Assembly: GCA_029856045.1 (NCBI GenBank)
Contig: JAHQWG010000050.1
Span: 29,471 to 93,470 of the forward strand
Source of the DNA: Promethearchaeia archaeon
GTDB taxonomy: Archaea > Asgardarchaeota > Lokiarchaeia > Sigyniarchaeales > SOKP01
Direction: 5' to 3'
DNA length: 64,000 nucleotides
In this document: piece after piece, positions 1 to 64,000 of the stretch
How the letters are laid out: each line of letters opens with the position of its first letter
How positions within the stretch are numbered: the stretch's first letter is position 1
Program-made: the position numbers and the translations under genes
Notes under the pieces: generated by a model
Told to the model about the DNA's origin: nothing
The model's input: only the letters and a program-made list of their open reading frames with translations
Database searches by the model: none

Positions 1-1301
1 GATTTAATCGTAATTGTGTTAGTTTTTAGCTTCCCCAATAAAATTGCATAAAGTACATTTTCTTTTTGGGTATATCGTATTTCCATATTATCTACAGTCT
101 TACTTTCTGCTCTTATCCATGGTCGGGTCCCAAAAATTGCATCTCCATTCACCTCGAGCCATTTACCAAATTTTAATAAAAGATTTTTTTGAATTTCTGG
201 AATCGTGCCATCTTCCATTGGACCTACATTTAACAAGAGATTTCCATTTTTACTCACAATATCCACAAACATATAAATCAATTCTTCTAACGTCAGATAT
301 TGACTTTTCGGCTCAAACTTATTATATCCAAATGAAAAACCAATGCCTCTTGTTATTTCCCATTTATTTTCTCTAATTTCTTTAAAACGCATATATTCTG
401 GAGTCTGGAAATCATAATGATGAGATATTGGGAATGAGACACTTCCCTTAGAAGTCAGGCGTTTGACTATCCATTTTATTAACGCTGCGATTGGTTTAAA
501 TTTCAATAATTTTCGAGTAAATTTCGAAATTTGGATCCATCTATCATTAACAATACCATCTGGAAATTTATTATAAAAATAGGCAAATAATTCATTCACA
601 TTTGTTTTAGGGGGATATCCAATATCATTCCATAGAATAATTGGCTCATACTTATCTATCAATTCATACCAATGATTACTTACATATTCGACATATTCTG
701 GTTCCGTAGGTCCATTATCTAAAAAAGAAATAATGTCGATAATTGGAGTTTCAGTAAAAGACCAGTCTAATGAACCAGAATAATATAAACCCATTTTTAA
801 CCCCGCCCGCTTAACCACTTTTGTAAGTTCTCCTACAATATCTCGGCTTGCTGAATAATTCTTCTTTCGGGGGTTGGGATATTTACTAGGCCACAGGAGA
901 AATCCATCATGATGTTTAGTAACGAGAATGACATATTTAGCTCCTACTTTTTTAAATAAGTCAACCCATTCATTCGGATTCCATTTTTTAATGGCTTTAT
1001 TAAATATTGGTACAAAATCATCATAGGAGAAATTTTCTCCATAAGTCTCTCGATGATATTTTTGAGTTTCAGTCCCATCAATTCTGAGAGAGTTTAAGTA
1101 CCATTCTGCATATGGATTTTTTGCAAATTGTGCGCCGATTCCTTCTTTTTTCTGAATCTCAACTAAATCACCTTGTCCAACAACTGCGAACGCAGGAACA
1201 GAAGATAAACTCCAATGAATAAAAATTCCAAATTTGGCATCATGAAACCATTCAGGAACTTTATGTTTTCTTACAGATTTTAGATTAGGAGTATAAGTCA
1301 T
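1..1301 (-). CDS. alpha-L-fucosidase (GH29), runs off the left window edge
   Basis: Read manually, absent from the ORF track. ATG at 1301; MTYTPNLKSVRKHKVPEWFHDAKFGIFIHW...TKHHDGFLLWPS...ILWNDIGYP are GH29 motifs. Confidence 0.9.
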   Translation of the reverse strand, partial: MTYTPNLKSVRKHKVPEWFHDAKFGIFIHWSLSSVPAFAVVGQGDLVEIQKKEGIGAQFAKNPYAEWYLNSLRIDGTETQKYHRETYGENFSYDDFVPIFNKAIKKWNPNEWVDLFKKVGAKYVILVTKHHDGFLLWPSKYPNPRKKNYSASRDIVGELTKVVKRAGLKMGLYYSGSLDWSFTETPIIDIISFLDNGPTEPEYVEYVSNHWYELIDKYEPIILWNDIGYPPKTNVNELFAYFYNKFPDGIVNDRWIQISKFTRKLLKFKPIAALIKWIVKRLTSKGSVSFPISHHYDFQTPEYMRFKEIRENKWEITRGIGFSFGYNKFEPKSQYLTLEELIYMFVDIVSKNGNLLLNVGPMEDGTIPEIQKNLLLKFGKWLEVNGDAIFGTRPWIRAESKTVDNMEIRYTQKENVLYAILLGKLKTNTITIK

Positions 1302-1364
1302 TTTTATTAATATAAATAATTGGATTATCTTTAATATTTGATATTTTACAAAATAAATGAATCT

Positions 1365-1733
1365 CTAACTTCCAATTTTTATCATCTTGCCACATTTTAA
1401 ACAGATTATAAAATGAGTCATCCCTTCATCGGCACTTCTTGTTTGACGTGTTTCTATTGCAGCCTTATCATAACCGCATTTAGGGCATTTAAAATCTTTT
1501 ATGGCACTTTTTAGGTTTTCATCCTTCCATTTTAATATTGCTGAAGCGCTTGTTATTTCTCCTCGAACAGAGTGTTCTATTTTTTTCTTTATTGTGTAAT
1601 GATTTTCTTCAACAATATTAAGCGGTTTTGTTTTACCACAAGATTTACATTTAAATATTTTTTTTCCAATATCATCTTTTGTTGGGAGCATTAATCCGCC
1701 GCATTCGTCGCAAAACTCCACCATTTTTTTCAT
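1365..1733 (-). CDS. tfs: transcription factor S (TFS/RpoM family)
   Basis: Two Zn ribbons (FCDECG..CKSCG; CPKCG..CLKCG) and the QTRSADE acidic hairpin. Confidence 0.9.
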   Translation of the reverse strand: MKKMVEFCDECGGLMLPTKDDIGKKIFKCKSCGKTKPLNIVEENHYTIKKKIEHSVRGEITSASAILKWKDENLKSAIKDFKCPKCGYDKAAIETRQTRSADEGMTHFIICLKCGKMIKIGS

Positions 1734-1759
1734 AACCTCAATATTATTGTATTTTACTA

Positions 1760-2740
1760 TTATAATTTAATACCAAAAATTAAAGAGAGAAAAATAACAC
1801 CAGCTAATAAATCTGCAGAAGTTCCTGGATTCATTTTTCCTTTTTTCGATTGTAAAAAAGCGTCAAATTTTTTAATCATTTTTTTTCCCTTAGAACTCAA
1901 TAATCCTTTTTCATCTAAAATTTCTCTTGCAGTAAATGAAACCATTTTTGCTGCTGTAAGCCCACTTTTTCGACAAATTAATGTATCCGGATGATTAGCT
2001 AAAATTCTTAAGAAAGTATGCACAGATGCAACATTAACATCTCCAGTTTTATTAAAAGTTTCTAAATAGTAAGGAAATCCTTCAGATAAAATTATGGGAA
2101 ATCCATTTGCATATTCATAACTAATTAAATCATAATCTTGTGAAAGTTGAAAGATTTTTTCCAAATTAATGTTATCTGATTTGAGATCTTGAAGTGAATT
2201 ATCATTAGACAAATCATATTTCTGCACAGTTCCCATTCCACCTGGGTTACAATATCTTATTGCTTTATAAAGATTAATTGAATCTGTGGGTGTTGATTCT
2301 TTTATTATTTTAATTAAATTTTGTTTAAAATCTTTAAAAGATAATGCATCTTGTTTAATGCATATTGTTGCGGTTACAGATAAGATCCCAAGAATTAAAA
2401 TATGCCCTAATAAAACATTTCCACCCCCTTGCCAATCTATCATCCTTTTTACAGCATCAAGGAAAAAGTTTCCTAGTCTTACAGATGAAAAATCATGTAG
2501 GTTAGTTTTATATTCTTCAGAAACTCTATAACATAAATTTTTAAAAGATATTTGAATTGCACAAATTCCAGCAAGAAAATGCTCAAACCGTGTCTTTTCA
2601 AAATTTATGGTACGATGGACATTACCCGGTTTAGGCCATGCGGAAACTTCTAAGAGGCTAGCTAAATTAACGCATGTCAAGACATCGTCAACACAGCTAA
2701 TTGAAAGGTTTAGACCTTTGACTTTTTCAGGTTTAGCCAT
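1760..2740 (-). CDS. citG: triphosphoribosyl-dephospho-CoA synthase family protein
   Basis: LEVSAWPKPGNVHR and NPGTSADL motifs. Confidence 0.85.
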   Translation of the reverse strand: MAKPEKVKGLNLSISCVDDVLTCVNLASLLEVSAWPKPGNVHRTINFEKTRFEHFLAGICAIQISFKNLCYRVSEEYKTNLHDFSSVRLGNFFLDAVKRMIDWQGGGNVLLGHILILGILSVTATICIKQDALSFKDFKQNLIKIIKESTPTDSINLYKAIRYCNPGGMGTVQKYDLSNDNSLQDLKSDNINLEKIFQLSQDYDLISYEYANGFPIILSEGFPYYLETFNKTGDVNVASVHTFLRILANHPDTLICRKSGLTAAKMVSFTAREILDEKGLLSSKGKKMIKKFDAFLQSKKGKMNPGTSADLLAGVIFLSLIFGIKL

Positions 2741-2764
2741 TATATAACAATATAAAGAATTAAT

Positions 2765-3103
2765 CTAATAATAAGTGAATTCTACTTGTTTCTTCTCATG
2801 AATTTCATACCCATCCTTCTCTTCTTTTTTGTAAGATATCGGGCGGAAATTTTCTTTTAAGTTGTTTTTATATAAGAATTTCCGAATTCTGAGCTTTATT
2901 ATTTTCTTTGACATTGATAGCGGAGCAGAAATCTCAAGTTCATTTCCATTTCTCTCAATTTGGATACTTGCTAACTTTTCTTGTAAAAAGCGAACCAAAT
3001 CTATAACTAAGGAATCATCTTTATAACTCAAATCATCTACTTTCAAATAAATTTTCCTTAACTCTAATTCTTCCGCCTTAGAATTTTTTTTTTTAGAAGA
3101 CAT
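2765..3103 (-). CDS. rpl22e: ribosomal protein eL22 (L22e)
   Basis: 112 aa; SKKIIKLRIRKFLYKNNLKENFRPIS..GYEI resembles the eL22 C-terminal motif [25 protein letters not shown]..YEL. Confidence 0.75.
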   Translation of the reverse strand: MSSKKKNSKAEELELRKIYLKVDDLSYKDDSLVIDLVRFLQEKLASIQIERNGNELEISAPLSMSKKIIKLRIRKFLYKNNLKENFRPISYKKEEKDGYEIHEKKQVEFTYY

Positions 3104-3268
3104 TTAATTCACATATTAGAAAATAAAAAATCAATTAAATTTTTTTCTATTTAAATATTTTTTTCTTCTCCAAGTTTTTATAAAGAGGTTTTTTGAATAT
3201 TTAATTGTGAGAAAAGGAAAAATCTTTTTTATTTCAACGATATTTAAATCACAAAAGGAGAAATTAAT

Positions 3269-4552
3269 ATGTTAGATTATTTAAATCTCGATTATAAACC
3301 TTCTGATAATGATCTTAAAGTAATGTATTATGTTGAGAAAGCTGCTGATACTTCTTCTATAGAAAAAGCATGTGAGGAAATTGCTAAAGAAAGTTCTATT
3401 GGAACTTGGACTGATATTGTAACTCTTTCTGAGGATATTGCTCAAAGATTAAAACCATGCGTATATCATATAAATAAAGAGAAAAAAATAATTAAGATCG
3501 CCTATAACGAGGAACTCTTCGAAGCAGATAATATTTCTCAAATCCTGAGTGCTATTGCTGGTAATATTTATGGCATGAAAGCAATTAACAATTTAAGATT
3601 AATTGATATAGAGTTTCCAAAAAGTATAGTAAGTGTATATAAAGGACCTAAATTCGGAATAAAGGGAATTCGCAAATTATTAAAAGTTTTTGGTAGACCT
3701 CTTTTGGGTACAATTGTTAAGCCAAAAGTGGGCTTAAATCCAAAACAGCACGCAAAAGTTTGCGGAGAGTCGTGGATAGGAGGTTTAGACATAGTAAAAG
3801 ATGATGAAAACTTAACAAGCATGAAATTTAATAAATTTGAGACAAGAGTTAAAGAAACTTTAAAGATACGGGATAAAATCGAAATAGAAACTGGCGAAAA
3901 GAAAATATACATGCCAAATATTACAGCTCCGGTTAGTAAAATGAAAGAGAGAGCGGATTTTGTCATTGAACAAGGAGGAGAGTATGTAATGGTTGATATT
4001 ATTACTTTAGGATTTTCTGCACTTCAAGAAATACGAGATTATCTTGATGATAAAAATGTTGTGATACACGCTCATAGGGCAATGCACGCTGCCATAACAA
4101 GAGACCCAAAACATGGTATGACGATGTTATCAATTGCTAAAATATCAAGGCTAATCGGAATGGACCAACTACATACTGGTACAGTAGTTGGAAAAATGGA
4201 AGGTGGAGAGAAAGAAGTAGTAGATATCAATAAGGTACTTACTAATATGTTTATTGAAGAAGAAGATTATTCAATGTTACATCAAGATTGGGGAAATATT
4301 AAGAAAACTTTCCCCGTTGCTTCTGGAGGTCTTTATCCTAATGTTGTTCATAAATTAATTGATATTTTAGGAACAGATATCGTGATTCAAGCGGGTGGAG
4401 GTGTTCATGGACATCCAGAAGGTACCGAAGCTGGAGCAAAAGCTATGAGGCAAGCAGTTCAAGCTTATTTGGATAACATTAATTTAAGTGAATATGCAAA
4501 AACTCATAATGAATTAAAAAAAGCACTTGAAAAATGGAAATATTTAAAATAA
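3269..4552 (+). CDS. rbcL: RuBisCO large subunit, form III
   Basis: ESSIGTWT, GTIVKPKVGL, GGLDIVKDDE, HAHRAMHAA, GKMEG, ASGG and GGGVHGHP motifs; SD-like GGAG upstream. Confidence 0.97.
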   Translation: MLDYLNLDYKPSDNDLKVMYYVEKAADTSSIEKACEEIAKESSIGTWTDIVTLSEDIAQRLKPCVYHINKEKKIIKIAYNEELFEADNISQILSAIAGNIYGMKAINNLRLIDIEFPKSIVSVYKGPKFGIKGIRKLLKVFGRPLLGTIVKPKVGLNPKQHAKVCGESWIGGLDIVKDDENLTSMKFNKFETRVKETLKIRDKIEIETGEKKIYMPNITAPVSKMKERADFVIEQGGEYVMVDIITLGFSALQEIRDYLDDKNVVIHAHRAMHAAITRDPKHGMTMLSIAKISRLIGMDQLHTGTVVGKMEGGEKEVVDINKVLTNMFIEEEDYSMLHQDWGNIKKTFPVASGGLYPNVVHKLIDILGTDIVIQAGGGVHGHPEGTEAGAKAMRQAVQAYLDNINLSEYAKTHNELKKALEKWKYLK

Positions 4553-4627
4553 TTTAAGTTGAAAACACAAAGATTAGACTATTATAATTATAATTAAAAT
4601 AAGGATAAAACAGAAAACATCCAAAAT

Positions 4628-5659
4628 TCAGGATATTTCAGCTTTTAATAAATCGTGTTTATACAGTTCGGAAATAGTATTCGGGGCAAACTTCAATTTC
4701 TCTTTAATAATTATTGAATTTAACTTTTTCGAACGTATAAAATATTTTTTAAACCCTTGCCAGAAACCTTTTAAAATTGAACGAAATAAAGTATTTCTTT
4801 CAACATTATAATAACGCTGATCTTCCTTATGATTAATTAAATTATAAATCCATTTGAAAAAATATAAAGAAATACCAGTAATAATTTCAATAGGACTTTT
4901 CCAATGCTTCATTATTAATAAAGTTGTATTAGATATAATATTTGAATACCATTTTTCTGCTTTACACCTACAGCCACCATAATTAACTCTTAAATGATTT
5001 ACTAGCATTTTCGGATCAAAAATTATTCTACCATATTCTTTTGCTCTAAGACAAAAATCTGTTTCTTCTCGATAATGATTTCCATCAAATTGTGGATTAA
5101 ATCCCATACATCGGTAAATAATACCTTTTTTAAAGTACATATTTCCACCAGGAAGAGTATCAACTAAGATTGGCTTTTTTGGTTTTATATAAAAATTTCC
5201 AATTATTTCTGGAATAATTTTATTGATCTTTCCAATCATTCTACTTGAAATTTCTATCTTAGAGAGAGAAGGATTTTGTTTTGTGGATCTAAAAAAAACT
5301 GGTCCTCCAACTCCCACTATTTTACTTTTTTTTGATTTGAGCCATTTTTTTGCTTGTTTGAACAAATCATTCCTTATTGGAAAACAATCATCATCTATAA
5401 ATCCAACGATTTCATGATTACTATGTCTAACTCCTATATTCCTAGAAGTGGGCAGTCCTACTTGATGTTTTAATTGAATATATTTTAATTTATATTTCAG
5501 ATGTAGAGCAATATTCTTAATCATTTTTCTAGTTCCATCAGTTGATGCATCATCAACAATAATAATTTCAAATTTACCTTTTTGATTATTTAGTTCAATA
5601 AGTAAATATTCAAGTATTTCAGCACGATTATGAGTTGGAATTATAATAGAAATACTCAT
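4628..5659 (-). CDS. GT2 family glycosyltransferase
   Basis: ISIIIPTHNR, VDDASTDGT, FIDDD and REETDF motifs. Confidence 0.9.
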   Translation of the reverse strand: MSISIIIPTHNRAEILEYLLIELNNQKGKFEIIIVDDASTDGTRKMIKNIALHLKYKLKYIQLKHQVGLPTSRNIGVRHSNHEIVGFIDDDCFPIRNDLFKQAKKWLKSKKSKIVGVGGPVFFRSTKQNPSLSKIEISSRMIGKINKIIPEIIGNFYIKPKKPILVDTLPGGNMYFKKGIIYRCMGFNPQFDGNHYREETDFCLRAKEYGRIIFDPKMLVNHLRVNYGGCRCKAEKWYSNIISNTTLLIMKHWKSPIEIITGISLYFFKWIYNLINHKEDQRYYNVERNTLFRSILKGFWQGFKKYFIRSKKLNSIIIKEKLKFAPNTISELYKHDLLKAEIS

Positions 5660-6468
5660 CTATATAACACCTTTTTTTTTGCATGAATTAAATATGATTC
5701 AGCAATAAATAATTGAAAATGAATAGGCATCTTAGAGAGCTTTCCAGAAAAATAATTAAATATTTTTAGAACTTTTTTCTCTAATTTTTTTGTTATCAAG
5801 GGAATTTCATCATTTCCCCGTTTAAAAATTGGTAGCCTTATTATTACTGGTGAAATATTAAGAATGGATAAATTATTTTGTTTTATTAAGGATTTTAAAA
5901 ACTTTAATGAAAGATTTTCGAACCAAGAATATTGTCTAACTTCATTAAACTTATTCCGATTATAAAATCGTAGGAATACTTTTAATTTCTTATAATAATC
6001 CCAAATAGACTTTTTTGTTTTTGTTATTATCACTAATTCCCCATTGGGAACTAAAAGTTTACTGATCTTCTTGAATAATTTAATTTTATTAGGAATATAT
6101 TCAATTACTCGGACTGAAAATATTTTATCAAATTTTTCATTAACTTCAAAATCCAGAAAATTGCAGTTAATAAATTTAACATTATTATCTTTAACATAAT
6201 TTTTTACTTTATCAATCATTTCTTTAGAAATATCTATTGCAACTAACTCAAAGCAGTTTTTTGCTATTAATTGCGTCCAAATGCCGGGACCACAACCAAT
6301 TTCTAAAATTTTTTCATTTCTTTTTGGTCTTAAATTTCTTAATAATTTTCTTTTTGTTTGTTCATAATCAAACTGGGAAGTTAATGTTCCTGTCCATTGT
6401 GCTTTTCTATATCTTTTTGAGTGATTATCCCAATAACTACTAATTTGTTTATTTAATATAATATTCAA
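5656..6468 (-). CDS. class I SAM-dependent methyltransferase
   Basis: ILEIGCGPG motif I; overlaps the GT2 start by 4 nt. Confidence 0.88.
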   Translation of the reverse strand: MNIILNKQISSYWDNHSKRYRKAQWTGTLTSQFDYEQTKRKLLRNLRPKRNEKILEIGCGPGIWTQLIAKNCFELVAIDISKEMIDKVKNYVKDNNVKFINCNFLDFEVNEKFDKIFSVRVIEYIPNKIKLFKKISKLLVPNGELVIITKTKKSIWDYYKKLKVFLRFYNRNKFNEVRQYSWFENLSLKFLKSLIKQNNLSILNISPVIIRLPIFKRGNDEIPLITKKLEKKVLKIFNYFSGKLSKMPIHFQLFIAESYLIHAKKKVLYR

Positions 6469-7375
6469 GATTATCCATTCTATTTTTATGTGTCTTTCAA
6501 GAAATAATGTTAAGAGGAAAATTATCTATTAAAATTTTGTTTATTAGAGCAAATTCAATTTAAAATATTAACAAAATAAACGTTTATAATAACCATTTTT
6601 TATGAATTTCCCATTTGTGACGTAATAAATAAATGAATTATTATTTATAAATATAACATAAAAAATAATCGGTGTGTTTATTTATTCTATAAAATCTAAA
6701 TGGGTTATACCTTAAATGAATAAAAATTAATAAATATTTAGACTATTAAAAGAGAAAAGGCAATTATTCTTCGTAATTGATTAACATTTACAGAATATTC
6801 TTTTTAAAAATTGATATTTTATTATTTTCAGGAGTAATATTTTAGCCTATTTTAATTTTTGCTATCCATATAATTGTTTTTATCATTTAGATTCAATATC
6901 TTCACATTCTGCTCTATATAGTTATTATGGTTTGTTTGTTTATTTATTAAAAAAAAATTAAATAATTTTTTACTTGAGTTTATAAAAAAATAATAAATTT
7001 TTATACCTTAAACACAATGTAAGTGATTAATTTTGAGTTTTATCTTATTAATCATCATTCACCTTAATTTTTAAAGAAGTACAATAATTTTTTATATAGT
7101 CAAATTTTTTTTTAAAAATGGATTCAAAAAAAATATCATATTAAATTTTATTTATCATTCTACCTTATTTTTATTAGACAAAGGTTGAGAAAATTATTAT
7201 TGAGATAAAAAAATATTTAAAGAGTATAAAAAACCCCAAAAAATTAATTATAGGATGTAAAAAATACCATGCGTTAAATAAACGCGATTCAAGCTACGTT
7301 ATTTCCAGATATATTCTTAACCAAGATCCATCTAACATTAATAAAATACTCGCTAGTTCAAAGATAATATTTTAC

Positions 7376-7891
7376 ATGTGGAATGTAAGATTTTTTGAAA
7401 CATTATCTAAATATACAAAAAATAATTTAGAAAAAGAGATTTTAAGAGCATATAATGAATGTAAATTAGATTTAGAAAAGTTAAAAAGGAAAAAGTTAAG
7501 TAAATTAAATTTTAATAAGAATGGAAATTTAATTAAACGTATTTTTTCGACTTTCTCTATAATGCCTTCAATCAGATATACTGGAGCAGCAAAGATTTTG
7601 CATATATTAAACCCAAACGTTTTTATGATGTGGGATTTACAAATAAGAAGGGCTTATTTCAAAATCAATAACAATATAAGAGATCCTGCAAAATTTTATT
7701 TAAAATTTCTACAAAAATCTAAAAAGATTATTAATGCTATCTTAAAATTAGTTGATGAAGAAACACTTTGGATTTATCATTTGGAGTTTATAGATAAAAA
7801 TTTTGTTAAGAATTTTTCATTCAGTGAAACAATTCTCAAAATGTTGGATGAGTGCAATTATTTAAAATTTAATCAGAATATAGATTTTTAA
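7376..7891 (+). CDS. hypothetical protein (HhH/glycosylase-like motif GAAKILHILNPNVFMMWD); true start may be further upstream
   Basis: The frame stays open upstream to 7178 without an ATG. Confidence 0.55.
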   Translation: MWNVRFFETLSKYTKNNLEKEILRAYNECKLDLEKLKRKKLSKLNFNKNGNLIKRIFSTFSIMPSIRYTGAAKILHILNPNVFMMWDLQIRRAYFKINNNIRDPAKFYLKFLQKSKKIINAILKLVDEETLWIYHLEFIDKNFVKNFSFSETILKMLDECNYLKFNQNIDF

Positions 7892-7941
7892 ATTTTTCTT
7901 TTATTTAGTAATGTTCTCTTTTTTTATTTACATACTCCATT

Positions 7942-8032
7942 CTTATTGGAGAATATTTATCTAATCGAGAATGCAAAAAACTCATATAAATTAAAAAAAG
8001 CATTTGAAAAATGGAAAGATATTAAAGTTTAA
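7942..8032 (+). pseudogene. degenerate displaced copy of the rbcL 3' end
   Basis: Aligns by eye to 4464-4552 (atgcaaaa-actcat..aattaaaaaaagca.ttgaaaaatggaaa) with small indels. Confidence 0.85.
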
Positions 8033-8035
8033 TTT

Positions 8036-8505
8036 TTATCCTACTAATTCTGGGTAAAGTCTTTCGAAATATATATGGATATAACTAGGAGCGAATATGC
8101 CCGCTTCAGTAATAATTCCATCAATATATCTCCTACTTACAGTTTCAAAGGCAGGATTTATTACATGTACGCCTTCTGGAGGATCCTCCCATATTTCCTT
8201 AGTATCTCTCATTTCAATTTTTTCTAATAATCCAAAAGAAGTCTCAGGATTATATTTTAGTAATGGTGAAGCAACATAAAAGAGTACATGTTCTTCTTGT
8301 GCAACCAAAGCTAATAATCTTAAGCCGGTTTTGTTTAAAACAGTACCTTCTGAAGTAATTGAATCAGCCCCAATTAAAATTAAGTCCACTTCAAAATGAT
8401 TGACAGCCCAGCGCATTGCAGAATCAACTATATGAATTACCTCTATATTTTCTTCTAATAATTCTTTTGTCGTTTTTCTTCCTTGTAATTTCGGCTGAGT
8501 CTCTG
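8036..8505 (-). pseudogene. 5'-truncated duplicate (C-terminal half) of ribose-1,5-bisphosphate isomerase
   Basis: Near-identical to 10413-10882 (offset 2377); homology ends abruptly at 8505. Confidence 0.92.
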
Positions 8506-8533
8506 AGATTTGTTCAATGTAAGAAATTATATT

Positions 8534-9187
8534 CTAACTCTTGTTAAGTAGTTCTAACGCTTTTTTAACAGCTTCAGGAGCAGTTAGAGCCCATCCATCC
8601 GCTCCGTATTGTATTGCAATCTTTTCAGTAACCGGTCCCCCTCCTGCCATAATTATTACACCTTTATCTTTTAGACCTTTCTCTTTAGCCAAATTAACGA
8701 GTTTTCCTATTTGTGGAAATAACGAACTTAACATCAGGGAGAGCAAAATAAGGTCTGCATTTGCTTTTTCTGCCTCTTCTACAAATTTCTCAACTTTTAC
8801 ATCAAAACCTAAGTCAATCATTTCAAAACCTTCAGCTTCCATTAGATATTTTACAATATTTTTGCCAAGATCATGAAAGTCTCCTTCGCCAACACCAATA
8901 ACCGCTACCCCTTTTTTATTTGCTTGTGCTTTTTCTGGACTTATACTAGGTCTTAAAATGTTAGCGCCATCATAAAATGCATCTGAAGCTAATATCAAAT
9001 CAGTTAGAAAAATAGTTTTTTCATATTCATCACACACTTCTTTTAGACCAATATAAAGTCCTTTCTGGATAGCATCAATCGGATCTATTCCCGCTTCCAA
9101 AGTTTCTTTAGCAGCTTCTTTAGCAGCCTCACCATCATAATTTAAAACACTTTTTTTAAGTTTATTCAAAATATCTTCTTTTGACAT
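8534..9187 (-). CDS. corrinoid (B12-binding) methyltransferase protein, MtaC/MtbC-like
   Basis: B12 cap domain plus GDFHDLGKNIV (DxHxxG) and MAGGGP. Confidence 0.92.
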   Translation of the reverse strand: MSKEDILNKLKKSVLNYDGEAAKEAAKETLEAGIDPIDAIQKGLYIGLKEVCDEYEKTIFLTDLILASDAFYDGANILRPSISPEKAQANKKGVAVIGVGEGDFHDLGKNIVKYLMEAEGFEMIDLGFDVKVEKFVEEAEKANADLILLSLMLSSLFPQIGKLVNLAKEKGLKDKGVIIMAGGGPVTEKIAIQYGADGWALTAPEAVKKALELLNKS

Positions 9188-9193
9188 TTTTAT

Positions 9194-10324
9194 TTAATTA
9201 CCTCCAGATATATATTCAGGTTTGGGTCCTTCTCCAGTTTTATAGTTAGCTCCATAGGTCCTAGCTGCTTTAACCACCGCCATCGCATTGTATAGAGGAG
9301 CATATGGCGGATATTCACATGACGCTCCGAGAAAATAGCCTGCAGGTGCCTTTCCAAAAGTCTCAAGTTGTCTTTTACATTCTGCTATTACTTCACTAGG
9401 ACTTGCCCAAGCAAGTAATGAAACGCTCAAAAAACCTAAGAAAATTAATTTTTTACCGTATTTTTCTAACATCTCTTCTTCGGTCGTGCAACCGTCCGGT
9501 AAAAACGCATTTTGGATGAGAATTGGTCGAAGCCATTTAATTAAAAGATCGAAATAGGGCCCTCGACCACATGTATGAACACAGTAGAGCCCTCTTTTTT
9601 TCTTTACAAATTTTGCTATCCTTTGTTGGTATGGGGCATCTAATTCTTCCCACATTTCTTTACTCATTAATTCCCTTTCAGCTAGGACGACTGGCACCAT
9701 GATGACTTGAGCTCCGGCCTCAATCTGCTTCTCTACATATTCGATTTGAATCTCAGTTACGATATCTAAAGCTTCATGAAGTTTATCTTTATTATGGACG
9801 AAATCACGAATAAGTTCATTAATATTTCGAAGCCTTGAAATAAGACCCAGGGGACCAATAGTGAATCCGCCCACCAATAAATCGGGTATTTTTTCCTTAA
9901 AGGTTTCAATAGCACGAAGTTGATTTTTCATCCTTGTCGCTTTGTCCCAATTGAATAATTTATCAAAATTTTTATAATCATCCGCGGACTTAAGAATAGG
10001 ATTATATGGATCTGGGTACGCTGCATTATTTTTTGGATAAATAATTTTCGCTCCAAAACCTTGAGCCTCAACACACAAATCAGGTATAGATGTAATTGCG
10101 TCGTAGCCGAAGAGCTTTTGAGCCTCTATTTGAGCCTTTATAAATAATTCTGGTTTTTTGGCATATTCATCATAGCCTAAATGGAGCACTTGTGCTGCGG
10201 CTGCTGTAACAAATGGAAAAACAGGTATTCTATCTAGTTGCTTGCGCGCTATTAAACCCATTATCCTTTCTTTTGGAGTCATATATTCTTCTATTTCTTT
10301 TAATTTTCCTGACATTTTTTCCAT
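9194..10324 (-). CDS. UroD/MtaA-family methyltransferase
   Basis: MTPKERI..DRIPVFP, VEAQGFGA, HTCG and SCEYP (Zn ligands); adjacent to the corrinoid protein gene. Confidence 0.85.
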   Translation of the reverse strand: MEKMSGKLKEIEEYMTPKERIMGLIARKQLDRIPVFPFVTAAAAQVLHLGYDEYAKKPELFIKAQIEAQKLFGYDAITSIPDLCVEAQGFGAKIIYPKNNAAYPDPYNPILKSADDYKNFDKLFNWDKATRMKNQLRAIETFKEKIPDLLVGGFTIGPLGLISRLRNINELIRDFVHNKDKLHEALDIVTEIQIEYVEKQIEAGAQVIMVPVVLAERELMSKEMWEELDAPYQQRIAKFVKKKRGLYCVHTCGRGPYFDLLIKWLRPILIQNAFLPDGCTTEEEMLEKYGKKLIFLGFLSVSLLAWASPSEVIAECKRQLETFGKAPAGYFLGASCEYPPYAPLYNAMAVVKAARTYGANYKTGEGPKPEYISGGN

Positions 10325-10412
10325 TTTTTAATATTAATTATACATGAAATTATTTCATGATTTACTTATGTTTTTAATAATAATGTATTCAGAAATCTTC
10401 TAATTTTAATAT

Positions 10413-11357
10413 TTATCCTACTAATTCTGGGTAAAGTCTTTCGAAATATATATGGATATAACTAGGAGCAAAAATACCAGATTCAGTAATAATTCCATCA
10501 ATATATCTCCGACTAACTGTTTCAAAGGCAGGATTCATTACTTGTACGCCTTCTGGGGGATTCTCCCATATTTCATTAGGGGGTCTCATTTCAATCTTTT
10601 CTAATAATCCAAAAGAGGTTTCAGGATTATATTTCAGTAGCGGTGAAGCAACATAAAATGGTACATGTTCTTCATGTGCAACCAAAGCTAATAATCTTGA
10701 GCCGATTTTGTTTAAAACAGTTCCTTCTGAAGTAATTGAATCAGCCCCAATTAAAATTAAATCTACTTCAAAGTGATTAACTGCCCAGCGCATCGCGGAA
10801 TCAACTATATGAATTACTTCTATATTCTCTTCTAACAACTCTTTCGTCGTTTTTCTTCCCTGTAATTTCGGCTGAGTCTCTGTATTTATAACTTTAAATT
10901 CTTTTCCCTGTTTTTTAGCCTCAATTAGAATTGCAGAAACAATGGTACTGTGACAATGCGTCATTACAGTAAAACCTTCTGGATCTTCATATGGAATACG
11001 ATTGGCACCTATTTTTGCGATTTTCTCTTTTGAATTTAATAATTTCTTATGATATTCCTCTTTATATTGTTGAACTTTTAAAAGAACATCAGATAATGAA
11101 ATAGAATCTGCTTCAAGTTCAAGCTTTTTAAGAATATATTTCAATCCATTTTTCATTGCCGGTTCTGTAGGGCGAGTATCAATTAATACATCTTTTGCCT
11201 TATATAATTGTTCTAATATCTCTTTTTTATTCGTTGCTTTTATTCTTTGAGCAAAACTATTTAAAAAATCACAGGCACTCAAACATACATTAGTCGCACC
11301 TTGAATTTCTAAAGACCTAATTCTTTCTGCATCCTTTTTTAATTGTTCCATATCCAA
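10413..11357 (-). CDS. ribose-1,5-bisphosphate isomerase (eIF-2B alpha/beta/delta family)
   Basis: IQGA, TRPTEP, THCHS, GADSIT and NKIGS motifs; close to form III rbcL. Confidence 0.9.
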   Translation of the reverse strand: MDMEQLKKDAERIRSLEIQGATNVCLSACDFLNSFAQRIKATNKKEILEQLYKAKDVLIDTRPTEPAMKNGLKYILKKLELEADSISLSDVLLKVQQYKEEYHKKLLNSKEKIAKIGANRIPYEDPEGFTVMTHCHSTIVSAILIEAKKQGKEFKVINTETQPKLQGRKTTKELLEENIEVIHIVDSAMRWAVNHFEVDLILIGADSITSEGTVLNKIGSRLLALVAHEEHVPFYVASPLLKYNPETSFGLLEKIEMRPPNEIWENPPEGVQVMNPAFETVSRRYIDGIITESGIFAPSYIHIYFERLYPELVG

Positions 11358-11442
11358 TACACATTAAACTTTCAGATATTCAATAAATTAAAGATTAATA
11401 TATTTAATTATAGATTCACTATTAATTCCGATTACAAACAAG

Positions 11443-11628
11443 TTATTTCTTTTCTTTTTCTTCTTTTATTTTTTTTAATTCATCAATATCTACTTCAACA
11501 AAAAAGGAGCCACAATATCCGCATTCCTTACATTCGAATTTCTGAGGGGCTAACCAGCCAGATACATTAGTTAAAAGATGTAACTTGGCTGAGCGGCATT
11601 TAGGGCATAATCTCACAGTCTTTGGCAT
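11443..11628 (-). CDS. small Zn-ribbon protein
   Basis: CPKC...CKECGY; 61 aa; tightly packed with uvrC. Confidence 0.75.
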   Translation of the reverse strand: MPKTVRLCPKCRSAKLHLLTNVSGWLAPQKFECKECGYCGSFFVEVDIDELKKIKEEKEKK

Positions 11629-11646
11629 TTGATCACTTAATTTAAA

Positions 11647-13488
11647 TTAATTATTATTAGATAAAAAATCTTGGATTATAATGGCTAATTTTTCTCCCAC
11701 AACTTCTGAGATATCTTCAAGTTTTGCTCTTTTTATTCCATCTACACTTCCAAAAGTTTCTAATAATTTTGTTCTTTTAGCAGGGCCAATTCCGGGAATA
11801 TCATCTAAAATTGATCTTGAAACTCTTTTTTCTCTTAATTTTCTATGTAATTTTACTCCAAATCGGTGGGCTTCGTCTCTAACTCGTTGTAAAAGTTTGA
11901 GAGCCGCTGAATTATCTGACAATCTGATTGGTTCTTTTTTATTGGGGATATATATTTCTTCAAATTTTTTTGCTAATCCCAATATTGGAGTATTTCCTAT
12001 TCCTAAATCATTTAAAACAGATAAAGTTGCATTTAATTGACCTTTACCTCCATCTATTAGGATTAAATCGGGAAGTTCTAGATTTTTTTCAATTAAAGAG
12101 TTATAGCGACGATACACTACTTCTTTCATCATGCCTACATCATCAGGTGTAGATTTAGACAATATTTTGTAATGTCGATACCATTTTTTATTGGGTTTTC
12201 CATCAAGAAAAGATACTAAGGATCCTGTTGGATCAGTACCTTGAATATTTGAAATATCAAATCCTTCAATAATATGAGGTATATTAGGGAGATTTAGGAC
12301 TTCTTTCAGCTCATTAAGAGCTTGATTTATTTGATTAGGGCTCTCCAATTCCAGTTCTTGTTTTATTTTTTCTTGCTCAACAATAACTTTTGCATTTTTA
12401 TTAGCAATTTTTAAAAATCCTTCCTCGAAATGATCACTAGGAGTTTTAACTATAATTTTTTTCTTTAATTTTTCACTTAATAGATCTTTTAATACTTTAA
12501 CATCCTCGTGTATTTCACTTACAATTATTTCGTTGGGGACTTTTGTTGCTGGATGAAGATAATACTGTTTCATAAAGGCGGGTATAATTCCGTTCCTTTC
12601 AATAAGTTTACCTTTCAAATCGTATATAAATGGAATTTTTCCCGATATCTTTCCTTCTCTTATTAATAAAATCAAAACAGCCGAATATTCTTCATCCTTA
12701 TAATAACTAATAATATCTTGATTTTTTTTATTTCCAGAAATTATTGTATGTTTAATCGTCACACGAGTTAAATCACCTAATCTATCACGCCATATTGCAG
12801 CAGATTCAAAATTTTGCTCTTCTACCGCTTTTTCCATTTTATTTTTAAGAATTTTTGTTAATTTATCGGTTTCTCCTTTAAGAAACAATTCTACTTGTTT
12901 TATGTTTTGTAAATAATCTTCAGGTGTAATTTTACCAATACATGGACCGGGACATAATTTTATTTGATAATACATACAAGCCTTTTTTTGATTTTCCTTA
13001 ACTTTTCTCTTACAAGTACAAAATGGGATTGTTTTACGTATAAATCTCAGAATACGTCTTAATTCTTTTTTATCTGTATATGGTCCGATAAACAGATTTT
13101 TTTGATTATATTTGTGTGGACCTCTGATAACTCTAATTCTAGGATAATTTTCGGAATAGGTTATCATTAAAAAAGGATAAGTTGTATCATCACGAAATCT
13201 AACATTATATTTTGGAAGATGTTTCTTAATTTGAATATTCTCTAAGATAAATGCTTCCTTTTCATTCTCAGTTATTATATAGTCAATATCCGTAATGTTG
13301 CTAACTAAATCTTTAATTTTTTCTCCAAAATAGGGGTCTCTATAAGTTGATTTTTGAAAATATTGGGAGACTCTCTTATTTAAATCGATAGCTTTCCCTA
13401 CATAGAGTATATTTCCATTTTTATCTTTAAATAAATACACTCCTGGATTATGAGGAAGACTCTTTCTCTGAACTTCTAAATCTACCAT
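11647..13488 (-). CDS. uvrC: excinuclease ABC subunit C
   Basis: GIY-YIG (PGVYLF..YVGKA), UVR, RNase H-like (GFDISN, IDGGKGQ, RDEAHRF) and HhH domains. Confidence 0.97.
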   Translation of the reverse strand: MVDLEVQRKSLPHNPGVYLFKDKNGNILYVGKAIDLNKRVSQYFQKSTYRDPYFGEKIKDLVSNITDIDYIITENEKEAFILENIQIKKHLPKYNVRFRDDTTYPFLMITYSENYPRIRVIRGPHKYNQKNLFIGPYTDKKELRRILRFIRKTIPFCTCKRKVKENQKKACMYYQIKLCPGPCIGKITPEDYLQNIKQVELFLKGETDKLTKILKNKMEKAVEEQNFESAAIWRDRLGDLTRVTIKHTIISGNKKNQDIISYYKDEEYSAVLILLIREGKISGKIPFIYDLKGKLIERNGIIPAFMKQYYLHPATKVPNEIIVSEIHEDVKVLKDLLSEKLKKKIIVKTPSDHFEEGFLKIANKNAKVIVEQEKIKQELELESPNQINQALNELKEVLNLPNIPHIIEGFDISNIQGTDPTGSLVSFLDGKPNKKWYRHYKILSKSTPDDVGMMKEVVYRRYNSLIEKNLELPDLILIDGGKGQLNATLSVLNDLGIGNTPILGLAKKFEEIYIPNKKEPIRLSDNSAALKLLQRVRDEAHRFGVKLHRKLREKRVSRSILDDIPGIGPAKRTKLLETFGSVDGIKRAKLEDISEVVGEKLAIIIQDFLSNNN

Positions 13489-13695
13489 AAAGACTCAAGT
13501 GAATATAATTATACCTACTTTATTAATAAAGAGGGGTAAATATTTTTATTTACAATAAGAAAAGGATCTTTAATATTTATTATTGATAATACCAAAAATA
13601 ATAGTAATAAAAAAAATTTAAAATAAAAAAAATCAAAATTTAGGAAGTGATTAAAGATATTAGACGAATCAGAAGGATTTACCAATGAAGATATT

Positions 13696-14193
13696 ATGGA
13701 AGTTCTTAAGGGACAACAAGAAGTAGGGAATAAATATAAGACTCACTTCTTTGCTATGTTTTCCCAATTATTCTGCACTATTGCAGAGGAAATAATCAAT
13801 CAATTTGGAGATAAAGGTAGAGATGCGATAGGAGAAGCGGTAAAAAAGTATGGAGAAGAAAGGGGTAGAAGAGTAGGAGAACTCGTTAAATCTGTGGGAA
13901 AAGAGAAGAATTTAAAAAACTTTTTCATTTACAGTGATTTAGATATAAAAAACACGGCAAAATATAGACCAAAAATCATTGATGGAGATGTTATAATTGA
14001 ACTTAGGGATTGTGTTTTTTGTAATGGTTGCAAGGATTGGGATAAATTGGAATATGGAAAAATTTATTGCGAATATATTGATAAATCTACTTTAAAAGGA
14101 TATAATCCAAATCTTCGCATTGAAGTACCCGCTACTTTAACAAAGGGAGATAAAAAATGTATTCTAAGATATATTGTTAAAAAAAGTAGTTGA
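13696..14193 (+). CDS. L-2-amino-thiazoline-4-carboxylate hydrolase family protein
   Basis: GEAVKKYGEERG, CVF, YCEYID..GYNP, TLTKGDKKC pattern. Confidence 0.75.
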   Translation: MEVLKGQQEVGNKYKTHFFAMFSQLFCTIAEEIINQFGDKGRDAIGEAVKKYGEERGRRVGELVKSVGKEKNLKNFFIYSDLDIKNTAKYRPKIIDGDVIIELRDCVFCNGCKDWDKLEYGKIYCEYIDKSTLKGYNPNLRIEVPATLTKGDKKCILRYIVKKSS

Positions 14194-14233
14194 ATAATCT
14201 AATTTATGGGAAAAATTAAAGAGATGGTATAAT

Positions 14234-16057
14234 ATGGGAGAAGTAGAAAAATTTTTTGATAGAATTATAAGCACGGATTTATTAATTGTTGGAAGCGAAG
14301 GTGCAGGAGGTCACGCAGCAATAGAAGCACATAGTCATGGAACTGATGTTCTAATAGTAACAAAGGGGAAAATTGGACAATGTGGGGCTTCTCAGATGGC
14401 GGGAGTAGATTTTAATGTAGATGGGAAAACAGCTAAAATATTAGGTTTTGATGGCGATGATCGCGACAGTCCCGAGAGATTTTTTGAAGACCTTGTTAGA
14501 GAAGGATTATATCTAAATAATCAAAAAATGGTTGAAAAGTATGTTGAGTATGCTCCTAAAGCTATGAAGGATCTTATGGATTGGGGAATGCGTATCTACG
14601 GATATGACTCAGTCCACACGGAGGAAATGGCTCGTGGTATCACAAGTGCTGGTACTTTATGGGTCGCCGCTATCCGAAAAAAAGTGAAAGAATTAAAAAT
14701 TCCAATGCTGGAAGATACAATGCTTATAGACTTATTAGTAAGCGATGGGCGAATTGCTGGAGCAGTTGCCTTAAGCATTAAATCTGGAGAAACAGTCCTG
14801 ATTAAGTGCAAGGCAATCATATTAGCTACCGGAGGGTGGCATAGAGCATATTCATTTAACACGGGCTCATATGATCTGTCAGGTGATGGTATAGGGGTGG
14901 CTTACCGAGCCGGAGTAGAATTAATTTCGATGGAGATGGTACAATTCTGTCCTATAACAATGGTCTGGCCCCCGAAAGACCGAGGGAGTATAGCACTATA
15001 TGTCCTTAGCTGTATTGACCCTTTTGATAAATATATCCAACTTGTAAATAATAAGGGTGAAAGATTTATGGAAGAATATGATCCAATAAATTTGGAAAAA
15101 AGCACTAAAGAAATAGTATCAATTGCTTCGGAATTAGAGGTTGAAAATGGCCGTGGGGGGCCACATGGCGGTATCTTTCTTTCATTAAAACATTTACGGA
15201 CAAAATTTATTGATGCAATTATTAGAATCGCCAATAACCGTATTAAAAATGAACTTAAAGATACACGCTATGAATTTATAACTCTCATACCAGAATTGTT
15301 AGAAAAATGTAAAACTGAAGATATAGAGGTGGGAAATGCTGCCCATTATATGGGTGGTGGAATCAAGGTCAATGAAAATACAGAAACAACTATCCCCGGA
15401 TTATTTGCAGCAGGAGAATGCTCTGGCGGTCTGTGGGGGGCAGTAAGAGTTGCCTCTGCTTGTACTGAGGTTGGTGTTCAAGGAATAATTGCAGGTGGAG
15501 TTGCTCCAAAATACGTTAAAAAAGTAGAACAAGCTGAGATAAATAAGAATCAAGTCAAAGAGATTTTGGATAGAATAAATAAACCATTGATGAGAGATGA
15601 GGGAATTACACCAAATGAACTTACTAAAAAAATACATGAAATTTCTGGGCAAAAAGTTGGTTTAATCAAGGAAGGAATCCTATTAAAAGAAGCGATTGGA
15701 GAACTGGAGAAAATAATAAATAATGATCTTGAGAATCTCTGCATTACTTCTACTAAAAGCAAAGAATTGAATGATGAGTGGATTAAGGCTATTGAGTTAC
15801 GAAATATATTAACATGTTTATATTTATCAGCTAAATCTTCGCTAATTCGGGAGGAGAGTCGTGGTGAGTTTTATCGTAGAGATTATACAAATACTGATCA
15901 CGACAATTGGCTCAAAACAATTGTTATGAAACAAAAAAACGGTGAATTGGATATTAAATTTGAAAAACCTGTTGTAACAAAAATTTCTTTGCCAAAAGGA
16001 AAATTGACGTATCAAGAGGCTATAGGTGTGGCGACAGCCTCTTTAAAGAGAGAATAA
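14234..16057 (+). CDS. SdhA/FrdA/TfrA-family FAD-dependent oxidoreductase (divergent active site)
   Basis: N-terminal FAD fold, ILATGG, HYMGGG, GLFAAGEC and REESRG motifs. Confidence 0.88.
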   Translation: MGEVEKFFDRIISTDLLIVGSEGAGGHAAIEAHSHGTDVLIVTKGKIGQCGASQMAGVDFNVDGKTAKILGFDGDDRDSPERFFEDLVREGLYLNNQKMVEKYVEYAPKAMKDLMDWGMRIYGYDSVHTEEMARGITSAGTLWVAAIRKKVKELKIPMLEDTMLIDLLVSDGRIAGAVALSIKSGETVLIKCKAIILATGGWHRAYSFNTGSYDLSGDGIGVAYRAGVELISMEMVQFCPITMVWPPKDRGSIALYVLSCIDPFDKYIQLVNNKGERFMEEYDPINLEKSTKEIVSIASELEVENGRGGPHGGIFLSLKHLRTKFIDAIIRIANNRIKNELKDTRYEFITLIPELLEKCKTEDIEVGNAAHYMGGGIKVNENTETTIPGLFAAGECSGGLWGAVRVASACTEVGVQGIIAGGVAPKYVKKVEQAEINKNQVKEILDRINKPLMRDEGITPNELTKKIHEISGQKVGLIKEGILLKEAIGELEKIINNDLENLCITSTKSKELNDEWIKAIELRNILTCLYLSAKSSLIREESRGEFYRRDYTNTDHDNWLKTIVMKQKNGELDIKFEKPVVTKISLPKGKLTYQEAIGVATASLKRE

Positions 16058-16070
16058 ATGAGGGGATCAT

Positions 16071-16388
16071 ATGGAAGAGAAAAAAATAATAAAAGTAAAA
16101 TGTTTTAGATTTGATCCACACAAGGATGAGAAGCCTTACTATGATACTTTTGAAGTCCCAATAAGTGGAAAAATGAGTGTTCAAGACTGTCTGGTTTATA
16201 TAAGAGAGAATGAAGATCCAAGTTTAGCTTTTTTTATTAACTGTAGATTGGGGTTCTGCAAAAGATGTTTAATCCGTGTCAATGGGAAATCTTGTTTTAG
16301 TTGCTTAACAAATGTGGAAGAGGATATTACAGTTGAGCCGCTTATTAAAGATAAGATAATAAGAGACCTATGGAGTAAAAATTCCTAA
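16071..16388 (+). CDS. stand-alone SdhB/FrdB N-terminal 2Fe-2S domain protein
   Basis: FRFDP..PYYDTFEVP, CRLGFCKRC..NGK..SC. Confidence 0.85.
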   Translation: MEEKKIIKVKCFRFDPHKDEKPYYDTFEVPISGKMSVQDCLVYIRENEDPSLAFFINCRLGFCKRCLIRVNGKSCFSCLTNVEEDITVEPLIKDKIIRDLWSKNS

Positions 16389-16465
16389 ATTTACCCTTTT
16401 TTTTAACTTTTTAAATAAATTTAGTTAAATAAAAAAATAAAAATTTAAATTAATTCATTAGAACT

Positions 16466-17158
16466 ATGAAGAATATAGGACTTATTGGAGGCATGAGTTG
16501 GGAATCTTCTCTTGAATATTATAGAATAATTAACGAAATCGTAAAGCAAAAATTAGGAGGGTTTCATTCTGCCGAATGTATTATGTATTCAGTTGATTTC
16601 GATGAGATCGAAAAATTACAACACCAGGGAAAGTGGGAAGACCTTACAAAAATAATGATAGATTGCGCTCAAAGATTAGAAAAAGCAGGTGCAAATTTAG
16701 TTATTATTTGTACTAACACAATGCATAAGATGGCTGAAGATGTCGAAAGTAATATTACTATTCCTTTATTACATATCGCTGACGCAACAGCTGAGAGAAT
16801 CAAAGAAAAAGATTTTAAGAAGGTTGGACTTTTAGGAACCAAATTTACAATGAATGAAGATTTCTATAAGGGGAGGCTTATTGAAAAACATGGTATTGAA
16901 GTAATTATACCAAATTCTGAAGAGATGCAAATTGTCCATGATATAATTTATAACGAACTATGTTTGGGAGAAATAAAAGAAACATCTAAAGAGCAATATA
17001 AGAAAATTATAAAAAATCTTGCTAAAAAAGGGGCGGAAGGAGTTATATTAGGTTGTACAGAGATTCCCTTACTAATTAAGCAAGAAGATGTTGAAGTTCC
17101 ATTATTTGACACAACAAAAATTCATGCAGAATTTGCGGTTGATTACGCAATTAAGTAA
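16466..17158 (+). CDS. aspartate/glutamate racemase family (RacX/YgeA-like)
   Basis: IGLIGGMSWESS, CTNTMH and LGCTEI motifs. Confidence 0.93.
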   Translation: MKNIGLIGGMSWESSLEYYRIINEIVKQKLGGFHSAECIMYSVDFDEIEKLQHQGKWEDLTKIMIDCAQRLEKAGANLVIICTNTMHKMAEDVESNITIPLLHIADATAERIKEKDFKKVGLLGTKFTMNEDFYKGRLIEKHGIEVIIPNSEEMQIVHDIIYNELCLGEIKETSKEQYKKIIKNLAKKGAEGVILGCTEIPLLIKQEDVEVPLFDTTKIHAEFAVDYAIK

Positions 17159-17342
17159 AATGATTTTTTTAAAATGTTTATTTCAAAATCAATGTTAAAA
17201 AATACAATCAAAAAATTATTGGGATATCTTTATCTCTTAAATAATTGTATTATTGCAAAATAAAAAAATCATTTTCTTTTGAAAGTGATCAAGAACAGCC
17301 GTTAGAAATTTTTTTTATTTAATTAATCGTAAGAAATTAAAG

Positions 17343-18779
17343 TTATGAAATAGTTGAGGTTTTTTGAACAATTTGAGTAATAAATTGAACAAGTTTTTTA
17401 GCTAGATCTTCAGATTTCGCCTCACTTATTATTCTAATTACTGGTTCTGTATTTGATGGGTGTATTAAAACGAACCAATGGTCAGGATATAGTATTTTTA
17501 TATCATGACCTATTTCAGAAAAAACTTTACCTTGTGTTATTTTGTGATTTTTTAATTCGTGTTTTATTATTTCTAAATCTTTTCCATGAATGGATATATT
17601 CACACGTTTTGAATAAAACTTTGGTAACTTACTAATTAAATCTGAAATTATTTCACCAGATTTTACCAAAATTTCGATAATCTTTGCCGTAGCAAAAATA
17701 CCATCCCTGGCATTGTTAAATGATGGAAACATAACTCCCCCACAAGAGCCCTCCCCACCAAAAATAAAAGAGCCTTTACTAATATTCAATTCTGCTTTCT
17801 TCTCTTCTATTAAAAACATCTTCTCTGCGAGGTATCTTTCACCAATTGGAGTTCTTATTATTGAGCCATCATATTTTTTCACAATTGAATCAAACATTAA
17901 AGATGAAGCAACATTCGTGACAAATATTCCTTTTTTCTTTTCTTCTGATAACTCATTAAAAGTATGTTCAGTAATTAAGGCAAGACCTATATCTTCTTGA
18001 TACCATTGACCATCATTTCCAACGAGACCTAATCGATCTGCATCGCAATCATATGCGAAACCAACATCGAACTGTCCCTTTCTTACAGTTTCTATTAAAC
18101 TTTCAAGATTTGATTCAACTGGTTCTGGATTTCGGGGAAAATCATTTCCTTCTAATAATTCATTATTAATTACTTTTACTTCACAACCAAGTGATTCCAG
18201 TATTTTGGGAACAATAACTTTTGCCGCGCCTGCTCCTGTATCAACTACTACTTTTAATTTATTTTTCTCTTTTATTGAATCTGATTTTAAATACTTGAGT
18301 AAATCCCTTAGATAATCGTTAATGGGATCAATAACTTTTATTTGTGAAAGTGTATCCCAAGAGGCATATTTAATTTTATCAGAGTCAGATATTTCTGCAA
18401 TTTCTTCTAACTCTGCTTTACTAAGAAAGGTTTCTTGGGATAAAAATTTTAAAGCATTCCATTCTGGAGGATTATGGCTTCCAGAAATAATAATGCCACC
18501 AGGTACTTTTAATTTATTTTTTGTATAAATAATAACTGGAGCCGGACATATACCTAAATTAATTACCTTACACCCGACTGAAACCAGAGCTGAGATAACT
18601 GCAGATTCAAGCATCTCACCGGAAGTGCGAGTATCTCTTCCAATTATTACTTCATTCCCAAATTTATGAATCCACTGCCCAAAAGCAGAAACGATATTAA
18701 TAACAGCTGGAACAGTTAATCCTTCTCCGACTATTCCCCGGATACCACTGGGTGTGATTATTAAATTATCGTTCTTCAT
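17343..18779 (-). CDS. phosphohexomutase (PMM/GlmM family)
   Basis: SGIRG, GRDTR, SGSHNP, DCDADR and SNTEP motifs. Confidence 0.92.
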   Translation of the reverse strand: MKNDNLIITPSGIRGIVGEGLTVPAVINIVSAFGQWIHKFGNEVIIGRDTRTSGEMLESAVISALVSVGCKVINLGICPAPVIIYTKNKLKVPGGIIISGSHNPPEWNALKFLSQETFLSKAELEEIAEISDSDKIKYASWDTLSQIKVIDPINDYLRDLLKYLKSDSIKEKNKLKVVVDTGAGAAKVIVPKILESLGCEVKVINNELLEGNDFPRNPEPVESNLESLIETVRKGQFDVGFAYDCDADRLGLVGNDGQWYQEDIGLALITEHTFNELSEEKKKGIFVTNVASSLMFDSIVKKYDGSIIRTPIGERYLAEKMFLIEEKKAELNISKGSFIFGGEGSCGGVMFPSFNNARDGIFATAKIIEILVKSGEIISDLISKLPKFYSKRVNISIHGKDLEIIKHELKNHKITQGKVFSEIGHDIKILYPDHWFVLIHPSNTEPVIRIISEAKSEDLAKKLVQFITQIVQKTSTIS

Positions 18780-18826
18780 GGCAATATGAATTAAAAGATG
18801 AATGATAATATAACTTTTATTTAAAT

Positions 18827-19831
18827 TTAAGAAATAATTTTATGATTATCAGTCTTGTATTTAACTAAGGCCAAAGCCCCTCTTAAACCGACATCATCAC
18901 CTAATTTTGTAAGCTTTATTTCTGGTGGATTATTAATTGTAAAAATAATAGGATTTTCTTTAAATTGCTTTATTATTGGAGGAAGTATTTGCTCATGGTC
19001 TTTCATCATTGCACCACCCACATATATAGTCGAACAATCATAAAAATTATTAACTAAGCCAAAACCAACCTTCGCGTAGAAAACACAGTCATCTATAACT
19101 TTTTTTGAAAGCTTATCACCTTTCCGAGCTGCTTGAAATATTTCTTTAGCCGTAATTTTTGTAATATCATTATTTACTATTTCTAGTAGAATATCTATAT
19201 TTAATTTCCCTTCACTTATCGCTTCTAAAGCTCGATTTCTAACCCCAGTTCCCGAACTAAACACTTCCCAACATCCATAGGCCCCACAATTACATTGAAT
19301 TTTACTTCTTGGGGCAACCAATCCATGACCTACTTCAACCGCATTCCCTTCCTTTCCAAGTAGTAAATGTCCGTTGCAAATTACACCACCACCAATTCCA
19401 GTTGAGATTGTAATATAAACCAAATTATCTTTCTCATATTCTTCTGCTTCAAAATAATGAACACCCAAAACAGCGGCGTTGCAATCATTAATAAAATAAA
19501 TAGGAATCCCTGGAAATTTTTTTTCAATTGGCTTTTTTAAAGGGATTATTTTAAATCCCAAATTAGCGTTATTAAATATCTCACCTTTCTTTAAATCTAT
19601 GGGACCAGCAGAAGCCAGACCAATACCAATTATATACTCTTTTTCAATATTATTCTCAATTAATAATTGATTCAGTATCTCACAGACCAAAGTACTAATT
19701 GAATATGGGCTTTCTTTTCCAGTTCTGGCAATTTTATGCTTTATTTTTTCCTCCTTAAGATCATCTGCACAAATTCCAACCCTTATCCATGTGCCCCCAA
19801 TATCAACTCCAACGATATATCTTTCTTCCAT
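18827..19831 (-). CDS. ROK family sugar kinase
   Basis: GVDIGGT, NDCNAA, STGIGGG, EVGH and CNCGAYGCWE motifs. Confidence 0.92.
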   Translation of the reverse strand: MEERYIVGVDIGGTWIRVGICADDLKEEKIKHKIARTGKESPYSISTLVCEILNQLLIENNIEKEYIIGIGLASAGPIDLKKGEIFNNANLGFKIIPLKKPIEKKFPGIPIYFINDCNAAVLGVHYFEAEEYEKDNLVYITISTGIGGGVICNGHLLLGKEGNAVEVGHGLVAPRSKIQCNCGAYGCWEVFSSGTGVRNRALEAISEGKLNIDILLEIVNNDITKITAKEIFQAARKGDKLSKKVIDDCVFYAKVGFGLVNNFYDCSTIYVGGAMMKDHEQILPPIIKQFKENPIIFTINNPPEIKLTKLGDDVGLRGALALVKYKTDNHKIIS

Positions 19832-19890
19832 AATCTTATGAGCTAAAGGTGTTAATTAAATAATAAAGTACATTTTTGTTTAAAAAATTT

Positions 19891-20772
19891 TTATTTGATA
19901 AATCCGCTCAATTTTAAACCTTTTATTAACCATGAAATCATTAATTGCAATCCATGTATGTTCTCAATAGTAAATATTTTCGAATCTGGTATAAAAGTTT
20001 CCTGATATTTCGCTGTTACATATTCTGCCGATGGATTTTCATTATACCATTTAATGAACGCATCCTTTGTTTTAAAATGAATTTCTTCCATATTGTTGAA
20101 AATTTTATCCAAATCTTCATCTGTCCATACTCCAAAATGAGATAAAGAAATTGAATTTAAATTTTCTCTCATTTTTCTCAATTTTTCAATCGTTTTAATG
20201 AGTTCTACTTCATTGAAATCGGGCGGCATAAAATTTGGTATAATAGTGTCGTGATCCCATTTATGATGAATAGGTTCTCCTAGAAAAATATTTTTATTTT
20301 TCTTATCAAAAATAGCAATACAATCCAATGAATGTCCAAAAACATTTATAACTTCCAATTTTAAACCATTTAAATTAATTATTGCTCCTTCTTTTAATGG
20401 TATGACATTTTCTACTGGATTCACAGTCGCTTCATAGGGTTCATTCATCCTTTCTGGATTTTTCAAGTCTTCTATAGCGTTTTCTGAAGCTAAAACTTCA
20501 AAATCTCCCATTAATTTCTTTAACTTACCAACACCTTGTACATGATCCCAATGAGAATGGGTTAAGAGCAATTTATGAATTGGGAATAATCCAAATTCTT
20601 TTAATTTTTTTACAATTTTTCTAGCTGCTATTTCTGATGAAGTATCGATCATCATCCGCATTCCATTGTTCTCAATTACGTAGATAGCCATGACTCCAGT
20701 CATTCGAAATAACTGTCCATCTATAAGATAAGAATTTTCGTTAAATTTCCCTTCAGAATTTATAAAAACCAT
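19891..20772 (-). CDS. MBL-fold metallohydrolase
   Basis: THSHWDH and GHS motifs. Confidence 0.88.
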   Translation of the reverse strand: MVFINSEGKFNENSYLIDGQLFRMTGVMAIYVIENNGMRMMIDTSSEIAARKIVKKLKEFGLFPIHKLLLTHSHWDHVQGVGKLKKLMGDFEVLASENAIEDLKNPERMNEPYEATVNPVENVIPLKEGAIINLNGLKLEVINVFGHSLDCIAIFDKKNKNIFLGEPIHHKWDHDTIIPNFMPPDFNEVELIKTIEKLRKMRENLNSISLSHFGVWTDEDLDKIFNNMEEIHFKTKDAFIKWYNENPSAEYVTAKYQETFIPDSKIFTIENIHGLQLMISWLIKGLKLSGFIK

Positions 20773-20842
20773 ACTTAAATATGTATCAATATATTATATA
20801 ATGTCTTCCTTGTTGGGAGAATAAATCTTAAAGTATTATAAT

Positions 20843-21451
20843 TTGCCTGTTATGATAGAATGGATAAATTTCATTTCATTGATTCTCAGCGCACTTTTTT
20901 TTTGCTATTTTTATACATTAAGCGTCCAACCAATGAAAAGAAAGGAAAAAAGGGGTGAACAAGCGTGGAAGGATTGCAAGATTTTGCGATCTTTAGCAGG
21001 ACTTTTTGAATTCATTACTATCGTTAATATCTTGCTCTGGGTATGGTTTCCGATTCCTTCATTAAATTGGATAATACATCAAAATATTGGAGTGGGTATA
21101 GGTATATGCATTGCGATTGTTGTTCCTGGTTTTATAATTATTTTTAAAGGCATAAAAGATGCTGGTTTCGAGTCTTTACGTCCATTAGGAGAAACAGAAA
21201 TGTTTGGGGGTATATATAATTATATCCGACATCCTCAAACACTCGGAGAATTCCCAATTTTCATTGCAATTGCCTTTGCCGTCAATTCATGGTTTCTCGT
21301 ATTGTTGATGTCTGTATTAGTTGTAATATATACTCCAATTATGATTCATTATGAAGAAAAAGATCTCATAAAACGTTTTGGAGATAAATATCGTGAATAT
21401 CAACAACGGACAGGTGCTTTATTCCCAAAATTTTGGCATAAATCTGAATAG
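20843..21451 (+). CDS. isoprenylcysteine carboxyl methyltransferase/PEMT family membrane protein
   Basis: GIYNYIRHPQ, EEKDL..RFG..YREYQ motifs; transmembrane segments. Confidence 0.88.
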   Translation: MPVMIEWINFISLILSALFFCYFYTLSVQPMKRKEKRGEQAWKDCKILRSLAGLFEFITIVNILLWVWFPIPSLNWIIHQNIGVGIGICIAIVVPGFIIIFKGIKDAGFESLRPLGETEMFGGIYNYIRHPQTLGEFPIFIAIAFAVNSWFLVLLMSVLVVIYTPIMIHYEEKDLIKRFGDKYREYQQRTGALFPKFWHKSE

Positions 21452-21592
21452 ATTTTGAGTATAATGACGATTTCTTTCAATCCTTATATAATGTAATGAC
21501 AATAGTTACATCTAATAAAGTCAGATAGAAAAAACTATAAGAAAATGTAATATTTTAAAATATTTTTATAATTTATAATCAAGGATGTTATA

Positions 21593-21598
21593 TTTAAA
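21593..21598 (+). promoter_or_regulatory. putative TATA box for the Cys-leader/cysteine synthase transcript
   Basis: TTTAAA about 20-25 nt upstream of the uORF ATG at 21618, consistent with leaderless initiation. Confidence 0.5.
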
Positions 21599-21617
21599 CT
21601 CATATTTTAATAATTTA

Positions 21618-21686
21618 ATGAGATTTAGACAACAGAATCAACCAAATTCTTATTTCTGTAACTGTTGTAGGGATTGTTGTTGCTAA
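21618..21686 (+). CDS. cysteine-rich leader peptide (uORF) MRFRQQNQPNSYFCNCCRDCCC
   Basis: Read manually; 6 of the last 9 codons are Cys; ends 102 nt upstream of cysteine synthase. Confidence 0.8.
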   Translation: MRFRQQNQPNSYFCNCCRDCCC

Positions 21687-21788
21687 AAACAACACCTCAC
21701 ATATTCTCATACATCCATCATACTCCTATAATTATAACGGTATTATGGTGGCTAAATTTATTGATAATAAATCCTTGAGGTAAAAAAA

Positions 21789-22802
21789 ATGACTATATTT
21801 GCAAAGATAAGTAAAAAACTGAATGTAAGCACAAAATCTCAGTTAAGAGTTTTTGAAAGTATTGAGGAGTTGATTGCAACTCCAGAGAATCCAACCCCCT
21901 TAGTTAGATTAAGTGAAAGATTTAATCCGCATAGAAATTTCCCAATATACCTTAAATTAGAGAGATATAACCCATTCGGATCTATAAAAGATAGGATTGC
22001 CCTCTCAATGTTAGAAGGAGTTAAGATAAAAGAAGATCAATACATAATTGAACCTTCATCGGGTAATACCGGTATTGGTTTATCAGCTCTTGCTAATGCG
22101 AAGGGTATTCCAATAGAAATAGCAGTCCCTAGTAGAATCCCTGAAGAAAAGAAGATACTATTAAGGTTATTAGGAGTTAACAACTTGTGGGAAGCAGATG
22201 ATGATTTATGCCCATCATTCCCAAATGAGGGAGCAAGGGGTTTAGTGAATGGGATAATGAAAGGTAAGCGAAGAAAAAGATTTATTAATCCAAATCAATA
22301 TGAGAATCATTTAAACGTTCAAGCACATTATAGAACTACAGGTCCAGAAATTTGGGAACAAACTCAAGGCAAAATTGATTATTTTTTTGGTGCTCTCGGA
22401 ACTGGCGGTACAATAACAGGAGTCGGAAGATATTTAAAGAAAAGAAATCCTTCAGTGAAAATCATAGGTGTTGAACCAGCTAAAGCAGAGCACAATTTAC
22501 CTGGAATGAAGAGAATATCTGATCTTACAGAAGAATTGAAACCAAAAATTTTAGATTATTCTATAATAGATCAAATCTTGGAAGTTGAAGATGATGATGC
22601 GTACCTAACAGGAATCCAATTAGCAAGAAAGAATGGTATTCTTGTTGGCCCCACTACAGGTGCTTTATTATTCGTGGCAATAGAATATGCAAAAGAACAC
22701 AGTGGATTAGCCGTAGTAATTTCTCCAGATGATGCTATGAAATATATAAGTGCTTATGCACCTTATGTAAGGGAAGATGGAATTCCCAAGTTTATGAGCT
22801 AA
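21789..22802 (+). CDS. cysK: cysteine synthase (PLP-dependent, CysK/CysM family)
   Basis: KLERYNPFGSIKDR, EPSSGNTG, NQYEN, TTGPEIW and GTGGT motifs; SD TGAGGT at 21776-21781. Confidence 0.9.
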   Translation: MTIFAKISKKLNVSTKSQLRVFESIEELIATPENPTPLVRLSERFNPHRNFPIYLKLERYNPFGSIKDRIALSMLEGVKIKEDQYIIEPSSGNTGIGLSALANAKGIPIEIAVPSRIPEEKKILLRLLGVNNLWEADDDLCPSFPNEGARGLVNGIMKGKRRKRFINPNQYENHLNVQAHYRTTGPEIWEQTQGKIDYFFGALGTGGTITGVGRYLKKRNPSVKIIGVEPAKAEHNLPGMKRISDLTEELKPKILDYSIIDQILEVEDDDAYLTGIQLARKNGILVGPTTGALLFVAIEYAKEHSGLAVVISPDDAMKYISAYAPYVREDGIPKFMS

Positions 22803-23605
22803 AAATATCTTATATCCACACTTTCATCATCTATGACTTGCTTAAACTCTTGGACAATCCATGCCTTTCTTTCGTCATCTATAGCATAGACGTAATATTT
22901 TGCAGGCATTCTAGCTATAGAATAGACCTGTACTATATCAGGTTTAATTTTTTTAAATGCAAAAGCTAAATCATTTATGTTTTCTGAAGTGTTATTGTCA
23001 GTAAATTTTTCTCTATTTGAATTAAAAATTAAACACTGAATTGCTAATTTATGATCATTCGGCATTTCTCTTTTCAATTTAACGAGGGAGTCAATGATTA
23101 TATCAATATTTGGAACATCTTTATGGGGGCAATTCACTCGTCTAAAATCAATTTCATTCGCTACATCTAATTTTGCCAATACAAGATCAAAATTTTTTAT
23201 TTTTTCCCTTATTTCTTTTAAAAACAAGGTACTAGAGTTAGTAAATAACGTAAGTTGAGGATATTTCTTAGGCCAATTTTTCTCATTTCTAAGTTCTTTA
23301 GCAAGTCTTAAAAAATCTAAGATATTCTCATTTAGCGTAGGTTCTCCATTATAACCAAAAGTGATGGAATTTAAATGAGTTGTATATTTTAAAAATGAAT
23401 GCAATTCTTTTCTAAAATTTTGAGTGGGAGGATCTTTGATTCTATAATCAGGAGGGACTAAATGATCAGGTTGTGTTGATCCAATCTCACAATATACACA
23501 ATTATAAGTGCATTTTTTCATTTTTGGTAAAATATCAACACCAAGGGATGACCCTAACCTTCTAGATAGCCAGGGTCCATAGCAATACCTTCTTGTATTT
23601 CTCAT
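22799..23605 (-). CDS. radical SAM protein
   Basis: YGPWLSRRLGSSLGVD, CTYNCVYC and GEPTL motifs. Confidence 0.88.
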   Translation of the reverse strand: MRNTRRYCYGPWLSRRLGSSLGVDILPKMKKCTYNCVYCEIGSTQPDHLVPPDYRIKDPPTQNFRKELHSFLKYTTHLNSITFGYNGEPTLNENILDFLRLAKELRNEKNWPKKYPQLTLFTNSSTLFLKEIREKIKNFDLVLAKLDVANEIDFRRVNCPHKDVPNIDIIIDSLVKLKREMPNDHKLAIQCLIFNSNREKFTDNNTSENINDLAFAFKKIKPDIVQVYSIARMPAKYYVYAIDDERKAWIVQEFKQVIDDESVDIRYF

Positions 23606-23639
23606 ATTTTGAATGTATTTTTACAACTTTATTTAATTC

Positions 23640-24011
23640 TTGTTGATCCTTTCATTTTTATTTTTTTATTATAACTTAGAAGAAATTTACAAGAATTTCT
23701 TTAGAAAGGCTAGTGTCGCGTTAATAAGTATTAGCCCCATATTAATTATCTTTTATTCATATACGGCAATTCTTGGCACTAAAATTCTTATTATCGACAT
23801 ATTGAGTTTTTTTGTCGGAGTGATTATTGGTCAATTCATTAATAATAAGATTATCACATTAATTAAACTTCAAAAATGGATAAGCATTGTTTCATGGATA
23901 ATTATAATTGGATTGGGATTATCTTTAATAATATTTACTTATTTTCCACCTCATTTACCAATTTTCCAAGATTCTGGGACTTGGCTTTATGATATTTTAG
24001 TACATTCCTAA
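23640..24011 (+). CDS. membrane protein, possibly 5'-truncated
   Basis: Hydrophobic; IFYSYT..LG and FTYFPPHLPIFQD; TTG start. Confidence 0.5.
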   Translation: MLILSFLFFYYNLEEIYKNFFRKASVALISISPILIIFYSYTAILGTKILIIDILSFFVGVIIGQFINNKIITLIKLQKWISIVSWIIIIGLGLSLIIFTYFPPHLPIFQDSGTWLYDILVHS

Positions 24012-24122
24012 AAATAAATGATTTTCATTAAAAAACAAATAAATTATTTTTTACTTTATTTATTCTGTTAAATTTAAAAATAACAAATCTTTCATTTATA
24101 GTTTTAAGAATAATTAAAATAA

Positions 24123-24404
24123 TCTAAAGAAAAAGATATTATTAGTTGGAGATTAATCCTTCCCTCTAGTATTAATACAAAATGCCTAACTGAAGATCAA
24201 TTAAGAAATCTAATTTTAAAAGATCTAAACAAAGGAGAGCTTCGCCAGGCGTTTCTTGATAGGAAAATTGATATTCGTATTATTGATGACCAACCTATAA
24301 ATTTTTTAGCAGCTAGAGAGGAAATTTTAACTCAAGTTAGAAATGGGAAAGTACCAAAAGGTATTCTTAAGAAATGGCCTTTATACATTGTTGAACTTCT
24401 ATAA
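24123..24404 (+). CDS. hypothetical ORF of about 90 aa without ATG/GTG/TTG start
   Basis: Open frame ..ISWRLILPSSINTKCLTEDQLRNLILKDLNKGELRQAFLDRKIDIRII..KKWPLYIVELL*. Confidence 0.45.
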   Translation, partial: SKEKDIISWRLILPSSINTKCLTEDQLRNLILKDLNKGELRQAFLDRKIDIRIIDDQPINFLAAREEILTQVRNGKVPKGILKKWPLYIVELL

Positions 24405-24444
24405 GTAGTTAAATAAAAAAAAAAGAATAATTATACTTTAAAAT

Positions 24445-24684
24445 TTAAGTCCACACAATTAAAATCATTCCTGCAATAAGAAATCCAAAGAGATACACTA
24501 TATATTCTATAAGAAATAGTTTTAGACCTCGATTGTTGAAGATAGTCTGATTAATTCCAATAGTTCCAACAAGTCCCCCCCAAAGTAATAAACTTAACAA
24601 TAATGCAGGTCCTATTTCAGTAATCCCTATAAGAATCGTTATAATGTCAATAACAAGAACGGTGATAAAACTTATTAGGATCAT
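24445..24684 (-). pseudogene. small membrane protein fragment (DUF1761-like)
   Basis: Hydrophobic; KLFLIEYIVYLFG..IAGMIL C-terminus; appears to lack its N-terminus. Confidence 0.4.
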
Positions 24685-24945
24685 AATGATGGTTTCTTTT
24701 ACAATCTTAGATTTGGATTCACTTTCCTTTCCTACTAATTTAAGCTTGATATTCTATATGCTAATTTAATCTTTATTTATATAGATTATAAAAATTTCAG
24801 TCATTAATTGAATATTAAAATTTTACCCTAAACTCATTAAATCTAAAACTGATTATTGGAAAATTTAAATAATTTTTAAAACCATTATTTAAATTCTTTA
24901 TTTGGATAATTAATAATGTAAAATCTAAATTTAAAAATTATAAAA

Positions 24946-25761
24946 ATGGTTAAAATGAATTATAAAGAACGACAAGAAATTATTGCAAATTCCAATATTT
25001 CATCTGATTATTTACAAAAGTTTAACAGGAATATGGGAATTCTTCATTTGATACAAGGGATACTAATGCTAACTGTAGGTCTTATTTTGGAGTTCTCTAG
25101 AGATATTTATACTTTTTACTTGACTTATGAATTCACTCCTCCCGATATTTTCAATATTTATCCCAATCCTGAAGTGATATTCACAATTTCATATTTTGGA
25201 GCTATTTTAGCTTCATTCTTGTTATTGTCCGCGGTAGCCCATCTCCTTATTGCCTATCCATTAAATAAGAGATATAATGAAAATCTAAAGAAAGGATTCA
25301 ATCCTTATCGTTGGTATGAATATGCATTCTCTAGTTCGATTATGATAACTTTTATTTCGTTGCTTTTTGGTGTGTGGGATTTATGGTCTCTGGTAATGAT
25401 TTTTGTCTTAAATGCCACGATGATAATGTTCGGTTATGTAATGGAATTAGTTAATCAATATACAGAGAAATTAAATTGGAAGCCATTTATAATGGGATGT
25501 ATATCTGGAGCAATTCCTTGGATTGTGATTTTAGGATACTTTTATGGCGTAGACGCTGAAGGAATGCCTGATTTTGTATACGTAATTTTCTTTACATATT
25601 TAGTTCTATTTAATACATTTGCTATAAACATGGTTCTTCAGTATAAGGGAGTCGGTCCTTGGAAAGATTATCTTTTTGGTGAACGCGTATATATAATATT
25701 AAGTTTGGCAGCTAAATCATTGCTGGCATGGTTAGCCTTTGCAGGTATTTTACAACCATAA
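24946..25761 (+). CDS. heR: heliorhodopsin
   Basis: HLIQG, SAVAHLL, NPYRWYEYAFSSSIM (counterion Glu) and YIILSLAAKSLLAW (retinal Lys); 7 TM. Confidence 0.95.
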   Translation: MVKMNYKERQEIIANSNISSDYLQKFNRNMGILHLIQGILMLTVGLILEFSRDIYTFYLTYEFTPPDIFNIYPNPEVIFTISYFGAILASFLLLSAVAHLLIAYPLNKRYNENLKKGFNPYRWYEYAFSSSIMITFISLLFGVWDLWSLVMIFVLNATMIMFGYVMELVNQYTEKLNWKPFIMGCISGAIPWIVILGYFYGVDAEGMPDFVYVIFFTYLVLFNTFAINMVLQYKGVGPWKDYLFGERVYIILSLAAKSLLAWLAFAGILQP

Positions 25762-25823
25762 TTATTTAAATTTTTATTTTTTTTTCTTTTTTATATAAAA
25801 AAGACATTTTGGTCATGATATTT

Positions 25824-26294
25824 CTATAATGATTTGAGTCCAATTGGTTTGTTTATTAATTCAAATTTATAAATTAGTTGATCTTTTGCAGTAAAATGCT
25901 CCCATCCTTCTTTTTTATCAAATCCATGAGCTAAAAGGAAATTCTCTGAATAATTTTCCCTGGCTCGTTTGACCATTTGACTAACAACTTTCTTTTTTAG
26001 ATCATTATTTTTAACTAACTTTAACTTACCCTGCATTGAAATAAAATAATATTTACTGAGATTAGGCTTGAAGTTTTCAATTGATACGCATACATTTGGA
26101 TTTTTTGCTAGTATTTTCTTTTTTTTTCCATAATCTGTTAAATGGAAATATAAGATATTGTCGATATTAACATATTGAAAGGGAGAAATATAAGGATAAT
26201 CTTCATCAATAAATGCAATTCTACATAAATTATTAGATTCAATTGCTGAATTTATTTCAATCTCACTCATGTGTGATAATTTTATTACGCTCAT
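25824..26294 (-). CDS. pyridoxamine 5'-phosphate oxidase family (FMN-binding) protein
   Basis: CRIAF..DYPYISP, GKKKKILAKNPNVCV. Confidence 0.82.
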   Translation of the reverse strand: MSVIKLSHMSEIEINSAIESNNLCRIAFIDEDYPYISPFQYVNIDNILYFHLTDYGKKKKILAKNPNVCVSIENFKPNLSKYYFISMQGKLKLVKNNDLKKKVVSQMVKRARENYSENFLLAHGFDKKEGWEHFTAKDQLIYKFELINKPIGLKSL

Positions 26295-26323
26295 AGATAC
26301 TATTAAACAAAAATTCTATATAA

Positions 26324-27226
26324 TCATATTCTATTTCTAATGAATCTTATATCATTCACAAGATTTTTTATAGCCATTAAAGCACTTTTTTCTTTATTTT
26401 TAATTTCCAACATAATATCAAAATTGTGTTTATTTGTCATTTTTATGAATTCTTTGAAATAATTCATATTTATTTCATCAGCACGCTTAAATTTCCCCTT
26501 AACTGGGTGTTCTGAACTGTAATGTACTATTGGCAGTCCATTTTTTTCATTCCAAGTTTTAAAAGTATTTTCAATTGCTTTTTCAATTGATTCTCCTGAA
26601 TTATAGTAAAAATGATGGTAAAAATCTAAAATTATAGGTATATTTGTTGATTCATTTATTAGCAGACATTCTTTTAAATTGTAATTCTTATCATCATTTT
26701 CAATAACATAATGATTTTTTATACTTTCATTGAGTTTCCTATGTCGTTCTATAAATCTTTTAATACTATTTTTCTTATCACCATAAACTCCTCCCACATG
26801 GGTAATTACTTTCGCTTTTGAATCTAAACCCAATAAGTTTAAAACTTCAGTATGATATTTCAATTCTTTTATACTATTTTGAACCACTTTATCATTTATA
26901 GAGTTAAGAACAGTATATTGCCCTGGATGCATCGTTATTCGCATTGAGTTCTTTTTTATATACACACCAATTTCCTTAAATTTTGATTTAAAATACTCTT
27001 ACCAACCAAATTTCATGATTGGATGAGAAGCAAAAGGTATTAAATCCGAAGTAATTCGAAAAAATAAAATATTATTATTATAGTTAAATTCTAATATTTT
27101 TGCTAAGCAATTCAAATTATTTTCAATTGTTTCTATAAGTCTTTCTTCTGAATAATTTTCTAAACGGAATGTTCTACTACTTCTACAATTTAAGGTCAAA
27201 TTTATACAAGGATATCCTATTTTCAT
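26324..27226 (-). pseudogene. uvsE: UV damage endonuclease interrupted by one in-frame TAA
   Basis: MKIGYPC..FFRITSDLIPFASHP, then TAA at 26999-27001; the same frame continues into MHPGQY..HVGG..IENDD..DIMLEIKNKE. Confidence 0.9.
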
Positions 27227-27249
27227 AAAAAAAAGAGAATCATAAATTT

Positions 27250-28038
27250 TTAAATATATTGATAAAATTTTATACGTCTATCTTCAATTAAATTATTAAA
27301 TTCATTAAGATTTTTATCTCTTGCTCTATTAATATCGACATTAACAATATCTACAAACTCTTTCGCTTTTGGGGCTGAAGACAAAATTTCTCCATTATAA
27401 GAGGTTATTTGACTTGCACCTGTAAATGAGAAATTATCTAAGCCACGTTTCTCCTGACCTATTCTATTAGAAGTAATGGCAAAAACTCGATTTTCCAAAC
27501 ATCGAGTGATCATTGCTTTTTGACAATAAGGAAGCACTAAGTTTGAGGGGTGTGCAATAATATCAGCACCTAGAAGTGCGAGCGTTCTAGCAGTTTCAGG
27601 GAAAATCCAGTCAAAACAAATCATCATCCCAACTTTAAAATCATTTATCTTATAAACTTTTAACTGTTGATTTCCCGGTGAAAACCATAATTTTTCCCTG
27701 TAGTAAAGGTGAATCTTTCTGTATATACCAATTACACCAGTTTCAGAAACAATCATCGCAGAATTAAAAATTTTATTATTATCTCTTTCAATGAAACCTC
27801 CAACAATTGTTGCACCTGTAATTTTGGTCATTTTTTGTAAAAATTGAGATGTAATCCCATCTACACTTTCTGCCAGAGTTTTGGCTTCTTCCTTAGAGGT
27901 AAAGGTATAACCTGTAGCGAAAAGTTCAGGTAATACAATAAGATCCGCTTTTTTATTAACTAATAATCCCTTAACTTGTGTAAAATTTTGCTCCCTTTCA
28001 CCAAAAATTGGGGATGTTTGAACATAACCGATTTTCAT
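27250..28038 (-). CDS. nitrilase/carbon-nitrogen hydrolase family
   Basis: E-K-C triad in LPELF, YRKIHL and ICFDW. Confidence 0.92.
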   Translation of the reverse strand: MKIGYVQTSPIFGEREQNFTQVKGLLVNKKADLIVLPELFATGYTFTSKEEAKTLAESVDGITSQFLQKMTKITGATIVGGFIERDNNKIFNSAMIVSETGVIGIYRKIHLYYREKLWFSPGNQQLKVYKINDFKVGMMICFDWIFPETARTLALLGADIIAHPSNLVLPYCQKAMITRCLENRVFAITSNRIGQEKRGLDNFSFTGASQITSYNGEILSSAPKAKEFVDIVNVDINRARDKNLNEFNNLIEDRRIKFYQYI

Positions 28039-28116
28039 ATTCTCATCTCTTAATCTAAAAATTAATTATGATTTTTGATAAAATAATAATTAAATTCAAT
28101 TTTTAAAACGTTTCGA

Positions 28117-28896
28117 TTATAAAGATTCAATAAATTCTTGGATGTACTGATTTACTAGCTGGGGTTTTTCTAACATTACCATATGCCCCGCTTGTTGTAA
28201 AATATGTAATTTACTGTCTTTAATATTAGTATGGAAGTATTGACTATACTTCGAAGGGGTTAAAATATCGCTATCTCCACATAAAATTAGGCACGGGACT
28301 TGAATTAATTTCAATTCTTGCATAATATCAAAGCCATCACATATTTTAAAGTCATTGTAAATAACTTGGGGGTCGACTTTAGAGATTTGGTCTCTATAGG
28401 TATCAATAACTGATTTTGGAGCTTTCCTATGAAATGCTGTTTGACGTATATAATTCAGATATTGGTTATAATCATCTGTGAGTTGTTGGAATATAATGGA
28501 GCTAGTCCGTAATCGAGCGCCTGTAGCGCATAAAATTAAAGATTCAATATCATTAGGATTTTTTAAATAATAGGATAATATAATAGCACCCCCTAATGAA
28601 TGCCCGCATAAAATCATTTTTTCTAATTTTAAAGATTCTTTCAATTTTTCAATAACATTAACGTAAAGGTCAAGGGTAATTTCTGATATTAAAATTTTAT
28701 CAGAGTTTCCATGCGAAGGGAGATCAACCGCTATTATTTTATAATCAAGATTAAAATCATCAATTTGATTATGCCAAATGAGCGAGGTGCTCCCTGACCC
28801 ATGAATAAAAATTAATCCCTTATTTTGCGAACTTGCTGCGTTATTTTCTTTAAGCTGATAATAAATTTTTTCTCCTTTAAAATTGAGATATGGCAT
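28117..28896 (-). CDS. alpha/beta hydrolase
   Basis: FIHG, DLPSHG, GHSLGG and AGHM motifs. Confidence 0.92.
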   Translation of the reverse strand: MPYLNFKGEKIYYQLKENNAASSQNKGLIFIHGSGSTSLIWHNQIDDFNLDYKIIAVDLPSHGNSDKILISEITLDLYVNVIEKLKESLKLEKMILCGHSLGGAIILSYYLKNPNDIESLILCATGARLRTSSIIFQQLTDDYNQYLNYIRQTAFHRKAPKSVIDTYRDQISKVDPQVIYNDFKICDGFDIMQELKLIQVPCLILCGDSDILTPSKYSQYFHTNIKDSKLHILQQAGHMVMLEKPQLVNQYIQEFIESL

Positions 28897-29024
28897 AAAT
28901 ATGAAAAATAATTAATCAATAGATTTATAATATTCCTTTTTCTCATGAGAAAAAAAAGGAAGAAACGCTAACACGGAAAAATGATCTTTCGCGAATATTT
29001 ATAAATTTTGTCGATAAATGAAAT

Positions 29025-29213
29025 TTGAGGTATATCTTATTGATGAACTTTTCTTATAAGAGTAGTTCAAAAAAGGATGAGAAAGAACAACAAGTCCTAG
29101 AAGAACATCCCCATGATATATTACAAATAGGAAAAGATATAAAACGAATAGATGGTAATGAAAAAAAGAGATTACTTGCCATCCTTAAAGAAGAATTACT
29201 TAAAGAATTATGA
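29025..29213 (+). CDS. small hypothetical protein
   Basis: Short charged ORF; the internal ATG at 29043 follows GAGGT. Confidence 0.5.
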   Translation: MRYILLMNFSYKSSSKKDEKEQQVLEEHPHDILQIGKDIKRIDGNEKKRLLAILKEELLKEL

Positions 29214-29559
29214 TTCCTTTATTTTTGTAAAATTCCTTCATCCGAAATTAATTAAAGTTACATTAAATACTGTAATTACTAAAAAACTAAAGTAGATTGA
29301 ATTATTTTAGATTCTGGTTGAAAAAAAGCACACATCTTCCACATAAGGGGTAATAATATTTGGGGTAAAGGTAAAGAATAACCTACCGAAATGAAAAGCA
29401 ATTAGACGAAGAAGAGATAAAAGATTACCTCCATAATATTACTCAAATAGGAAAGAACACCAAATATGCAGAGAGGGATGATAAAGATAAATTATTCGCC
29501 CTCTTAAAGTAAGAATTTCTGTAAATTTATACTAATTCTCTTTTATATTACTTTTTTAC

Positions 29560-30360
29560 TTAACTTATTTCCATTTTATTAAATGATCTTGCTCCAATTA
29601 ATATTAAAATCGCTCCAAATAGTACCATCACTATTAGATCAAGCCAAAATGGAAAGTACGATACTCCGAGTAACACTAATCTAAATAGATCCACGCTATA
29701 AGTAAAAGGGTTACACATCATTATTACCTGCATAGGAAGTGGTACTGAATTGAAAGCGAATAAAGCCCCCGATAACCAGAACATAGGCATCACGATAAAT
29801 GTTTGGATTAGTCCAAAAGACTGCATATCGCTCAGACGAGTGCTGATAGTTAACCCCACTCCAACAATTCCAATACTTGCCAATAAAGCGACGGGTAAGA
29901 CCAACATTACACGCCAAATTAAATTAAGGTCATATCCGTAATATCCAAAAACGATACTTAGACCAATCATTATTAAAACTTGCACCAAGGTTTGTAAAGC
30001 TACTCCTAAAGTTCTTCCAAACATTAGCGTATTCCGACTAACAGGTGCAACCATTAATTCTTTCATGAACCCAAACATTTTATCGCGAAAGATTGACATA
30101 CCTCCGAAGATTCCCGTAAATAAAATAACTATTGCTGCAATACCTGAAGCAGTAAAAGCTCTTGGATCAATAGATGTCCCATCTATAGTTATTGAAAGGG
30201 ATGAAAATCCTCCCGCAAATACAAATAAAAAGAGTATTCCCTGAGCTATTGATGAGATAACCCTTGATTTATTTCTCCAGAATCCCAATAACTCCCTTTT
30301 CGCCAGTGCCCATATCGCATTATAATTTATTTTGGTTTTGGTAATATTTAATTCTGACAT
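29560..30360 (-). CDS. ABC-2 type permease
   Basis: Six TM; GFMKELMVAPVSR, LSGALF and NPFTY motifs. Confidence 0.92.
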   Translation of the reverse strand: MSELNITKTKINYNAIWALAKRELLGFWRNKSRVISSIAQGILFLFVFAGGFSSLSITIDGTSIDPRAFTASGIAAIVILFTGIFGGMSIFRDKMFGFMKELMVAPVSRNTLMFGRTLGVALQTLVQVLIMIGLSIVFGYYGYDLNLIWRVMLVLPVALLASIGIVGVGLTISTRLSDMQSFGLIQTFIVMPMFWLSGALFAFNSVPLPMQVIMMCNPFTYSVDLFRLVLLGVSYFPFWLDLIVMVLFGAILILIGARSFNKMEIS

Positions 30361-30366
30361 TTATTA

Positions 30367-31713
30367 TCACTTCCTTAATTGCCTCATTTGAATCATCTTT
30401 TTAATACCTTTTGTGTGATTTGAAGATTCCTCCCTTATTGCGCTCCCAACGTAATGGAGGAACACATCTTCCAATGTAGGTTGATGCATATTTACAGATT
30501 TTATGATTAAATTATTTTCATTTATTTTTTGAATAATTAGAGGTAATTGTTTTCCACCGTTTTCGCAAGAGATCGATAAAGATGGCTCGATATCCACTTC
30601 TTCCTCTGGATATTCTCCCTTTTTTATTTTAATTAACTCTTGTTTTATATTTTCTGGAACCTCTTCTAAAAGTTTGTCGTCAAACAAATCTGCAATCTTT
30701 TTCTTAGCGATTAATGGTGCATTTAAAAACATATTTACTGCCATTGGCATCTTTTTCCAAGCCATTAACAATTTTTTAGGATCAGACAAAATTTCTCTCA
30801 TTCTTGCTTGGATCATTTCAGGAGTAACAGTAGCAGGCATACCTGGTGGTAGTTGCATTTTCGGTATTATATCTTGTTCATTTCCTGCAGTTCCAAATGA
30901 AATATTTTTAATTCCAGATATTTCTTTTACTTGCTTCATAATCATGGGAAACTTAAACTGATCGTCAACATTCTCAAATTGTATATCTATTACATCCCCA
31001 GATAATTGTTTTTTTAAATTTTCCGAAGTATCCATAGCAATTATTTTACCGTGATCCATTATGCATATTCTATCCGCGAGCTCATCTGCTTCATCCATAT
31101 AGTGTGTGGTAATTAAGATAGTCATATTTAAGTCTCCTTTATTTAATTCTTTTATTTTCTCCCAGATTTTACGCCGTGTCTGAGGATCTAAACCTAAAGT
31201 AGGTTCGTCAAGAAATAAAACTTTCGGTTCGTGTATCAATCCTCGAGCAATTTCTAAGCGACGTTTCATCCCACCAGAATAATTTTTTACGTAAGTATCG
31301 GCTCTATCCTCAAGATCCACAATTTTCAATACTTCTTGTATTTTAACTTGCCTTTCTTTCTTCAGCATTCCATAAAGAACCGCATGTAATTCAAGGTTTT
31401 CCCAACCTTTCATATCTCCGTCTACTGAAGGTTCTTGAAAGACAAATCCTATACTCTTCCTTACTTTATCGGGATCCTTCGCAACATTGTACCCATTTAC
31501 AAATGTAGCCCCTTTTGTTGCATTTAGCAGAGTCGCCAAGATCGATAACGTTGTTGTTTTACCAGCCCCATTAGGACCTAAAAGCGCAAAAATCTCTCCC
31601 TTTTTAACAGTAAATGAAATTTTATCTACAGCTTTTAAATTACCCTCTTTATAAATTTTAACTAAGTCTTTAACTTCTACTATATTTTCAGAATTGCTTT
31701 TAATTTCAGTCAT
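30367..31713 (-). CDS. ABC exporter ATP-binding protein (DrrA-like) with an internal insertion
   Basis: GPNGAGKT, YSGGMKRRLE, LDEPT and PTLEDVF motifs. Confidence 0.93.
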   Translation of the reverse strand: MTEIKSNSENIVEVKDLVKIYKEGNLKAVDKISFTVKKGEIFALLGPNGAGKTTTLSILATLLNATKGATFVNGYNVAKDPDKVRKSIGFVFQEPSVDGDMKGWENLELHAVLYGMLKKERQVKIQEVLKIVDLEDRADTYVKNYSGGMKRRLEIARGLIHEPKVLFLDEPTLGLDPQTRRKIWEKIKELNKGDLNMTILITTHYMDEADELADRICIMDHGKIIAMDTSENLKKQLSGDVIDIQFENVDDQFKFPMIMKQVKEISGIKNISFGTAGNEQDIIPKMQLPPGMPATVTPEMIQARMREILSDPKKLLMAWKKMPMAVNMFLNAPLIAKKKIADLFDDKLLEEVPENIKQELIKIKKGEYPEEEVDIEPSLSISCENGGKQLPLIIQKINENNLIIKSVNMHQPTLEDVFLHYVGSAIREESSNHTKGIKKMIQMRQLRK

Positions 31714-31901
31714 ATCATAATCAATTATCTATTATTTTACTTCTAACACAATCTTTGAATATTTTTTTTAATAGAACAAATGATTTATTCTTTTTGGTAA
31801 CATTTTAAAAGCCCTCATTACGATATCTAATCATATTCTTACTCAATTTTTTTAGATAAAATAAAAGGAAAAAAAAATTGATGTATTTTAATTATTTTAG
31901 A

Positions 31902-33191
31902 TCATTCATATCGCAATGCTTCTACTGGATTCAGTTTTGATGCACGCCGTGCTGGATATAAGCCGAAAAGGATGCAGACTACGAGACTGAAAGCGAAAGC
32001 TAAAAATAATATGGTTGGTGTCAAAATAGGTGTTATACTTAATGCCATAGCTTGTTGTTGTCCCGTATCGAACCCACCTCCTACTCCACCGCTCATAAAG
32101 ACAGATAAGAATAAGGAAATTACATTTGATACACCCCATCCAAGAGCAATACCTAGCACTCCACCTAATAGACCAATTAAGCTAGCTTCACCCAGGAATA
32201 TTGTTAGAACGTTTCGATCCTTCATACCTAACGATTTTAGGATACCAATTTCACGAGTACGTTCCAAAACAGAAACAATCATGATATTCATGATGCCTAT
32301 ACCTGCCACTAGTAGAGCTATACCCGATATTGCTACCAAAAATAGTTCTATTATTGAAAACATTCCGGATATCGTACTAAGTAAAGCTGTCGGAGAAATC
32401 ACACTAACTTTGTCATCATACAATTTCTCTATCTCTGATGTTACCGAGTCTATGGTTTCCTGATTGCTATCTATTAGTTGAATAATTATTTGATTACATT
32501 GTTCAGTATCAAAAAATTCTTGTGCTGTTGTTATTGGAATATAAATTTGATTGTCTGAAGGTCCACCCAGGCCAAATCCGCCAATTTCTTTAAGGATGGT
32601 AGATACATTGGCTATATAACTTTTTGTTATAGGATTAAGGATTGGTCCAGTCGCCCAAGTTATATTGATCTTATCGCCTACGCTAGCGAATAGAGTTCCA
32701 TTATTCCAAGGATCAGCTATTCCTGCTCCTAGGATTATTGTATCATTCGCTGGGCTAAAAGGTATTGATCCATTTTCTGCAAGAAAAGTACTACCGTATA
32801 TCTCTGAATATTGGGTAAAATTAACACCCACTACAGAAACAGATCGTGTTATATTGTTAGAAGAGATACTTACTTGCTTAGATATTATTGCCAGTGCAAT
32901 GTTGACACCTTCTACTTCATCGATTGTCTCAGTATCATTAACTAATAAATAAAATTCATCATCGCCTCCTCCGAACCCCATAAATCCACCACCTGGAGTG
33001 ACAGTTAATGTATTTAAGGAAAAACCTTGTTCAAATTGACCAGTCATCTCAATCCTGAAACCTTCTCCGAGAGATAAAAGGGCAACAATCCCGGTGATTC
33101 CGATGATAACGCCCAACGTGGTGAGGAAAGTTCTAAGCTTTCTCACTCGAATGCCACTCAAAGCGTATTTAAAAACATCTAAAATCTTCAT
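31902..33191 (-). CDS. MacB/FtsX-like ABC permease
   Basis: RTFLTTLGVIIG, VLERTREIGILKSLG and LNPVEALRYE; ATG at 33191 preferred over 33212. Confidence 0.92.
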   Translation of the reverse strand: MKILDVFKYALSGIRVRKLRTFLTTLGVIIGITGIVALLSLGEGFRIEMTGQFEQGFSLNTLTVTPGGGFMGFGGGDDEFYLLVNDTETIDEVEGVNIALAIISKQVSISSNNITRSVSVVGVNFTQYSEIYGSTFLAENGSIPFSPANDTIILGAGIADPWNNGTLFASVGDKINITWATGPILNPITKSYIANVSTILKEIGGFGLGGPSDNQIYIPITTAQEFFDTEQCNQIIIQLIDSNQETIDSVTSEIEKLYDDKVSVISPTALLSTISGMFSIIELFLVAISGIALLVAGIGIMNIMIVSVLERTREIGILKSLGMKDRNVLTIFLGEASLIGLLGGVLGIALGWGVSNVISLFLSVFMSGGVGGGFDTGQQQAMALSITPILTPTILFLAFAFSLVVCILFGLYPARRASKLNPVEALRYE

Positions 33192-33192
33192 T

Positions 33193-33933
33193 TTAATTAA
33201 CCCCTCTCTCAAAATTTGTATGCTCTATTCTTCCATCTATAAGATGAATTATTTTCTTTGCCTCATTAGTTATATTTTGGTCATGGGTTGCAAGAATAAT
33301 AGTAATTCCTTTTTCCTCATTTAACTTCTTAAGTAATGTAACTATTTCTTGTGCAGTTTTTGAATCTATATTTCCAGTTGGCTCGTCCAGTAGAAGAAAT
33401 CTTGGATTACCTGTCAATGCTCTGGCAATAGCTACTCGCTGTTGTTCGCCACCGCTCAATTCTGTTGGTCTATGATTTATACGATCTCCGAGACCAACTA
33501 TTCGTAATAATTCTTCGGCTTCCTTTCTTCGTTTCTTGTTGTTGACACCCATTATTGCTAATGGTAGTTCTACATTTTTTCGAGCATTTAATTTTTGTAT
33601 TAAGTTAAAAAATTGAAAAACAAATCCAACTTTGCGTCTTAAATTAGCTAGTTGATTTCCTTTTAGGGTAGAAACATCTGCACCATCTATATATACTTTT
33701 CCATTAGATGGTTTGTCGAGAGCGCCTATAAGATTTAGGAATGTTGACTTTCCACATCCTGAGGGACCAGTGATAGCAATAAAATCACCTTCTTCAATTT
33801 TCAAATCGATTCCCCTTAAAGCATGCACTATAACCTTACCCATTAAATAGGTTTTTTTTAAATCTTGAGTTTCGACTACATACGATTTTTCTATGGAATC
33901 ATTTTTAAGTAAATCCAGATTTGTATCTTTCAA
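33193..33933 (-). CDS. LolD/MacB-type ABC ATPase
   Basis: GPSGCGKST, LSGGEQQRVAIARA and DEPTGN motifs. Confidence 0.93.
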   Translation of the reverse strand: MKDTNLDLLKNDSIEKSYVVETQDLKKTYLMGKVIVHALRGIDLKIEEGDFIAITGPSGCGKSTFLNLIGALDKPSNGKVYIDGADVSTLKGNQLANLRRKVGFVFQFFNLIQKLNARKNVELPLAIMGVNNKKRRKEAEELLRIVGLGDRINHRPTELSGGEQQRVAIARALTGNPRFLLLDEPTGNIDSKTAQEIVTLLKKLNEEKGITIILATHDQNITNEAKKIIHLIDGRIEHTNFERGVN

Positions 33934-33991
33934 ATATTTATACCTCGTTGATTTTAATTTTTAAAAAAGTTTTCAAATTATTTTAAATAAG

Positions 33992-34130
33992 AATTTTCTT
34001 ATTTAAATATTTTGCATTTTTGCAAACATTTGTAATTAAATAATTTCTCATATTTAAGTATTTTGCATTTCTGCAAACATTTATAAATTAGTAATTTTTC
34101 ATATTAAAATAGTTTGAATTTTTCACATCT
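33992..34130. repeat. three tandem 51-bp units carrying the palindrome TTTGCA-N5-TGCAAA (third unit degenerate)
   Basis: Palindrome starts at 34011, 34062 and (degenerate) 34113. Confidence 0.8.
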
Positions 34131-34219
34131 ATATCTTTGAAGTTTTTTTACTTAACGCAGTAAGTAAATCAAAATAGCACCAAAGAAATAAATAGATTAA
34201 TTCCATATTTGATATTAAC

Positions 34220-35107
34220 ATGAGATCCAGAAACTCATTTAAATTATTCACGGAAACAAAAAAGGATTTTAAGAATAGTTGGCAGCTATTTAAAGAAAAT
34301 TACAAAGCGTTTATTAGTACTGAATTTTTCGCTTTTTTATCCTTCATATCAATTGAAATAATCATGTTTTCACTGATAGGTTTAATTTATTATCTAGTTC
34401 CATCGTTATCACTTGAAGATTTTTGGTTTATTTTCCCACAAAATTTTAATATTTCATTCATCTTTCGATTTATCACCATTTTTGTTGCCCTAATTATCTT
34501 ATTTGCTTTTCTAAACTGTCAAAATGGTCTGGCTTATGATATTATGTCTTCGGGAGAAATGTTTGCTGAATTTAAAAGTTCATTCACATATTTCCGACGT
34601 TATTGGTGGCAATATTTTGTTTTAACGATTCTAATTCTTATGGGATGGTTTTTGGGAATGATAATTTTTGATTTTGACCATAACAATATGCAATCCCCGC
34701 AAACAATTACTTTGGATGCTTTTCAAATTGGGTGGTTGATAATCAGCTTCCTTTTCTTTTTCATTTGGTTTGTAACTTTTATCAATACCCTTCCCAGCAT
34801 CACCGCACAAGGAAGTTTAAAGCATAGTTTTATCGAAAATTTTCGGATTTTACGTAAGAATGCAAAACGATTGCTTACTACATGGGGAATTTTTTTTTTG
34901 ATTTTTTTTATCACGCCATTTACGGTTAGCTTTATCACAATAATATTTCTACCCTCATTAACAAGTCCTTTTTTGATTCTATTTTTACTTGGTTTATTTA
35001 TATCATTTCTGGCAATAATCGGTTTTCCGATGTTGTCATTGATTGCAACAGGAATTTACAATAATGTCGAATTCGAACGATTCAAACCCTTTCCACCATC
35101 TGAATAA
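34220..35107 (+). CDS. polytopic membrane protein
   Basis: Multiple hydrophobic segments. Confidence 0.8.
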   Translation: MRSRNSFKLFTETKKDFKNSWQLFKENYKAFISTEFFAFLSFISIEIIMFSLIGLIYYLVPSLSLEDFWFIFPQNFNISFIFRFITIFVALIILFAFLNCQNGLAYDIMSSGEMFAEFKSSFTYFRRYWWQYFVLTILILMGWFLGMIIFDFDHNNMQSPQTITLDAFQIGWLIISFLFFFIWFVTFINTLPSITAQGSLKHSFIENFRILRKNAKRLLTTWGIFFLIFFITPFTVSFITIIFLPSLTSPFLILFLLGLFISFLAIIGFPMLSLIATGIYNNVEFERFKPFPPSE

Positions 35108-35162
35108 TCTAAATAATATTATAAAATTTCAAATATCAAAAAAAAAATGTGAATAATGGCAT

Positions 35163-35483
35163 ATGGCGAGTAATTTTAATTCTTCCATTGATAAATCTTC
35201 AAAAATAAAAGAAGAGATTAAAATCACCGACTCCTCACTCGCTCTCATAGTATTACATGAGAAAAAGAAGATGATTTTGAAAATGTTGCTCGAGAAAGCA
35301 ATGACCATCCAAGACCTTAAAAAGGCAACCAATCTCAATCCTGGCACAATAAAGCGCCATCTCGATGATTTGGTTAAAAATAAATTAGTTTTTGTGGCTA
35401 AAGTTAAGTATAGTGATTATAATATAAGAATGAAATATTATAGAGCCACCGCCAAGAATTTTATTATTAATATTAAAATTTAA
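35163..35483 (+). CDS. ArsR-like winged-helix regulator
   Basis: ILKML..MTIQDLKKAT.LNPGTIKRHLDDL..LV...KYYRA. Confidence 0.85.
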   Translation: MASNFNSSIDKSSKIKEEIKITDSSLALIVLHEKKKMILKMLLEKAMTIQDLKKATNLNPGTIKRHLDDLVKNKLVFVAKVKYSDYNIRMKYYRATAKNFIINIKI

Positions 35484-35502
35484 GGAAACTGAAAAATTTA
35501 AA

Positions 35503-36471
35503 TTAATTATTTTTAAATAATGCTTTTAAATTGATTTTTTGAATTATTAGACGGTACATATAATAAATCGATACATAAAATTCTGGCGTCCATTTATAAA
35601 GAAGAATCATAAAAATTAAAGCTCCAACAATTCCAGATAAGTAATTTAAAGCCATATGTATAGGTTCTAAAGGTATTTCAATATAATCAAGATAAATCAA
35701 TAAAATCAAACGTAATATATTTAAAATGTAAATAGCAATTATTGAAATTGTTAATGCTTTCGTCTTTCTCCAGATTATATCTTCTCTTGTTGCTTGATTT
35801 TGTGAGTGAGGGATAAGAATAATGATAGCTCCAAAAATACTATAAGCATGTACTGCTGTGCATGCCCTTGTTATATAAAAAATATTATTTTTTTGAAGAA
35901 TAAGAATCATCCAAGGTATTTCTTCTTCTGGAGAAAGCAATACTTGTGATTTAATGTCAAATATAACATTTAAAATAAAAACTGTTTGTTTAGTTGCAAT
36001 TTCTTCTAACCAATTGTTAGTCTCTGTGTGAAAGAATATGTAGAAAAAATAAAATAATAAAGGACTCCCAATTAACAAAATTATTATTGATTTTTTCGAA
36101 AAAATATAATATTGTTCATCTAGTTTTAGAATTAGTTCATTATTTTTTTTTTGTTTGTGTTTATCTTTTTTTAGATGGGTTTTTTGATAAGATTCATTCT
36201 TATTCTGTTTTCTTTTCTTTTTCAAATCATCATTTTTTCTTAAAATAAAGTGATATCTGTCAACTACAATGTAACCAAGGATGATTAATAATGGAATCAA
36301 GATAATTCCCATGAGATATTTTCCATTAGATTCCATAAATGGAATCGAGAAAACAATCAAAAATAAAAATATTAAATTCAAAGTCAGAATCGATGTATAA
36401 CCTAATTTCTTTACAGTTATTGGATTCATATAAATATCAAATAGAAATATTGAATTATTTATTAATTTCAA
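35503..36471 (-). CDS. archaeosortase/exosortase family protein
   Basis: ITRACTA (catalytic Cys), LNILRL (Arg) and a downstream His in a multi-TM protein. Confidence 0.85.
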   Translation of the reverse strand: MKLINNSIFLFDIYMNPITVKKLGYTSILTLNLIFLFLIVFSIPFMESNGKYLMGIILIPLLIILGYIVVDRYHFILRKNDDLKKKRKQNKNESYQKTHLKKDKHKQKKNNELILKLDEQYYIFSKKSIIILLIGSPLLFYFFYIFFHTETNNWLEEIATKQTVFILNVIFDIKSQVLLSPEEEIPWMILILQKNNIFYITRACTAVHAYSIFGAIIILIPHSQNQATREDIIWRKTKALTISIIAIYILNILRLILLIYLDYIEIPLEPIHMALNYLSGIVGALIFMILLYKWTPEFYVSIYYMYRLIIQKINLKALFKNN

Positions 36472-36649
36472 ATTTTAAGCAATCAAAAGAGAATAAATTC
36501 TCTTGTAAATATGAAGAACATATTTGAAATTTAATTTTTGTCTAATTTAATATTACTAATAAATTTACATTAGTGAGAAAATATTTATATAACCTTATCC
36601 CAAATAAAAGCAATATTTGAAAAATGAATAATCCGATAAGTGAGAAAAG

Positions 36650-37027
36650 ATGGAAGAAAAATCAGGTCACCGTGTTTTCTGGGGTACATGTATTTGTTGT
36701 TTCTGTTTAGTGATATTTATTGCTATTTTGTTTGCCATAGGCGCTTCTATGCAGTTTTCTGGGGGTTTGCCTCCTGGTGAAGGTGGAATATTTGAAAAAA
36801 TCGCCAACGGAATTTACAACTTCTTCAATGAAATACATATGGCTTTTTGGGGTGGTATATTCGGAGCAGTAGAGGAAGGAGTAGAGGAAGTAGTAGAAGA
36901 AGGATACGAAAATGTAACAAGTAATATTCCGGGGTTCGACTTTACTGCAATTTTAATTACTATAATATTATTTTTCCCAATAGTTATAATTCTAATTAAA
37001 AGACGATTATCAAAGGAAATTGAATAA
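36650..37027 (+). CDS. small protein with IPGF-TM-basic C-terminal sorting signal (Loki-CTERM/PGF-CTERM-like)
   Basis: IPGFDFTAILITIILFFPIVIILIKRR; Cys-rich N-terminal TM. Confidence 0.78.
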   Translation: MEEKSGHRVFWGTCICCFCLVIFIAILFAIGASMQFSGGLPPGEGGIFEKIANGIYNFFNEIHMAFWGGIFGAVEEGVEEVVEEGYENVTSNIPGFDFTAILITIILFFPIVIILIKRRLSKEIE

Positions 37028-37180
37028 TTTAAATCTATTTTTTTTACTTTTTATGCTTTATGTTTACCCTCAAAAAATTCAATTTGATTTTTCATCAAAA
37101 TTTAGTTTAAAGAATTTTTTTAAAGAACAGATTATTGTTTAGATAATACTTATATTCTAAATTAAAATACCAAATTCTTC

Positions 37181-37906
37181 ATGCCAAAAAAAGTTATAAT
37201 CATAATTCCTGCATATAACGAAGAGAGGAATATTTCTTGGGTTTTAAAAAAAATACCTAAATTACCAGATTATTTAGTTGAAACACTAGTAATAAATGAT
37301 GGAAGTGAAGATAATACTGCCTTGCTGGCAACGAAACATGGAGCAATAGTAATCAATAATAAAAAAAATATTGGATTAGGACAAACAATTAAAAAAGGAT
37401 TAAGAGAAACTCTGAAACGAGGAGCTGACATAGTTATTCATTTAGATGCAGACGGGCAATACAATCCTGAAGAAATTAAAAGATTGATTAAACCTTTTGA
37501 GAAAGTCGAAAGAGAAAAAATTGATTTGGTTTTGGGAACTCGGCTTCAAAATATCGAATTTAATTTTGGTCCCATGAAAATTCTTGGAAATAAAATAATC
37601 TCCTATTTGATTTCATTATTCATTTCCAGAAAGTCTATTATTTCAGATACTCAAACAGGTTTTAGAGCAATATCCAAAGAGTTAGTTGAGATATTTGTAA
37701 AAAAATTGAAAGGGAAATACACCTACACCCAAGAAATGATAATACATACAAAATTAAATAATTTTAAAATAGTTGAAGTACCAATTCATTTTTATCAACG
37801 GAGATTCGGTAGATCTAGATTAATTAAAAACCCTTTTATCTATTTATTAAGAGTTATAATTATTTGCGCTAAAACATATTTAGGATATAAAATATTTGAG
37901 AAATAA
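37181..37906 (+). CDS. GT2 glycosyltransferase (Dol-P-Man synthase-like)
   Basis: IPAYNEE, DGSED, LDADGQY and DTQTGFRA motifs. Confidence 0.92.
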   Translation: MPKKVIIIIPAYNEERNISWVLKKIPKLPDYLVETLVINDGSEDNTALLATKHGAIVINNKKNIGLGQTIKKGLRETLKRGADIVIHLDADGQYNPEEIKRLIKPFEKVEREKIDLVLGTRLQNIEFNFGPMKILGNKIISYLISLFISRKSIISDTQTGFRAISKELVEIFVKKLKGKYTYTQEMIIHTKLNNFKIVEVPIHFYQRRFGRSRLIKNPFIYLLRVIIICAKTYLGYKIFEK

Positions 37907-38186
37907 ATACCTAATGTAAGAAATATCTTATTACATTCACTACATACACTACCTTTATTAATATTCATTTACATTCATTCATTTTATTATCCAAATATGT
38001 TTTAATAAATTATCATTTGAATTTAAAGCGTGATTTAATTATTCTGTATGTTTTAATCCCAGTAAGATAATTAAAGGCATAATTAATTATAGGGCTGATT
38101 TGCTTAATCTCTAAAGATTGTAAAGATATAAATATATAAGAATTAAAATATAATCAATAAAATTTTAAAAAAAAAGTAGAAGTAAA

Positions 38187-39596
38187 ATGAATATCGAAAA
38201 AAGCAATTCAAGTGAAAAAATTTCAAAAAAAACAGTAATTTTCTATAGTTTTGCAGGAATTTCAGACACGATGTCTTACCAAATGTTCACATTTTACATT
38301 TTTAATTTTTATTTCGCTGTGAAATTACTTCCTCTTGAGTGGGTGACGATAGGTTTTATCATCTGGACAATTTGGAATGCTATAAATGATCCTCTCTTAG
38401 GTGCTTTATCAGATCGTACTAGTACTAAATGGGGTAGAAGAAAACCATATATTATATGTGGAATAATTCCTACATGTATTCTATTAATTCTTTTATGGAC
38501 GCCCCCCCTAACTGGCTCAAGTATAAGCATTTTTATATATTTCTTAATTATTATTAATCTATTTGATACATTCTATACAATGTATAGTTTGAATCAAACA
38601 TCTCTTTTTCCAGAAATGTTCCAAAATCTTGAACAGAGGACAAAAGCAAATAATTATGTTCAGATTTTCAATATAATTGGTTTATTATTTGCTGCGATAT
38701 TACCATCTTTATTTGTATCTGAATATGTTGAACCTGGTCACGAGACGGAATATATTAATGCTTCAATTTTTATGGCAATACTAGCGGTAATATTTGCTTT
38801 CATTTTCATTATGTTTGGATTGAAAGAAAGAAAAGAATACTCTAAAGACCCAGAAACAGCTCCATCATTTTTTAATTCAGTAAAATTTACTTTTAAAAAT
38901 AAGCCTTTTAGAATATATGTTATAACAAATCTTGCTGTTTGGTACATTTTTGGCTTAATACCCATAATAAATCCTTATTTTCTCCGATATAACTTGAATA
39001 TTTCTGATGCACTAATCCAATCATTATTTTTAGCTCTAATATTTGTTTCTGCAATAATTTTTATGGTATTATGGAGTAAAATTTTCGCACATAAGGGAGT
39101 AAAAAATGGTGAATTAATTGCATTAGGATCTGTGATTATTACCTTGATACCATTCTTAATAATTTGGGATATAATTGGAGCTATTTTTGCATATATTATT
39201 GTTGGCTTCGGATTTGCTGGGATAATGTTTGGAAGAGATGTGATGATGAGTACCATAATTGATTATGATGAATTAGAAACAGGTATAAGACGCGAGGCCG
39301 CTTATTATGGTGTCAACGCATTAATAATACGGTTATCAACAATAGCTGTATATTTATCAATTGCTTTAGTTTTTGGTAATATTGGATGGAAAATATATGA
39401 TCCAACCATAGTAACTGAGTGGACACACTTAGGTTTAAGAATATTAATTTGTGTGCTTCCCTCAGTCGCGATAGGTCTTGGAATATTATCCTTAAGACGA
39501 TTCCCAATTACAAAAGAAAAGTATGCAGAAATTAAAAATAAATTGGAAGCAATGCATAAGGAGAAAAAAGAAAAAGTTACTGCAAATAAACGTTAA
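38187..39596 (+). CDS. MFS glycoside-pentoside-hexuronide (GPH) symporter
   Basis: WNAINDPLLG.LSDRT.TKWGRRKP and DELETGIRREAAYYG motifs. Confidence 0.9.
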   Translation: MNIEKSNSSEKISKKTVIFYSFAGISDTMSYQMFTFYIFNFYFAVKLLPLEWVTIGFIIWTIWNAINDPLLGALSDRTSTKWGRRKPYIICGIIPTCILLILLWTPPLTGSSISIFIYFLIIINLFDTFYTMYSLNQTSLFPEMFQNLEQRTKANNYVQIFNIIGLLFAAILPSLFVSEYVEPGHETEYINASIFMAILAVIFAFIFIMFGLKERKEYSKDPETAPSFFNSVKFTFKNKPFRIYVITNLAVWYIFGLIPIINPYFLRYNLNISDALIQSLFLALIFVSAIIFMVLWSKIFAHKGVKNGELIALGSVIITLIPFLIIWDIIGAIFAYIIVGFGFAGIMFGRDVMMSTIIDYDELETGIRREAAYYGVNALIIRLSTIAVYLSIALVFGNIGWKIYDPTIVTEWTHLGLRILICVLPSVAIGLGILSLRRFPITKEKYAEIKNKLEAMHKEKKEKVTANKR

Positions 39597-39791
39597 ATAT
39601 TAATTTTTTTTATTTTAAAATCTTTAAATCAAGTTATTTAGAAATCGTTTTATCTACTTTTTTAAAAATAGTGATTCTTTGTGCCAAAACTTATTTAGGC
39701 TACAAATTAAAAAACTATACAAAAAAATAAAAATAAATTAATAAAAAAATTAAGAGAAATAATTAAAAAAAATTTTAAATCTTTTTTAGAT

Positions 39792-40424
39792 GTGAAAATT
39801 ATGAATAATCCGGAAGCAACTGATCAAGCTTTAGCAATTTTACGTAGCGGGGAAAACTTCCAGTGGTATGTAGTTTTTATGATTGTTGTCGTTATGTTCA
39901 TTTACTTCAGTGAGATCCAAAAGAAAAATTGGAGGGGTATTGCTGCAGGAATGTCTTTATATATGGTGCATTGGTTTGTCGAAATCATTAATTCTTTATT
40001 CCAAGTTTTTACTGGTCATGCCCTCTGGACCATTCCCACAGGTACAGCATATTTAATTCTTATAGGTGTTGGAATTGAGATTAGTTTGATGTTCTCTGTC
40101 ATGGGACTTGCGGTTAGTAAAATTCTTCCAGAAGACCCAAGGGAGAAAGTTTTGGGTATCCCAAGCCGTCTTTTTATTGCTATTGTCAATGCAGGTATGG
40201 TATCAATTATAGAAATATTTCTCATAATGACTCCTACGTTTGTATGGGTATGGGAATGGTGGAATGCTTTAACAGTCTTTATTTTTGTGTATATACCATT
40301 TTTCGTGGTCTCATGTTATTGCTATTACTGGGAACCTAAGAATCAACGTATTGTGATCGGGGTAATGGCAGCAATAAACATTGCATTACTCGTAATTTTT
40401 CTAGGGATATTAGGCTGGATATAA
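39792..40424 (+). CDS. conserved hypothetical membrane protein
   Basis: Hydrophobic ORF of about 6 TM. Confidence 0.75.
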   Translation: MKIMNNPEATDQALAILRSGENFQWYVVFMIVVVMFIYFSEIQKKNWRGIAAGMSLYMVHWFVEIINSLFQVFTGHALWTIPTGTAYLILIGVGIEISLMFSVMGLAVSKILPEDPREKVLGIPSRLFIAIVNAGMVSIIEIFLIMTPTFVWVWEWWNALTVFIFVYIPFFVVSCYCYYWEPKNQRIVIGVMAAINIALLVIFLGILGWI

Positions 40425-40596
40425 ATTTAAATCTAAATTTAAAATTTCAATTTTTTTTCTATTTCTTAAAACCAATTACCTTAATAAAAAACTGATAAAA
40501 GTAAACATTAAATTTCTATTTATTGTTAGTTTAATTCTAATAGTTAAAAAAATTAATTTCAACTAAATTTTTTTAAAAAAATAAAAATAATTTCTT

Positions 40597-41940
40597 ATGT
40601 CAGAAGTTTTTATTGTTGATACAACTCAAGGGATTGATTCCGCAATTAAAGATATGTTTTCTCATCTTGAAAAGGATGGAGAATCCATTTTAAAAAGTTC
40701 AAAAGAGGTTTATATTAAAGTTAATGGCATCGATTTTAAAAAACACGCTTATACTTCTCCCGAAGTTTTAGAGATTGTAATTAAAAATCTTAAAGAGATT
40801 GGGGCAAGTAAAATTTATGTTATGGAGAATTCAACGCAAGGAAATATGAGTAGAATAGTTTTTGCAATAACTGGTTATAGAAAAGTGTGTAAAAAAACGG
40901 GAGCAAAGGCAATTTATTTAGATGAGGAAAAAACAGAAACTTTCACTTTTAAAGGAAAACCTTCAATAGAAGAAGATCCTAAAGAAGGATATAAATTAAA
41001 AACCTTTAGTTTGCCTAAAACCATAATAAAAATAATGAAAAATAGAGACGCATACACATATATTAATATACCTAAATTAAAGACACATAGTATGGCAGGG
41101 GTAACCTTAGGTTTGAAAAACCAATGGGGTTTCCCAGGACATAAAATGAGAGGATTTGACCATAATTACAATCTCCACTCAAAAATTGTGGATGTTTATG
41201 AATACATTCAGCCGGATATAACAATTATAGATGGAATTGAGGGCACTATTCATGGACATTATCCTCCAACAGCCTTAGAGGATAGACTTGTTAAGAAATT
41301 TAATATTTTAATCGGTGGGAGAGATACAGTTTCAGTTGATGTGGTTGGTGCAAGGGTCTTTGGTTTAACTTTAGATGATGTTCCACATTTGAAAATAGCA
41401 AATGAACGTGGGTTTGGAGAGGGTGATTTAAGTAAAATTAATGTGATTGGAAAATCCTTGGATGAATACAAAGAAAAATATCCTACTGATTTACTTCAAG
41501 AGTTTCCAGACGATATAAAAATTATAAAAGGAAAAGAATTATGCTGTAAAGAAGGTTGTCAAAATAACCCTTTAGCTACCATGCAAGTTTTTAGTTTGGA
41601 TTTTCAAGGAAAAGGGGGTTTTTTCATAGTAATGGGAAAAGGTTTTGATGATGATTTGATAGAACAATTAAAAAGCGAGAGATATGCCAAAGGCCTCGTA
41701 GCTGGATTTTGTGCTATAGATGAGGTTGGAGAAAAATTGAGGGAAGAATTCGGTAAGAAAAATGTGTTTTTCTCGCATAATTGCAATAATTTAGCTGAAA
41801 CTATTAACGCTTTATTTAAATTGATGGATGTAAAGGCTCTCGATGTATTTCCCCCGGGCTTTTCAATATGGAAATTATTATATTATGCAATAGCTGGGAA
41901 ATTACATGGTTCAAAGGCTCTGATTCCAAGTATATTTTAA
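40597..41940 (+). CDS. DUF362 domain Fe-S protein
   Basis: NIPKLKTH...VTLGLKNQWG, IIDGIEG and C-terminal CCKEGC. Confidence 0.85.
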   Translation: MSEVFIVDTTQGIDSAIKDMFSHLEKDGESILKSSKEVYIKVNGIDFKKHAYTSPEVLEIVIKNLKEIGASKIYVMENSTQGNMSRIVFAITGYRKVCKKTGAKAIYLDEEKTETFTFKGKPSIEEDPKEGYKLKTFSLPKTIIKIMKNRDAYTYINIPKLKTHSMAGVTLGLKNQWGFPGHKMRGFDHNYNLHSKIVDVYEYIQPDITIIDGIEGTIHGHYPPTALEDRLVKKFNILIGGRDTVSVDVVGARVFGLTLDDVPHLKIANERGFGEGDLSKINVIGKSLDEYKEKYPTDLLQEFPDDIKIIKGKELCCKEGCQNNPLATMQVFSLDFQGKGGFFIVMGKGFDDDLIEQLKSERYAKGLVAGFCAIDEVGEKLREEFGKKNVFFSHNCNNLAETINALFKLMDVKALDVFPPGFSIWKLLYYAIAGKLHGSKALIPSIF

Positions 41941-42048
41941 TATTAAGTAAATTTTTTCTCTTTTCTTTTTTTTTTTTTTTGAGATATGAAAAGTATTAAA
42001 TATAGTAAGAGCGGATATTATTATATTCAAGTTTGAGGATAATATTTT

Positions 42049-42789
42049 TTGAGAATCTATTCAAAGTTTGAGGAAATACAGAGTTTCCTTTCAATTTCGA
42101 ATGAGTCTTTTGATCTGGAAGATTTTATTAACAGATATATTTTTTCAGCTCAGGATAAAATTACAATCCTCGACAAAATCTTAAAATTCATTAATCTCTT
42201 CGAAATGTTTAAATCCATTAAACCTTTTATGAAAACAATTAATAATTGTATTCTTCAATCATTGGAAATCACTGCAGAAAATATTGATGATTACGATGAG
42301 CTATTATTAAAAACTACACTTTTCAAACTCCTTAATGAATTTATTGAGTATCAAAAATTATCTAAAAAGGATTTTGTTTTAGATTATTTAACAGGAAGTT
42401 TCAAATCTATGCAATTGCAACCATTGATTATTAATTTAGGATTGATGGTAAAACCCATATATACTGATTTAAGCTATGTCAAGAAAATTGAAGATTTAGA
42501 GCAGGTCGAAGTGTCATATGTTTCAGGAGATAATAAAGAGATTGAAATAAAAAGTAGAATTGATAAATGGATTTCCAGACAAAGACTGGATTTAAATCAA
42601 CAAGAGGAGACACGATTCCAATTAATTCGAGAATTTGAAAATTTAATAATGGAATATAGCATCGAAAAGGGAACGAGCCAATATAAAAGATTAATGAATG
42701 AGGTAAATGAAATGCTCACTCTTAAATTTACAATATTGAGTTTAATGGATTCAGTTAGCGAAGATATCGCACCAATTCCTATAAAATAA
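42049..42789 (+). CDS. hypothetical helical protein
   Basis: 246-aa ORF; GAGG upstream of the TTG start. Confidence 0.7.
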   Translation: MRIYSKFEEIQSFLSISNESFDLEDFINRYIFSAQDKITILDKILKFINLFEMFKSIKPFMKTINNCILQSLEITAENIDDYDELLLKTTLFKLLNEFIEYQKLSKKDFVLDYLTGSFKSMQLQPLIINLGLMVKPIYTDLSYVKKIEDLEQVEVSYVSGDNKEIEIKSRIDKWISRQRLDLNQQEETRFQLIREFENLIMEYSIEKGTSQYKRLMNEVNEMLTLKFTILSLMDSVSEDIAPIPIK

Positions 42790-42879
42790 TATAAAATTTA
42801 CCTAATTTTATTAAGAATTATTTTCATTTAAAATACAGAAATAATTATCCATTTATTATTAATTTGGACAATAAGAAAC

Positions 42880-44061
42880 GTGAAAAATTTGGAAGATGAA
42901 AATATTAATAAAAAAACACCGGAAGAAATCGAAAAAGAAAAGGAGATGTTAAAGAAACTCATTCAAAAAGAAAAGAGCGAGATTAAGGAATATTTAGATA
43001 AAACTGAAGAAAAAAGAAAGGAATCATTTGAGCAGAGTAAAAAAGAGATTGCTAAAACTGTTGCTGATAAAATTTTTATTTCTGAGAGAATGAAATCAGA
43101 AGCTGAAATGAGAGCCAGTTTTAAGCCGGATTTAAATGAAATTGAGAAAGCAATTGCCAGTAATATCGCGGATAAGGCATTTCGTATGGATATACGTCGT
43201 GAAAAGGATAATATAAGAACATCAGTAAAACCGAGAATTATTGGGACAGGATTAGAAATTGAAAAAAAAGTAGCCGAAAAGGCATTTATGATTGAACGAC
43301 AAAAAGAACGAGATGAACAACGCAAAGCAATAAGTCCTGATATAGAAAGAACAAAAAAGGAGATTGAGGGAAAAGTGGCCGAAAAGGCATTTATGATTGA
43401 ACGACAAAAAGAACGAGATGAACAACGCAAAGCCATACAAACAGATATTGAAGGTGTAGGAAAAGATATTGAGAAGAGTCTCGAAGAAAAAGTTTTCAAA
43501 ATTGAAAAAATAAAGGAAAGAGATGAACAAATCGCTTCAATAAAGCCTAAAATTGAAGGTACAGGACAACAAATTGAAAAATCAATTGCTGATAAGGCGT
43601 TTATGATTGAAAAAAAGCGCGAAAGTGAGCAACAACGTAAAGCCATACAAGCAGATATTGAAGGTGTAGGAAAAGATATTGAGAAAAGTATTGGAGATAA
43701 AGCTTTTAAAATATCAAGACATAAAAAGCAGAGTGAAGAATTGGCAACAATAACACCTGATATAAAAGGAAAACAGAGTGAATTAGAGAAGAGTATAGCC
43801 GATAAAGCATATAAAATGGAAAAATTAAAGGAAAAAGATAAAGAGAGATTTGAAATAAAAGCAAATATTGAAAGTAAAAAGGGAGAAATCGAGAAAACTA
43901 TCGCAGATAAAGCATTTTATAGAAAAAGACAAAAAGAGAGGGATGAACTGCGTAAGTCTATTGATACAGATATAGAAGGAAAGGGCAAACAAATCGAAAA
44001 AACAGTCGAGAAAAAATTTGATGAGATAAAATCCAAAGAAACAGAAAATAGGAATGATTAA
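42880..44061 (+). CDS. charged protein built of about 9 tandem 35-aa repeats
   Basis: Unit IEKxIADKAFxxxxxKExDExRxxIxPDIEGxGKx; 105-bp DNA periodicity. Confidence 0.85.
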   Translation: MKNLEDENINKKTPEEIEKEKEMLKKLIQKEKSEIKEYLDKTEEKRKESFEQSKKEIAKTVADKIFISERMKSEAEMRASFKPDLNEIEKAIASNIADKAFRMDIRREKDNIRTSVKPRIIGTGLEIEKKVAEKAFMIERQKERDEQRKAISPDIERTKKEIEGKVAEKAFMIERQKERDEQRKAIQTDIEGVGKDIEKSLEEKVFKIEKIKERDEQIASIKPKIEGTGQQIEKSIADKAFMIEKKRESEQQRKAIQADIEGVGKDIEKSIGDKAFKISRHKKQSEELATITPDIKGKQSELEKSIADKAYKMEKLKEKDKERFEIKANIESKKGEIEKTIADKAFYRKRQKERDELRKSIDTDIEGKGKQIEKTVEKKFDEIKSKETENRND

Positions 44062-44074
44062 ATATATCAAAAAT

Positions 44075-44620
44075 TTACCCAGGAATTATTTTTGAATGTT
44101 TTGGTTGAATGACACTGGGTATCTTATATAAATCTATTTTATCTTTAAATTTTTCAAAAATTTTCACGTCTCCACAAAAGTTTTCAATATTGACTTTAAA
44201 AGAAAGATAAAAATCATTAATAATCATAGAAAGAAATGTTCGTTCAATTTCAATATTTGTTTTTTTTGAAATAGCTATAGCCATTAAACGCCCTTTTTGT
44301 TTATATAAAATTCTATTATTCTTAAAATTCACTTCTTCTATTGATTCATTATCAAAATCAAGTTCCTTCACAAAATAATTAAGTGCATTTAAGAATCCTG
44401 AAATTAAATCTTCATTATCTGAATTAAATTTATTAAAGTTTTTTGAGAACTTTTTGCTTAAAAAAGTTAAGCCAGTTTTAGCATCAATTAGGAATATAGC
44501 GTGAAATCTATCAGATAAATTATCAATAATTGAATATCTATATTTTGAAACCCTATTATTAGAATACAATAAAATTACTCCGGTGTATAAAAATGGTTTA
44601 AAATTTGATAATCTCTCCAA
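44075..44620 (-). CDS. longin/roadblock-like domain protein (Asgard type)
   Basis: IFLID.KTGL, DLISGFLNAL..FVKE, F.GDVKIFEKF pattern. Confidence 0.7.
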   Translation of the reverse strand: MERLSNFKPFLYTGVILLYSNNRVSKYRYSIIDNLSDRFHAIFLIDAKTGLTFLSKKFSKNFNKFNSDNEDLISGFLNALNYFVKELDFDNESIEEVNFKNNRILYKQKGRLMAIAISKKTNIEIERTFLSMIINDFYLSFKVNIENFCGDVKIFEKFKDKIDLYKIPSVIQPKHSKIIPG

Positions 44621-44769
44621 AAATACCCATTAAGAACATCGAATATTAAATCAAATAATACCCAAGTATTATAGAAAGTATGTAAAAATCAGAAAATTTA
44701 AAACTAACAATTACCTATTCAATAGAGAATTGCAATTATATTGTAAAAAAACAAGAGTTGTAAGTAGAA

Positions 44770-45225
44770 ATGGCGTTAAATGAAGATAAAGGAAAAAAAG
44801 TATCAATAGGATTAATTGTAAAAAATGAGGATATTGTTTCAAATAAAATTATTCCAAAAAAAATAATCCAATCCTTGGAAGAGAAACCTTATTTTTTATT
44901 GATTTATATAATAAGGGAAGACATCGTGAAAATAAATATATTCCCAATAGAAAATAAAGCAATCAAAAAAATTTTAATAAATTTAACAGATTTTTCTCCA
45001 GAGTTGGTAAATATTATATCTAATATATTAAAAGATTTGAATTTAAATGATTCTATTCTGCATACTACAGGTATCTGCCACGCCGAAGAATTTTGTTATT
45101 ATGAAACTTACATAAATATCGCTAATTTAAATGAAATTAATATAACTCTTGAAAAAATTAAGGAAGAATTTTCGGATATTCCTAGGATTAATAATGTAAT
45201 GATTGAAGATATTCCTCTTCTTTAA
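44770..45225 (+). CDS. hypothetical protein (possible ACT-like fold)
   Basis: 151-aa ORF; ILHTTGIC..FCYYETY. Confidence 0.65.
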   Translation: MALNEDKGKKVSIGLIVKNEDIVSNKIIPKKIIQSLEEKPYFLLIYIIREDIVKINIFPIENKAIKKILINLTDFSPELVNIISNILKDLNLNDSILHTTGICHAEEFCYYETYINIANLNEINITLEKIKEEFSDIPRINNVMIEDIPLL

Positions 45226-45315
45226 ATTAAATTTGAAAATTACTATTTCCTGAGATGTTAAAATAAGAAGTAATGAAAAGAAAATCAGCTCGATTAATTA
45301 TTCTAATGATTTTTT

Positions 45316-46704
45316 ATGAAATTAATAGACACATTAGGATCACTTAAAAATGCTCTAAAATTTGATTCTAAAAAAAAAATAAAGAAAGACACCATTCTGA
45401 AAATCCTAGAAGCGGCACGTTGGGCTCCTTACGCCGGAAATCAACAAGTTTGGAGATTTATTTCTATAGATGATAATGAAAAAATAAAATTCATTAGAGA
45501 ATCCATAAAAGATGGAGATCCTCGGTTAATTAAAAGATTATCAGTTCTTGAAAAAATCACAGAGAAAGAGATAAATAAGGCAAGTTTTAGATTTGATGAA
45601 TCCTATTTCAATGTTGAGCAAGACCTGTATCAATTTAAAATACAAAATATTCATAAGACTGATATTTTATGTGCTCAATCTGCGCCTAAATTCATAATTT
45701 GCTGCCATTCTAATAGGTTGACTGGAAAGATCTATGGGGAAACTGAAATGGGTGCTGCCATAATTAACATGATCATAGTTGCAAATGATTTGGGGTTGTC
45801 TACTAGATGGATAAGAATTTTTAATCGAGAAGATCTAAGAGAGGAATTTCAAATCCCAAGACATATATCTATTGATACAATTCTTGCATTGGGTTTTTCA
45901 GATGATTTTAAGGAAGATATCCCCCAAAATCAATTAAATCTTGAAGATTTTTTATCTCATAATCTGTGGGAAAATCCATTTAAAGTTCAACAAGATTTAT
46001 TAGAAAAAACTACTCAAGAAGAATATAATATATCCGCCATTGATGCAGTTCTTGATCGGCGCTCGATAAGAAATTATCGCGAAGGAGATAATTATAAAAT
46101 ATCATTATTGAAAATTTATAAAATTGTTAAGGCAGGATTATATTCCCCCTTAACTTTAAATGAACCTTTTATAAAAATTCTTGCCATAGATGATCCGAAA
46201 ACCCTCTCTAAAATTGCAGAAACAACTAAAGCATTTTTTATAAAACAATCTCATGTCCATCAAGTTCCTTTAATTATTTTAATTGCATTTGAAGCTAAAA
46301 ATTCTTCGGCTTTTTATGCAAAAATTGACGTAGGAGCCATTAATCAATTAATATTATTAAAAGCTTATTCATTAAGAATAGGTTCTTGTTGGATTGGAGA
46401 TTTTTCGAGAAAAAGAATAAAAGAAATAGTAAAATGTCCTAATAATTGGCATATATGTTCTCTTGTGATATTAGGCTATAGTAAAGTATATCCTAATCCA
46501 CCGTCGAGAATAGGTTTGGGAAAAATGGTATTCCATAATTATTGGAATAAATCGATCGTGAAATATTCTAAAACCCTTAGTCCAAAATCTGGTTTCTTCT
46601 CCTTTATAATGAAAGATATAATAAAACCAAATACTGAAACTCCCTTAAGAAATATAAATGTTGGATGCAAAAATCCAACCTTCTTATTAGAAAAATCGGA
46701 ATAA
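45316..46704 (+). CDS. tandem nitroreductase-domain protein
   Basis: ILEAARWAP.AGNQQVWRF; second domain RRSIRNY and GSCWIG. Confidence 0.88.
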   Translation: MKLIDTLGSLKNALKFDSKKKIKKDTILKILEAARWAPYAGNQQVWRFISIDDNEKIKFIRESIKDGDPRLIKRLSVLEKITEKEINKASFRFDESYFNVEQDLYQFKIQNIHKTDILCAQSAPKFIICCHSNRLTGKIYGETEMGAAIINMIIVANDLGLSTRWIRIFNREDLREEFQIPRHISIDTILALGFSDDFKEDIPQNQLNLEDFLSHNLWENPFKVQQDLLEKTTQEEYNISAIDAVLDRRSIRNYREGDNYKISLLKIYKIVKAGLYSPLTLNEPFIKILAIDDPKTLSKIAETTKAFFIKQSHVHQVPLIILIAFEAKNSSAFYAKIDVGAINQLILLKAYSLRIGSCWIGDFSRKRIKEIVKCPNNWHICSLVILGYSKVYPNPPSRIGLGKMVFHNYWNKSIVKYSKTLSPKSGFFSFIMKDIIKPNTETPLRNINVGCKNPTFLLEKSE

Positions 46705-46734
46705 ATTTAATAAAAAGAATGTCGAAACTCTTAT

Positions 46735-47109
46735 TTATTCTACTTTAATTTTTGAGATTGAACGCCATGTCTTAAAAAAAATCAACCATAAAATTATAAA
46801 AATGAAAATCGAAACGGCTACTGTATAAGCTCCAATAAAAAGATCATATATAAATATTCCCAAGATTCCAGCAGTAGAATATCCAATCATATATCCATAA
46901 GACCATATTCGTAGCCTTAACCCAATAATGATTGCAGGGATTATAATTAAAAAGATGATTAATAAGTAAGCCCATACCTCCATTGATAATAAAATTATAT
47001 ACATATTAATATTAGAAACAACAAAACCTATTATGAAAAATAATACCAAAAAGAAATTATTTCTTAATTGATTACCAATATTAGATTCAGATCTTTGGTT
47101 TTGCGGCAT
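46735..47109 (-). CDS. small membrane protein
   Basis: Four hydrophobic segments. Confidence 0.7.
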   Translation of the reverse strand: MPQNQRSESNIGNQLRNNFFLVLFFIIGFVVSNINMYIILLSMEVWAYLLIIFLIIIPAIIIGLRLRIWSYGYMIGYSTAGILGIFIYDLFIGAYTVAVSIFIFIILWLIFFKTWRSISKIKVE

Positions 47110-47491
47110 ATTATTTCTAATTGAACCAATTAATAATAATTATATGATATAAAATTATAAATTGTTTAAAAAAGTCCTTAAAAATATAAAAATCAATAAA
47201 AAATAGTTATCAAAATTATCAAAATTCGACACTTTTTTCGAAATTTTATCCAAAAGTAAAAATAATTTCTTAAGAAGCTTAAAAAAAAACAGAAAAGATT
47301 ATTAAAATAAAAGTTTACATATATAATATATAAGACATAGAACTTGTATCTTAAAAAAATTTAATTAAGAGATTAACATAAATTTTAGTAGATAAATTAC
47401 AAAAAGATAAAAATCAGAAAGATAATTGTATAATAATTGATTGGAGGAACTTTAAAGGCAAAAATTAAATAGGAATAAAAACCAAAAATAA

Positions 47492-47619
47492 GATCCCTGC
47501 CACTCTGGATTTTTGTCTTTTGGTTGGTGTAGAATATAATCTACACTTATTTTCGCCCTCCTCCTCCCCCTATTTATTTGTGGCAGGGATCCACCTTTCA
47601 AAAAATTCCTGAGGGTGGA
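47492..47619. ncRNA. candidate structured non-coding RNA
   Basis: Perfect 12-bp inverted repeat (47492-47503/47580-47591), inner 7-bp hairpin, C-rich tract and a trailing hairpin; GC-rich within an AT-rich spacer. Confidence 0.5.
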
Positions 47620-48194
47620 GTAAGAAAAACAACACTTTTACATTGTTACTAGTATTACTTAATGAGGAATACCCTTTTTAAATGTTTATTTTTAAATTCT
47701 AACTGGGCTACATCATATTTTAAACTGACCTGCATTTTATTTTTTTAAAAAAATCGAATAGAAGAGTACTCTATTAAAAAACAATGTTTTAAAAGAATCT
47801 TTAAATGCTAATTTAAATGAATAAATGGAATTCTAAAGGGAATAATTTCATATATTTTAGAATATTAATGTTTTACCAATTGACATTTAGAATAAAAAGA
47901 GCTTATTCTAAAGCTAATTTTACAAGTTTCAATATTATAATTTAGAATAGATTGAACAACATTAATAAAAAAGAAATCTTTCAATATAAAAAAAAGTCAA
48001 TCAACGCCTAATCTAAGAAATAATTAGTTAATGGATATTTTCAATCAATTTATTAAAAAATTAACTCAATTTTAATAAAAAATATCAATCCAATTATTAG
48101 TTATCTTAAAATCTTTAAATTGAATAAAAGAGTATTTAATTAAATAACTTTTCTTTCATACAATAATATTCCCCCAGTATGAGAGGTTAATATA

Positions 48195-49883
48195 ATGACT
48201 GAAGTAATTAGAAATACTACAAGTATCTGTCCGGAATGTCTTCAACAAATTCCAGCCGAGATATATGTTGATGATAATACAAAATGGGTTATGATGCGAA
48301 AAGAATGTAAAACTCATGGTGAATTCAAGGATAAATTATCAATTAATAAGGAAGATTATGTTTGGGGTCAAAATTTCTGTAATGATGTTGGCTCAACTTT
48401 AACATCTACAAAACCAAGTTTTGTTAGTTCGGGGATTAAAGAAGGAAGGAACGGTTGCCCTTATGATTGCGGCATCTGCGAGAACCATAAATCGGCTCCT
48501 TGTATTGCGTTAATCGATGTAACAAATAGATGTAATTTGGTATGTCCTATTTGTTTTGCTAATGCAAATGCTGCAGGATATATTGTAGAACCCACATATG
48601 ATCAAATTGTTCAAATTATGGAGCATTTTAGATCGATGAGACCAGTACCACCAGTTTTGCTTCAATTATCTGGTGGGGAACCAACAATGAGAGATGACAT
48701 ATTCGACATAATAAGAAAAGGGCACGAACTTGGATTTACCGAAGTAATGCTTACTACCAATGGAGTAAAGTTAGGAAAATCTGTAGAGTATTGTAGAAAA
48801 CTAAAACAAGCCAAATGTGATGCAGTCTATTTACAATTTGATGGTTGCACACCCGAAACTTATAAGAAAATAAGAGGCGTAAATCTATGGCCTTTAAAAC
48901 AAAAAGTAATTGAAAATTGCAGAGAAGTTGGTTTAAAGGGTGTAATGCTTGTTCCAACGGTATGTAAAGGAATGAATGACCATGAAATTGGAAATATTAT
49001 GAATTATGCTAAGGAGAATACTGATATAGTTGCCGGTGTTGTCTTTCAACCAGTATCTCTATGCGGAAGGATTAGCTATGAAGAATTAATGGATATGAGA
49101 TATACTACAAGTGATTTGAAAGTTGCACTTAACGAATGTACAGGTGGAGCTATTACGTATTTTTACCCAATCGCAACTACAGGGAAATTCACGAGATTAC
49201 TAGCATGGTTTGACGACATGCCTCAATTCTCTATGCTTTCTCACCAAGACTGTGGATTTGCTACTATTGTACCTCTTAATGAACATGGTGAATGGGAACC
49301 TATTGAAAAGTATTTTGACGTTGAGGGGTTAATAAGGTGGGCAAATAAAGTTTGGGATATGGTAGAGAGTAAAGAAATGCCAAAACCTACGAATATGTTT
49401 GGAAATTTTGACATCAAAAATTTAGGTAAAATAGGAAATGTTATTGGTGATTTTATTGATGGAATGGCTGATGCAGCTTATAGAAATTTAATGAGAGCTT
49501 ATTTTTTCGCAGGTCTTGTTAGATATGTTAAAAATCCAGAAAAGATTTTTTCATCAAAAACTTTGCAAAAGTTTGCAAGTCTTGTTTTCAAACCGGGATT
49601 GCAGGCTGCAGGAGCCTTTTTGCAATCGAAAAATTTAATGATTTCAGCGATGCATTTTCAAGATGCCTATAATTTTGACTTGGAGCGAGTATCGCGCTGT
49701 TTAGTTCACTATGGTGTGATAGATCCATCAGATCCTTCAAAGGTCTTAGAAATTCCATTTTGCGCACACAACACCATACATCGTCCACATATTGAGGAGC
49801 AATTAGCTAAAGGAGCATTGGATAAAACACCACAAGAAGTACAGGCCGAGATAGAGAGATTAGTTAAAGCAGTTCAAAAATAA
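48195..49883 (+). CDS. tes: tetraether lipid synthase (GDGT-MAS, MJ0619-like radical SAM)
   Basis: N-terminal CPEC..C..H, GCPYDCGICENH, DVTNRCNLVCPICFANAN, HQDCG, MHFQDAYNFD.ERV.RC and IPFC motifs. Confidence 0.9.
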   Translation: MTEVIRNTTSICPECLQQIPAEIYVDDNTKWVMMRKECKTHGEFKDKLSINKEDYVWGQNFCNDVGSTLTSTKPSFVSSGIKEGRNGCPYDCGICENHKSAPCIALIDVTNRCNLVCPICFANANAAGYIVEPTYDQIVQIMEHFRSMRPVPPVLLQLSGGEPTMRDDIFDIIRKGHELGFTEVMLTTNGVKLGKSVEYCRKLKQAKCDAVYLQFDGCTPETYKKIRGVNLWPLKQKVIENCREVGLKGVMLVPTVCKGMNDHEIGNIMNYAKENTDIVAGVVFQPVSLCGRISYEELMDMRYTTSDLKVALNECTGGAITYFYPIATTGKFTRLLAWFDDMPQFSMLSHQDCGFATIVPLNEHGEWEPIEKYFDVEGLIRWANKVWDMVESKEMPKPTNMFGNFDIKNLGKIGNVIGDFIDGMADAAYRNLMRAYFFAGLVRYVKNPEKIFSSKTLQKFASLVFKPGLQAAGAFLQSKNLMISAMHFQDAYNFDLERVSRCLVHYGVIDPSDPSKVLEIPFCAHNTIHRPHIEEQLAKGALDKTPQEVQAEIERLVKAVQK

Positions 49884-50060
49884 TTATCTTAACATCTTTT
49901 TTTAATTATTTCTTTTATCTGCATGAGAAGTCTTATCTTTTAACTTTTATTAGAAAGAGTTTTTCTCCCATTACTTTCCCATAAATTGCTCAAGAAATGT
50001 CCCATTTTCCGATAAATTTATATTCAATGCGTTAAATTTATTTTTAATCGTTAAAAATTG

Positions 50061-50172
50061 ATGAGTAATTTATGTTATATAGTCAAGATAGATGGAATAA
50101 AATTATCGGACTACTCAAAGTACATAATATGCCGTCTATCAATTTGACTTGTATAGCGACATTGATTTTTTT
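50061..50172 (+). promoter_or_regulatory. long leader hairpin with overlapping 28-codon uORF and U-tract upstream of an MFS gene
   Basis: agtcaa-gatagatgg pairs with ccgtctatc-ttgact; uORF 50061-50147; T-run follows the hairpin. Confidence 0.45.
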
Positions 50173-50357
50173 ATGATTCGATTATAAAATCAACGACTTC
50201 TCTCTTTTGCATCTTATTATCATTACCTTGTATATTCTTGCACTTCTTTTATTTTTCTTAGATCTTTGATATTCTTTTTTTATATTATAATTCTACGGAT
50301 TTCTTTCAGATTAATATTGATTTTATAATAAAATAAAAAAATAGGGGTTAAAAAAAA

Positions 50358-51596
50358 ATGAACAATTTAGAAAGTAAAAATGGAAAGGGATATTTCCAAC
50401 ATGCAATGGAAAAGAAAGTGAATGAGATAGATTACAGTAGAAATGTGTTGAAATTTTATTTATTTAATCTTTTCATTAGCATGCACACAGTCAGCGGAGT
50501 GTTAGTTCCCTTTTTTATGCAATGGGGTCAAATAACATTTGTAGAAATTATGTTTTTGCAGAGTTATTTCATGTTCATGATATTTGTATTTGAAGTTCCA
50601 AGTGGTGCAATTGCAGATTTTTTGGGACGTAAGCTCGCTATGATATTATCGGCTCTTGTGACTGCATTGGCTACATTGGTTTATTCGAGTATTCCAAATA
50701 TATTCATTTTTGCAATTGGAGAGACTCTTTGGGCATTAGGAGCAGCTTTGTCTTCTGGCGCAAATGAAGCTTTTATATATGATACATTGAAGAAAATAAA
50801 TAAAAAGGAAAGATTTTCTAAGATCTGGGGTCGAGCAAATAGCATGTCGATAATTGGAATAATGATCAGTGGTCCAATTGGTTCGATGATTGCAGAATAT
50901 ATTTCATTGCAATTAACTATGACATTTTGCTTTTTCCCAATGATGATGGCTGCGATAGTGTCATTTACTTTCAAGGAACCTAACTCCGACTTGGCGAAAG
51001 AATCAAAGAGATACTTAAATATATTAAAAGAAGGTTTTGTGCAATTAAGAAAAAATAAGATTATAAAATTATTAGCTATTGACATGATTTCAGTTAATGT
51101 ATTAGCATTCTTCATAATTTGGACTTATCAATTATATTTAGAAGCGCTTAATGTACCTATGGTTTATTTCGGTTTCATATTGGCTATGATGACATTTACA
51201 GAGATGGTTTTTTTTAACCTTGTTCCAAAATTCATGAAATGGTTCAAGAAAGGTAAGAGATACTTAACATTTAGCACAATGATAACAGGTATTGCATTTA
51301 TTTTTATGAGTTTCACGATGATAGTCCCTATAAGTATAATTTTAATTATGATCATTATGGGTTTCGGATTTTCGCGGCGATTAATTTTTGCAGAAGGAAT
51401 CAACAAAGAGATTGAATCAGAGAACAGAGCTACAGTTTTAAGCGCAATAAGTATGCTCGGCGGAATTATACAAGCTATAATGAATCCATTTATTGGAATC
51501 ATGGCGACTTGGAATTTATATACGGTATTCATATTTTTAGGAACGACAATAATAGTGATTGCCTTTCTAACACCTATTAAGAATAAACATCTTTGA
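50358..51596 (+). CDS. MFS transporter
   Basis: FEVPSGAIADFLGRK, SGANEAFIYD and RATVLS motifs; about 12 TM. Confidence 0.92.
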   Translation: MNNLESKNGKGYFQHAMEKKVNEIDYSRNVLKFYLFNLFISMHTVSGVLVPFFMQWGQITFVEIMFLQSYFMFMIFVFEVPSGAIADFLGRKLAMILSALVTALATLVYSSIPNIFIFAIGETLWALGAALSSGANEAFIYDTLKKINKKERFSKIWGRANSMSIIGIMISGPIGSMIAEYISLQLTMTFCFFPMMMAAIVSFTFKEPNSDLAKESKRYLNILKEGFVQLRKNKIIKLLAIDMISVNVLAFFIIWTYQLYLEALNVPMVYFGFILAMMTFTEMVFFNLVPKFMKWFKKGKRYLTFSTMITGIAFIFMSFTMIVPISIILIMIIMGFGFSRRLIFAEGINKEIESENRATVLSAISMLGGIIQAIMNPFIGIMATWNLYTVFIFLGTTIIVIAFLTPIKNKHL

Positions 51597-51639
51597 TGTT
51601 TTTTATCTCAAAATAAAAAGTAGGTGTTATAGAACAACC

Positions 51640-51808
51640 AATTTGGAAAAAAATAATAGAACAGAGGATTTCCAACAAGCAACGGAATATAAAGCAATGG
51701 TGATAGATTACAGTAGAAATACGCTGAAATTATTTTTATTTTATTTTTTTATATATTTACACGTTTCTATTGGAGTATTAGTTCCCTTTTACCTGGATTA
51801 AGGTCAAA
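51640..51808 (+). pseudogene. degenerate 5' remnant of a second MFS copy
   Basis: gatagattacagtagaaat...ttagttcccttt...ggtcaaat matches the 5' part of 50358-51596. Confidence 0.75.
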
Positions 51809-52130
51809 TTAAGGTTAGAAAAACTTTATTTGGCGAGGATATGGGATTTTTAAACAAATGGGCAAGGAAAAGGGAATATATTAAAAAGAAACAGGAAATA
51901 AGTTAACTGATAAACCGCTTAAAATTTTAGAATCATAGAGTTTTGATAAATCTCGAATGAATATTTACATACTAGAAATTAAACTAATATTTAAATGCAA
52001 AATAGAATGTCCGGAAATGTAGTAGAAATCACAAAAAAAACATAATTTATTATTTCATTTTTCAATAAAAATTCTCCTAATAATTGAGCTAAAATCACAC
52101 TCTATTATTATTCGATAATGAACATATCAT

Positions 52131-52259
52131 CTATTCTTCTTCATCGTCCCATTCTTCTTCGTGCTCTTCTTCATCTTCATCATAATCAGGCCAATCTTCA
52201 TCTTCATCTTCTTCTTCTTTTTTCTTCCTTTTTGGGCCATAACCACTATTTTCATCCAT
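52131..52259 (-). CDS. 42-aa acidic peptide MDENSGYGPKRKKKEEEDEDEDWPDYDEDEEEHEEEWDDEEE
   Basis: Read manually; SD AAGGTGA a few nt upstream of the ATG. Confidence 0.75.
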   Translation of the reverse strand: MDENSGYGPKRKKKEEEDEDEDWPDYDEDEEEHEEEWDDEEE

Positions 52260-52576
52260 TTATTTATCACCTTATATTCTGTTATTGATATATGATATTT
52301 TTTTATGATAAACGATTGAAGTAATAACAGCTTTTGTTTATAAACTTACCGATTTTTGATGATATATTTCTAAAAATTACATCTTAGAAAAAATTTGATA
52401 TTTTTAAATGTATTAAAAACTCAGAATAAACATAGTATAATAGTAGATTAATTACATTAACTCATATGATTATTGACTAAAAAATTTTTAAATACATCAT
52501 ATTAAAAAAAAAATTATTAAAATTAACTTTTAAAATCATATTTGAAATTTCTATTAATTAATACAGTAAATTTTCA

Positions 52577-52830
52577 ATGGAGATCTCAGAAATTTTTAGT
52601 GAATTAAGTTATCATTATGATGATATTAGCGATTTATGGTATGAATGGTTATTTTCTAGAATTTATTATATTATTGCAAAAGAAGTAAAAAATAAATTCC
52701 AATCAAAAGAAGTGCTAGATATTGGCTGTGGGACTGGGTTTCAATCATTTTTTTAATCAGCAAGTGGAGCAAAAGTTCTAGGAGTGGATATTGCAAAACG
52801 TATCCTTGAAGTAGCAAATAAGAAATCTTT
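52577..52830 (+). pseudogene. class I methyltransferase fragment with in-frame TAA
   Basis: VLDIGCGTG, TAA at 52754, then SASGAKVLGVDIA; no C-terminal half. Confidence 0.75.
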
Positions 52831-53036
52831 ATTCACTCATTTTTTTCAAAATATGAAATATAAGATTAACTTTTTTATTTTGGATTTCCATATAAAATTA
52901 TATATTTTTACTTTTAATAAATTAGGAAATATATGATAGTTAAGAATATTAGATTATCTCAAGGTTGCACGGCAGTCTTGCGTTTTATTTCAATAAAAAT
53001 GGAGTATTGAGAGTATAGAGAAGTTGAAAACAATAA

Positions 53037-54032
53037 ATGAAAAACATTGTTATTCTTTTTTATGATAAGACAAACAAAATTAAAATTTATGATTTTGAAT
53101 TACCTATAGATGGTTATACTAATTTTAATGATTTTCAAAATGAATTAAATCATTTAAGAGATAAATATAATTTTCTGATGATAGAGGACCACAGTGAGAG
53201 TATCGATTATTTTTTCCAAAAAAAGGATAAAATCGATTTAGTCGTTAATTTTGCAGATAATGGATATGAAAACGATTTCTCAAAGAATGCATTTTTTATA
53301 GATTTATTTAACCATTTAGGCATAAAATATACAGGTAGGCAAGCGAATAATGTAGAATTCTTTGAAAGAAAAGATCTAATGTTATATTTATTCGATTATA
53401 TTGGAATTAATTATCCAAATACCGTCATATATTATCCGGGAATAAATTTAAGGTTTTTAAAACAAAAAATTAACACCTTGAGATTTCCTGCAATCGTTAA
53501 AACGGGGATATCTGGTGATTCATTACTTTTAGATGAAAATAGCATTTGTAATTCGTTTAAAAAGGTTATAGATAGAATTGAATATATTGAGAAGAGTTTA
53601 GGTGAAAAAAACGTCGTTCTTGTTCAAGAATTCATTGAAAAAGCGAGGGAATATACAACTTTGGTAATTGGTAATCACGAATGTAGTGATGTGAAAGCAT
53701 TTACTATCCTAGTAACTCCCATAAAATTTTACGATTTCGAGCAAAAAAATTATAGTGCTGCTCCAGTAGAGGATTATTACCATAGATGTGATATCGAAAA
53801 TACTGATTTATTAAAAAACATTGAGAATAAATTAATTTATTTAAAAAAAATTACAGACTGCAAGGATTATGTGAGATTTGATTGGCTACTTGATCAAGAT
53901 AATAAGTTTTATTTACTTGATTTAAACGCCAATCCCTCCTTTGATTCGACAGTTTTTAGATTATATAAAGAATTTTATTCAATAGAGGGAAGCATAATAG
54001 GACATATTATAAATTCTGCTTTAAAAAGATAA
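53037..54032 (+). CDS. ATP-grasp ligase (Ddl-like)
   Basis: FPAIVK, VLVQEFIE, CKDYVRFDW and LDLNANP motifs. Confidence 0.85.
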   Translation: MKNIVILFYDKTNKIKIYDFELPIDGYTNFNDFQNELNHLRDKYNFLMIEDHSESIDYFFQKKDKIDLVVNFADNGYENDFSKNAFFIDLFNHLGIKYTGRQANNVEFFERKDLMLYLFDYIGINYPNTVIYYPGINLRFLKQKINTLRFPAIVKTGISGDSLLLDENSICNSFKKVIDRIEYIEKSLGEKNVVLVQEFIEKAREYTTLVIGNHECSDVKAFTILVTPIKFYDFEQKNYSAAPVEDYYHRCDIENTDLLKNIENKLIYLKKITDCKDYVRFDWLLDQDNKFYLLDLNANPSFDSTVFRLYKEFYSIEGSIIGHIINSALKR

Positions 54033-54400
54033 TTTTATTTTTAACTTTGAAAATTTTTAGTCAAAGTAGCGCCGAAATTAATTTCACAATGAAGATTGAA
54101 ATTTTTACCTTTATTGGGTTTTTCCGTTTATATCGGGCGTCTATTTACTTTTAATTGATTAATAATCCTTATCCAAAATATAATAATTTTAATAGGACTA
54201 CTAATTTTCTATCAATTAAGATCAAAAATCGAAACTAAAGTATTAAGCAATATTTAAAGTTAAGAAAATTTTAATTAATTTTTACTAGGTTATTTGGTTG
54301 TAAGTGCAGTATTAAAGAATAAACGATAACCTTAAATAGTAATGAAATTGTTTTAATTTCAATAAAAATAATATATTTCCTTATTGGGAATATAAAGTCA

Positions 54401-56344
54401 ATGAATAGTATACAATCCAAAAGTAAAAAAAATTCCCACCACAAATGGTTTAATAATAGGAAATACGCCTCACTAGGACCTGTAGAAAATCTTGAACAAT
54501 ATGTACGCTCTGATTGGTGGAAACGAATTTTCAATTCGCTTTATTTGAAGACAGATGGTGATGTTGTAAATGATCAAAAAATTACTGCGCAAGAAGTTAC
54601 TCTATTTTTAAAAATTTTAGAATTAAATCCAAACGAGAATATTCTCGATCTTTGTTGCGGACAAGGGCGTCACACAATAGAATTAAACAGAAGAGGATTT
54701 AAAAATGTTTTTGGACTTGATCAATCTTCTTACTTGATCCAAAAAGCCCGAACGGTCGTAAAAAAAGAGCACTTACCTGCTAAATTCAAGGAGGGCGACG
54801 CACGAAAATTGCCATATCCCACAGATATGTTTGATGTTGTCATGATATTAGGTAATAGCTTTGGATATTTCGAGTCAATAAAAGATGATTCAAAAGTATT
54901 AAAAGAAGTCTTAAGGGTACTGAACCCTTTGGGTAAAATCTTTTTAGATTTAGCTGATGGAGAGTATTTAAAGAAATATTTTCAGAAGCGTTCATGGGAA
55001 TGGGTAGATACAAAATATTTTGTTTGCCGAGAACGTTCTCTCTCACAAGATCAACAACGCTTAATATCCCGTGAGGTTATTACGGATGCAGAAAAGGGGG
55101 TAATAGCAGATCAATTTTATGCAGAACGTTTATATAACAAAGAACAAATAAAAGAATTATTAAAGTTAGTAGGTTTTAAAAAGATTCAATTTCACGGTGA
55201 AATTACCCCTAATTCTCAACGAAATCAAGATTTGGGAATGATGAAGCGTCGGATACTTGTTTCTGCAGTGGTAGAAAAAGAATGGAGTGAAGTAAAACTA
55301 AAAAAAAAGAAACAAATTCGAAATGTAGTGGTTATTCTAGGGGATCCAAAAAAGTCTGACATCATTAAACCAAATTCTAAGTTTGATGATGATGATTTTT
55401 ATACAATTGATAAACTGAAATCATCTTTGAGAGATTTAATAAATTATCGTTTTATATATCTTGATAATCATGACAGCCTTATTCTTGAATTGACTAATCT
55501 TAAAAATAAGATTGATTTTGTGTTTAACTTATGTGATGAAGGTTATATTAATGATGCCCGAAAAGAACTCCACATTCCTGCCTTGCTAGAAATACTTGGA
55601 CTTCCATATACAGGTGCAGGTCCTCAATGCTTGGCGTTTTGTTATGATAAATCACTTGTGCGAGGTATTGCTAAAGAAATGGGGATCCCTGTTGCTGAGG
55701 GTATCTATATTAAACAAGAAGATATTAAATATGATCTTGGGTTTGATTTTCCGGTCATTGTAAAACCCAATTTTGGAGACTCTAGCTTTGGAATTACAAA
55801 AAACAGCGTCGCTAGAAGTAGTGAAGATTTAATCAATGCAATAACAGAAATTAGGGAGAAATTCGGTTATGATAAACCAATTTTAATTGAAGAATTTCTT
55901 ACTGGAAATGATATATCTGTGGGAATTATAGGAAATCCCCCTGATTATTACCAAGTATCTATTATTGAAGAAGATTATTCCTCACTTCCAGAAGATTTAC
56001 CGAAAATTTGTGGTTATGAAGCTAAATGGTTATCTGACTCAGTCTATAGGAAAATCACATCGATTCCAGCTCAAATCGATGATGAAATAAAAAATTATAT
56101 CATTGATAGCTGTTTAAAATTATTTAAACGACTCGAGTGTAGGGATTACTGCAGATTTGACTGGCGTTTAGATTCAAAAGGTATTCCTAAATTACTGGAG
56201 ATAAACCCAAATCCAGGATGGTGTTGGGACGGACATCTCGCAAAAATGTCAGAAATTGAAGGAATATCATATAAAGACATGTTATTTGCTATTTTACAGG
56301 CTACTGAAAAACGTATCGGATTGCAACTCGTAAATGGAGCTTAA
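54401..56344 (+). CDS. fusion of SAM methyltransferase and Ddl-like ATP-grasp ligase
   Basis: N-terminal LDLCCGQGRH and LGNSFGYF; C-terminal FPVIVKPN.GDSS.GI, CRDYCRFDW and LEINPNP. Confidence 0.9.
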   Translation: MNSIQSKSKKNSHHKWFNNRKYASLGPVENLEQYVRSDWWKRIFNSLYLKTDGDVVNDQKITAQEVTLFLKILELNPNENILDLCCGQGRHTIELNRRGFKNVFGLDQSSYLIQKARTVVKKEHLPAKFKEGDARKLPYPTDMFDVVMILGNSFGYFESIKDDSKVLKEVLRVLNPLGKIFLDLADGEYLKKYFQKRSWEWVDTKYFVCRERSLSQDQQRLISREVITDAEKGVIADQFYAERLYNKEQIKELLKLVGFKKIQFHGEITPNSQRNQDLGMMKRRILVSAVVEKEWSEVKLKKKKQIRNVVVILGDPKKSDIIKPNSKFDDDDFYTIDKLKSSLRDLINYRFIYLDNHDSLILELTNLKNKIDFVFNLCDEGYINDARKELHIPALLEILGLPYTGAGPQCLAFCYDKSLVRGIAKEMGIPVAEGIYIKQEDIKYDLGFDFPVIVKPNFGDSSFGITKNSVARSSEDLINAITEIREKFGYDKPILIEEFLTGNDISVGIIGNPPDYYQVSIIEEDYSSLPEDLPKICGYEAKWLSDSVYRKITSIPAQIDDEIKNYIIDSCLKLFKRLECRDYCRFDWRLDSKGIPKLLEINPNPGWCWDGHLAKMSEIEGISYKDMLFAILQATEKRIGLQLVNGA

Positions 56345-56364
56345 AGTATAAAAGAATTAACCGG

Positions 56365-56407
56365 AAAAAACCGACTTCTATAATAAAATATTTTTTGTCG
56401 TTTTTTT
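56365..56407 (+). terminator. hairpin plus T-tract downstream of the fusion gene
   Basis: aaaaaaccgac...gtcgttttttt. Confidence 0.45.
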
Positions 56408-56534
56408 AATAAAACACTTATATTATGAGGATATTTTTAGTTGATAATAATATAAAAAATCAATTACAAAATCCCAAATCTCAATGGTCCCCAAGGTTAA
56501 ATTATATGCCTTTTATTGAATTAAACTTATATTC

Positions 56535-56825
56535 ATGAGCTTTACGACGTTTGTCCCAATAAGTATAATTTTTATTATGATCATTATGGGGTTCGGGTTT
56601 TCGCGACGATTAATTTTTACAGATGGAATCAACAAACAGATTGAATCAGAGAACAGAGCTATATTTTTAAGCGCAATTAGTATGCTCGGCGGAATTTTAC
56701 AAGCTATAATGAACCCATTTATTGGAATCATGGCAACATGGAATTTATATGCGGTATTCTTATTTTTGGGAACAATAATAATAATTTTTGCCTTCATAAC
56801 TCCTGTTAAGAATAAATATCTTTAA
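56535..56825 (+). pseudogene. 3' remnant of the second MFS copy
   Basis: Highly similar to the last 96 codons of 50358-51596. Confidence 0.9.
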
Positions 56826-57031
56826 TATCCTAATTAATACATAGCTTGGGGCTATTAAATACCATAAATTTTGAAAAAAATCATTATTGCATGGATATTC
56901 TTTAAAAATAACCAATTTCTGAATAAATTATAAAATAAGATTAAAATCCATATTGATCAACAGAAACATATAAATACAAGAAAAATCAATTAATTTTTTG
57001 TCTTTTTAAAAATTTTTTACGAAAATCCAAG

Positions 57032-60000
57032 GTGAAAAAGATTATAAATAGAAATTATAAATTAATTACTTTAGGAGCGATTTTACTCTTTTTAGCTTGT
57101 GCTTTTTTAGTTATTATACCAAACAATGTTAAATTAACTGATACATCAAATATTGTTATAAATGATGAGCAAATTCTTACGGCAGATGAAGATACTTTTT
57201 TAATATACGGAAAATGCTATGGACCTGGAGAGTTAGATCCGCACAATGCTTGGGATACGGGTTCGTTTGATGTAATTGATCAAGTTGTTGAGACCTTACT
57301 TGCTTATAACTTATCAGATCCAGAATTATCAATAATACCAAGATTAGCATCCTCAATGGGTACATGGTCTCCAGATAACTTAAATTATATGATCACACTT
57401 GGATCAGGAGTAATGTTCCACGATGGAACAATATTTAATGCAACAGCTGTTAGATGGAACTTTGATAGGTTAGCTTATTTCATGAATGTATCAGGTACTC
57501 TGCCAGAAGAAACACGAATCTGTTCAATTGATGAATTATATCGTTGGAATGATGGAACTCCAATAATTAATAGAACTGAGATTATTAATGCTAATACAAT
57601 AAATTTTGTGTTAAATCGACCTTTTGGAGCATTCGAGGCTTTATTGTGTTTTACTGGATCAGGTATCATGTCACCAAATTCTACACCCACAACTGAATAT
57701 ATTGATTTTGCAACCGGAGATTTAATAGGAACAGGTCCATTTGTATATGATGAGTACATTCCAAATATTGAATTAAATTTCCACGCTTTTGAGAATTACT
57801 GGGCAGGTGTAGTCAATATTACATATTTAAAATTTTCAATCATAACGGATGCGAATAAGAGAAATCAAGCATTATTATCAGGAGAAATAGATATTTTAGA
57901 TGAACCCTTACCCTCATTTTTAGATATTTTTGAGATAGATCCAAATATTATTGTAAAAAGTAGCCCAAGTACAATTATGAGATATCTTGGAATGAATAAC
58001 AAGCAAATAAACAAAACAAAAAGACAAGCAATCTCATATGCGATTAATTATAGTTATATTATCGACGTGATTTTAGACAGTCCAGCGGCAAGATTGAAAT
58101 CACCTATTCCTAATGGTATTAGATATGCTAACGATTCATTTAATGTTGCTACATTAAATCTCACAAAAGCAAGAAACCTTATGCAAGGTATGGGTTTTGG
58201 AATTGGATTTAACATCTCTGATGATGCAGAATGGATAACTGTTGCAGAGGGACTAACACCATTTGAAACATATAATTATACATATAATATCGGAAACCGA
58301 GTTCGAGAAGAAATATTTGTTTTATTACAAGATAATCTAAAAAAAATTGGAATCGAAGTGACAGATGCAGGAATGAGTTGGCCATATTTCCTTTTTAGAT
58401 GTTTCGAATTTGGCGGATTTCACAGAGATATGTTGCAACTCTACTTCCTTCATTGGATGCCGGATTATAATGATCCAAGTAATTATATTAATACAATGAT
58501 GACCAATAGAACTGTTGCAGGAAATGGATGTCAAATTAATGATTATTATTTACAAGATTTGATGGAGAAGGGGCTCCAAGAAACCAATCCAGTTATTAGA
58601 AAAGGGATGTACGAAGAAATACAGAGATATTGTGTTGAAGATTTAATGCCTTGGGCATTTGGTTATGTAGCATTTAATTATGCTGTGTATAATATCAATA
58701 TCACAGGATATCAACCTAATCCAATGGGAAAAGTGTGGTTCTACGGAGTATCAGGAGGTAGACTTGAGCCTTTTATAGATAATATAGATCCCATAATAGA
58801 AATTACATATAGTAATTCAAACACTACATATGGGAATGGTTCAATTTATATTGAAGCCAATGTGACTGATGATGTACAATTACAGTTGCCTGTTTATATT
58901 GGATTTTATTATCCAAACGGAACACTTTTAAGTATGGAAAATATGATATGGGGAGGAGGAGATACATACAATTTTAATTGGAGTGTAAATTTTTACCCAG
59001 TAGATAGTCTCTATTACTTTACGATTTATGCAAATGATACTTCGAATAATATGGCATTCAAAACGAGGTATTTCAGCATAACTGGTCCCATACAAGATAC
59101 AACAAATCCTGCAATAACAATTACTTATTATGATGAAGAAGCGGAGTATGGAACTGATAATATATCTGTAACAGCAAATATTATTGATAATATAATGATT
59201 CAAGAACCTGTTGTTATTAAATTCTATAATCCAAATGGAACACTTTTAAGTATGGATTGTATGATTTGGGTAGGAGGAGATACTTACTACTTTAATTGGA
59301 ATGTGAATTCTTACCCAGTAGATAATCTCTATTACTTTACGATTTATGCAAATGATACTTCGAATAATATGGCTTCTGAAACAAGGTATTTCAGCATAAC
59401 TGGTCCCATACAAGATACAACAAATCCTGTAATAACAATTACTTATTATGATGAAGAAGCGGAGTATGGAACTGATAATATATCTGTAACAGCAAATATT
59501 ATTGATAATATAATGATTCAAGAACCTGTTGTTATTAAATTCTATAATCCAAATGGAACACTTTTAAGTATGGATTGTATGATTTGGGTAGGAGGAGATA
59601 CTTACTACTTTAATTGGAATGTGAATTCTTACCCAGTAGATAATCTCTATTACTTTACGATTTATGCAAATGATACTTCGAATAATATGGCTTCGGAAAC
59701 AAGATATTTCAATATCTCCGAGATTATACCGAGCCCAACATTTTGGGTTCTTTCACCATTTATTATTAATGATGATGGAACTGGAGATTATACATGGATG
59801 GAAGTTGCAAATGAAGAGTGGTGTAGTGGTTCTGGGACTTGGAATGACCCTTATATTATTAAAAACCTTATCATTAATGGTAATGGAGAATCTAGTTGTA
59901 TCGAGATAAAAAATTCCAATGTTTATTTCCAGATCGAAAATTGTACAGTATATAATTCGTGGGGTGGAAGTTGGCCAAATTTCGGAGCGGGAATTAAATT

Positions 60001-61900
60001 AAATAATGTATCTAATGCGGAATTAATTAATAATAATTGTTCGGATAATAATGGAGTAGGAATATTTTTAATTGATAGTAATAGCAATACTATTTCGGGA
60101 AATATTATAAACAATAATTTATTGAACGGAGGAATTTATTTAGAGCAATCTAATAACAACCTCATTTCAGAAAACATAATAGATAGTAATGCAGGAGGTG
60201 GAATATATATACACTATAGTAACAATAATACTATTTCGGGAAATCACATAGTTAATAATTATTATTGTCACGGTGGTATTCGTTTAGAAAATTGTCAATT
60301 TAGTGAAATTTCAGAAAATTTTATATTTAATAACAATAATGGTGGAATATCTTTATATATAAGCAGCTACAATGAGCTATATGGTAATATCGTTAATCAT
60401 AACCAACCAGGAGAAGGAATACTTTTAGAGGGAAACAGTAATCACAATATAATATTAGACAATATAATCGACAACAATAATATGGGTATTTACCTTGATA
60501 CTAGCTTTTTTAATGTTATTGAAGGAAATATTATCATCAATACTGAAGGGAATGAAGCAATTGGCATATATGATAGTCATAATAACATAATTTCGGGTAA
60601 TATGGTTAATTTCAATTTTGGTGATGGGATAGTATTAGATATTGCTAACTACAATGAAATCTCAGGAAACATAATCACAAATAATGGCGGATCTGGACTT
60701 TCCATCTATGATGGAGACAATAATACTATAACAGGAAATATGCTCATTAATAATACTGAAATTGGTATCTTATGTGATGAGCAAAGTGTTCAAAATGTTA
60801 TATTCAATAACATTGTGGATAATAATTTAGGTGGAAATGCATTTGATGATGGAGTAGAATATGGATTAAAGAATTTCTGGGATAACGGAACTATTGGTAA
60901 TTATTGGGATGATTATGATGGTATTGATGCAAATGACGATGGTATAGGTGATACGCCATATAATATTCCTGGAACAGCAGGAAGTGTAGATAATTTTCCA
61001 ATTTGGGATGATGGCATTGATATTATTATACCCTCAGAAATTCTTGAAGACCTAATAACTATTCTGGAGAACCTTGAGGTACCAGAGGAAGCAGAATGTG
61101 ATATAAATATTGCTATAAGAAGATTAAACAGGGCAATAATTAAATTTGAGAAGGGTAAATTCTATGATGCTTTTAATAAAATCCAAGAAGCAGTGGAACA
61201 CTTAATGTACGCTCAAGATCTTGGTGCTGATACTCAAGAAATAATTGACTCACTCATTAATCTGGTACAAGGCATAGTGGATCAAGCATTAGAAGATGCA
61301 ATTAATATGGTAGGAGAGGATAACTACCATATTATTGTAGCACAAGAGAAATATAATTTAGCACTTCAAAAGTTAGCAAATGGAAAATACGACAAGGCAG
61401 TAAGATATTTCAAAAGAGCGTATAAAAATGCTATGAAAGCACGTTGTGAGTGGATACCTGAATCGTATTTAGATGATCTTCTGGATCGATTAGCCGAGAT
61501 CCAAGAGTTAAAAACAGGAGATATCTCAGATGATGCAATGGCCAGCCTTAATAATGCTGAAAGTAAATTGATAATTGCTATAGAAAAGGCAAATGCGAGC
61601 AATCTTGAAGGTTCATTTTATAGACTCGAAGATGTGATTTATTTCTTGTTAGAAGCAGAAGGATATGGTGTAAACACTTCAGACATAATTGAATCGATTA
61701 TGAACAATATAAAAGATGTTGTATATCTCAAGATCGTTGATGCAGAATTTGCATTAATGAACGCAATCAGCAATCCTATCGAAAATGCTTGGAATCATTA
61801 CAATGAAGCTCAAGAATTATGGAATGAGGGTAATTATGGAAATGCTATCAATCATTATGTAATAGCTATTGAGAAAGTAAAAGATGCACTATTACCATAA
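57032..61900 (+). CDS. large surface protein: signal/TM, family-5 solute-binding domain, three Ig-like repeats, NosD-like beta-helix and helical C-terminus
   Basis: LDPH, FHDGT.FNA..V.WNFDR, GTGPF; ANDTSNN repeats; NNxISGN repeats; GNYWDDY.G.D..DDGIGDTPY. Confidence 0.88.
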   Translation: MKKIINRNYKLITLGAILLFLACAFLVIIPNNVKLTDTSNIVINDEQILTADEDTFLIYGKCYGPGELDPHNAWDTGSFDVIDQVVETLLAYNLSDPELSIIPRLASSMGTWSPDNLNYMITLGSGVMFHDGTIFNATAVRWNFDRLAYFMNVSGTLPEETRICSIDELYRWNDGTPIINRTEIINANTINFVLNRPFGAFEALLCFTGSGIMSPNSTPTTEYIDFATGDLIGTGPFVYDEYIPNIELNFHAFENYWAGVVNITYLKFSIITDANKRNQALLSGEIDILDEPLPSFLDIFEIDPNIIVKSSPSTIMRYLGMNNKQINKTKRQAISYAINYSYIIDVILDSPAARLKSPIPNGIRYANDSFNVATLNLTKARNLMQGMGFGIGFNISDDAEWITVAEGLTPFETYNYTYNIGNRVREEIFVLLQDNLKKIGIEVTDAGMSWPYFLFRCFEFGGFHRDMLQLYFLHWMPDYNDPSNYINTMMTNRTVAGNGCQINDYYLQDLMEKGLQETNPVIRKGMYEEIQRYCVEDLMPWAFGYVAFNYAVYNINITGYQPNPMGKVWFYGVSGGRLEPFIDNIDPIIEITYSNSNTTYGNGSIYIEANVTDDVQLQLPVYIGFYYPNGTLLSMENMIWGGGDTYNFNWSVNFYPVDSLYYFTIYANDTSNNMAFKTRYFSITGPIQDTTNPAITITYYDEEAEYGTDNISVTANIIDNIMIQEPVVIKFYNPNGTLLSMDCMIWVGGDTYYFNWNVNSYPVDNLYYFTIYANDTSNNMASETRYFSITGPIQDTTNPVITITYYDEEAEYGTDNISVTANIIDNIMIQEPVVIKFYNPNGTLLSMDCMIWVGGDTYYFNWNVNSYPVDNLYYFTIYANDTSNNMASETRYFNISEIIPSPTFWVLSPFIINDDGTGDYTWMEVANEEWCSGSGTWNDPYIIKNLIINGNGESSCIEIKNSNVYFQIENCTVYNSWGGSWPNFGAGIKLNNVSNAELINNNCSDNNGVGIFLIDSNSNTISGNIINNNLLNGGIYLEQSNNNLISENIIDSNAGGGIYIHYSNNNTISGNHIVNNYYCHGGIRLENCQFSEISENFIFNNNNGGISLYISSYNELYGNIVNHNQPGEGILLEGNSNHNIILDNIIDNNNMGIYLDTSFFNVIEGNIIINTEGNEAIGIYDSHNNIISGNMVNFNFGDGIVLDIANYNEISGNIITNNGGSGLSIYDGDNNTITGNMLINNTEIGILCDEQSVQNVIFNNIVDNNLGGNAFDDGVEYGLKNFWDNGTIGNYWDDYDGIDANDDGIGDTPYNIPGTAGSVDNFPIWDDGIDIIIPSEILEDLITILENLEVPEEAECDINIAIRRLNRAIIKFEKGKFYDAFNKIQEAVEHLMYAQDLGADTQEIIDSLINLVQGIVDQALEDAINMVGEDNYHIIVAQEKYNLALQKLANGKYDKAVRYFKRAYKNAMKARCEWIPESYLDDLLDRLAEIQELKTGDISDDAMASLNNAESKLIIAIEKANASNLEGSFYRLEDVIYFLLEAEGYGVNTSDIIESIMNNIKDVVYLKIVDAEFALMNAISNPIENAWNHYNEAQELWNEGNYGNAINHYVIAIEKVKDALLP
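58770..59711 (+). repeat. intragenic tandem repeat, 3 x 318 bp (106 aa)
   Basis: tttcagcataactggtccc occurs at 59071 and 59389; copies 2 and 3 are nearly identical. Confidence 0.92.
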
Positions 61901-62032
61901 TTAGTAAAAACATAAAACAATAAAAATTTCAATTTTTTTTTTTTTTTTTTTAATTTTTTCCATTTTAAACTCTTATTTAATAATGATAATAGAAGAAATT
62001 ATATTATTTTAAACACTTTTAAAGATATTTTT

Positions 62033-62596
62033 ATGCCTTTTATTGAAATTAAGTTTAATGATATTGTTTTCGATCCGAAGGTTCAAACATATTGTGTTAA
62101 TCCGAACTTTAAATGCCCAAATTATCATCATAATTGGTCTTGTCCCCCAGTGGCGCCCTATTTAGAAGAAGAAATCTCATGCTTTCAAAAATTTTTTCTA
62201 ACATACTTTCAATTTGATTTAAAATCCTATATAAGAGAAACTCGATCAAAACACCCCAATTGGAGTGAAGAGAGAATAAGAAACAGAGTATTTTCCAAAG
62301 AAATCACACGAAAAGGGCTTGATATAGAAATAAATCAATTTTTAGAAATGAGTCAAGAACCTTTCCAAGAAAAAATAATTTTGGTTGGAGGTCACTGTCA
62401 AATTTGTCATGATCGGCGAGATGGGGATTGTACATATGATAGTGGAGAACCATGTCGTTATCCGGATGAAATGAGATATTCGATGGAGGCGGTAGGGATT
62501 AATGTGGATAAAACGGTAAAATCCTTAAATTTTAAGTTAGAATGGCCTCCAAAACGTTGGATATATCGATTTGGATTAATTTGTTTTAGAAAATAA
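62033..62596 (+). CDS. DUF2284 family metal-binding protein
   Basis: CPNY..NWSCPP, C..C, CRYP...RYSMEAVGINV motifs. Confidence 0.85.
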   Translation: MPFIEIKFNDIVFDPKVQTYCVNPNFKCPNYHHNWSCPPVAPYLEEEISCFQKFFLTYFQFDLKSYIRETRSKHPNWSEERIRNRVFSKEITRKGLDIEINQFLEMSQEPFQEKIILVGGHCQICHDRRDGDCTYDSGEPCRYPDEMRYSMEAVGINVDKTVKSLNFKLEWPPKRWIYRFGLICFRK

Positions 62597-62612
62597 AAAC
62601 AAAACGAAAATT

Positions 62613-63470
62613 TTATTTGGGGTGTCCTAAAGAGCAAATTTTTAGACAAATTGAGCAGTAGTTATCATCTATTAATCTTTCTATACATTCTGAGCGATCT
62701 ATGCGCGATATTACTCCAGAACCTTTGACTTTTTCAACAGGTTCTTCCAATGCAGCTTTACAACTCTTAACGCAAGCCTCACAATTACTACAGAACTCTT
62801 CCAATTCACTAAAGTCTCTTTTTTTTCTATTCAGTGGAATATCAGCGTCAGTTGTTATTATTCCAATACGTTGTCTTGGACCAAATTCAGGGGTAATAAG
62901 CAATCCAAGTTTTCCTATTATTCCAATATTTGCAACCACAGCGTGGTAAGGAAATAATAATTTTCCACCGAAAGGATGGTGTGCTTCAGCCTTATAGCCT
63001 TGTTCTTGTAAGTATTTGGTTAATTCGATAACTGCATCCCCTAATTCTTTATAGACTCTAAAGGCTTCCATAGCACAAAAATAACTCGGGGCAGTCTTAA
63101 TTTTTTCCCAGTCTAGCTCCATACAAAGAACAATGGCATTTTTTCCATAGATGGTGAGGTTTTTAAAGATGTAGTTTTCATTAACTGGTGTGTAGCCAAT
63201 AAGGTCTGCACCTAATTCTTTAGCTTTACTTTCAAATCTTTCCCAAAATTCTGGCGTTGTTTCTGTTTTAGTTTTGTTTTTATTTCCATATTTTGTTTTA
63301 AATGCTTTATCAAATCCTATAATCGTCTTTCTCATATATTTACTAAATAGTTTTAGATCTTCTGGTGGAATATCTCCTTTTAATATCATCTGAAAGAGTT
63401 TTTTAGGAATTATAAACTCACAGCCATCGTTGTGACCAATATAAGTAGGTTCAATTTTTTCACTTTGCAA
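62613..63470 (-). CDS. epoxyqueuosine reductase/reductive dehalogenase-like 4Fe-4S protein
   Basis: AKELGADLIG, GLLITPEFGPRQR, CSNCEACVKSC and CSICLKIC; TTG at 63470 behind an SD-like AGGTG preferred as start. Confidence 0.8.
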   Translation of the reverse strand: MQSEKIEPTYIGHNDGCEFIIPKKLFQMILKGDIPPEDLKLFSKYMRKTIIGFDKAFKTKYGNKNKTKTETTPEFWERFESKAKELGADLIGYTPVNENYIFKNLTIYGKNAIVLCMELDWEKIKTAPSYFCAMEAFRVYKELGDAVIELTKYLQEQGYKAEAHHPFGGKLLFPYHAVVANIGIIGKLGLLITPEFGPRQRIGIITTDADIPLNRKKRDFSELEEFCSNCEACVKSCKAALEEPVEKVKGSGVISRIDRSECIERLIDDNYCSICLKICSLGHPK

Positions 63471-63681
63471 TTTATTAACACCTTCCTTAAATATATAAGA
63501 ACATATGTAAAATATTAAAAATATTTTGCAAAATCTCACCTTAAAAAAGCTTTAAAGGTAATTAATTTTTAAAAAAGAATATAGATAAAAAGTAAATAAT
63601 TCTATCATAGGTGCATAATAAAGTCTTTCTACAAAACAAGAACACAAATTATAAATTTAGACAAAGTTAATTTTAGGATAT

Positions 63682-64000
63682 ATGACACTTAAATTAAATC
63701 TTAAGAATGGCACGATTGAAACAACTATGCTTGGTCCTTTATGGGCTCGAGCAACTTACAGTGAAAAATACCCAGATTTGCTTAATGACCCTAAAGCATC
63801 TCAAATTATTAAAAAGCTTGATTATGATTTCTCTGAAGTTCAAGAATTTTTAGATGAATGGCGAGGACTTGGGCTTTTAGTTAGAGCCAGGAGTTTTGAT
63901 AATGCTCTAAAAAAGTATATGGAGAAAAATCCGAATACCACTGTAGTTAATATTGGAGCCGGATTAGATACAACCTTTTACCGTGTTGATAATGGTAAGA
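63682..64000 (+). CDS. class I SAM methyltransferase (leucine carboxyl methyltransferase/TcmP-like), runs off the right edge
   Basis: Read manually: ETTMLGPLWARA...DPKA...VVNIGAGLDTTFYRVDNG. Confidence 0.85.
   Translation, partial: MTLKLNLKNGTIETTMLGPLWARATYSEKYPDLLNDPKASQIIKKLDYDFSEVQEFLDEWRGLGLLVRARSFDNALKKYMEKNPNTTVVNIGAGLDTTFYRVDNGK

Follow-up and report, generated by a model that had tools for sequence, protein, structure and literature searches.

A conserved cysteine-codon-rich leader reading frame upstream of a cysteine-synthase gene in Asgard archaea, a candidate ribosome-read sensor of cysteine supply

Leader peptides in bacteria and the Asgard locus

In bacteria, leader-peptide attenuation is a textbook mode of control; it needs ribosomes either to trail RNA polymerase or to remodel the mRNA. 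The closest described systems are the polycysteine leaderless small ORFs (sORFs) of mycobacteria, where Ms5788A and five other loci constitute a 'Cys ribulon' (Canestrari et al., bioRxiv 10.1101/834739). In these bacteria, an RNA structure that hides the Shine-Dalgarno (SD) sequence of the next gene is kept from forming by ribosomes stalled in the poly-Cys tract, and a response to cysteine was demonstrated, while archaea were mentioned in that work solely as having leaderless mRNAs (bioRxiv 10.1101/834739). An earlier note on the present locus had invoked this mycobacterial precedent, which proved to be real, and had stated that no Cys-leader attenuator was known to be described in archaea; similarly, a literature search for archaeal leader-peptide attenuation or amino-acid-sensing uORFs found bacterial work only.

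The locus compared here lies in the window, i.e., the whole 64,000-nucleotide stretch of Asgard DNA that was analysed, where a 22-codon uORF precedes a gene of the cysteine-synthase family (cysK). Like the mycobacterial sORFs, the uORF is short, stands first ahead of a cysteine-metabolism gene and has consecutive Cys codons at its end, it is predicted from the TATA spacing and the missing SD to start at the 5' end of the transcript, and an RNA duplex, in the window the predicted ACCUCA:UGAGGU pairing behind the Cys-tract hairpin, would hide the SD of the next gene. Unlike them, it belongs to another domain of life and has no sequence relation to its bacterial counterparts. The mycobacterial Cys tract itself pairs with the SD region, whereas the tract in the window is predicted to pair with a stop-adjacent AACAAC, and the Asgard leaders would instead use a separate anti-SD (in the window) or a conserved block with two alternative partners (in the family). 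Additionally, the mycobacterial sORFs form a multi-locus regulon, in contrast to the Asgard leader, which occurs at one locus per genome.

The bacterial attenuators trpL, hisL, pheL, leuL, thrL and ilv resemble the Asgard leader in having a leader peptide enriched in end-product codons and a conserved block whose two possible partners exclude each other, but the GC-rich terminator stem is absent from the latter, in which U-runs are only 3–7 nt long and missing altogether from the window. Oligo-U suffices for termination by the archaeal RNA polymerase and a hairpin is unneeded, so bacterial attenuation logic is not simply transferable. The ermCL and cat leaders offer a different likeness, in that SD-hiding hairpins are remodelled when a ribosome arrests within a short leader ORF, as is proposed for the Asgard leader; the arrest signal is an antibiotic together with the nascent peptide in those cases, and would be the supply of one charged tRNA in the Asgard case. 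Repressors of the Rrf2/CymR type and T-box leaders govern the same kind of gene, but the former act in trans as proteins, the latter bind uncharged tRNA, and both operate without a uORF, unlike the Asgard leader. The evidence given below indicates that the Asgard leader is a real, conserved and unannotated regulatory mini-gene that very probably serves cysK as a cysteine sensor read by the ribosome.

The leader, its gene and its relatives

The leader uORF (21618–21686; all features are on the + strand of the window) runs from the ATG at 21618 to the TAA at 21684–21686 and encodes the peptide MRFRQQNQPNSYFCNCCRDCCC. Its codons 14–22 (21657–21683; TGT AAC TGT TGT AGG GAT TGT TGT TGC), the proposed sensing site, read C N C C R D C C C, with six Cys among the nine. 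Cysteine accounts for 1.19% of the residues of 1978 long ORFs in this genome (29.4% GC), and segments with at least six Cys in nine codons are limited to three short stop-to-stop segments in 3.34 Mb, among which the uORF is the sole one with an ATG start. A single tRNA-Cys(GCA) gene was found in the genome, and a search of the leader against Rfam returned no family near threshold.

A TATA-like box, TTATATTTAAAC (21588–21599), with its core TTTAAA at 21593–21598, lies ahead of the uORF and is separated from the ATG by 19 nt, all G-free. The TTTAAA occupies −25 to −20 relative to the A (+1) of the uORF in the window and −28 to −23 in 12 of the 13 sister leaders, where it falls inside the conserved block AATATTTTAAAT. 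No SD was found ahead of the uORF ATG, the preceding 20 nt being without a single G. The archaeal TATA box is usually centred about 26 nt upstream of the start; based on this spacing and on the missing SD, transcription most likely begins at or within a few nt of the uORF AUG, which would make the mRNA leaderless. An in-frame ATG at 21585 was rejected as the true uORF start, as it lies within the TATA region and the extension contains stops or is start-less in relatives. A second promoter may be present in the spacer downstream of the uORF since this holds TATA-like AT-rich stretches, a point counted against the sensor model. The 22-codon ORF and its translation, the six Cys among its last nine codons, the scarcity of Cys in the proteome, the TTTAAA some 20–25 nt ahead, the missing SD and the 102 nt between the uORF stop and the ATG of a cysteine synthase gene had all been claimed in the earlier note, and they were verified in the sequence, the downstream gene being of the CysK/CysM family.

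This gene (21789–22802) encodes a pyridoxal phosphate (PLP) enzyme of 337 aa (PF00291, 6e-60) and is preceded by the SD TGAGGT (21776–21781), complementary to 21694–21699 of the spacer. The protein scored 254 bits against TIGR01136 (the cysK/M subfamily), under the cut-off of 344 bits, its nearest relatives of solved structure are O-acetylserine sulfhydrylases, and the SIKDR (PLP-Lys), SSGNTG and GTGGT motifs are all intact. It contains one Cys in 337 aa. In the 100%-complete genome it is the sole good cysK/M match, and profile searches of the same genome for CysE and SepRS gave neither above the cut-off. The neighbours of leader-less orthologues elsewhere are assimilatory and point to a role of the gene in sulfur assimilation: PAPS reductase lies directly ahead of four of them (L031, L058, L061 and L063), two of which also have sulfite reductase (L031 and L063), and TusA stands beside another two (L033 and L034). 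Upstream of one further leader-less orthologue (L060) is TauE, and at yet another (L054, in genome G242) an Rrf2 regulator and a hexapeptide acetyltransferase occupy the place of the leader.

The conservation of the uORF was evaluated with the DNA of cysK orthologues and a search of 400 genomes of the phylum, which yielded 14 distinct leaders (that of the window and those of 13 other loci) and one partial leader. A search for Cys-rich uORFs upstream of cysK homologues in Asgard genomes had been proposed in the earlier note, and such a uORF is present in all 14 leaders. The reverse had been suggested by the 60 nearest GTDB genomes, which hold merely paralogue-like genes of 35–45% identity and no Cys uORF; this reading of non-conservation was overturned once the true orthologues turned up. 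Scans with the single protein over genome and metagenome contigs gave few loci, mostly bacterial and leader-less or within operons, while a large protein collection contained many orthologues 66–76% identical to the protein of the window, including one group of 329–339 aa with NCBI names such as Promethearchaeota, Lokiarchaeota and Thorarchaeota and a shorter group named Planctomycetota, Deltaproteobacteria and similar. The orthologues behind leaders are about 70% identical (69–72% for the orthologue of the window), and three GTDB genera from the family of the window are represented in the leader set.

All 14 leaders have a uORF of 21–26 codons with 4–8 Cys that ends in CC, CCC, CCCC or CCCCC followed directly by TAA, and all have a spacing of 97–115 nt between the uORF and cysK; the leader of the window, with 22 codons, CCC-TAA and 102 nt, fits this description. 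The ATG frame is open in every leader, whereas both other frames are closed in every leader by 1–4 stops each. The uORF begins with MRI(N/S/K) in the other leaders and with MRF in the window, and the non-Cys residues vary except for M-R-I-N, V9 and L12-T13, which coincide with nucleotides of predicted helices. A hairpin inside the uORF occurs in three sequence versions, GGUAAG/CUUACC, GAUAGG/CCUAUC (L046) and AGAAU/AUUCU (window), which encode different amino acids. Since residues beyond Cys are kept solely where their nucleotides can pair, the conservation appears to be limited to Cys codons and pairable nucleotides, as is typical of a regulatory leader peptide and not of a functional one.

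Two covariance models were also used. The one built from the 13 other leaders, with the window excluded (R2), matched the window at 21618–21710 over the full model length (31.9 bits, E = 3e-4), the next-best match in the 64-kb window having E = 0.34 (both strands, filters off). The other, with the window included (R1), was run over 135 genomes of the family and found exactly one copy per genome in nine of them; eight of the nine carry the cysK orthologue, and in the ninth (G205) the match lies about 130 nt from a contig end. A single copy per genome indicates that the leader is a single-locus cis element tied to the cysteine-synthase gene. A regulon of several leaders per genome was ruled out by this count (9/135 genomes, one copy each) and by the uORF being the sole ATG-started poly-Cys sORF. 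The copy of the window is the most diverged member of the family and carries a predicted anti-SD variant.

Predicted pairings in the window and in the family

In the minimum-energy fold of the window's leader, ACAACAG (21629–21635) pairs with CTGTTGT of the first Cys cluster (21662–21668), a helix (21629–21668) that encloses a small hairpin. The last Cys codons contribute GTTGTT (21676–21681) to a second hairpin with AACAAC (21688–21693), which spans 21676–21693 and has the stop codon in its loop. Directly against this hairpin stands the anti-SD mimic ACCTCA (21694–21699), predicted to pair with the SD of cysK; its core, CCUC in the RNA, also occurs in the usual 3' end of archaeal 16S rRNA. 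No segment of the leader was a better partner for the cysK SD region, the pair being CACCUCAC with UUGAGGUA (−8.5 kcal/mol). Further downstream lie ATTCTCAT (21703–21710), the window's form of the family block TTCATTAATTCTC, which can pair with the uORF start, and the spacer hairpin CCATCATA/TATGGTGG (21715–21751), which takes the position of the UAACCA/UGGUUA helix of the family with both arms different. The 5'-end pairing of the family is reduced in the window to AUGAGA:UCUCAU (−5.8 kcal/mol, versus −10 to −13 kcal/mol in the family), and the downstream AGAAUU block is missing from the window's leader.

Folding energies and ribosome masks are approximate for such AU-rich RNA, and temperatures of 10–20 °C were assumed to be plausible for a sediment organism. 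In the free RNA, the pairing probability of SD and anti-SD was 0.80–0.94 at 10–20 °C and 0.18 at 37 °C, where AGG..UGUUGUUG competes for CAACACCU and the SD is already half-open. With the A site on Cys codons 14–22 and a 3' cover of 12 nt, the SD was predicted to stay paired (0.74–0.98), i.e., more and not less than before. It was freed only with the ribosome front edge at nt 79 or beyond (unpaired 0.46–0.68; 0.46–0.61 at 10–20 °C), a front edge at nt 79 corresponding to a ribosome at the stop codon or, with 15 nt of cover, at the last Cys. A predicted SD release at the 3'-most ribosome positions would fit the Cys run always standing against the stop codon, and would likewise fit a mechanism of the mycobacterial type. 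This release rests on a few nucleotides of the assumed footprint, and the opposite polarity is compatible with it.

In the family, the conserved nucleotide blocks are ATGAGAATTAAT, TTCATTAATTCTC and TAACCA/TGGTTA, and ATTCTC, within TTCATTAATTCTC (region 2), is invariant in 14 of 14 leaders. Two alternative pairings are predicted for the invariant block UUCAUUAAUUCUC, situated about 12 nt past the uORF stop. One joins it to the first 12 nt of the uORF (AUGAGAAUUAAU with AUUAAUUCUCA in the sister leaders; −10 to −13 kcal/mol) and belongs to the minimum-energy fold in 11 of 14, while the other joins it to the downstream AGAAUU block (−10 to −16 kcal/mol) and extends the UAACCA/UGGUUA hairpin. 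Masking of nt 1–18, to mimic a ribosome that initiates or waits in a queue, made the block change partner in nearly all sequences. A compensating double change occurs in the extension of the second pairing in one leader (L046), which has UUCAAUAA/UUAUUGAA versus UUCAUUAA/UAAUGAA.

Across the 14 leaders, 91% of the cells were paired, compared with 32–55% for slid controls, and the helix equivalent to the hairpin between Cys codons and post-stop sequence was 92% paired, without significant covariation. The three nested helices gave two double-change pairs, the mean of the shuffled controls being 1.3 and the observed number being reached in 200 of 500 shuffles, since most columns never vary. A conserved partner of the cysK SD was sought in the 13 sister leaders and none was found, the partner positions being scattered, and folding at 20 °C with the ribosome in five different states moved the accessibility of the cysK start region in no consistent direction (four loci up, four down). 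A T-run follows the downstream AU-rich hairpin in the family (T3–T7, part of which may lie inside the extended helix), and the spacer of the window has no T-run of four or more. An oligo-T terminator was rejected as the general output, the runs being just 3–7 nt long and absent in the window.

The sensor model, its rivals and the cassette

The model that we consider probable is that the leader controls the cysteine-synthase gene in cis by way of the ribosome, with the uORF as its sensor. Scarcity of charged tRNA-Cys would make ribosomes dwell on the six Cys codons that lead to the stop, and their position there would alter the fold of the 102-nt spacer. In the window, ACCUCA behind the Cys-tract hairpin would pair with the cysK SD UGAGGU, and a ribosome at the extreme 3' end of the uORF would cover ACCUCA, free the SD and allow cysK to be translated. 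In the sister leaders, UUCAUUAAUUCUC would pair either with its own uORF start, AUGAGAAUUAAU, or with the downstream AGAAUU block, and ribosome occupancy of the 5' end would select between the two. Comparison establishes that the uORF, its Cys run and its spacing are conserved, that they are linked to this gene and that the pairing potential is kept; the start site, a translated uORF, the sign of the response and an output on translation as against transcription are what we infer on top of this.

A Cys-sensing attenuator in which stalling at low Cys-tRNA switches cysK on had been put forward in the earlier note, and its two parts fared differently. The sensing part stood: the uORF is conserved in cis before cysK, its Cys codons are kept, its position fits a leaderless start, and dwelling of ribosomes on the Cys codons is a well-supported reading of these sequences. 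The switching-on part was not borne out by ribosome-mask folding, in which the cysK start region was not consistently released across the family and the SD of the window was freed only with the front edge at nt 79 (the stop or the last Cys). These results bear on a response of opposite polarity, or plain translational coupling, where cysK would be translated only after ribosomes finish the uORF and reach its stop, the output following the flow of ribosomes through the Cys tract with no rise on starvation. In the window, the SD is indeed predicted to be freed at the stop codon (unpaired 0.53–0.68) and hidden with a ribosome on codons 14–22, and in the family 5'-end occupancy by a queued ribosome would drive the block into the long hairpin with its short U-run. 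Nevertheless, it would be self-defeating to shut the sole cysteine-synthase candidate when Cys-tRNA is scarce, the gene contexts elsewhere are assimilatory, the enzyme is poor in Cys, and the predicted release depends on the approximations noted above; the opposite polarity is accordingly considered unlikely.

The same strong conservation of nucleotide blocks, with pairing well above the slid controls and an MRIN start that overlaps a helix arm, could also be expected of an element that works as RNA only, for instance by binding a protein or a ligand or by affecting stability, and in which the reading frame would be incidental to a U/G-rich strand pairing with ACAACA. This is regarded as quite unlikely on account of the frame itself, which starts with an ATG at the predicted start site, is kept across lengths of 21–26 codons while stops close the other frames in all 14 leaders, and always has its TAA right after the last Cys; moreover, the first Cys cluster is kept as Cys codons although it lies outside the post-stop hairpin, and no Rfam family was matched. 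A free micropeptide rich in Cys that binds metal or acts in redox chemistry, co-expressed with cysK, would explain the conserved C-terminal run of the CCC type and would suit the Cys-rich DUF2769 gene found upstream in many relatives. It is nevertheless very unlikely, given a Cys count varying from 4 to 8, variable spacing and other residues, seemingly conserved residues that track RNA helices, a window that has no DUF2769 neighbour, and a conserved spacer RNA that a peptide role does not explain. That the uORF arose by chance in AT-rich intergenic sequence is favoured by the frequency of short ORFs and of TGT (1.2% of all triplets), but the uORF recurs in 14 loci at 70% protein identity, an independent model matches that of the window and nothing like it exists in its own genome; a chance origin is refuted by this conservation, and its probability is practically negligible.

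With these alternatives weighed, the leader is more likely than not an Asgard leaderless leader-peptide attenuator that would read cysteine supply, set the expression of cysteine synthase and move as a cassette of sensor and gene. If this is true, it would be the first ribosome-mediated attenuator in archaea that senses an amino acid, as far as the literature search showed. Asgard archaea are the closest prokaryotic relatives of eukaryotes, and a conserved, portable poly-Cys leader among them would bring attenuation logic into the archaeal domain, where it would run on leaderless starts and without terminators of the bacterial type. With about 170 nt, the leader would provide a compact, testable model of control coupled to translation in a hard-to-grow lineage, and comparison of the diverged copy in the window with the sister leaders can reveal which parts are essential. 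It also draws attention to a class of regulatory mini-genes that are unannotated and escape gene callers.

The promoter, leader and cysK of the window form a 1.35-kb cassette (21452–22798) that is absent from relatives of the same genus. In two congeners (G001 and G004), the PEMT-like and radical-SAM genes are arranged tail to tail with 33–39 nt between them, and the 1.35-kb unit appears to have been either gained in the genome of the window or lost in the congeners. Because the unit is inserted between genes that abut in congeners, and because the upstream neighbours differ among loci, promoter, leader and gene seem to move together as one cassette. The neighbours found upstream of leaders elsewhere were DUF2769, an ArsR-type HTH, a histone-fold gene and a tRNA-Thr editing domain. 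The Cys-rich DUF2769 gene lies just upstream in many relatives, and the window is without such a neighbour. Between the PEMT-like and radical-SAM genes, the third congener (G002) carries a different and unrelated insert of about 450 nt.

Insertion site of the leader-cysK cassette

The tail-to-tail junction of the PEMT-like and radical-SAM genes (window 21440-21460 and 22795-22810; loci L081, L082 and L083 in relatives) was found to be a recurrent insertion site. This junction is occupied in the window's genome by the leader-cysK cassette, is empty in two congeners, with a length of 33-39 nt, and holds in a third congener an unrelated ~450-nt insert that includes a small membrane-protein-like ORF. 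In the window itself, a heliorhodopsin gene (PF18761, 1e-94) is found intact 2 kb downstream, at 24946-25761.

Neighbouring genes in relatives

In many relatives, the upstream side of the leader is adjoined by a gene for a Cys-rich DUF2769 protein of 82-97 aa, with the motif CGPCPSFK...CSCFGCGL (L046:901-1149, L064:679-927, and also L050, L053, L055 and L056); none was present in the window. A conserved protein of ~420 aa with no Pfam match is encoded 270-340 nt 3' of cysK in the sister loci, other Asgard loci with a leader before the orthologue (L046:2974-4005, L048:2775-3999, L064:2544-3402, L068:1544-2433 and L069:1698-2619), and is not present in the window.

Cysteine-route genes and other cysK arrangements

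Neither serine acetyltransferase (TIGR01172) nor SepRS (TIGR00470) scored above its cut-off in the window's genome, which is rated 100% complete and has a single enzyme of the cysK/M family. The orthologue of the same cysK at L054 (genome G242), 70% identical and with a short N-terminus, has no leader and is preceded by genes for a hexapeptide acetyltransferase and a regulator of the Rrf2 family, an arrangement suggestive of a protein-based substitute for the leader. The orthologues at L058, L059 and L061 (genus g79), 63% identical, are part of open frames 404-418 aa long, which either overlap a PAPS-reductase gene or come immediately after one; the two may be fused or tightly coupled.

Follow-up and report, generated by a model that had tools for sequence, protein, structure and literature searches.

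A conserved Cys-codon leader ahead of a cysteine-synthase-family gene in an Asgard archaeon, probably a ribosome-dependent cysteine sensor

We examined the region upstream of a cysteine-synthase-family gene in the window, which is the whole 64,000-nt stretch of DNA that was analyzed. The intergenic region 5' of this gene is 337 nt long and contains a short open reading frame (sORF) that ends in a run of Cys codons. The locus comprises the following features.

21589-21598, + strand: TATA-like box TATATTTAAA, belonging to the leader promoter, 29 nt ahead of the sORF.
21618-21686, + strand: leader sORF, an open reading frame of 22 codons plus TAA, with the translation MRFRQQNQPNSYFCNCCRDCCC.
21776-21781, + strand: Shine-Dalgarno sequence (SD) TGAGGT of the synthase gene, 7 nt ahead of its ATG.
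21789-22802, + strand: gene for a PLP-dependent protein of the cysteine-synthase family, 337 amino acids with one Cys (Pfam PALP, E = 6e-60).

The host genome (3.34 Mb, 29% G+C) is rated 100% complete and carries a full-length archaeal 16S rRNA gene, and the 16S rRNA terminates in GGATCACCTCCT. Protein relatives carry the labels Promethearchaeota or Lokiarchaeota. Asgard archaea are the closest prokaryotic relatives of eukaryotes.

The synthase is a fold-type-II PLP enzyme, and O-acetylserine sulfhydrylases are its nearest solved structures. Its gene is the sole CysK-like gene of the host genome at E <= 1e-40. CysK and CysM were the closest models, yet the protein scored under the cut-offs of both, and no CysE (serine O-acetyltransferase) above its cut-off was found in this genome, complete as it is rated. 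In regards to these two results, the direction in which the synthase is used is not certain, and the enzyme may use O-phosphoserine or run in another direction. An earlier note on this DNA had placed the Cys codons ahead of cysK. The codons do belong to a conserved, translated-looking sORF ahead of a cysteine-synthase-family gene. The host genome encodes CysRS and lacks SepRS, which indicates that the charging of tRNA-Cys reports free cysteine. An in-frame ATG 27 nt upstream, which some homologues possess, was rejected as the true start of the gene; it is not conserved, and a stop closes it in one homologous locus (L043).

Six Cys codons lie among the final nine codons of the sORF (21657-21659, 21663-21668, and 21675-21683). 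No SD was seen ahead of the sORF, and an A/T box begins 28-30 nt 5' of the sORF ATG in 24 of 25 leaders. The fixed position of the TATA-like box at -28 to -30, together with the lack of an SD before the sORF, indicates that the sORF is probably leaderless. Given the archaeal TATA-to-start spacing, the position of the box also suggests that the transcript starts at or beside the sORF ATG. The promoter scan used sigma-70 models, which are bacterial and uninformative for an archaeon. The sORF is unique in the 3.34-Mb genome, being the only intergenic sORF (6-47 codons) with at least four Cys codons among its last 10 codons. An origin of the sORF by chance was ruled out by this genome-wide scan and by conservation.

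Homologous loci were drawn from assemblies, same-phylum genomes, and JGI metagenomes. We found 26 distinct versions of the leader on low-GC Asgard contigs, ahead of orthologous genes whose products are 66-76% identical to the window synthase; proteins in this range of identity are common in sediment metagenomes. The ATG, the terminal Cys run, and the TAA stood in one frame in 26/26 leaders, despite a length range of 20-27 codons. The number of Cys codons per sORF ranged from 4 to 8 over the 26 leaders, and the spacer between the sORF and the gene was 102-115 nt in every one of them. The homologous sORFs share the pattern MRIN..(K)V..LT..CCC..CCC, directly followed by the stop, and they finish 107-115 nt short of the gene. 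A single gene of the cysteine-synthase family is served by the leader family, whose characteristic conserved boxes are ATGAGAATTAAT, ACAACAG, TTTCATTAATTCTC, and TAACCA/TGGTTA.

This arrangement was present in all low-GC (22-29%) Asgard-type loci with enough upstream DNA, bar a few such as L050 and L058. The leader was absent 5' of the high-GC homologues, which are probably bacterial, and no Cys leader was found 5' of the distant CysK paralogues and orthologues (60 relatives, 35-45% identity). The scan of genome contigs with the single synthase protein returned two bacterial loci only, both without the leader. Near-identical contigs with the same protein carried leaders identical to that of the window and hence provided no variation to use. 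SRR9710522, SRR3095933, SRR9707989, and SRR25617399 are among the sediment metagenome assemblies in which the contig of the window occurs. A covariance model of the leader matched one copy per genome in 9 of the 135 genomes of the family, and all matches lay directly 5' of the synthase gene, save one at a contig end. The kept frame, the genome-wide uniqueness, and the placement of the covariance-model matches indicate that the leader unit is real, conserved, and self-contained.

Gene and leader were present in none of the four other genomes of the window's own genus. Proteins 70-76% identical to the synthase carry the NCBI labels Planctomycetota, Deltaproteobacteria, or Sedimentisphaerales. 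Together with these labels, the patchy distribution suggests that the gene has moved horizontally, and within Asgard lineages gene and leader would have moved as one unit. MBL-fold, PEMT, and radical-SAM genes surround the unit in the window, and in most other genomes (L041, L043, L045:1-1500) it stands beside genes for an SBF/Acr3-like transporter, an ArsR-type regulator, and a Cys-rich DUF2769 protein. The form of the leader plus synthase unit was unchanged across these different gene neighbourhoods.

The neighbourhood with the transporter, ArsR, and DUF2769 genes looks like a metalloid or thiol-stress context, and the window copy lies in an unrelated one.

Conservation of helices was read from two alignments of the leaders (A2 and A3), and pairing probabilities for the window were taken from the Boltzmann ensemble of RNA 21614-21820. 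Four helices, P0 to P3, are conserved together with the sORF and its position. Their elements in the window are as follows.

21618-21623, + strand: 5' arm of P0, ATGAGA (sORF start codon plus 3 nt), invariant in 26/26 leaders.
21634-21650, + strand: hairpin P1, AGAAT/ATTCT, within the sORF just 5' of the Cys codons, recurring in most leaders.
21669-21697, + strand: hairpin P2, TGTTGTT (21675-21681) paired with AACAACA (21688-21694) and lengthened by GGG:CCT; the loop contains the stop codon.
21703-21710, + strand: ATTCTC box (E box), in which TCTCAT is the 3' arm of P0; ATTCTC is invariant in 26/26 leaders.
21715-21748, + strand: hairpin P3, CCATCATAC/GTATTATGG, with an A/T-rich loop; its core AACCA/TGGTT is paired in 96% of cells.

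The helix P0 joins the start of the sORF to the E box. It measures 9 bp in the homologues (GAGAATTAA with TTAATTCTC), where its arms are almost invariant and 98% of cells are paired. Six of these pairs remain in the window (ATGAGA:TCTCAT, p = 0.22). P1 was found in most of the 26 leaders, being weak in about five, with a mean z of -2.8 against shuffles. Its stem occurs in four sequences (GGTAAG/CTTACC, GATAGG/CCTATC, ATGTAATG/CATTACAT, and AGAAT/ATTCT), and changes on both sides of a pair were seen among the leaders. P1 is the best covariation evidence for RNA structure in the leader, and its reconstruction from unrelated sequences indicates selection on RNA pairing. Neither P0 nor P1 figures among the pairings of the earlier note.

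The hairpin P2 contains the first of five pairings that the earlier note had listed, and every string quoted for the five is present where it was placed. In free RNA, the perfect hairpin that TGTTGTT and AACAACA form over 7 bp has p = 0.94, and the same design was kept as TTGTTGT:ACAACAG in 25 homologues (96% of cells paired). Among the P2 cells that depart from the commonest pair, 16 of 23 stay G.U or U.G. The claim that the Cys tract is engaged in RNA pairing is therefore borne out by this conserved hairpin. P3, the CCATCA/TGGTGG hairpin, includes the third pairing, ccatcatac (21715-21723) with gtattatgg (21740-21748), which is present, albeit with 8 of the 9 pairs and one C.U mismatch, and which has a probability of about 0.2 in the ensemble. 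The sequence of the P3 loop is not conserved among the homologues. Across the 25 homologues the first and third pairings were both conserved with 96% of cells paired, but the second, fourth, and fifth had no counterpart.

A second ACAACAG occurs inside the window sORF (21629-21635, codons 4-6), and the free-RNA prediction joins it to CTGTTGT (21662-21668), the first Cys cluster; both Cys clusters would thus have a complementary partner in the window lineage. A different poly-Cys sORF, MKYGEDSRKDSCFLCSCSCMCCC followed by a stop, lies about 137 nt 5' of a gene for a 69%-identical synthase on a 31%-GC contig (L080, Ga0187833_10001479). Its last Cys codons pair with the bases directly past the stop (AUGUGUU:AACACAU), after which TTTCATT follows, so that the P2 design recurs there with other bases (ATGTGTT:AACACAT). 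The L080 leader is either a distant or a convergent relative of the leader family.

All helices taken together were paired in 95% of cells, compared with 28-54% when the partners were slid. Changes on both sides occurred in 3 of 27 pairs, and most arms were invariant. Support for the helices hence comes largely from conserved sequence, and binding of a protein to DNA or RNA would account for that too. The fold of the whole leader was not significant against shuffles (z = -1.13), and Rfam gave no more than chance-level matches across 20500-23000, none of them in the leader on the + strand.

The mostly invariant, rather than covarying, helix arms are what control at the level of DNA would predict. 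Three GAGAATTAAT-like copies (at the sORF start, in the inverted E box, and in an AGAATT box of the homologues) and the TTAACCA/TGGTTAA inverted repeat would then be operators, the synthase promoter would lie in the A/T-rich P3 loop, and the Cys-rich sORF would be a separate small-protein gene or untranslated. An ArsR-type regulator gene is located upstream in several homologous loci, and the P3 loop of the window contains TATAATTATA about 55 nt ahead of the ATG. However, no regulator gene stands beside the unit in the window, and conservation does not extend to a TATA box in the P3 loop. The frame, the Cys run, and the stop were kept through length changes of 20-27 codons, and P1 was rebuilt from unrelated sequences, which indicates selection on RNA pairing. 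The departures from the commonest pairs in P2 and P3 were kept as G.U in 23 of 31 cells, a form readable only on the + strand RNA. DNA-level control would also leave the Cys codons beside a cysteine gene as an unexplained coincidence. We regard control of this kind as very unlikely.

The other pairings of the earlier note concern alternative partners of the Cys codons and of the SD of the synthase gene. The fourth would join the Cys-codon segments actgttgta and ttgtaggg to tataacggt and tcctataa, and the fifth would join tagggatt to aatccttg next to the SD. All these strings are present, but each of the two pairings needs two G.U pairs. Both proved negligible in the ensemble (p = 0 and p <= 0.001, respectively) and were not conserved. 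The second pairing, for which the ensemble gave 0.09, depends on the following segment.

21694-21699, + strand: ACCTCA, candidate anti-SD and complement of 21776-21781, within segment E', which separates P2 from the ATTCTC box.

ACCTCA is exactly complementary to the SD TGAGGT, as the earlier note had observed. An exact ACCTCA is expected by chance in 2-3% of leaders of the same length and composition. The best duplex between the leader and the initiation region in the window was -8.5 kcal/mol, a value matched by 35% of shuffled leaders, and the narrower test of the window E' against the initiation region gave p = 0.01 against shuffles. The observed pairings are real, yet only partly above chance.

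To follow the effect of a translating ribosome, ensembles of the window RNA were computed with a masked footprint of 29 nt. On average, the SD was unpaired with a probability of 0.55 in free RNA and of 0.62 when the A site held the stop codon. With the Cys codons 14, 16, and 20 in the A site, the corresponding values were 0.10, 0.07, and 0.09. The accessibility of the SD does differ between ribosome-masked states of the window, as had been anticipated, and ACCTCA paired with the SD at p = 0.85-0.90 only under masked Cys codons. The extended P2 (GGG:CCU plus TGTTGTT:AACAACA) occupies the anti-SD in free RNA; when a ribosome covers the Cys codons, P2 releases it, and ACCUCA then pairs with the SD. 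The models thus contain a switch in the window, in which stalling would close the SD, the reverse of what a biosynthetic gene needs on starvation. The expectation that a ribosome stalled on the Cys codons represents the on-state was contradicted by this predicted polarity (SD unpaired 0.07-0.10).

Neither the SD nor the initiation region as a whole was predicted to change its accessibility consistently in the 25 homologues (four ribosome masks over the 26 leaders). The homologues have GTTTCAT in place of ACCTCA; the window has CCTCAC where they have TTTCAT, and this matches the window's own SD. RNAduplex comparisons with shuffles revealed no conserved anti-SD in the homologues, the best duplexes lying at scattered positions and being no better than those of the shuffles. 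E' of many homologues shows complementarity to the gene's initiation region through GUUUCAU:AUGAAGU and UCUC:GGGA, although no single case reaches significance (p 0.12-0.28). The idea survives in a weaker form, in which the segment after the Cys hairpin is complementary to the initiation region in many homologues. The ACCTCA of the window would fit a rewired switch strand, which lends some credit to the second pairing.

These results bear on a translational attenuator of the type described for the mycobacterial polycysteine leaderless sORFs (the "Cys ribulon", Ms5788A; Canestrari et al.), in which the SD region is bound by the Cys tract itself and becomes open on ribosome stalling (10.1101/834739). 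Applied to the present leader, ACCTCA or the Cys region (by the fifth pairing) would sequester the SD once the sORF is vacated, and stalling would free the SD and turn the gene on. The mechanism is experimentally established in mycobacteria (10.1101/834739). The exact complement of the SD, with its 2-3% chance expectation and the p of 0.01 for E', the SD accessibility that varies across masked states of the window, the lack of a U run there, and the position-equivalent segment of many homologues that is complementary to SD plus start codon all agree with such an attenuator. The polarity, however, is reversed, with stalling at C14, C16, and C20 placing the anti-SD on the SD. The fifth pairing, which is the analogue of the mycobacterial duplex between Cys tract and SD, and the fourth are practically missing from the ensemble. 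ACCTCA itself is not conserved, the duplexes of the homologues do not rise above shuffles, and their SD accessibility is insensitive to masking. A mycobacterial-type attenuator is therefore unlikely in our judgement.

The closest known systems are these mycobacterial sORFs and the classical enterobacterial attenuators. The leader has the logic of both, with end-product codons in a tiny 5' ORF and predicted competing helices, but it lacks a defining feature of each, namely the duplex between Cys tract and SD and, in the window, the terminator. In the mycobacterial case, and probably here as well, the transcript opens with a short ORF. In both, this ORF has a run of Cys codons at its 3' end, about 100 nt of spacer follow, and a gene of cysteine metabolism lies downstream; both would sense charged tRNA-Cys by ribosome pausing, and neither has a leader terminator (here, in the window). 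They differ in that the present leader belongs to an Asgard archaeon and has no evident sequence relationship to the mycobacterial sORFs. Its Cys tract pairs with the local AACAACA past the stop, pairing between the Cys region and the SD being negligible, and stalling is predicted to act on the SD in the opposite sense. The leader has, in addition, the conserved helix P0, which locks the start codon of the sORF.

Leader-peptide attenuation is a textbook bacterial mechanism. As in the enterobacterial attenuators (trpL, hisL, leuL, thrL, and pheL), the present sORF is rich in codons for the end product and lies directly 5' of a biosynthetic gene, and E' is predicted to be a strand shared by two mutually exclusive helices. 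The leader differs from them in that its regulatory codons lie outside the strand that competes for E' and form their own hairpin, P2. No Rfam leader family matched it, the archaeal transcription machinery differs, and the window lacks an intrinsic terminator or U run, a weak one being present only in homologues.

No U run of at least four was found between the sORF stop and the gene in the window, in agreement with the earlier note, and the scan detected no terminator-like site in the window leader. From this lack of a U-rich terminator the note had concluded that control acts on translation rather than on termination. Most homologues do have a U4-U7 run after a possible extended hairpin, and the family as a whole hence cannot be called purely translational. 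In a transcription attenuator, E', P3, and the AGAATT box would form a long hairpin followed by the U run, P0 would be the anti-terminator, and the position of the ribosome would choose between them. In the homologues, E' consists of the ATTCTC box and its 5' neighbour (TTTCATTAATTCTC), and ATTCTC is predicted to favour its P0 partner in free RNA, pairing with the sORF start at p >= 0.7 in 17 of 25 homologue RNAs. Once the 5' arm is masked, the partner becomes the AGAATT...ATGAA box that encloses P3, with ATTCTC:AGAATT at p = 0.5-0.98 in 23 of the 25. A U4-U7 run lies 3' of AGAATT in 17/25 homologues. On the other hand, the window has neither an AGAATT box nor a U run of at least four, a U5 or longer run occurs in seven homologues only, and several carry GAATTCTA or GAATTATA at that place. 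The helix between the ATTCTC and AGAATT boxes (E:G) showed no pair changes on both sides. Archaeal intrinsic termination depends mainly on longer oligo-T tracts, which also counts against transcription attenuation, and to our knowledge its dependence on a hairpin is not established. We consider transcription attenuation improbable for this leader.

We prefer to read 21661-21788 as the 3' half of a cis-acting leader that is self-contained and senses cysteine, and the conserved architecture makes this reasonably likely. The leader is probably Cys-sensing and ribosome-dependent and a member of a new archaeal family. Transcription would begin at or beside the ATG at 21618. A ribosome would then translate the 22-codon sORF, and its dwell time on the Cys codons would be set by the supply of charged tRNA-Cys. 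This dwell would decide which of the competing helices P0, P1, P2, and P3 form. We infer that the leader is translated, that Cys-tRNA is the signal, and that expression of the synthase is the output.

The segment E', between P2 and P3, is the likely switch strand. Its backward partners would be the sORF start or the Cys region, and it would otherwise pair forward, with the SD through ACCTCA in the window and with the AGAATT...ATGAA box or the gene initiation region in the homologues. The alternative partners of E' are predicted from thermodynamic models of A/U-rich RNA and from invariant arms with little covariation. No model derived from them gave a polarity that was both consistent and physiologically sensible in the window and the family alike.

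A broader proposal is put forward tentatively. Asgard archaea might use ribosome-read leader mini-genes as amino-acid gauges, in an architecture without a bacterial counterpart. In this architecture, a helix would lock the 5'-terminal start codon of a leaderless sORF against the ATTCTC switch strand, which would alternatively mask the initiation region of the enzyme, and translation of the sensor and of the enzyme would be mutually exclusive. The window would then represent a rewired variant with a perfect anti-SD.

Our literature search found no published archaeal amino-acid leader or leader-peptide attenuation. If the preferred reading of a ribosome-dependent, cysteine-sensing leader is true, the sensing of tRNA charging by a translating ribosome also works with archaeal transcription and leaderless initiation. 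The leader is a compact element of 190 nt that is amenable to clear mutational tests, and it would aid the annotation of sulfur and cysteine metabolism in uncultured Asgard genomes. The value of the analysis is mainly corrective: the anti-SD pairing is lineage-specific and has the wrong predicted polarity, and the conserved core consists of P0, P1, P2, and P3.

A second candidate leader was observed in the same genome outside the window (G000:C36:46786-46890, + strand, equivalent to L150:187-291). Its sORF, MISGKFYSYLKSKISFDFTFHILHYNPHHHKQHS followed by a stop, has 6 His among its last 14 codons and lies 132 nt ahead of hisC (TIGR01141, with 328 bits, which exceeds the cut-off). In more distant relatives, hisC is part of an operon, and the sORF is missing. 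One close relative (G001, 93% protein identity) keeps HHHKQHS, the stop, and the complement, and a 1-nt indel places them out of frame with the ATG. In the candidate itself, the His codons GCAUCAU pair with AUGAUGC directly past the stop, which is a P2-like design.
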